From positions 1 through 31,802 of the forward strand of contig JBDRKP010000012.1 in NCBI GenBank assembly GCA_043813875.1: a stretch of 31,802 nt of DNA, in the 5' to 3' direction. A program made the position numbers and the translations under genes. This document shows positions 1 through 31,802 of the stretch, in pieces (positions within the stretch are counted from its first letter, which is position 1; the number at the start of each line of letters is the position of its first letter). The DNA comes from an archaeon. GTDB taxonomy: Archaea; EX4484-52; B79-G9. The notes under the pieces were generated by a model. The model was not told where the DNA came from. It worked only from the letters and a program-made list of their open reading frames with translations, and ran no database searches.

Positions 1-85
1 TGCACTTTGCACCTCTTCTTTATTTTTGAATTTCAATCGAGAAATAGTTAATGCACGATTAGGCTCGCCTTTTGAAGTTGGTTCG

Positions 86-124
86 CAATTCAATCTTCGG
101 CTTAAAAGCCGAAGGGTTTCTTGC
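86..124 (-). mobile_element. Possible IS200/IS605-family end: subterminal hairpin CTTCGGCTT-AA-AAGCCGAAG at 95-114, flanked by GCAATT...TTCTTGC
   Basis: A perfect 9-bp inverted repeat is present. The minus strand reads GCAAGAAACCCTTCGGCTTTTAAGCCGAAGATTGAATTGC, which resembles IS605/IS1341-type ends as I recall them. A GAGGTG plus GTG at 15..3 on the minus strand could start a gene that runs off the window. Confidence 0.4.
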
Positions 125-249
125 TAGGCTCGCCCTAAAAAGTTATGGCGTTTATTATATTTTAGAATAACAGAAAAAATAGCACAACAGATTAGTTTAA
201 AAGAATTTTTACATATAGTTCAACTCAGAACCAAACAGAAGGTGAAATC

Positions 250-1680
250 ATGCCCGAAATCAAAAAAATATCTGAAAACATCTGGGAAATACCAAAATCA
301 GGTAACATGCTTGTCCCCGCAAAAATATACGCATCAGACAAACTCATGGAACACATAAGGCAAGACAAGACAATAGACCAGGTAAGAAACGTTGCATGTT
401 TAAAAGGAATACAAAAACATTCACTTGCCATGCCGGACGCGCACCAGGGATACGGATTCTCAATAGGCGGCGTAGCAGCATTCGACATGAATGAAGGAAT
501 CATAAGCCCCGGCGGCGTGGGCTACGACATCAACTGCGGTGTCCGCGCAATCACTACAAACCTCAAAGAAAAAGACATAATCGGAAAAGAGGACCAGCTC
601 CTGAACATCCTTTTCACCAATATCCCCTCCGGCCTTGCAAGCAAAGGCAGGACAAGGGTCAGCAAGAGCGAACTCATAGAAATCATAGAAAACGGCGCAA
701 AATGGGCAGTAAACCAGGGTTACGGCACAAAAAAAGACCTCGATCACACAGAAGAATATGGCTGCATAAAATCAGACCATGAAACAATATCTCCTGAAGC
801 AATGAAACGAGGCATGCCACAAACCGGATCACTTGGTTCCGGGAATCACTTCCTCGAATTCCAGAAAGTCGAAGAAATATACGACCAAAAAACAGCAAAA
901 GCATTCGGAATAAACAACACAGGCCAGGTCACTATAATGATACACTGCGGCTCCCGTGGTCTCGGCCATCAGGTAGCATCAGACTACATAAGATCGATGG
1001 AAAAAGAATACGGTTTCAAAGACCTTCCCGACAGGGAACTCATAAACGCCCCCATCCAGTCAGAACTCGGCCAGAGATACCTGAAAGCCATGAGCGGCGC
1101 AGCCAACTATGCATGGACAAATCGCCAGATGATAATGCACTGGGTCCGCGAAAGCTTCGCAAAGATATTCGATTCCACCCCACAAGACCTTGAGATGAAC
1201 CAGATTTACGACGTAGCCCACAACATCGCAAAGATAGAAAAACACGACATAGACGGCTCAACAAAAGAAGTCTGCGTCCACCGCAAAGGCGCCACACGCT
1301 CATTCGGCCCCGGGAGAACAGAACTGCCCGCAGTCTACCAGAAAACAGGCCAGCCGGTAATCATACCCGGTTCCATGGGAACGTCATCATACATACTTGT
1401 AGGCACAAAAACCGCAGAAAACATCAGCTTCGGATCGACCGCTCACGGCGCAGGAAGAATCATGTCGCGCTTCAGCGCAATCAAATCATTCCGCGGAGAG
1501 AAAGTAAAACAGGACCTCCAAAAACTAGGCATAACAGTAAAAAGCGCATCATGGAAAGGCCTCGCAGAAGAAGCCCCTGAAGTATACAAAGACATAGACG
1601 AAGTAGTGAAAGTAAGCAACAACCTGGGCATAGGCAACCTCGTCGCAAAAGTAAGACCACTAGGCGTCATAAAAGGATAA
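250..1680 (+). CDS. rtcB: tRNA-splicing / RNA 3'-phosphate ligase RtcB
   Basis: Motifs MPDAHQGYGFSIGG, GVGYDINCGVR, GSLGSGNHFLE, HCGSRGLGH, HRKGATR and STAHGAGR. SD GGTGA at 241-245. Confidence 0.97.
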   Translation: MPEIKKISENIWEIPKSGNMLVPAKIYASDKLMEHIRQDKTIDQVRNVACLKGIQKHSLAMPDAHQGYGFSIGGVAAFDMNEGIISPGGVGYDINCGVRAITTNLKEKDIIGKEDQLLNILFTNIPSGLASKGRTRVSKSELIEIIENGAKWAVNQGYGTKKDLDHTEEYGCIKSDHETISPEAMKRGMPQTGSLGSGNHFLEFQKVEEIYDQKTAKAFGINNTGQVTIMIHCGSRGLGHQVASDYIRSMEKEYGFKDLPDRELINAPIQSELGQRYLKAMSGAANYAWTNRQMIMHWVRESFAKIFDSTPQDLEMNQIYDVAHNIAKIEKHDIDGSTKEVCVHRKGATRSFGPGRTELPAVYQKTGQPVIIPGSMGTSSYILVGTKTAENISFGSTAHGAGRIMSRFSAIKSFRGEKVKQDLQKLGITVKSASWKGLAEEAPEVYKDIDEVVKVSNNLGIGNLVAKVRPLGVIKG

Positions 1681-1788
1681 AATAGGTAATATCTGAATAT
1701 ATAGAGATTGAATAGTTAACATATATAATATTATAGTAACACAGAAATAATACCTGACAAGAACACAGTTCAAAACATGACCTCAACA

Positions 1789-1802
1789 ATAACCTTTATA
1801 AA
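1789..1802 (+). promoter_or_regulatory. Archaeal BRE/TATA promoter for the uL3 operon
   Basis: AACC-TTTATAAA with TATA at 1795-1802. The same AACCTTTATAAA lies upstream of rps13. Confidence 0.55.
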
Positions 1803-2054
1803 TCTAATGCTCCATAAAAAAAGGTATTGCTAAGAGTTCTATAGGTAAGAACAAGCAAAACCTTACAAAACCTGTACGGTTTGAAGAACACAATATATTA
1901 TAATCCATTACGGTACGTAACGGGATTCTATATATAATTGCGTATTACTGCAATCCATATAACACACACAAGATACAGATATGCAGTAACACATAAAAAG
2001 ACGCCACTAAGTGGATAAGCAAACCACTAATGCGTCAAACAAGGCGCCATTAAA

Positions 2055-3017
2055 ATGGGAAAAGCACATCATCCAAGAAGAGGCTCAATGGGCTATGCGC
2101 CGCGAAAGCGCGCAAAGCGAATATACCCTAGAGTAAGCACTGTACCCAAAACAAACGAAGTAAAACCACTGGGATTCGCAGGCTACAAAGCAGGCATGGC
2201 ACAAATCATGATGATAGACGACCGAAAGGAAAGCCCAACCCGCAATCAGGAAATAATCGTCCCGGTCACAGTTCTGGAAACCCCCCCACTGAAAGTGGCA
2301 GGCATAAGAGCATACACAGACACACCATACGGTGAAAAGGTATTAAAAGAAGTCTGGGCAGAGAAGCTTGACAAAGAACTGGAACGAAAAACAGACTTAC
2401 CTAAAAAAAAGCACAAGACAGACACACTCGAAAAACTCGAAGACGTATCAAAATACACACTAATAGTCCATACAACACCAAAAATCGCAGGCATTCACAA
2501 AAAAAAGCCGGAACTATTTGAGATAGACATCGGCGGCAAGCCTGAAGATGCACTCAAATATGCAAAAGAAAAACTAGGACAAGAATTAACCATAAAAGAA
2601 GTATTCAAAAACGGCGAACTATCAGACACAATAGCCATCACCAAAGGCCTTGGCTTCCAGGGATCCGTAAAAAGGTTCGGGGTGAAATTGCTCGCCAAAA
2701 AATCCCAGAAAGTCATCCGAAAAGCAGGCAACCTAGGTCCATGGCATCCGCACAAGACACGAGGAACAGTACCGCAGATGGGTCAGATGGGTTTTCACAA
2801 AAGAACACAATATAATCTCAGAATCCTAAAAATCAGCGAAGATGCTTTGGACATAAACAAGAATGGCTGGAAAGAATACGGCCTGGTAAAATCGAGCTAC
2901 ATACTCGTAAAAGGCTCAATTCAGGGCTCGACTAAACGTCTTGTCAGGTTGAGACCTGCCATCAGGCCAAAAAACAACGCTCTTGGCGAACCAGAAATAA
3001 CAGCAATGATATTATAA
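2055..3017 (+). CDS. rpl3: 50S ribosomal protein uL3
   Basis: N-terminal PRRGSMGYAPRKRA, GFAGYKAGM, TKGLGFQGSVKRFG, GQMGFHKRT. Confidence 0.97.
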   Translation: MGKAHHPRRGSMGYAPRKRAKRIYPRVSTVPKTNEVKPLGFAGYKAGMAQIMMIDDRKESPTRNQEIIVPVTVLETPPLKVAGIRAYTDTPYGEKVLKEVWAEKLDKELERKTDLPKKKHKTDTLEKLEDVSKYTLIVHTTPKIAGIHKKKPELFEIDIGGKPEDALKYAKEKLGQELTIKEVFKNGELSDTIAITKGLGFQGSVKRFGVKLLAKKSQKVIRKAGNLGPWHPHKTRGTVPQMGQMGFHKRTQYNLRILKISEDALDINKNGWKEYGLVKSSYILVKGSIQGSTKRLVRLRPAIRPKNNALGEPEITAMIL

Positions 3018-3033
3018 CTACTGTGATGAAAAT

Positions 3034-3837
3034 ATGAAAGCTCAGATACTCTCACTCGATGGAAAAGAATCCGGAACAATAGAACTTCCACCCCAGTTCC
3101 AGGAAGAATTCCGCCCGGACATAATAAAAAGAGCGTTTTATGTTATTCAAAACAACAACAGGCAACCATACGGTACAGACCCAGAAGCAGGTCTAAGAAC
3201 ATCAGCGCGATTCATAGGCCGTAGACGTGCATACGGAACACACCAAAACAAAGGCATGCACAGGACAAAAAGAATCAGAAGCGGTTCAGGATACCTATCC
3301 GGAAGAGCAAGAGCAGTACCACACGCAGTAAAAGGACGAAAAGCTCACCCTCCAAAAGCAGAAAAAGACTGGACGCAGAAAATAAACCGCAAAGAACGCA
3401 TACAGGCAATCCGCTCAGCAATCACTGCAACCACGAATATTGACCTTGTTAAAAAAAGAAACCACCAGATAGAAAATATTAAATTACCAATAATAATCGA
3501 CGACAAATTCGAAAGATTAAAAAAGACAAAAGAAGTAAAAGACATCTTGGAAAAAATCGGTTTGAAACCAGAACTTGAACGCATAAAAGAAAAAAAAATA
3601 CGGGCAGGAGTTGGAAAAACCCGCGGACGAAAATACAAGAAAAAAGTCGGCCCGCTGATAATCACATCTGGCAAATCAGATTTCAATAAATCAGCAAAAA
3701 ACATGATTGGTATAAATACGGTCACTGTAAAATCACTCAACATAGAATTGCTTGCGCCTGGAGCAGTTGCCGGTCGGCTGACAATATGGACAAAATCTGC
3801 AATAGAAGAACTCGAAAAAGAAAAACTATACTCATAA
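3034..3837 (+). CDS. rpl4: 50S ribosomal protein uL4
   Basis: LPPQFQEEFRPDIIKRA, GRKAHPPK, IRAGVGKTRGRKY, LAPGAVAGRLTIWT; follows uL3. Confidence 0.97.
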   Translation: MKAQILSLDGKESGTIELPPQFQEEFRPDIIKRAFYVIQNNNRQPYGTDPEAGLRTSARFIGRRRAYGTHQNKGMHRTKRIRSGSGYLSGRARAVPHAVKGRKAHPPKAEKDWTQKINRKERIQAIRSAITATTNIDLVKKRNHQIENIKLPIIIDDKFERLKKTKEVKDILEKIGLKPELERIKEKKIRAGVGKTRGRKYKKKVGPLIITSGKSDFNKSAKNMIGINTVTVKSLNIELLAPGAVAGRLTIWTKSAIEELEKEKLYS

Positions 3838-3851
3838 AAAGTTGATTGAAA

Positions 3852-4280
3852 ATGAAAGACAAAAAAGAACCAGAAACAACAAAAGAAAACGCTCCAAAAA
3901 CCGCAAAAAAGGAAGTAAAGGCAGAACCAAAAAAAGAAAAACCAAAAACAACAAAAGAATCCAAGCCCATAACAAAAGAAGAAAAAAAGGACAATAAAGA
4001 AAAAACAATATCAACAATCAAAGGAGAATGGGGAATAATACAATTTCCACACCTGAGTGAAAAATCAATCGCAAACGTCGAGACACAGAATAAGATAGTA
4101 TTCATAGTAAAACAAGGCGCAAAAAGATCCGAGATAAAAAAAGCAGTCGAAAACATGTTCGACGTAAAAGTCAAAAAAATCAACATACTCACAACATCAA
4201 AAGGCTTGAAAAAAGCATATGTAAGACTACACCCACAATATTCCGCACTTGATATCGCAACAAGACTAGGCATGATGTAA
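3852..4280 (+). CDS. rpl23: 50S ribosomal protein uL23 with a ~55-aa Lys/Glu-rich N-terminal extension
   Basis: C-terminal core SEKS...NKIVFIV...IKKAVENMFDVKV...GLKKAYVRL...ALDIATRLGMM. ATG 3852 was chosen over TTG 3846. Confidence 0.95.
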   Translation: MKDKKEPETTKENAPKTAKKEVKAEPKKEKPKTTKESKPITKEEKKDNKEKTISTIKGEWGIIQFPHLSEKSIANVETQNKIVFIVKQGAKRSEIKKAVENMFDVKVKKINILTTSKGLKKAYVRLHPQYSALDIATRLGMM

Positions 4281-4313
4281 AAAATAACAAAAATAAAATA
4301 ACATGTGAACAAC

Positions 4314-5018
4314 ATGGGAAAAAGAATAATCGCACAAAGAAGAGGAAAAGGCTCAAGCGTATATAGAGCATACAGCCACCGCCACCTCGCAGAAATAAAA
4401 TACAGAGACAAGATAAACACAAACAATCAGGCCACAATCATCGACATACTGAACGACACTGGAAGAAATGCGCCCGTAGCAGAATTAAGATTCCCGGACA
4501 ACACAAAGACATACACACTTGCTTCAGAAAGCTCAAAAACAAAAGACAACATATCCATCGGAAAAGACGCTGGAATAAAACCTGGAAACATAGTCCCGAT
4601 TGGAAAAATACCTGAAGGAACACCAATATTCAATATTGAAATAAGGCCTAACGACGGCGGAAAGCTCGTCAGGTCAAGCGGCACATACGCAATAGTCTCA
4701 TCACACGACGTAGACAAAACCGTAATAAAACTGCCGTCAAAACAATTCAAGTCACTCAATCATGCCTGCAGAGCAACAATCGGAATAACTGCCGGTGGAG
4801 AACTAAAATCAAAGCCATTTGTAAAGGCAGGAACAAGATGGCATACAATGCACAAGAGAGGCAAACTATACCCAAGAACATCTGCAAGATCAATGAATGC
4901 AGTCGACCATAAATTCGGTGGCTCAAACCTGGGTGTGGCAAAAACAGTATCTCGTAATGCGCCCCCTGGGCGAAAAGTAGGTACAATCGCCTCAAAACGC
5001 ACTGGAAGGAAAAGATAA
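4314..5018 (+). CDS. rpl2: 50S ribosomal protein uL2
   Basis: MGKRIIAQRRGKG, GGKLVRSSG, MNAVDHKFGG, APPGRKVG. Confidence 0.97.
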   Translation: MGKRIIAQRRGKGSSVYRAYSHRHLAEIKYRDKINTNNQATIIDILNDTGRNAPVAELRFPDNTKTYTLASESSKTKDNISIGKDAGIKPGNIVPIGKIPEGTPIFNIEIRPNDGGKLVRSSGTYAIVSSHDVDKTVIKLPSKQFKSLNHACRATIGITAGGELKSKPFVKAGTRWHTMHKRGKLYPRTSARSMNAVDHKFGGSNLGVAKTVSRNAPPGRKVGTIASKRTGRKR

Positions 5019-5036
5019 TACTATTAAGGTGTAAAC

Positions 5037-5453
5037 ATGGTTAAAAAAAGACATCAGGTCATGCAAGAAGTGAAAGAGTTCACATTCAGAGGCCTCTCAT
5101 TCGAAGAAGTCAGCAAACTGAAACTCGAAGAATTCATAAAACTCATACCATCCCGTGAAAGAAGATCAATAAAAAGAGGTCTGACAGAAATAGAAAAAGA
5201 CCTCATCAAAAAGGTAAGCCAATCTAAACCAAACACATTCATAAGAACCCACGCTCGCGATATGATAGTATTACCCGAATTTGTTGGAAAGCGATTCGGA
5301 GTGCATAACGGAAAAGAATTTGTCCAGGTAGATATCACAGAAGAGATGTTAGGACACAGGCTTGGTGAATTCGCGCAAACAAGAAAATCCGTAACACACG
5401 CTGGCCCAGGCATGGGTGCGACAAGATCAAGCAAATTCGTAGCATTGAAATAA
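5037..5453 (+). CDS. rps19: 30S ribosomal protein uS19
   Basis: FTFRG, IRTHARDMIVLPE, HNGKEF, MLGHRLGEF, GATRSSKFV. Confidence 0.97.
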   Translation: MVKKRHQVMQEVKEFTFRGLSFEEVSKLKLEEFIKLIPSRERRSIKRGLTEIEKDLIKKVSQSKPNTFIRTHARDMIVLPEFVGKRFGVHNGKEFVQVDITEEMLGHRLGEFAQTRKSVTHAGPGMGATRSSKFVALK

Positions 5454-5477
5454 ACAAAATAATCATCAAAAAAGTGA

Positions 5478-5924
5478 ATGAAAATGTATCCCGTAAAAAC
5501 TGACCCAAAAAAAAATGCAAAAGTCTGTGCAAGAAACCAGCGAATCTCAAAAAAGCACTCCGTAGAAATCGGTAGATTCATAAAAGGCATGAAACTGGAA
5601 AAAGCAAAAAGATACCTAAAAGAAGTATTACAAAAAAAGAAAGCACTGCCATACACAAAACACCACGACAGTCTGGGTCACAAAAAGGGTATGGGTCCTG
5701 GCAGATACCCGTTGCTTGCCGCAGAAAAATACATTGAACTCCTAAACAGTCTGGAAAAAAACGCGGAATATATCGGTCTCGACACAAAAAGCATCATAAT
5801 CTCAAATGCATATGCGACAAAAGGTAGCGCATATTACCGGCCCCGAAGATCCCGTTTTCGCGGACAGCAGGTAAAAAGTACAAACATATCATTAATTGCA
5901 GAAGAAGGTAGAAAGAATGATTGA
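5478..5924 (+). CDS. rpl22: 50S ribosomal protein uL22
   Basis: RISKKHSVEIGRFIKGM, GHKKGMGPGRYP; operon position. Confidence 0.95.
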   Translation: MKMYPVKTDPKKNAKVCARNQRISKKHSVEIGRFIKGMKLEKAKRYLKEVLQKKKALPYTKHHDSLGHKKGMGPGRYPLLAAEKYIELLNSLEKNAEYIGLDTKSIIISNAYATKGSAYYRPRRSRFRGQQVKSTNISLIAEEGRKND

Positions 5925-6894
5925 ACGAAAATTCATCGAAAAGGGCATAAGAAACTCACAAATGGAAACATATCTGAATAGCGCACTCGAAAGAGCAGAC
6001 TATAGCCATTCAGACATCAAACGAACTCCCCTCAACACAAGAATCGTCATCTACGCAGGAAGACCTGGAGTAGTCATAGGCCACGCAGGCACAAAAATCA
6101 ATGAAATGACAGAAGCATTAAAAAACAAATTCAAACTAGATAATCCCCAAATAGAAGTAAAAACGATACCAAACCAGTACCTTGATCCAAAAGTAATAGC
6201 AAAGCAAATCGCTTCAAGCCTGGAACGCGGAATGAAACACAGGCAGATTGTCAACATCATGATTAAAAAAATTATGGGTTCCGGAGCTATCGGCGTAGAA
6301 ATCACAATATCGGGAAAAATCAGTGGCTCACGCGCACGCAACGAAAAATTCATGGACGGCTACTTAAAAAAATGCGGCAACACATCCGACGTCCACACCC
6401 TTAGAGGATTCGAAAGAGCGACATTAAAAGCAGGCGTAATCGGTGTCAAAGTCAAACTGATGACCACAATGCCTTCAGTCCTCTCAATAGAAAAAAGAAT
6501 AGAAGAAAAAGCAATAGAAAAGAAATCCTCTGAAAAAGAATCAGCAGAAAAACAAAAAAATGATACAAAAAAAGAGGCCAAAGACAAGGATACTGAAAAA
6601 GAAGCCTCGCCTGCAGAAGAAAAAAATAGAGACAAATCAAAAGCCATTAAAGAAAAAACAGAACCAGAAGAACCTAAAAAGGCAATAAAAAAAGATGCTG
6701 AAAAACACACAACAAAGGAAGATAAAAAGACAGAAGATACAAAAAAACCAAAACCTTCGCCAAAAAAAGAAACCCAAGAATCAAAAGACGATATTAAAAA
6801 AGAACCAAAAAAAGAAGAAACATCCCAAAAAAAAGAAACAACACCAGAAGAAAAAGAGAAAAAAACAAAAAAGAAGAAAGAAACAAAAAAATAA
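5917..6894 (+). CDS. rps3: 30S ribosomal protein uS3 with a ~130-aa Lys/Glu-rich C-terminal tail
   Basis: MIERKFI start, KH-domain RPGVVIG, GAIGVEITISGK, GVIGVKVK. Confidence 0.96.
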   Translation: MIERKFIEKGIRNSQMETYLNSALERADYSHSDIKRTPLNTRIVIYAGRPGVVIGHAGTKINEMTEALKNKFKLDNPQIEVKTIPNQYLDPKVIAKQIASSLERGMKHRQIVNIMIKKIMGSGAIGVEITISGKISGSRARNEKFMDGYLKKCGNTSDVHTLRGFERATLKAGVIGVKVKLMTTMPSVLSIEKRIEEKAIEKKSSEKESAEKQKNDTKKEAKDKDTEKEASPAEEKNRDKSKAIKEKTEPEEPKKAIKKDAEKHTTKEDKKTEDTKKPKPSPKKETQESKDDIKKEPKKEETSQKKETTPEEKEKKTKKKKETKK

Positions 6895-6917
6895 CACAAT
6901 AATGTTAACGTGATCAA

Positions 6918-7154
6918 ATGTCAATAATCCGGTTCAAAGCAATGAAAAACATGAACGAAAAAGAGCTTGAAAAAAAAGAAAGCGACCTACGCCTGGAACT
7001 GGCAAAAGAAAAAGGAAAAATCCACATCGGAAGCGTACCGGAAAACACAGGTCGGCTAAAAGAGATCAAAAAGACATTGGCAAGGATGCTCACATTAAAA
7101 AAACAAAACCAAAAAACAGCCAGCAATAAAAACAAAAAAATAAACCAGGAGTGA
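6918..7154 (+). CDS. rpl29: 50S ribosomal protein uL29
   Basis: LRLEL...PENTGRLKEIKKTLARMLT; follows uS3. Confidence 0.93.
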   Translation: MSIIRFKAMKNMNEKELEKKESDLRLELAKEKGKIHIGSVPENTGRLKEIKKTLARMLTLKKQNQKTASNKNKKINQE

Positions 7155-7163
7155 TAAGTTCAA

Positions 7164-7466
7164 ATGCAAGATACATGCCCTAAATGCGGGCTACCAGCAG
7201 AGCTTTGCGTGTGTGAAACAATATCAAAAGAAGCACAGAAAATAAAGGTATACACAATAAAAAAACGATTCGGGAAAATATCAACCGTCATCGAAGGCAT
7301 CGATGAAAAAAACATAGACCTGAGAAAACTCACCACAATACTCAAATCACACCTCGCATGTGGCGGCACATCAAAGGATGGCAAAATCGAACTGCAAGGA
7401 AATCACCCGGCAAAAGTCAAAGAAATACTGATAAAAGAGGGCTTCAACGAATCCACGATAGAATAA
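7164..7466 (+). CDS. sui1: Translation initiation factor aIF1 (SUI1)
   Basis: CPKCGLPAELCVCE, RFGK, LACGGT, IELQGNH. Confidence 0.95.
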   Translation: MQDTCPKCGLPAELCVCETISKEAQKIKVYTIKKRFGKISTVIEGIDEKNIDLRKLTTILKSHLACGGTSKDGKIELQGNHPAKVKEILIKEGFNESTIE

Positions 7467-7473
7467 AAAATAG

Positions 7474-7776
7474 ATGATCTCTGTGTCAATAAACCCTGCA
7501 AACATCTTGAGGCACGAACTGATCGGCTTAAAAACAACCATAACAGCCTCAAAAGACCCGAATATGCACAAGTTAACAGGCACAATAATCGACGAAACAC
7601 AAAAAACCCTTACAATAAGAACAGACAAAAGAACAATAATAACATCAAAAAAAGACAACACATACAAGATAACACTCAAAGACGGACAACAAATAGAGAT
7701 TACCGGGAAACTCATATCTGGGCGCCCCGAAGACAGGATAAAGAAAAAAAACCAAAACAGATGGAAAATGGTGTAA
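7474..7776 (+). CDS. rnp1: Ribonuclease P protein subunit Rpp29 (POP4 family)
   Basis: NILRHELIGL, GTIIDET, GRPEDRIKK; conserved position between SUI1 and uS17. Confidence 0.93.
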   Translation: MISVSINPANILRHELIGLKTTITASKDPNMHKLTGTIIDETQKTLTIRTDKRTIITSKKDNTYKITLKDGQQIEITGKLISGRPEDRIKKKNQNRWKMV

Positions 7777-7779
7777 CTG

Positions 7780-8103
7780 ATGAAAAACATTGGAATCCCA
7801 ATAAAAAACAAGCCAACAAAAGATTGTAACGACACAAATTGCCCATATCACGGCAACCTCAAGATAAGAGGCAGGACATTCCATGGTACAATAACCTCCG
7901 ATAAGATGGAATCCAGCGTAGGCGTAACTTGGGCATACACAACAACCCTGCCAAGATTCGAACGCCTGATGCGCAATAAGTCAAAAGTCACAGCACACAT
8001 CCCTCCTTGCATCCACGCAAAAAAAGGCGACAAAGTACTGATAGCAGAATGCAGACCGCTAAGCAAAAAAAAATCATTCGTAGTGGTTGAAAAAATAGAA
8101 TAA
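7780..8103 (+). CDS. rps17: 30S ribosomal protein uS17
   Basis: CNDTNCPYHGNLKIRG, AHIPPC, ECRPLSK. Confidence 0.96.
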   Translation: MKNIGIPIKNKPTKDCNDTNCPYHGNLKIRGRTFHGTITSDKMESSVGVTWAYTTTLPRFERLMRNKSKVTAHIPPCIHAKKGDKVLIAECRPLSKKKSFVVVEKIE

Positions 8104-8128
8104 AGAATAAAAATACCTGATGATTACA

Positions 8129-8527
8129 ATGAAAGCTATATCGACAAGACCTACAAAAGGCATCAAAATCGGCACACGACTAAACTGCATAGACAACACA
8201 GGAGCCAAAGTGATACAGGTGATTGCCGTCCGTGGCTTCAAAGGCACACGCCGCAGGGTTCCCCAGGCATCCATAGGAAATGTAGTGATATGCGCCGTCA
8301 AGAAAGGAAATCAGAAAATAATGCACGAAGTCGTCAAAGCCATAATCGTGAGACAAAAAAAAGCATATCTCCGCCCAAACGGCATGCACATAAAATTCGA
8401 TGACAATGCAGCAGTACTTGTGGACGACAAACTGGAGCCTCGCGGAAAAGATGTCAAAGGCGCAATAGCAAAAGAAGTCGTCGAACGATTCCCGACCATA
8501 GGAAAGATATCAAAAATAATAATATAA
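8129..8527 (+). CDS. rpl14: 50S ribosomal protein uL14
   Basis: CIDNTGAK, AIIVRQKK, FDDNAAV; alternative start at 8120. Confidence 0.96.
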   Translation: MKAISTRPTKGIKIGTRLNCIDNTGAKVIQVIAVRGFKGTRRRVPQASIGNVVICAVKKGNQKIMHEVVKAIIVRQKKAYLRPNGMHIKFDDNAAVLVDDKLEPRGKDVKGAIAKEVVERFPTIGKISKIII

Positions 8528-8545
8528 GAAAATCAACGTGAGAAC

Positions 8546-8995
8546 ATGAAAGCAAAATTTTCAATAAACTGGAACAAAAGCATAAAACCAAACAAGCAGC
8601 GCAAATATGTATTCAACGCTCCACTCCACATCAAAAACCGATTCCTCTCATGCAACCTGACAAAATCATTGAGATCAGAATACGGCATAAGAAGCATAAG
8701 AGTAAAAACAAAAGACACAGTCAAGATAATGCGCGGCGAACACAAAGGAAAAACCGGCGAAGTAACAAAAGTCAACGTAAAAGACAAGACATTACACATA
8801 AAAGACATAAACCGAAAAAAAGTCAGCGGTCAGGAAACAAATCTTCCTATACAACCATCCAATGTCCAGATAATAGAACTGGACACAAAAGACGAAAGAC
8901 GCTTGAAATCACTAAGAAAGAAAAAAGAACATAAACAGGAAAAAAAAGATACAAAAATCAAAGAAAAATCAAAGATAGACAATAAAAAAGAATAA
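8546..8995 (+). CDS. rpl24: 50S ribosomal protein uL24
   Basis: KQRKYVFNAPLH, DTVKIMRG, PIQPSNV; Lys-rich tail. Confidence 0.96.
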   Translation: MKAKFSINWNKSIKPNKQRKYVFNAPLHIKNRFLSCNLTKSLRSEYGIRSIRVKTKDTVKIMRGEHKGKTGEVTKVNVKDKTLHIKDINRKKVSGQETNLPIQPSNVQIIELDTKDERRLKSLRKKKEHKQEKKDTKIKEKSKIDNKKE

Positions 8996-9007
8996 GAGTT
9001 GAAGATT

Positions 9008-9718
9008 ATGCACCTCAAAAGACTAGCAGCATCAAAACATTTCCCGATAAGAAAAAAAGAATATAAATTTACAACAAGCCCGAGATCTGGACCTCATCCA
9101 AAAAACGAATGTATCCCGATTCAGATAATAATAAGAGACGTACTAAAACTTGCAGAGACAAGCAAAGAAGCAAAAAAAATATTGAAAACCAGCGATATAC
9201 TCGTCGATGGCAGAGCACGAAAAGATCCAAAATACCCTGTTGGTTTGATGGACGTAATAACAATCCCAAAAATAGACAAAAACTACCGTATAATACCGAA
9301 AGAAGGAAAATTAATCATCGTCGAAATACCAAAAGAGAAATCAACTATCAAGATATGTAAGATCACAGGAAAAACAACAATTAAAAACGGACAGACGCAA
9401 CTAAACCTCCACGACTCAAGAAACATACTGATAAAAAACGAAAAAGATGCAAAAGCATTCAAAGTCGGAGACACTATCGAAATTACACTGCCAGACCAAC
9501 AGATCAAAAAACACATCAAGCTGGAAAAAGGCAACTTAGGGCTCATAATTCATGGAAAACACGAAGGAGAAATCGGAAAGATAAAAGAAATCAAGATCAT
9601 CAACGGGCTACAGAAAAACAAAGCGACAATCACGACAGAAGAAAATAAGGACATAGAAACCCTAAAAGACTACATATTCGTAATAGGAAAAGATAAACCA
9701 GAAATAACAATCAAGTGA
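9008..9718 (+). CDS. rps4e: 30S ribosomal protein eS4
   Basis: MHLKRL, GPHP, VDGRARKDPKYPVGLMDVI, QLNLHD. Confidence 0.96.
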   Translation: MHLKRLAASKHFPIRKKEYKFTTSPRSGPHPKNECIPIQIIIRDVLKLAETSKEAKKILKTSDILVDGRARKDPKYPVGLMDVITIPKIDKNYRIIPKEGKLIIVEIPKEKSTIKICKITGKTTIKNGQTQLNLHDSRNILIKNEKDAKAFKVGDTIEITLPDQQIKKHIKLEKGNLGLIIHGKHEGEIGKIKEIKIINGLQKNKATITTEENKDIETLKDYIFVIGKDKPEITIK

Positions 9719-9723
9719 GCAAG

Positions 9724-10239
9724 ATGCAAGATAACAATCCAATGAGCACGATAAGAGTAAATAAAGTTACCCTGAGCATAGCCACTGGCGAATCAGGCGA
9801 AAGTGTAGAAAAAGCATACACATTGGCTGAAAGATTGACAGGCCAAAAACCGGTACGCACACTTGCCACAAGGAAAGCACGCACGTTCCGTATACGACGT
9901 GGCCTTCCAATCGGTGTAAAAGTCACTATGCGAAGAGAAAAGGGTATAGAATTCCTAAAAAAGATTATGAAAGGAATAGGCAACCGTCTCAGTTCCTACA
10001 ATTTCGACAACAACGGCAATTTCAGCTTCGGTCTCAAAGAATATCTAAGCATCCCTGGTCAAAAATATGACCCGAAATTAGGAATGATTGGGATGAACAT
10101 AAACATATCCTTAGAGAGACCGGGATATAGAATTAAAAGACGAAAGATCAAGAAAGTAAAGATTTCAAAATCACACAGGATAACAAAAGACGAAGCAGTA
10201 GACTTCACAAAAGAGAAACTAAACATTCAAGTGGTGTAA
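9724..10239 (+). CDS. rpl5: 50S ribosomal protein uL5
   Basis: NPM, TGQKPV, FRIRRGLPIGVKVTMR, GNFSFG, YDPKLG; alternative GTG at 9715. Confidence 0.96.
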   Translation: MQDNNPMSTIRVNKVTLSIATGESGESVEKAYTLAERLTGQKPVRTLATRKARTFRIRRGLPIGVKVTMRREKGIEFLKKIMKGIGNRLSSYNFDNNGNFSFGLKEYLSIPGQKYDPKLGMIGMNINISLERPGYRIKRRKIKKVKISKSHRITKDEAVDFTKEKLNIQVV

Positions 10240-10464
10240 ATGGGCGAATATAAAAAAACAGAGAAAATAATAAAATCCAAATCCAAATATCTCAAATTCA
10301 AAAAAAATAACATCCCAAAAAAAAGAGCTAACGGGTTGGCACAATCTGTTTGCAGGGTCTGTGGCAAAAAAGGCCGCGGAGTGATTCAGAAATACAAACT
10401 TAGCTACTGCCGACGTTGCTTTAGAGATTTCGCAAAAAGCATGGGATTCAAAAAATACAACTAA
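10240..10464 (+). CDS. rps14: 30S ribosomal protein uS14 (Zn-binding, N-terminally extended)
   Basis: CRVCG...CRRCFRDFAKSMGFKKY. Confidence 0.95.
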   Translation: MGEYKKTEKIIKSKSKYLKFKKNNIPKKRANGLAQSVCRVCGKKGRGVIQKYKLSYCRRCFRDFAKSMGFKKYN

Positions 10465-10493
10465 GGTTAAACAAAAAAACAAGGTGTAAAAAA

Positions 10494-10880
10494 ATGATGC
10501 ATGATCCACTGTCAGACGCACTATCGCTAATCAATAATGCTGAAAAGGCAGGTAAACAGAAATGTACAGTCCGGCACATATCAAACCTGCTAAGAGACTC
10601 ACTGGAAATAATGAAAAAATACGGTTACATTGGCGACTACACACAGACCGACGACAACAAAGGCAACCAAATCACGATAAAACTGATAGGCAAAATAAAC
10701 AAATGCAAAACAATACTGCCACGACAACCAGTAGCAAAAGACAACTATGACAAATGGGAAAAAAGACATCTCCCTGCAGCCGGAGTGGGAACGCTCATAA
10801 TATCGACATCTGAAGGTACAAAAAGCCATCATGAAACAAAAGAGAGGATTGGCGGGATTCTCATAGCATATGTATATTAG
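10494..10880 (+). CDS. rps8: 30S ribosomal protein uS8
   Basis: DPLSDALSLINNAE, GKINKC, IISTSEG, GGILIAYVY. Confidence 0.96.
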   Translation: MMHDPLSDALSLINNAEKAGKQKCTVRHISNLLRDSLEIMKKYGYIGDYTQTDDNKGNQITIKLIGKINKCKTILPRQPVAKDNYDKWEKRHLPAAGVGTLIISTSEGTKSHHETKERIGGILIAYVY

Positions 10881-10904
10881 ATATATTCAATCAAGGTGCA
10901 CCAA

Positions 10905-11423
10905 ATGGAAGCAATAATAAACATGAAAGATAATGTGAAAATCGACATAGATAACAAAAATATAACCGTGGTTGGTCCAAACGCCACACTCAAAAGAACA
11001 TTCAGTAATCCACGTATCACAATATCAAAAAAAGACAACGACATAATAATAAAGACAGAATCCAACCAGAAAAAAGATAAAGCCATAGTCGGTGCATGGG
11101 AAGCTCACCTGAAAAACATGATAAGCGGCGCACAAAAAGACTACGAATACAAGCTGAAGATACTTTACACGCACTTCCCGGTGACACTAAAGGCACAGGA
11201 CAACACAATCATAATAACTAATTTCATGGGCGAAAAAGGCATACGAAAAGCACACATAAAAGAAAACGTGAAAGTAGACATTAAAAAAGAAGAAATAATC
11301 ATAACCGGTCCATCAAAAGAGAATGTTGGTCAGACTGCCGCAAATCTCGAACAAGCATGCAAGCAAAAGACCAAAGACATAAGAATCTACCAGGACGGCA
11401 TATACATCACGAAAAAGGGATAG
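10905..11423 (+). CDS. rpl6: 50S ribosomal protein uL6
   Basis: HLKNMI, YTHFP, NFMGEK, VGQTAANLEQ, DIRIYQDGIYI. Confidence 0.96.
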   Translation: MEAIINMKDNVKIDIDNKNITVVGPNATLKRTFSNPRITISKKDNDIIIKTESNQKKDKAIVGAWEAHLKNMISGAQKDYEYKLKILYTHFPVTLKAQDNTIIITNFMGEKGIRKAHIKENVKVDIKKEEIIITGPSKENVGQTAANLEQACKQKTKDIRIYQDGIYITKKG

Positions 11424-11425
11424 AC

Positions 11426-12028
11426 ATGACAGACATGATAACAGATTTACTCAACAAACGCTCAGAAATCAAAAGAAAAAAACCAACATTTCTAAGAACC
11501 GATGCAGGCATAATAAAACGTATTCCGAAAAAATGGAGACGACCAAGAGGACGTGACAACAAACTCAGAAGAAGACTTAGAGGCAGTCTTGCAAGCCCAA
11601 GCTACAGTTCACCCAAAAAAGTAAGAGGCATGCATCCGAAAGGCCTGTTTGAAATACTCATATCAAATGTAGACGATCTAAAAAACATCGACAACCAAAA
11701 ACAGATAATACGCATACGAGGCACAGTTGGAAACAAAAAGAAAAGAGACATAATAAAAAAAGCAAAAGAATTAAAACTCCAGATAATCAACCCAAAAATC
11801 AAACTAAAAATCAAAATAGAACCGAAAGAAAAGAAAAAAACAGAACCAAAGAAAGAAAAAAAGGCAGAAGAAACAAAACTGGAAGAACAGCCAAAAGAAA
11901 AAGAAACCAAAAAAGAAGAAAAAACACCAGCTCCAGAAAAAGAGCCAAAAAAAGAAAAGAAAGTAGCAACAAAAAAGACATCAGGAAAACCAAAAACAAC
12001 ACAAGAAACTCACAAAAAGAAAAAATAG
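11426..12028 (+). CDS. rpl32e: 50S ribosomal protein eL32 with a ~75-aa Lys/Glu-rich C-terminal tail
   Basis: KPTFLR, WRRPRGRDNKLR, RGMHPKG; start placed just after the uL6 stop. Confidence 0.95.
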   Translation: MTDMITDLLNKRSEIKRKKPTFLRTDAGIIKRIPKKWRRPRGRDNKLRRRLRGSLASPSYSSPKKVRGMHPKGLFEILISNVDDLKNIDNQKQIIRIRGTVGNKKKRDIIKKAKELKLQIINPKIKLKIKIEPKEKKKTEPKKEKKAEETKLEEQPKEKETKKEEKTPAPEKEPKKEKKVATKKTSGKPKTTQETHKKKK

Positions 12029-12043
12029 ATAAAAAATGATTAA

Positions 12044-12223
12044 ATGGACTCAATCGCATTTTTACATATGGGAAAAGACCATTGTCCGCGCTGCGGTACA
12101 ATCGGTGACAAAAAAAAAGAGAACACGATAGAATACCTGAAATGCCCATTTTGCGAAACAGAATACACAAACGAAATAATATTAAAACTCGGAGAAAAAG
12201 AAATCACACTTGAAAACAACTAG
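12044..12223 (+). CDS. Small CPxCG-type zinc-finger protein, 59 aa, not in the ORF track
   Basis: Translates as MDSIAFLHMGKDHCPRCGTIGDKKKENTIEYLKCPFCETEYTNEIILKLGEKEITLENN. It has two CxxC pairs and fills the eL32-eL19 gap on the operon strand. Confidence 0.8.
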   Translation: MDSIAFLHMGKDHCPRCGTIGDKKKENTIEYLKCPFCETEYTNEIILKLGEKEITLENN

Positions 12224-12261
12224 AACAGCAATGAAATGATATTCAACACACGGTGATACAT

Positions 12262-12702
12262 TTGAACGTAAGAAGCCAACGAGATATTGCAAAAAGAATA
12301 CTGAAAGTGGGCAGAAACAAAGTATGGATAGACCCACAAAGAACAAACGAAGTCCAGGAATCCATAACAAAAAACGACATACGAAAGCTCATCATCGATG
12401 GCGCTATATCAAAAAAAGCAATCATCGGCACAAGCAAATCAAGATCAAGAATAATAAAAGAACAGAAAAAAAAAGGCCGCATGCAGGGATATGGTAAAAG
12501 AAAAGGAACGAAAACCGCAAGAACACCGTCAAAAACAATGTGGATAACAAAAATCCGGTCACTAAGAAAAGAACTAAAAGACCTCAAGACAAAAAACAAG
12601 ATAACAACAAGGGAATACAGGCACCTATACACAAAATCCGGTGCAGGCGTCTTCAAAGACAAATCATATTTACACCTATACATCAAAAAAATGAAAGAAT
12701 GA
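12262..12702 (+). CDS. rpl19e: 50S ribosomal protein eL19
   Basis: LKVGRNKVWIDP, IRKLIIDG, GKRKGTKTAR, WITKIRSLR. TTG start after GGTGA; alternative GTG at 12253. Confidence 0.96.
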   Translation: MNVRSQRDIAKRILKVGRNKVWIDPQRTNEVQESITKNDIRKLIIDGAISKKAIIGTSKSRSRIIKEQKKKGRMQGYGKRKGTKTARTPSKTMWITKIRSLRKELKDLKTKNKITTREYRHLYTKSGAGVFKDKSYLHLYIKKMKE

Positions 12703-12725
12703 ACGTAAAGAAATAACGTGATACT

Positions 12726-13298
12726 ATGGACGCAAGATACAGGCTGAAATTCAAAAAAAGAAGAGAAGGCAAAACAAATTATAAAAAAAGATACAACCTC
12801 CTGCTCTCAAAAGAGCCGCGCATAGTTGTAAGAATCACAAACAAACAGATAATAGCAGAGACAATAGAATACAGCACCCAAAAAGGAGACAAGACAGTCG
12901 CATACGCATCATCCAACGATCTCACAGCATATGGTTGGACACAAGCCAAAAAAAACACATCTGCCGCATACTTGACTGGCCTTCTCTGTGCAAAAAGAGC
13001 CACTGAAAAAAAGATTAAAAGCGGCATCGCGGACTTCGGACTCCACACAGTCCACGCAAAAGGACGCCTCTTTGCAGCGATAAAAGGCGCACTCGATGGC
13101 GGCTTAAAAATACCACACGATGATGCAGTATTTCCTGATGAAAAAAGACTTTCAGGAACTCATTTAAAAACAGATGCAACAAAAGAATTTGAAAAAGTAA
13201 AAGAAAACATACTCAAAGCAAAACAAGAAAAAAAAGACAAAAAAAAAGAGACTACAACAAAAACAACGCCGAAAACAAAGAAAAAGGATAAGGAATAA
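12726..13298 (+). CDS. rpl18: 50S ribosomal protein uL18
   Basis: RREGKTNYKKR, RIVVRITN, NTSAAYLTGLL, GALDGGL. Confidence 0.96.
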   Translation: MDARYRLKFKKRREGKTNYKKRYNLLLSKEPRIVVRITNKQIIAETIEYSTQKGDKTVAYASSNDLTAYGWTQAKKNTSAAYLTGLLCAKRATEKKIKSGIADFGLHTVHAKGRLFAAIKGALDGGLKIPHDDAVFPDEKRLSGTHLKTDATKEFEKVKENILKAKQEKKDKKKETTTKTTPKTKKKDKE

Positions 13299-13309
13299 GA
13301 GTGAAAAAC

Positions 13310-14116
13310 ATGGAAAATCAAACCGGAAGTTGGACACCAAAAACGAGCCTTGGTAAAAAAGTGATGAGCGGAGAAATCACATCAATAGACGAAATATTCA
13401 AAAAAAATTATCTCATAAAAGAATCCGAAATCATCGACTTCCTTGTACCCAATATTGAAGATGAAATCATATTCATTGGCGGGATGCCAGGCAAAGGTGG
13501 CGGCAAAAAAAGAACCCCCCTCAGAATCACAACCAGGATGCATCAATCAGGCAGAAAAAGAACCCTGCATGCACTCGTTGCGGTAGGCAACAGAAACGGC
13601 CTCTTAGGCATCGGTTATGCCACAGGAAAAGACGCAGTCAGCGCAATCACAAAAGCGACAACACAGGCAAAACTCAACATAATACCAATCAGACGCGGTT
13701 GCGGTTCCTGGGAATGTGAATGCAAAGGCCCGCACTCAATACCATTCAAGACAGAAGGAAAAGTAGGATCAGTAAAAGCATTGCTTATCCCTGCCCCTCG
13801 TGGAATCGACCTGTGCGTAGCTCCCGAAATCAAGAAAATAATCAAACTGGCAGGCATCCGGGACCTTTGGGCAAAAACAAGCGGCCAGACAGACACACGA
13901 ATGAACTTCATAATGGCAAATTTCAATGCCTTAAAAAACCTTAACAAAATAAAAACAACACCACATGCAATAGAAGTGACAGGCGCTGTAGACGGTCCTC
14001 TCTCGACAATACCAATCCCACAAGAAATAGAAGACATCAAAACAAAGAAAGAAAAAACAGTAGAAAAGATAATCAAAGAAATAATACCTGCATTAGGCAC
14101 AGAAAACGACGATTAG
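13310..14116 (+). CDS. rps5: 30S ribosomal protein uS5
   Basis: WTPKTSLG, VGNRNG, RRGCGSWEC, PAPRG. Confidence 0.96.
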   Translation: MENQTGSWTPKTSLGKKVMSGEITSIDEIFKKNYLIKESEIIDFLVPNIEDEIIFIGGMPGKGGGKKRTPLRITTRMHQSGRKRTLHALVAVGNRNGLLGIGYATGKDAVSAITKATTQAKLNIIPIRRGCGSWECECKGPHSIPFKTEGKVGSVKALLIPAPRGIDLCVAPEIKKIIKLAGIRDLWAKTSGQTDTRMNFIMANFNALKNLNKIKTTPHAIEVTGAVDGPLSTIPIPQEIEDIKTKKEKTVEKIIKEIIPALGTENDD

Positions 14117-14128
14117 AAGGTTACGATT

Positions 14129-14566
14129 ATGAAAATGTATGCCGTGATAAGACTAAGAGGTACCGCAAATATAAGAAAAGAGATAATGGACACATTAGAC
14201 ATCCTGCGCTTAAACAAGCCGAACCACTGTGTGATTGTACCGGAAACTGACATTTACAAAGGCATGCTTCAGAAAGCAAAAGACTACATCACATGGGGCG
14301 AAATCGATGACAAAACTCTGGAAGAATTAGTCACAAAACGCGCAAAAATCTCCCAGGCAAAAAAAGTAGACCCAAAAAACATAAAGACAATAATCGAAGG
14401 AATCAAAAAAGGAAAACTTAAAGAGACAGGAATAAAACCAGTATTCCAACTCACACCGCCAAAAAAAGGCTTCGAGAAAAAAGGAATCAAAAAGACATAC
14501 AAGCAAGGTGGATCACTCGGCTACCGTGAAAGCAACATAAACATATTGCTACAAAAAATGATATAA
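14129..14566 (+). CDS. rpl30: 50S ribosomal protein uL30 (archaeal long form)
   Basis: AVIRLRG, GMLQKAKDYITWGE, LTPPKKGF, GGSLGYR. Confidence 0.96.
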   Translation: MKMYAVIRLRGTANIRKEIMDTLDILRLNKPNHCVIVPETDIYKGMLQKAKDYITWGEIDDKTLEELVTKRAKISQAKKVDPKNIKTIIEGIKKGKLKETGIKPVFQLTPPKKGFEKKGIKKTYKQGGSLGYRESNINILLQKMI

Positions 14567-14585
14567 AAAAGAAACCCGTGATATA

Positions 14586-15080
14586 ATGACAGTCAACCGA
14601 AGAAAAAAATCCAACACACGCCGAGGCTCAAGAACTCATGGCTGGGGCAGCCCTAAAAAACACCGTGGTTCTGGATCAAGAGGAGGCGTAGGAAACGCAG
14701 GCTCCGGCAAAAAAGGTCAGCAAAAAATGACCACAAAAAACCTGACAGGCGAACGCATCGGCAAATACGGATTCAAAAGACCGGCTGTAACCATAAATAA
14801 TCCAAAAACAATAAATATAGATGACCTAGAAAAAAATATAGACAACTACATCACAAACGGAAACGCAAAAAAAAGCAATAATATCACAGAAATAGACACG
14901 ACAAAACTCGGTTACGACAAAATACTTGGACGGGGTAAACTGACATCTAAACTCAAGATAACATCTAAACAATTCTCAAAGACAGCAATAGAAAAAATAA
15001 AAAAAGCTGGCGGAGAAGCAATAGTAAAAGAATCAACCCAAAAGAAAGCACCTGTTGAAAAAAAAGAAATTCCATTGTAG
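14586..15080 (+). CDS. rpl15: 50S ribosomal protein uL15
   Basis: RGSRTHGWG, RGSGSRGGVGNAG, GYDKILGRG, AIEKIKKAGG. Confidence 0.96.
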   Translation: MTVNRRKKSNTRRGSRTHGWGSPKKHRGSGSRGGVGNAGSGKKGQQKMTTKNLTGERIGKYGFKRPAVTINNPKTINIDDLEKNIDNYITNGNAKKSNNITEIDTTKLGYDKILGRGKLTSKLKITSKQFSKTAIEKIKKAGGEAIVKESTQKKAPVEKKEIPL

Positions 15081-15106
15081 AATTCTAACATAATCTCGTG
15101 AACAAA

Positions 15107-16618
15107 ATGGACTACGAAGCACTCCTTCAAAAGCTGCCCGGCGTTGAGACACCAAAAAAAAGACAGACATTCAACCAGAAGCTAAAATGGACCGGAGTAA
15201 TCCTATTATCATACTTCTTGCTTTCAGACACATTCCTGCTCGGGGTAAGCCCGGAAAGACTGGCATACTTCGAACAACTGGCAGCGCTGATCGGAGCAAG
15301 CATGGGATCAATCATCACCCTTGGTATCGGTCCTATAGTATCCGCAAGTATCATCCTCCAGCTTCTTGTCGGAGCAAAAGTTATTGCTTGGGACCTAAGC
15401 ACACATCACGGCAAAGTGATGTTCCAGGGCACCCAGAAGATACTCGCATTCACATTCGCTTTCGTTGAAGCAGCAGCATATACGATGTTCGGAGCGATAG
15501 ACCCAATAGTCCACACGACAGCGATGATGCTCTTCGTAATCGCCCAGCTGACACTCGGCGGGTGGCTCATCATATTCATGGACGAAGTGGTCTCAAAATG
15601 GGGCTTCGGATCCGGTGTCTCGCTATTCATCGCAGCAGGCGTAAGCAAGCAGATACTCATAAGAGGCTTCAGCATTTTAAGCACCAACTCACCAGGCAAA
15701 TTCGACGGCATAATACCCGGCATGATTCAGGAGATTGTGTCAGGGACACCCACGCTCCAGAACCTCCTGCCATTCCTGTTACCGATAGTATCCACTTTAT
15801 CAGTATTCGTATTAGTAGTTTACGCTCAATCAATGCGCGTCGAGATACCTCTGGCTTTCGGCTCGATAAGAGGCTTCGGAAGAAAATGGCCATTAAAATT
15901 CATATACACAAACGTGATGCCGGTTATACTTACATCAGCAATCCTCATAAACCTTCAGGTATGGGGCAAGATGCTGTCAGACCGCGGTTTTGCGCTCCTT
16001 GGCAAATTCTCAGAAAACGGCGATCCCACAAGCGGACTGATGTTTTTCCTGACTCCTCCCCGCTCGTTCGCAATAGAGATGATGTCACTGAGCATCCTTT
16101 TGAGCGTGATATTAGGAGTCATTCTCGCATATGTCATTTTCAAAGAAAAAGAATACATCATCGTAGCCGCGACAGCAGTAATCGGGATAATCATAGGCAC
16201 CTACATTGTCAGCGCATATTCAACACTGCCGACAATCATGGACATGACACGTGTGCTGACATACGTATCATTCTACATGATCGGCTGCGCAATATTCTCC
16301 ATGTTCTGGGTAAGCACTTCAGGCATGGACGCAAAAAACGTCGCAAGACAGATACAGGGATCCGGCATGCAGATACCTGGCTTCAGGCGCGACCCCCGCG
16401 TGATAGAGCGCGTACTCTTACGCTACATCCCGCCTCTTGCAATACTCGGTGGCGCATTCGTCGGCTTCCTTTCCGCATTCGCAGACTTTTCAGGATCAAT
16501 CGTCCAGGGCACAGGCCTCCTATTGACAGTAATGATAATCTATCAGCTATACGAACAGCTGGCAACCCAGCATCTTGAAGACATGCATCCGATGCTAAGA
16601 CAATTCATGCAGAAATAA
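15107..16618 (+). CDS. secY: Preprotein translocase SecY/Sec61alpha
   Basis: KLKWTG, LGIGPIVSASIILQLLVG, SKWGFGSGVSLFIAAGV, GMQIPGFRRD, GTGLLLTV. Confidence 0.97.
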   Translation: MDYEALLQKLPGVETPKKRQTFNQKLKWTGVILLSYFLLSDTFLLGVSPERLAYFEQLAALIGASMGSIITLGIGPIVSASIILQLLVGAKVIAWDLSTHHGKVMFQGTQKILAFTFAFVEAAAYTMFGAIDPIVHTTAMMLFVIAQLTLGGWLIIFMDEVVSKWGFGSGVSLFIAAGVSKQILIRGFSILSTNSPGKFDGIIPGMIQEIVSGTPTLQNLLPFLLPIVSTLSVFVLVVYAQSMRVEIPLAFGSIRGFGRKWPLKFIYTNVMPVILTSAILINLQVWGKMLSDRGFALLGKFSENGDPTSGLMFFLTPPRSFAIEMMSLSILLSVILGVILAYVIFKEKEYIIVAATAVIGIIIGTYIVSAYSTLPTIMDMTRVLTYVSFYMIGCAIFSMFWVSTSGMDAKNVARQIQGSGMQIPGFRRDPRVIERVLLRYIPPLAILGGAFVGFLSAFADFSGSIVQGTGLLLTVMIIYQLYEQLATQHLEDMHPMLRQFMQK

Positions 16619-16645
16619 GAAATGATAAAGATAAAGAGGACAAAA

Positions 16646-17335
16646 ATGGTAGAGATACTATATAATGCAATAGAAGCGATATTTGCTCCCCTCATAAAGA
16701 TGGGACCGATATACGCAATCACAGGCATATCGACAGTAATATCGTTGCTCCTCTCAATAGCATACAAATTCCTCGTAAACCAGAGCAAAGTAAAATATAT
16801 CAGAGCCGAACTTAAAGAACTGAAGACAAAAATGAACGCAGCAAAAAAGAAAGGCTCAGAAAAAGAACTGAAATCATTGTTCGACAAAAGCCTGAAACTG
16901 AACAATCAACAACTCATGCTCAACATGAAACCATTGATGGCATCCATGGTCCTTATAACACTATTCCTTCCATGGCTCGGGTACGCTTACGGGGACATCA
17001 ACGTCCCGATAGAAAACAACAGAGGAACCTACACATACGACAAGACACCAGAGAATTTCATGATAACAGAAAACAGCGCACCCACAATAACATTCGAAAA
17101 CAGCGCACTTAACCCCGCAAAAGACGGCGATGAAATAAGAATCGCCGATCGGACATACAAAATAGACATAGAAAAAAAAGATGACAAGATAAGCAACGTA
17201 AAATTCACAGGATTCAGAGCAGACCTGCCATTCAAATTACCCATATTCGGAAACATTGTCGGCTGGCTCGGGCTATACATCATAATCTCCATGCCAACCA
17301 CATTTTTATTCAGAAAGATCCTGAATGTCGAATAA
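16646..17335 (+). CDS. DUF106 / EMC3-TMCO1 (Oxa1 superfamily) membrane protein
   Basis: TM, coiled coil, MKPL, two further TMs and a C-terminal GWLGLYII...FRKIL. Conserved position after secY. SD GAGGA before ATG 16646. Confidence 0.88.
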   Translation: MVEILYNAIEAIFAPLIKMGPIYAITGISTVISLLLSIAYKFLVNQSKVKYIRAELKELKTKMNAAKKKGSEKELKSLFDKSLKLNNQQLMLNMKPLMASMVLITLFLPWLGYAYGDINVPIENNRGTYTYDKTPENFMITENSAPTITFENSALNPAKDGDEIRIADRTYKIDIEKKDDKISNVKFTGFRADLPFKLPIFGNIVGWLGLYIIISMPTTFLFRKILNVE

Positions 17336-17403
17336 CGCACAAAAGATTTATAAATATATCAAAACAACCAATCACGACACACAAGAAAGAGAAGTGAATA
17401 ACC

Positions 17404-17685
17404 ATGAAACAGATATTCGAGACAAAATCAGTAAAAAGAATCGCAACAAGGACACCTGGCGGCAAATTGACATACAACTACCGCAAAAAGAAGGTATCCG
17501 CAGCGACATGCTCAAACTGCAACCAAAAACTGGGCGGTGTCCCGAGAATGAGAGCATTCGAGATAAACAAACTGCCAAAAACCAAGAAAAGGCCAGAACG
17601 AGCATACGGCGGAGTTTTATGCCCTGCATGCTTGGAAGAGAAGATAAAAAACAGACTCACGGTGACAGAAGATGGCAGCAATTGA
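17404..17685 (+). CDS. rpl34e: 50S ribosomal protein eL34
   Basis: RTPGG, CSNC..LGGVPR, KRPERAYGGVLCPAC. Confidence 0.95.
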   Translation: MKQIFETKSVKRIATRTPGGKLTYNYRKKKVSAATCSNCNQKLGGVPRMRAFEINKLPKTKKRPERAYGGVLCPACLEEKIKNRLTVTEDGSN

Positions 17686-17947
17686 AATCGGGCGCATATG
17701 CGTAAAGACAAGAGGAAGAAACGCAGGCAAATACTGCATAATCACAGGCGTAGTTGATGATAATTTTGTGAATATCAGCGGACCAAAAGCCCTGAACGGC
17801 ATAAAACCAAAAAGATGCAACACCACACACCTCGCCTACACAGACAAGAAAATCGAGATAAAAGACAAGGCAACAGAAGAAGAGATAAGCAGAGCTATAG
17901 ACAGCGCAAAACTCACAGAGATCTTCAAAGATGGCCTTAAATTCTAA
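17672..17947 (+). CDS. rpl14e: 50S ribosomal protein eL14
   Basis: IEIGRICVKTRGRNAGKYCII, GPK, KRCN..HL. Confidence 0.95.
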   Translation: MAAIEIGRICVKTRGRNAGKYCIITGVVDDNFVNISGPKALNGIKPKRCNTTHLAYTDKKIEIKDKATEEEISRAIDSAKLTEIFKDGLKF

Positions 17948-18149
17948 ATTTTTCCAGTCAACCAATTTCTGGATAAACAACACCGCATAGATTCATCCTT
18001 AAAACTTTATCCTAAAGGAAATATCTACAAAGGATTAAGCCCAAATAGTTCTACGACAGGACATCACAAATATGAGAAAATTCAACGAATCATTCGGCTT
18101 ATAGAACAAATCTCAACAAATATAAAACTACTTTTCTTATAAAAGGACT

Positions 18150-19178
18150 ATGTCAAAAAAAGAAAGCAGCACAATAGATACAACAACAGACATAGAACCG
18201 GAAAAAATCTCAATAGAAACAGACTCTGAATGGCTGATAAAATCCACATCAAAAACAGACCCAAAATACGGCTGCAGACCTGAAGACAGGAACATAGAAA
18301 CCCACATCAACAACGGACTGATAATTCTTGACAAACCCAAAGGCCCGACATCCCACCAGGTCGCTGCATGGGTTCGCGACATCTTTTGCCTCAATAAAGC
18401 AGGCCATTCAGGCACACTCGACCCTGGAGTGACCGGAGTGCTCCCGATTGTGCTTGGAAACGCAACAAAGATAATACCGGCACTCATCCGCGGAAAGAAA
18501 GAATACATCTGCCTCATGCAGCTCCACAACGAAGTCCCGCACAAAAAGATACTTGAGACCGCAAAATCATTCACAGGAAACATTGAACAGATGCCTCCGG
18601 TAAAATCCGCAGTAAAAAGACAGCTGAGGATAAGAGAGATATACAGCCTGGAAATACTTGAGATTGAAGGCACAGACGTCCTTTTCAGGGCAGAAGTGGA
18701 GGCAGGCACATACATCAGAACACTCTGCGTCGACTTCGGGAAGAAGCTGGGAATCGGCGCTCACATGCAGGAACTGAGACGAACAAAAGCAAGCTCATTG
18801 CTTGAAAAAGATGCAGTAACATTGCAAGACATAAAAGACGCATGGGAATTCTACAAAGAAAAAAAAGACGAGAAATACCTCCGAGACATAATAAGACCAT
18901 TAGAAAGAGGAGTAAAGCATCTTCAAAAAATCATGATCAAAGACTCAGCAGTATCCGCAATATGCCACGGCGCTCCCCTCCACATAGGCGGCATCGTAAG
19001 ATTTACAAAAGACATAAAAACAAACGACATAATAGCAATAATGACCTTAAAAGACGAACTCGTAGCCCTTGCAAAATCGACAATGGACTCAACTGCAATA
19101 CACGACAGCACGCAAGGCACAGCAGCAGAAGTGACAAGAGTGATAATGAAAGAAGACACATATCCAAGAACATGGTAA
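18150..19178 (+). CDS. cbf5: H/ACA pseudouridine synthase Cbf5 (TruB family, with PUA domain)
   Basis: DKPKGPTSHQV, GHSGTLDP with the catalytic Asp, AGTYIRTLC, AHMQELRR, SAICHGA, YPRTW. Confidence 0.96.
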   Translation: MSKKESSTIDTTTDIEPEKISIETDSEWLIKSTSKTDPKYGCRPEDRNIETHINNGLIILDKPKGPTSHQVAAWVRDIFCLNKAGHSGTLDPGVTGVLPIVLGNATKIIPALIRGKKEYICLMQLHNEVPHKKILETAKSFTGNIEQMPPVKSAVKRQLRIREIYSLEILEIEGTDVLFRAEVEAGTYIRTLCVDFGKKLGIGAHMQELRRTKASSLLEKDAVTLQDIKDAWEFYKEKKDEKYLRDIIRPLERGVKHLQKIMIKDSAVSAICHGAPLHIGGIVRFTKDIKTNDIIAIMTLKDELVALAKSTMDSTAIHDSTQGTAAEVTRVIMKEDTYPRTW

Positions 19179-19201
19179 GAACATAATAAGGAGGAAATAA
19201 C

Positions 19202-19408
19202 ATGCCCGTCGACAAGAAACTAATGGAGATACTTGCATGCCCAAAATGCAAAGGAGACGTAAAAGAAGAGAGCATGTTCATAACATGCAATAAATGCAAG
19301 CTTGCATACCCGATACTGGACTCTGACATCCCCGACATGCTGATTGAAGATGCATGGCCCCTGGAAAAAGCAAAAAAATCAAAATTCAGGCACACGATAA
19401 AAATATAA
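19202..19408 (+). CDS. trm112: Trm112-family methyltransferase activator
   Basis: LMEILACPKCKG...CNKC..AYPI...IPDML; SD GGAGG. Confidence 0.9.
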   Translation: MPVDKKLMEILACPKCKGDVKEESMFITCNKCKLAYPILDSDIPDMLIEDAWPLEKAKKSKFRHTIKI

Positions 19409-19441
19409 AAAAAAGCACCAAAACAAACCGGACAACAAAGT

Positions 19442-19563
19442 GTCGAGGTCGCCTAGCTCGGTATGGCGCCGGTCTTGAATCATAGAAGCGAAAAAACAAA
19501 GCGCTTCTATCCATGCAAACCGGTGTCCGCAAGGACTCGGGAGTTCAAATCTCTCCCTCGACG
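19442..19563 (+). tRNA. tRNA-Ser(UGA) with a 38-nt intron at 37/38 (19480-19517)
   Basis: Acceptor GTCGAGG/CCTCGAC plus discriminator G; anticodon stem CCGGT/ACCGG; TGA at 19476-19478; long variable arm. The intron has a 9-bp stem ATAGAAGCG/CGCTTCTAT. Confidence 0.93.
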
Positions 19564-19701
19564 CTATTCCAAACAATAACAGGTGACTTAAACGCAAGTT
19601 TAAGTCGCCCTGATGATCAACCTTTCTGAAGGTTGGTTCGAATCTCTCCCTCGACGCTATTCCAAACAATAACAGGTGACTTAAACGCAAGTTTAAGTCG
19701 C
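19543..19701 (+). repeat. 66-bp direct repeat (19543-19608 and 19636-19701) containing the tRNA-Ser 3' end and a downstream hairpin
   Basis: The copies are identical at 65 of 66 positions (GTTC[A/G]AAT...GTTTAAGTCGC) and are separated by 27 bp. Confidence 0.95.
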
Positions 19702-19751
19702 ACAATTACAAAAACAAAAACCAGTGACCTAAAGAGAAGTCAACAAAAGCA

Positions 19752-19825
19752 GTGTGCTTGAGCGAAGCGAAACACACCTGATGCTCAAGCTTTCAGAAGC
19801 TTGTGATCAACCTTTCTGAAGGTTG
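19752..19825 (+). repeat. Dispersed double-hairpin repeat, with the second hairpin duplicated
   Basis: 19752-19803 is 43/52 identical to 30706-30757. TGATCAACCTTTCTGAAGGTTG at 19804-19825 also occurs at 19614-19635. Confidence 0.85.
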
Positions 19826-19831
19826 CCCCAA

Positions 19832-19845
19832 AACAACCTTTATAA
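19832..19845 (+). promoter_or_regulatory. BRE/TATA promoter for the rps13 operon
   Basis: AACAACC-TTTATAAA, the same core as upstream of rpl3. Confidence 0.5.
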
Positions 19846-20022
19846 AGTTAACGGCACATAAAACAGTACTGTAGTATACAATGGTATCTACACACAAAAA
19901 CTACATTTGAAAATCTCAAATTGGTTGCTCAATCCTGCATCAGAGATTAAGCATAAAATCAGTCCAATTGAATTCTAAAACCATTAGAATCATAAGGACA
20001 TCAGCACAAATTAGGTGATATT

Positions 20023-20469
20023 TTGGCAATATTCGAAAACATAGTACGAGTCATGAACACAGACTTAAACGGCGACAAAAGCATAGCCTATGCACTGACA
20101 AGCATCAAGGGAGTCAACTACAACCTGGCAAAAGCAATTATATATCGCGCTAAAATAGACGGCACCAAAAAACTAAAAGACCTCAGTGAAAAAGACATAT
20201 CTGAAATTGAAAAGATCATAGAGGATCCGATAGAATCAAAAATACCCTCATGGTTACTAAATCGCAACAAGGACTACAAAACTGGTGAGAACCTGCACAT
20301 AACAGGCACAGACATAACCATAACAGTCCGTGAAGACATAAATCGCCTAAGAAAAATCCGCTCCTATCGCGGCATCAGACATGAAAAAGGACTCCCAACA
20401 AGAGGCCAGAGAACACGATCATCCTTCAGGAAAGGAGCAAAAGTCGGCGTAGTCAAGAAAAAGAAATAA
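20023..20469 (+). CDS. rps13: 30S ribosomal protein uS13
   Basis: ALTSIKGV, PSWLLNR, IRSYRGIRHEKGLPTRGQRTRS; TTG start after GGTGA. Confidence 0.96.
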   Translation: MAIFENIVRVMNTDLNGDKSIAYALTSIKGVNYNLAKAIIYRAKIDGTKKLKDLSEKDISEIEKIIEDPIESKIPSWLLNRNKDYKTGENLHITGTDITITVREDINRLRKIRSYRGIRHEKGLPTRGQRTRSSFRKGAKVGVVKKKK

Positions 20470-20496
20470 TTATCCAACAAAATATAGGTGAAACAT

Positions 20497-21213
20497 TTGG
20501 GAGACCCAAAAAAACAACACAAACACTATGACAGCGTGAAAAGACCGTGGGATAAAGACAGGATTCTGCTCGAAGAAAAGCTCGTCAAAAAATACGGAAT
20601 ACGCAGAAAAAAAGAGTTCAGAAAAGCAGAGACAATCCTAAGAAACCTAAGACAGCGCGCAAGAACACTCATAGGCACAAAGAACGAAAAAGAAGAATCA
20701 TTATTACTGAAAAAAGTATACGATATGGGATTCGCCAACAAAGATGCAACCATCGACACCATACTGGGATTGAAAATAGAATCCGTTCTCGACAGGCGCC
20801 TCCAGACCATGCTGCTAAAGCACAACCTTGCAAACACGCCACTACAGGCAAGACAATTCATCGCACACGGTCACATAACAGTGAACGGAATAAAAGCAAT
20901 ATCTCCAAGCTACACCGTAAAAATACACGAAGAAAACAACATCATCTTCAATCCAAACTCAAGCCTCAACCACACATTCAAGGCAGCTGAAAAAGAAGAG
21001 CCAAAAGTAAAAAAAGCTCCGTCTAAAGACGACAAAAAAGAAAAAGAACCCAGGAAAGAGAATACAGAACCAAAAAAAGAAACAAGCAAAAAACCAAAAA
21101 AAGAAGATAAAGCTCAACCTAAAGAAAAAACAATAAAAGAAAAAGAACCCAAAGCAAAAGAAACGACAAAAAAAGAACAATCCACCAAAAAAGAAGTTAA
21201 AGAAAAGAAATAA
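20497..21213 (+). CDS. rps4: 30S ribosomal protein uS4 with a ~70-aa Lys/Glu-rich tail
   Basis: (M)[33 protein letters not shown] start after GGTGA. Confidence 0.96.
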
Positions 21214-21224
21214 AGGCGGAGAAA

Positions 21225-21647
21225 ATGGCAGAAGAAAACGACAACAACAATAAATACAAAAGAGTAACCAAATGGGGCATCGCACACATCTACAGCAGCT
21301 TCAACAACACGATTGTTCACATAACAGACATCACAGGATCAGAAACAATATCAAGATACAGTTCAGGCATGATCACAGACAAAGGCCACCAGCAGGGAAC
21401 ACCATATCCATCCATGCAGGCATCAAAACGCGCCGCAGAAGAAGCACGGGAAAAAGGCATAACATCAGTCCATGTGAACGTACGTGCACCCGGTGGCCAC
21501 GGCGCAAAGACCCCGGGAAAAGGAGCACAACCAGCCATAAGAGCACTGATTCAGGGAGGGCTAAGGATAGGTAAAATCGAAGATTTGACACCCATACCAC
21601 ACGACACCACACGAAAAGCAGGCGGCCGGCGAGGTCGGAGGATTTAA
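21225..21647 (+). CDS. rps11: 30S ribosomal protein uS11
   Basis: [41 protein letters not shown]. Confidence 0.97.
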
Positions 21648-21648
21648 A

Positions 21649-22422
21649 ATGAAAATCAACATGCTAAACAGCAAAAACAATGAACTCACATTCGAAATTC
21701 TCGACACAACACCCGAATTTGTAAACACCATCAGAAGAACAATCATTACAAAAACAAACACACTAGCAATCGACACAATAGACATCCACACAAACTCATC
21801 AGCCCTCTACAACGAAATACTTGCTCACCGCATCGGAATGATACCACTCAAATTCAAAGACGCACTCAAAAGAACAGAAGAATGCACATGCGAAGGAAAA
21901 GGATGCGTAAACTGCGAAGTAAAACTAGTCCTCAAAAAAAGCGGCCCATGCACAGTATACTCAAAAGATTTCAAATCAACAGACAAGAACGTAAAACCGA
22001 CAAGCAACAATATCATCATCGTAAAATTGCTCGACGGACAGGAAGTGAACCTGGAAGCGACAGCCAAGATAGGCACATGGCCCGAGCACGCCAAATGGCA
22101 ATCAGCCAATATCGGATACAGATACTATCCAGAACTAAAAGCAAACAAAGACTGCGACATGTGCAAAATCTGCGCAAAAGAATGCCCAAAATCCATAATA
22201 GACACAACAAAAAACATAAAACTAAAAGACAACTACGAATGCGACCTATGCAGCAAATGCACAGAGACATGCCCAAAAAAGGCATTGACACTCGAAAAAG
22301 ACAGCACACACATAATATTTAACATCAAATCCGTATCAGGTCTGGAACCAAAAGACATCATCATAAGTGCATTAAATACATTAAAATCCGACCTCGACGA
22401 AATATCCAAAAAGATCAAATAA
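21649..22422 (+). CDS. rpoD: DNA-directed RNA polymerase subunit D (Rpo3) with a ferredoxin-like domain
   Basis: NTIRR, NSSALYNEILAHRIGMIPL, EHAKW; Zn motif CTCEGKGCVNC; two CxxCxxCxxxCP motifs. Confidence 0.95.
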   Translation: MKINMLNSKNNELTFEILDTTPEFVNTIRRTIITKTNTLAIDTIDIHTNSSALYNEILAHRIGMIPLKFKDALKRTEECTCEGKGCVNCEVKLVLKKSGPCTVYSKDFKSTDKNVKPTSNNIIIVKLLDGQEVNLEATAKIGTWPEHAKWQSANIGYRYYPELKANKDCDMCKICAKECPKSIIDTTKNIKLKDNYECDLCSKCTETCPKKALTLEKDSTHIIFNIKSVSGLEPKDIIISALNTLKSDLDEISKKIK

Positions 22423-22445
22423 CACAAAATAATCATTCCTGGTCT

Positions 22446-22554
22446 GCAGGGGTACCCGAGCTGGCCAAAGGGGCAGGACTTAAGATTCAAAAAACAATCC
22501 ATAAGATATCCTGTAGACGCAGGTCTTACGAGGGTTCGAATCCCTTCCCCTGCA
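22446..22554 (+). tRNA. tRNA-Leu(UAA) with a 23-nt intron at 37/38 (22485-22507)
   Basis: Acceptor GCAGGGG/CCCCTGC plus A; stem CAGGA/TCCTG; TAA at 22481-22483; BHB helix CTTA/TAAG with two 3-nt bulges. Confidence 0.95.
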
Positions 22555-22593
22555 TAATGATCAAAAAATAAAATAAAAACAAACGTGAAAAAT

Positions 22594-22959
22594 ATGGCAA
22601 AAGGAACAGGACCAACCAATCCAAACACAAAAAATATAATCAAAAAACTAAAAAAACAATCAAACGATAAAAAAGTAAGTATCTGGAAAGACATAGCAAA
22701 ACGACTGGAAAGTCCAAAAAGAATACAACCAGCAGTTAACATAAGCAAACTCGAAAGATATTTAAATAAAGGAGACAGCGCAATAATACCCGGAAAAGTA
22801 CTAGGTGACGGAAACATCACAAAAGCAATAACCGTAAGCGCACTTAAGTTCTCAAAGACAGCAAGGTCCAAAATACAAAAAGCAGGCGGCAAATGCGTTA
22901 CATACGAAGAAATGATAACAAAAAACCCAAAAGGCTCAAAAATAAAAATAATGTCATAA
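22594..22959 (+). CDS. rpl18e: 50S ribosomal protein eL18
   Basis: PTNP, IWKDIA, VNISKL, PGKVLGDG, KIQKAGG. Confidence 0.96.
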   Translation: MAKGTGPTNPNTKNIIKKLKKQSNDKKVSIWKDIAKRLESPKRIQPAVNISKLERYLNKGDSAIIPGKVLGDGNITKAITVSALKFSKTARSKIQKAGGKCVTYEEMITKNPKGSKIKIMS

Positions 22960-22969
22960 AGGCGAAAAC

Positions 22970-23380
22970 ATGATAATAGATGCAACAGACACGATTTTAG
23001 GAAGGCTTTCAAGCCACTGTGCCAAAAAAGCGCTCAACGGCGAAGACATAATAATAGTCAACGCAGAAAAAGCGATAATCTCTGGCAGAAAGACAGACAT
23101 CTTAAGAAAATATAAATTCAAAAGAAACACCGGCGACGTAATGAAAGGCCCGTTCATCTCAAGAATGCCTGACAGAATAGTAAGAAGGACAATCAGAGGC
23201 ATGCTACCATGGAGCACTTCAAGAGGGAAAGTTGCATTCAAGAAGATACAAGTGCACATCGGCGAGCCAAAAAACATCACGGGCGTTCGGACAAAACTGG
23301 AACAATACAACAAAACGACATTGAATAATCCAAAATACACAACAATAGCAGACGTAAGTAAATGGCTTGGAGCAAAGTGA
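22970..23380 (+). CDS. rpl13: 50S ribosomal protein uL13
   Basis: IIDATDTILGRL, VNAEKAIISG, PDRIVRRTIRGMLP. Confidence 0.96.
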   Translation: MIIDATDTILGRLSSHCAKKALNGEDIIIVNAEKAIISGRKTDILRKYKFKRNTGDVMKGPFISRMPDRIVRRTIRGMLPWSTSRGKVAFKKIQVHIGEPKNITGVRTKLEQYNKTTLNNPKYTTIADVSKWLGAK

Positions 23381-23384
23381 TAAA

Positions 23385-23795
23385 ATGAGCAAAAAAATAA
23401 TCAACACAATCGGAAAAAGAAAACGCGCAATAGCCCGTGCAACCATCTCACAGGGAAGCGGCAAAATCATAATCAACAAAATACCATTGGAAAACATAAA
23501 ACCAGAACTAGCACAACTAAAAATACTGGAACCATTAATCATCTCAGGCAACATTAAAGACAAATTAGATATCAACGTGACCGTCAGCGGTGGAGGCACA
23601 TTCGGTCAGGCCGATGCAACAAGACAGGCAATTTCACGCGGTCTTGTAAGATGGAGTGACAGCAAAGAACTCCTGAAGACAATCATCAGCCACGACAGAA
23701 CCATGATCAGCTACGACCCCAGAAGAACAGAACCACACAAACCTTCCCGCTCAAAGCAAGGTCCAAGAAGAAAAAAACAGCTAAGTAAAAGGTGA
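23385..23795 (+). CDS. rps9: 30S ribosomal protein uS9
   Basis: GKRKRAIARA, VSGGGTFGQADA, DPRRTEPHKP, RRKKQLSKR. Confidence 0.96.
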   Translation: MSKKIINTIGKRKRAIARATISQGSGKIIINKIPLENIKPELAQLKILEPLIISGNIKDKLDINVTVSGGGTFGQADATRQAISRGLVRWSDSKELLKTIISHDRTMISYDPRRTEPHKPSRSKQGPRRKKQLSKR

Positions 23796-23799
23796 AGAC

Positions 23800-24036
23800 A
23801 TGATAATACCAATCAGATGCATTTCATGCGGCGAGCTAATAGGAGACAAATGGGAGAAATTCAGAGACGACCTCGCCCTTGGCAAGGACCCCAAAAAAAT
23901 ACTTGACGAACTCAAAGTAGAAAAATACTGCTGTAGGAGCATGTTAATAACCCACGTAGACCTGATTGACGAAATCGCAATCTTCAAGAAAAGGCTGATA
24001 CCACGCAAAGAACAATCAACTGCTCCTGTAGTCTAG
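23800..24036 (+). CDS. rpoN: DNA-directed RNA polymerase subunit N (Rpo10)
   Basis: MIIPIRCISCG...YCCRSMLITHVD; SD GGTGA. Confidence 0.96.
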   Translation: MIIPIRCISCGELIGDKWEKFRDDLALGKDPKKILDELKVEKYCCRSMLITHVDLIDEIAIFKKRLIPRKEQSTAPVV

Positions 24037-24136
24037 TCCGGTAAGGATGCCGGCCTTTCAAGCCGGTGGCTCGGGTTCAAATCTCTTAAATATTCTAATC
24101 ACACTAATATTTTGAGTGAAAATCCCGGCAGGAGCA
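24022..24136 (+). tRNA. tRNA-Glu(UUC) with a 41-nt T-loop intron at 59/60 (24082-24122)
   Basis: Acceptor GCTCCTG/CAGGAGC plus A; TTC at 24057-24059; perfect BHB GGG-TTCA-AA^T-CTC / GAG-TGAA-AA^T-CCC. Confidence 0.92.
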
Positions 24137-24180
24137 TTAATTATTTATTTCTTAGAGATACACTTAAAAGATACACAAAA

Positions 24181-24264
24181 GCAGGGGTCGCCCAGTTGGT
24201 CAAAGGCGCCGGGCTTAGGACCCGGTCTCGTAGGAGTTCGAGGGTTCAAATCCCTTCCCCTGCA
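24181..24264 (+). tRNA. tRNA-Leu(UAG), no intron
   Basis: Acceptor GCAGGGG/CCCCTGC plus A; CCGGG/CCCGG stem; TAG at 24216-24218; long variable arm. Confidence 0.96.
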
Positions 24265-24353
24265 CTATTCTTCAAATTCATTAATTGAGACCAAAACAGC
24301 CCAAACTCTTATAAATCTAATTCCTCCTAAACAATTATTGCTTCAAACAAAAT

Positions 24354-24463
24354 GATGAGGGTAAGATAGTCTGGTTAGTCCTGGAGACTGTGGATCTCTA
24401 TACCTGGGTTCAAAAATCAAGCCATTTCCAAAAATGCTTGTGTTGAAAATCCCAGCCCTCATC
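24354..24463 (+). tRNA. tRNA-His(GUG) with encoded G-1 and a 35-nt T-loop intron at 59/60 (24415-24449)
   Basis: G(-1)ATGAGGG/CCCTCAT-C; GTG at 24390-24392; BHB GGG-TTCA-AA^A-A / T-TGAA-AA^T-CCC. Confidence 0.9.
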
Positions 24464-24582
24464 CTTCATCAATCAAGCAGCAGAATATAAGAAATAACAT
24501 AAGAGAACAACACAAGAAAGCACATCTTGTCTAGAAACCAGATAACACATAAAACAGATACAGCATCAATCAGCAACAAAAC

Positions 24583-24598
24583 CACAAAGTATATAAAG
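24583..24598 (+). promoter_or_regulatory. Probable rRNA operon promoter (BRE/TATA)
   Basis: CACAAAG-TATATAAA about 300 nt upstream of the 16S, ahead of a hairpin-rich leader. Confidence 0.5.
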
Positions 24599-24815
24599 GT
24601 TTGCTTGACATATAGTATAATTCGCAACCACGGATTTATTTCTGAAATTCGTAACCAAGCAAGAACTATACTCCGTATAGCTTCTTGAAGCAAAAAATAG
24701 ACATATAGCGAACACATCACAAAGTCGATAAAACCTATCGATTTACACACAAAATAGATGTAGATATGTCAAACAATAAGTACAAGATGTTGGCTCAAAC
24801 ACAGTTTGAGTCAGA

Positions 24816-24841
24816 AAAAGGTGAAACTTTGTATAACTCCA
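24816..24841 (+). other. 5' arm of the 16S processing stem with bulge-helix-bulge (partner 26393-26418)
   Basis: CTTTGTATAACTCCA/TGGAGTTATACAAAG (15 bp), 4-bp helix GGTG/CACC, AAA bulges on both strands. Confidence 0.9.
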
Positions 24842-24896
24842 AAATATCCAAATTGGATATTTGGATCTTAGTGCAGCAATGCATTAAGATCCGCTA

Positions 24897-26365
<1,469 letters not shown>

Positions 26366-26483
26366 ACGTCGCCAGACAAATGTCTGGCACACTGGAGTTA
26401 TACAAAGCACCAAATTTTCACCATCAGACAATCAGAGAAATAAATCCTAAAAAAAGACTCTGCCCATAGCAGTAACAACAAGC

Positions 26484-26598
26484 GGGCTCTTAGTTCAGTT
26501 GGTAGAACGCTGCCCTTGCATCTACAGCTTTGCTGGAGACACAGCAAAATCGTTTGCAAGTGAGGCAGAGGCCGCGCGTTCGAATCGCGCAGAGTCCA
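26484..26598 (+). tRNA. tRNA-Ala(UGC) in the 16S-23S spacer, with a 42-nt intron at 37/38 (26521-26562)
   Basis: Acceptor GGGCTCT/AGAGTCC with G3:U70; TGC at 26517-26519; BHB helix CTTG/CAAG. Confidence 0.95.
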
Positions 26599-26715
26599 CT
26601 AAAAAAACATCAAAAAGCATATTCACAAAAATAAAAACCAACAACATGCCTTTGAAACCCATAGGTATGTCGGGAAATGTACACGCACCCACGCAACACA
26701 TACATGATGATCCAT

Positions 26716-26750
26716 CATAGGTTTGGAATAAGGATTTTGCACATATACGC
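26716..26750 (+). other. 5' arm of the 23S processing stem with bulge-helix-bulge (partner 29658-29692)
   Basis: CATAGGTTTGGAA/TTCCAAACCTATG, helix TAAG/CTTG, bulges GAT and TAA, TTTGCACATATACGC/GCGTATATGTGCGAA. Confidence 0.9.
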
Positions 26751-29657
26751 ATTAAGCCATATAATGGATGACTTGGCTCAAGAGCCGATGAAGGGCGTGA
26801 CAAGCTGCGATAAGCTGTGGGGAGACGCAAGTGGTCTTCGATCCACAGATCCCTGAATAGGTTATCTCATCAACTCGATGGCTCCTAACAGAGCGGGAAC
26901 GCGGGGAATCGAATCATCCAAGTACCCGCAGGAAAAGAAAGCAATTGCGATACCGCTAGTAAAGTCGATCGAAAACGGTACAGGTCAATCCGAATCTTTA
27001 ACAGTAATGTTATAGAGATGTAGATTTCGCTTCAGACATTACCTCCTTTAATTTGAAAAGAATTCCTCTGGAAAGTGGAACTAGAAAGGGTGATAGTCCC
27101 GTATTTTAAAAATTAAAGGAACTAGTCTGACAGCAGAGTAGCTTAGGTTGGAAATCCTGAGTGAATTTGGGAGACAGTAGCTCCTAAACCTAAATACTCC
27201 TTGAGTCCGATAGCGTATTAGTACGGTGACGGAAAGTTGAAAAGTATCCGTAATAGGAAGTGAAAAGAGTCTGAAATTATATGGTCAAAGTAAGGTACGG
27301 CATCAAAGGATAGGGATTCGTCCCTGACCAGTGTCGTATCATGCGTTTCGAAAAAAGAGGTAGGGAGTATATCTAAGTGGCAAGGTTAACTGCTAAAAGC
27401 AGGAAGCCGTAGGGAAACCAATCGCCCGCAGCATCGCGAGGGGCATTGTATTAAACTGCATTTAGTCACTTGGATATTACCTGAACCCGTTCGATCTAAT
27501 CCTGGGCAGGATGAAGTGTGGCGAAAGCTGCATGGAGGTCCGAATCCGGTTGTGGATCACCTTCGGGTGACTTGGGATTAGGGGTGAAAAGCCAATCGAG
27601 AACGGTAATAGCAGGTTCCTTTCGAAATGAGCCGCAGCTCAGCCTGGAGCGAGGAAGATAACGATGTAGAGCTACTGATTAGGTATTTTGGGGGAGAAAT
27701 CCCTCGGTATCTTGTCAAACTCCGAAATCGTAATCACTGTAGACCTCCGGAGTGAGTGCTGTGGGGTAAGCCCATAGTACTAGAGGGGAACAACCCTGGC
27801 GAAAGTTAAGGTCCCAAAGTATTTGCTAAGTGTAATTAGAAGATTGTCCTATACCATAGACAATAGGGAGGTAGGCTCAGAAGCAGCCATCCTTTAAAGA
27901 AAGCGTAACAGCTCACCTATCTAGGTCTAAGGCGTCGTAAATGGACGGGGCTCAAGCAGATCACCGACACTTTCGGGCATTTGCGCAAGCGAATGATTCA
28001 GTAGAAAGGTATCGAGTTAGGGCAGAAGCAGGGCTGTGAGGTCCTGTGGACCTTATTCGACAAAGAATCCTACCGGTAGTAATAGTAAATAGTTAGGTGA
28101 GACTCCTAATGGCTGTAAGGGCAAGGTTTTCCCAGCAATGTTCGTCAACTGGGAGTTAGTCGGTCCTAACCAATCCCCTAACTGGGTGTTTGGGAAAGGG
28201 AAAGAGGTAAATACTCCTCTACTATAAAAATACACGCGGCAACGCAAGCTTAACTTCTGACACTTCGGAATAGGCTGACACGACTCATCAGTCGTGCCAA
28301 GCATATAACTCCATGGAGAACCGTAATGGTGAGAAATGGAAGAAATTGCGAATGGCTTTCCGTATGGAGAGTTCAGTCAATTTCTGGAGTTGATAAAAAA
28401 GGAGCTAAGACGGATTTTTTATAACCGTACCAAGAACCATCACTGGTGCCCTAGGTGAAAAGCCTAATGTGTTTCGGGAATAATCCAGCTTAAGGAACTC
28501 GGCAAACTAGCCCTGTACCTTTGGTAGAAAGGGTGTCCATTGCTCTGCACTCGTTGTAGATGCAGTGGATCACAGTAACGAGGGAAATCCGACTGTTTAA
28601 CAAAAACGTAACTGGCTGCTAGTCCGTAAGGATGTGTACAGCTGGTGACTCTTGCCCAGTGCCAGTATCTCAAACTTCGGTTCAACGGAGCTAAGGACTG
28701 GTAAACGGCGGTCGTAACTATGACGATCTTAAGGTAGCGTAATCCCTTGCCGATTAATTGTCGGCCCGCATCAATAGAGTAACGAGATTTCCGCTGTCTC
28801 AAGCTGGAACCCGGTGAACCCACTGTTTTGGTGCAAAGTCCAAAGACTTCCAACGGGAAGCGAAGACCCCGTGGAGCTTCACTGCAATCTGTAGTTGCGG
28901 TATGAGTCTAGATATATAGCGTAGGTAGTAGACTTCGATGCTGAGTCGCAAGGTTCAGCTGAGTCAACAATGTAACACTACCTTTCTAGAAACATGCTGC
29001 TTACCCTTTCAGGGGACACCTGCAGACGGGCAGTTTGGCTGGGGCGGCACACCCCTAAAAATTTATCAGGGGTGCCCAATGGTATCCTCAGACGGGACAG
29101 AAATCCGTCGTAGAGTGTAAAAGCAAAAGGATGCCTGACAGGATTTTGAAAAGCGAGAAATCCTGCCACGAAAGTGTGGTTTAGCGAACCCATGAAGCCT
29201 CCTATTGAGGCCCATGGATGACAGAAAAGCTACCCCGGGGATAACTGAGTTGTCACGAGCGAGAGTCCATATCGACCTCGTGGCTTGCTACTTCGCTGTC
29301 GGCTCTTCTCATCCTGGCTGTGCACAAGCAGCCAAGGGTGGGGGTGTTCACCCATTAAAGAGGATCGTGAGCTGGGTTCAGAACGGCGCGAGCCAGTTTG
29401 GTTGCTATCTGTTGGAAGTGTCTGTATCTGAGGGGAAGGCACGGAGAGTACGAAAGGAACACCGTGCCGTGGCCTCTAGTGAACCAGTGGTCTGACAAGG
29501 CTTCTGGATAGCCACGCCATAATCGATAAGAGCTGAAAGCATCTAAGCTCGAAGTGTACCCCAAAAAGAGATATTCGGACTCCTGTAAAAGACAGGTTTG
29601 ATAGACTCCGGATGTAAGCTTGGTAACAAGTTAAGTCCAGGAGCACTAATCGTCCTA
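26751..29657 (+). rRNA. rrl: 23S rRNA (ends approximate)
   Basis: GCCGATGAAGG near the 5' end, GTPase centre, H69 GTAACTATGAC, GCGAAGACCCC, GGGGATAAC, A-loop, sarcin-ricin loop, GCTGAAAGCATCTAAG. Confidence 0.97.
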
Positions 29658-29692
29658 GCGTATATGTGCGAACTTGTAATTCCAAACCTATG

Positions 29693-29705
29693 TATTTTTA
29701 TTTTT
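29693..29705 (+). terminator. T-rich tract after the 23S stem: possible terminator and/or TATA for rnpB
   Basis: TATTTTTATTTTT on an otherwise A-rich strand. Confidence 0.4.
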
Positions 29706-29723
29706 GAGAATCAAATAATGCTC

Positions 29724-30083
29724 ATTGGAGTGGAAGTTAGCTACCGGCCAATATATAAAAACAACATCTTCTGGTAACACAGAAGCTATTGCAAGATATT
29801 TATTGGCTGAGGAAAGTCCCCCCTCCCGGAATCCTAGCGATTCCGCGAACCATCAGAAGATGGAAGCCGAGAGGCTTGGCAATGCATCAGAAACGATACC
29901 AGCCGCAACCAAAGATGACGATAACTTCAGATGTTATTGCGGATCTGGATGAAACGGGCATCCTTTTAGGAGCAAGCGGTTAACCGCGCTCAGTCGAATG
30001 CTAACAGCCTTTTACCAGAAACAGTTAATACTTACTGTTTTGATGACAGAAGCAACAAAAGGGGGCTTACTCTCCACACCAAT
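29724..30083 (+). ncRNA. rnpB: RNase P RNA
   Basis: CR-I GAGGAAAGTCC at 29809-29819; CAGAAAC and TGAAAC in L11/12; CR-V AACAAAAGGGGGCTTAC at 30054-30070; P1 ATTGGAGTGGA/TCCACACCAAT; P2 GTTAGC/GCTAAC. Confidence 0.92.
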
Positions 30084-30105
30084 ACCAAAATAAAATGCTG
30101 ATAAA

Positions 30106-30273
30106 ATGGCAAAACAAAAACAAGGTCTTCCTTCAGGCACAGCAGGCCTGGTAAGATACTTCGACGATTTTCATGAAACAGTCCATATCAAACCAGAATG
30201 GGTAGTTGGCGCCACCATCTTCATCGTAGTCACGAGCTTCTTGTTAAGGCCATACATAACCACACTCTTCTAA
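30106..30273 (+). CDS. secG: Preprotein translocase subunit Sec61beta, 55 aa, not in the ORF track
   Basis: MAKQKQGLPSGTAGLVRYFDDFHETVHIKPEWVVGATIFIVVTSFLLRPYITTLF: AGLVRYFD and IxP motifs plus one C-terminal TM helix. Confidence 0.9.
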   Translation: MAKQKQGLPSGTAGLVRYFDDFHETVHIKPEWVVGATIFIVVTSFLLRPYITTLF

Positions 30274-30386
30274 ATTCTGACACACCATTCAATCAACTCA
30301 TCTAAACCAATCTATAGTGAATGCAAGACCAATTGCCGCAAACACTTAAAAAACTAATTCATCCAAAATAAGCATAACCAAAACAT

Positions 30387-30463
30387 GGACTCGTAGCTCA
30401 GCTGGATAGAGCACTAGGCTTCTAACCTAGGGGTCGGGGGTTCGAATCCCCCCGGGTTCGCCA
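30387..30463 (+). tRNA. tRNA-Arg(UCU), no intron, CCA encoded
   Basis: GGACTCG/CGGGTTC-G-CCA; CTAGG/CCTAG stem; TCT at 30421-30423; TTCGAAT T-loop. Confidence 0.96.
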
Positions 30464-30508
30464 CAAACACCAGTAACTAATTAAAATAAAGTGACAAATA
30501 CTCAATCA

Positions 30509-30602
30509 CTCCGGCGATGATTCCAAGATCGTCACCCGATGCACTGGGCGAACTGAACCTCCCCGAAAGCAAATGAGGACGTGAACACCCAATGAGCCGG
30601 AG
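30509..30602 (+). ncRNA. Box C/D 2'-O-methylation guide sRNA with three antisense elements to 23S rRNA
   Basis: 7-bp terminal stem CTCCGGC/GCCGGAG; C ATGATTC with D ATGA; D' CCGA and CTGA; C' ATGAGGA. Guides are complementary to 28721-28730, 28652-28662 and 29342-29351. Confidence 0.85.
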
Positions 30603-30705
30603 ACTAATTCTTCCGACCAAAATAAAAACCTTTCCCCACAATAAACACACGTGATTAAACAAAGCGACCTGTGACCTAAACCAAAACAGTACAAACAGCA
30701 CAATT

Positions 30706-30757
30706 GTGCGCTTGAACGAAGTGAAACGCACTTGATGATCAACCTTTCATAAGGTTG
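30706..30757 (+). repeat. Dispersed double-hairpin repeat (homolog of 19752-19803)
   Basis: 43/52 identity, with three compensatory base-pair changes. Confidence 0.85.
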
Positions 30758-30768
30758 AGGTGAAAAAG

Positions 30769-31802
30769 ATGCACAAAAAACTATTCATACCCGGCCCGAC
30801 AGAAGTAAGAGAAGACATCCTAAAGAAGATGTCAACCCCGATGATCGGACACAGAGGTAAGGAATTCGAGACACTATTTGCAGGCATCATCCCGAAAATG
30901 CAACAGATCATGTACACAAAAAACCCCGTGCTATTATCAACATCCTCAGCCACAGGCCTCATGGAAGCCGCCGTAAGAAACTGCACAGACCAAAAATGCC
31001 TGAACCTCTGCTGCGGCGCATTCTCCGAGCGCTGGCATGAGATAACGACTGCGAACGGCAAAGCCGCAGACACGATAACAGTAGACTGGGGAAAAGCGAT
31101 AAAACCGGAAATGCTCCGCGAAAAACTCGAAAGCGGCAGCTACGACGCAGTCACCTTCACCCACAACGAGACCTCGACAGGCGTCATGAACCCGATAGTT
31201 GAGGTAGCAGAAGTCATGAAAGACTACCCGGACATAATATTCATGGTCGACGCAGTAAGCTCATTTGCAGGCACAAAAATAGAAGTCGACAGGCTTGGAA
31301 TAGACATCCTCCTGTTCAGCGTCCAGAAAGCCATGGCGCTCCCGCCCGGCTTCTCCGTATGCTCAGTCAGCAAAAAAGCCCTTAAAAAAGCAGAGACCGT
31401 AAAAAACAAAGGCCACTACTTCAACTTCCTTGACCTGATGAAATCCTACGAAAAAAACCAGACCCCCTACACCCCCTCAATCCCGCACATGTACGCCCTC
31501 GACCAGCAGCTCACAGACATACTAAAAGAAGGCCTCGAAAACAGGTTCCAACGCCACAAAGACATGGCACGGATCGTAAGGTCATGGGCAAAAGAAAACT
31601 TCGAACTATACGCGGAACCCGGCTACGAATCAGACACCCTGACAACAATATCAAACACCAAAAACATATCCATTGGCGACCTCAACAAAAAACTAGGCGA
31701 ACGCGGCTACACCATATCAAACGGCTACGGAAAAATCAAGGATACCACATTCAGGATAGCCCACATGGGCGACATACAGGTCGAAGAAGTGAAAGCGCTC
31801 CT
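30769..31802 (+). CDS. Class V PLP-dependent aminotransferase (serine-pyruvate / alanine-glyoxylate / phosphoserine type), cut off by the window end
   Basis: MHKKLFIPGPTEV, MIGHRG, SSATGLMEAA, THNETSTG, VDAVSS, SVQKAMALPPG with the PLP Lys, TPYTP, FRIAHMG; SD GAGGTGA. Confidence 0.93.
   Translation, partial: MHKKLFIPGPTEVREDILKKMSTPMIGHRGKEFETLFAGIIPKMQQIMYTKNPVLLSTSSATGLMEAAVRNCTDQKCLNLCCGAFSERWHEITTANGKAADTITVDWGKAIKPEMLREKLESGSYDAVTFTHNETSTGVMNPIVEVAEVMKDYPDIIFMVDAVSSFAGTKIEVDRLGIDILLFSVQKAMALPPGFSVCSVSKKALKKAETVKNKGHYFNFLDLMKSYEKNQTPYTPSIPHMYALDQQLTDILKEGLENRFQRHKDMARIVRSWAKENFELYAEPGYESDTLTTISNTKNISIGDLNKKLGERGYTISNGYGKIKDTTFRIAHMGDIQVEEVKAL

Follow-up and report, generated by a model that had tools for sequence, protein, structure and literature searches.

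The 94-nt element at positions 30509-30602 (+) of the window, by which we mean the whole 31,802-nt stretch of archaeal DNA analyzed here, is, on comparative evidence, a real and conserved gene for a lineage-wide two-guide box C/D sRNA. We put the probability at about 85% that this sRNA directs two predicted methylations of 23S rRNA, Cm1920 and Um2552, and that its internal C'/D' K-turn is closed by a hairpin; a docking role for the loop of this hairpin is a more tentative proposal. The RNA is of an ordinary kind, and its U-A K-turns, its hairpin-closed internal K-turn and its invariant loop are modestly new features. For uncultivated archaea with small genomes and apparently without the protein-only enzymes, the sRNA offers a predicted route to the conserved ribosome modifications Um2552 and Cm1920. 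It also represents a nearly lineage-wide sRNA family that escapes current Rfam models.

Genomic setting and anatomy of the element

The window comes from an assembly of 1.64 Mb (91.5% complete) and holds an archaeal rRNA operon, with 16S rRNA at 24897-26365 and 23S rRNA at 26740-29668. The spot directly after the 23S gene is a common position for the 5S gene; here it is taken by the RNase P RNA, and no 5S rRNA was detected within the window. Three Rfam tRNA matches of 109-122 nt that were not called by ARAGORN (19442-19563, 22446-22554 and 26484-26598) are probably intron-containing tRNAs, the last of them situated in the 16S-23S spacer. A tRNA-Arg(UCU) gene lies directly upstream of the sRNA in this genome and in all four of the other g1 loci examined.

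Archaeal C/D sRNAs are recognized by a box C of the form RUGAUGA, a box D of the form CUGA, a K-turn with tandem G.A pairs and a terminal stem. About 12 nt separate box C from D' and box C' from D, and the guides pair over about 8-12 nt with rRNA or tRNA, covering the fifth nucleotide upstream of box D or D'. The D'-C' loop is usually 3-9 nt long. The element and its surroundings are laid out as follows.

29726-30081: RNase P RNA (153.5 bits), 58 nt past the 23S 3' end
30387-30463: tRNA-Arg(UCU); the element begins 46 nt downstream
30481-30488 (+): TATA-like element TTAAAATA, some 28 nt 5' of the terminal stem; putative promoter of the sRNA's own
30509-30515 (+): terminal stem, 5' strand CUCCGGC, pairs with 30596-30602
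30517-30523 (+): box C, variant AUGAUUC; its UGAU core is invariant in alignment A1
30524-30535 (+): D' guide, 12 nt; 30525-30534 pairs with 23S 28721-28730
30536-30539 (+): box D', CCGA, at a fixed 12 nt from box C; covaries with box C'
30540-30572 (+): inserted D'-C' hairpin (basal stem 30540-30542/30569-30571, upper stem 30545-30551/30560-30565, loop 30552-30559 in the MFE fold)
30553-30559 (+): loop heptamer CUGAACC, invariant in the long form; proposed extra base-pairing element
30573-30579 (+): box C', AUGAGGA, 12 nt before box D
30580-30591 (+): D guide, 12 nt; 30581-30590 pairs with 23S 29342-29351
30592-30595 (+): box D, variant AUGA; its UGA core is invariant in alignment A1
30596-30602 (+): terminal stem, 3' strand GCCGGAG, pairs with 30509-30515
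28721-28730 (+): 23S target of the D' guide, E. coli 1917-1926, 3' strand of H69; predicted Cm at C28724 (C1920)
29342-29351 (+): 23S target of the D guide, E. coli 2549-2558, H92 A-loop; predicted Um at U29345 (U2552)
29375-29381 (+): 23S GGUUCAG, proposed loop partner, E. coli G2582-G2588, exact complement of CUGAACC

All coordinates, letters and complementarities given in the initial annotation agree with the window sequence, including its description of a GC-rich 94-nt island: the element has 57% G+C, compared with 32-47% in the spacers on either side (60-nt windows). The terminal stem has 7 bp and the two guide spacers measure exactly 12 nt each (30524-30535 and 30580-30591).

The thermodynamic fold alone is unremarkable, with a z-score of -1.35 and 20 of 200 shuffles folding equally well. 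Support for the RNA comes from the comparison with relatives and not from folding energy. Upstream of box C, a TATA-like hexamer begins 30-38 nt before the box in 21 of 28 homologous loci, and no other 12-nt bin upstream holds one in more than six loci. From this positioning we infer that the TATA-like element is a putative promoter of the sRNA.

A search against Rfam, which had been proposed earlier, matched no family at the gathering threshold; the best score was that of sR3 (RF01133; 13.5 bits compared with a threshold of 41, E = 0.66), and relaxing the cut-off to E ≤ 10 gave no usable family for the element. In two groundwater metatranscriptome runs, RNA contigs match the RNase P RNA with zero differences (29723-30082 and 29724-30076) and none falls on 30500-30601. 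This coverage says little about expression of the sRNA, because only contigs were available, the RNA is small, and the DNA contigs of two runs also leave 30500-30601 uncovered.

Distribution and covariation across the order

We searched 42 species genomes of 0.5-2.2 Mb from the order, which is the whole phylum in the collection searched. BLAST retrieved full-length relatives at 85-90% identity within the genus and 71-76% within the family. A covariance model (R1), built from 13 sequences of the long form, which carries the inserted hairpin, found the sRNA in 38 of the 42 genomes at E ≤ 1; 36 of them remain when the limit is set at E ≤ 2.6e-5. Its match in the genome under study covers exactly 30509-30602 (100.1 bits), and the four genomes with no match are 68-87% complete. 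Independently of the model, the D-guide word followed by box D is present in 27 of the 42 genomes, with 0 control hits. Homologues are 63-95 nt long, with short forms of 63-70 nt in other families.

The sRNA occurs once per genome except in G006, which has two identical copies (G006:C7:8865-8958 and G006:C90:4166-4259), each with an upstream tRNA-Arg. Either a duplication of the locus or the presence of two strains in the bin could account for this.

To assess the proposed structure, we aligned 36 copies (32 distinct) to the model. In this alignment (A2), which is fitted to the structure, 84.3% of the cells are paired, compared with 26-48% when the partners are slid; in an independent MAFFT alignment (A1) the values are 85.0% and 34-47%, and such slide and shuffle controls overstate the support because kin are not independent. 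Among the 32 distinct homologues in the model-based alignment, 18 of 21 pairs are altered on both sides. The three inner pairs of the terminal stem are formed in 100% of the distinct homologues with both sides varying, and in alignment A1 one plainly sees double changes for the inner part of this stem, for the two K-turn pairs and for the stem of the hairpin.

The unusual boxes follow the same pattern. Position 6 of box C and position 1 of box D form U-A in 29 of the 32 distinct homologues and G-C in two (the remaining one is neither), the G-C pairs belonging to genus g5 with the canonical boxes AUGAUG and CUGA. These counts bear out the earlier suggestion of a K-turn made from co-varied boxes with U-A replacing G-C. 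They also make the U-A boxes a trait of the whole lineage, and the covariation means that the deviation of boxes C and D from consensus is compensated. The lineage thus supplies a natural case of covariation at the K-turn 4b:4n position, with U-A instead of G-C. At the internal motif, position 1 of box D' pairs with position 6 of box C' in all 31 scorable rows (C-G in 22, A-U in nine), and position 2 of D' pairs with position 5 of C' in 16 of 31 (U-A, C-G or wobble). Because the CCGA at 30536, 12 nt past box C, is the box that covaries with C', we take it to be the D' box in use.

Identification as a box C/D sRNA is thus upheld by agreement among the boxes, the 12-nt spacing, the 10-nt guides, the covariation and the core proteins described below. 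A crude scan of the whole genome produced seven candidates for double-guide sRNAs, and only the present one has complementarity of at least 10 nt to rRNA on both guides. A half-mer scan for further sRNAs in the genome gave 161 matches, compared with 171 and 124 in two controls, and thus no excess.

Predicted targets of the two guides

Each guide forms 10 Watson-Crick pairs, a stretch that includes the nucleotide five positions upstream of its box. Runs of at least 10 Watson-Crick pairs over that position were reached by 28 of 2000 shuffles of the first guide and 17 of 2000 shuffles of the second. As only about 1% of the shuffles reach such complementarity, both guides are better than chance. 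We aligned the 23S rRNA with rrlH of E. coli K-12 (C28724 = C1920, U29345 = U2552, C28655 = C1836), and this numbering agrees with the assignment of the two outer guides, as perfect 10-nt complements, to C1920 and U2552 in the initial annotation.

The A-loop guide is found in all 36 secure copies (9-10 nt), and its target decamer is identical in the 17 of 17 genomes where this part of the 23S rRNA was recovered. Genera g1-g6, g9 and g11 and one of the two g10 genomes keep the H69 guide; in g8, g12, g13 and G022 an unrelated A/U-rich sequence takes its place. A search for covariation between guides and targets, as had been advised, detected it at E. coli position 1922. There the guide and target read U:A in the genome under study (G000), G009, G018 and G038, C:G in G028, and U.G in G017 and G024. 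All seven genomes with both sides known are therefore pairable, and one shows a full compensatory change.

Three 23S genes of the order, G028:C160 (loci L055/L039), G026:C16 (L051/L041) and G031:C19 (L054/L037), carry insertions of 730-790 nt at about E. coli 1923/1924, presumably introns. The insertion site falls inside the H69 stretch that is paired by the D' guide, and two of the three genomes are from g8, a genus in which the sRNA no longer carries the H69 guide. Another 23S insertion, of 367 nt, lies in G022:C36 (L040/L050) at the equivalent of window position 29270/29271.

Protein machinery and proposed mechanism

The three core proteins whose presence the initial annotation had asked about are all encoded in the genome under study: fibrillarin (288 bits) and Nop5 (186 bits) are neighbors on contig 23, and L7Ae (101 bits) is on contig 7. 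The Nop5 gene (L056:1105-2631, G000 contig 23) encodes 508 aa with the NOP domain at residues 133-341. Its C-terminal tail of about 165 residues is basic and of low complexity; it contains three repeats, each about 30 residues long, ends in a lysine/arginine run and resembles the charged tails seen in eukaryotic Nop56/58. Nop5 and fibrillarin are separated by an ORF that has a Bro-N domain.

TlyA is the stand-alone enzyme that makes Cm1920. The suspected loss of rlmE and tlyA is matched by our searches, which detected no convincing FtsJ-family gene, and hence no RlmE/TlyA-like enzyme, in the 42 genomes. For the genome under study, the highest FtsJ-family score (24.4 bits) belongs to a NOL1/NOP2/Sun m5C methyltransferase, and the best over the 42 genomes is a partial match of 35 bits covering half of the model; all 14 control genomes scored above the cut-off. 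This result fits RNA-guided formation of Um2552 and Cm1920.

In the mechanism that we propose, the sRNA would be transcribed and would assemble with L7Ae, Nop5 and fibrillarin. The terminal stem and boxes C and D would build a K-turn in which U-A replaces G-C next to the tandem G.A pairs, and boxes D' and C' would form a second protein-binding motif, made into a true K-turn by the 33-nt hairpin that closes it. The D' guide on 23S 1917-1926 would place C1920 of H69 five nucleotides from box D', and the D guide on 2549-2558 would place U2552 of the A-loop five nucleotides from box D. Fibrillarin would then make Cm1920 and Um2552, replacing the TlyA and RlmE that the genome appears to lack. The CUGAACC loop might in addition pair with G2582-G2588 and so dock the particle beside the stable H92 hairpin.

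Alternative readings of the locus and of the D'-C' linker

That the locus holds no RNA gene, being either a spacer that is G+C-rich by chance or a segment of one of the mechanical minus-strand ORFs that overlap it (84 and 78 aa; window 30477-30742), is barely credible. It could draw on the overlap with these ORFs, on a fold energy that is not significant by itself and on the blank in the RNA contigs, which the DNA contigs share; it would leave unexplained the near-universal single copy (38 of the 42 genomes), the base-pair covariation and the invariant letters of boxes and guides. Homologue lengths moreover vary by non-multiples of three, which makes the antisense ORFs unlikely genes. A very improbable reading, too, is the three-guide sRNA of the initial annotation, in which the single box C' alternates among three D' boxes (CCGA 30536, CUGA 30553 and CCGA 30563) and 30541-30551 either directs C1836 methylation or serves to open the H68/H69 junction. 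As a fact of sequence, the pairing on which it was built is correct: 30541-30551 matches 23S 28652-28662 over 11 nt with one G-U. The duplex is predicted at -21.8 kcal/mol, the layout is colinear with the D' guide, a CUGA comes after the stretch, and the 23S site is conserved over the order. However, Watson-Crick/G-U runs of 11 nt between the 33-nt linker and the 16S plus 23S rRNAs (4.4 kb) were reached by 25 of 100 linker shuffles. Among the 13 long-form sequences, the match falls to 9 nt in the closest relative (G001), and the remaining 11 have runs of 4-7 nt in different registers; the stretch covaries instead with its intramolecular partner, as one strand of the hairpin. The additional D' boxes fare no better, since C' covaries with the first D' box and is unpaired with it in no scorable row. 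CUGA 30553 is part of the loop of the hairpin and sits 29 nt, not 12, from box C; CCGA 30563 belongs to the 3' strand of the stem, which varies, and is not conserved. Because the match does not exceed chance and disappears in relatives, the stem covaries, and D' and C' covary with each other, we reject both the three-guide and the switching models.

No third antisense element at guide distance from a C-type box is kept in the 13 long-form sequences. An ordinary two-guide sRNA with a long spacer had been foreseen in case the middle element proved not to be conserved; the antisense sequence is indeed not conserved, but conservation does extend to the structure of the spacer, and its loop is invariant.

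A hairpin with an invariant loop closes the internal motif

In the long form of the sRNA, the 16-34 nt between D' and C' (33 nt in the genome under study) fold as a hairpin. Eight of its 11 pairs change on both sides in alignment A2, with stem variants such as GGGA/UCCC, CGGC/GCCG and CAGGG/CCCUG. The base of the hairpin closes directly on D' and C', which argues that the internal C'/D' motif is a K-turn and not the usual K-loop.

The loop heptamer CUGAACC is unpaired in the MFE folds of 13 of 14 sequences and invariant in every long-form copy. A pattern search found it in 15 of the 42 genomes with 0 control hits, a count that is circular by itself as the pattern contains the heptamer; a model search with no fixed loop recovered these 15 genomes again and, within their families, no long form whose loop differed. 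The long form occurs in 13 of the 16 genomes of family f1, including the one under study, and in both genomes of f8. Other families have a linker of 2-8 nt or hairpins with different loops. In a tree of 23S fragments, f1, f8, f6 and f4 form a clade (99/100) with no resolved branching inside, and a single gain or repeated loss of the hairpin may each account for its history, both being compatible with the tree.

The rRNAs contain just two exact complements of the heptamer, at 28952 and 29375. The second is the GGUUCAG that corresponds to G2582-G2588, which we take to be unpaired nucleotides of the peptidyl-transferase ring. This site is colinear with the A-loop duplex, 23 nt to its 3' side, and 21 nt separate the two elements in the sRNA. 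In a test framed after the match had been seen, 118 of 20,000 random heptamers matched two colinear zones of 60 nt. The pairing would comprise 7 bp with a predicted energy of -8.9 kcal/mol. GGUUCAG is present in 14 of the 17 genomes where this part of the 23S rRNA is visible, and its presence carries little information because the target is so conserved. One of the deviating genomes, G022, reads GGUUCAA with the loop unchanged, which leaves 6 bp. Among the three genomes having both sides, there is no compensatory change between loop and target. G022 also keeps the hairpin despite its lost H69 guide, which ties the hairpin to the A-loop half of the sRNA.

From these data we suggest, tentatively, that the CUGAACC loop pairs with 23S G2582-G2588 in the manner of the extra base-pairing known from eukaryotes; this appears likelier than any other single role. 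The main rival is a protein contact or a purely structural role. We give about even odds to the broader view that the RNA is an ordinary two-guide sRNA whose hairpin merely closes the C'/D' K-turn and whose loop is kept for a protein contact (for example with Nop5), for RNA stability or for processing. Lineages that share the A-loop guide carry hairpins bearing unrelated loops (g6, g12 and g13) or short linkers (g4, g5, g8 and g11), and the lack of covariation between loop and target, including the unchanged loop of G022 beside a differing 23S rRNA, points the same way; the basic repeat tail of Nop5 is an unusual feature that could provide a partner. What this view does not explain is why exactly seven letters of the loop are unchanged in two families whose stems differ, nor why the sole colinear exact complement in the rRNAs falls 23 nt from the A-loop duplex. 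Pairing of the loop elsewhere is quite unlikely. The candidates would be GGUUCA at 28679-28684 in the H68 region, colinear with the D' guide, AGGUUCAG at 28951-28958 (about E. coli 2147-2154), or a tRNA. Both 23S sites offer complements of 6-8 nt in the genome under study, but G009 (g3) has the same loop with neither site, and the persistence of the hairpin in G022, where the D' guide no longer matches H69, does not suit a partner beside that guide.

If the loop does pair with G2582-G2588, accessory pairing by methylation guides would predate or parallel its eukaryotic invention. A somewhat more doubtful extension is that the hairpin tip acts as a third rRNA-binding element, one sRNP holding H69 (domain IV) and, in domain V, the A-loop and G2582-G2588 of nascent 23S rRNA at once, as both guide and folding tether of the catalytic core. 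With such a third contact, the sRNA may be the principal or even the sole client on whose account these reduced genomes retain fibrillarin, Nop5 and L7Ae.

Comparison with known modification systems

Passages of PMC6009581 describe the standard archaeal C/D sRNA as about 50-70 nt long, with a K-turn and a K-loop and a short D'-C' loop. The element departs from this standard (33-nt linker, 94 nt), and its relatives of 63-70 nt conform to it. Guides for Um2552 have already been predicted in archaea: sR25 of Pyrococcus abyssi is cited as one in PMC2584109, and a passage of PMC4644070 reports predicted A-loop U2552 guides in five of the species analyzed. As far as these passages describe such guides, they and the present sRNA are the same kind of RNA, use the same enzyme system and address the same A-loop nucleotide. 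The present sRNA differs from what is described there in its AUGAUU/AUGA boxes (not RUGAUGA/CUGA), in having no Rfam match, in its partner guide to C1920, and in its 33-nt hairpin linker and total of 94 nt compared with about 50-70 nt.

Outside the archaea, yeast snR52 and the stand-alone enzyme RlmE act on Um2552 (passage in PMC2584109). The positions modified by snR52, RlmE and TlyA are the same as those predicted here, and the difference from RlmE and TlyA is that the present system would be RNA-guided and not protein-only. For H69, the same source places a Gm at E. coli 1909 in Haloarcula 23S rRNA and not a Cm at the C1920 equivalent.

The closest parallel to the proposed loop pairing is found in yeast (van Nues et al. 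2011, PMC3116282): there, conserved elements between D' and C', among them the loop of the snR70 stem, form base pairs next to the target and increase methylation as much as five-fold. As described there, snR70 resembles the present sRNA in that a D'-C' stem closes the internal motif and carries a conserved loop with complementarity to rRNA in the vicinity of the methylation site, which for the present sRNA is a predicted one; in both cases the loop is not beside a D-type box and its complementarity falls within 4-11 bp. The present sRNA differs in being archaeal, in its symmetric 12-nt spacers, and in a proposed partner that is 23 nt away from the guide duplex instead of immediately adjacent. 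A limited literature search found no report of extra base-pairing by an archaeal sRNA.

Finally, we scanned the whole collection for the pattern. The matches listed, which do not describe a distribution, were mostly chance bacterial ones, known copies from the order and one sRNA labelled as Methanosarcinales. The latter records (L114 and L201) hold a canonical C/D sRNA candidate (GAUGAUGA ... CUGA) with a different D' guide. Because they carry the A-loop guide word GUGAACACCC, the U2552 guide is not restricted to the lineage studied here.
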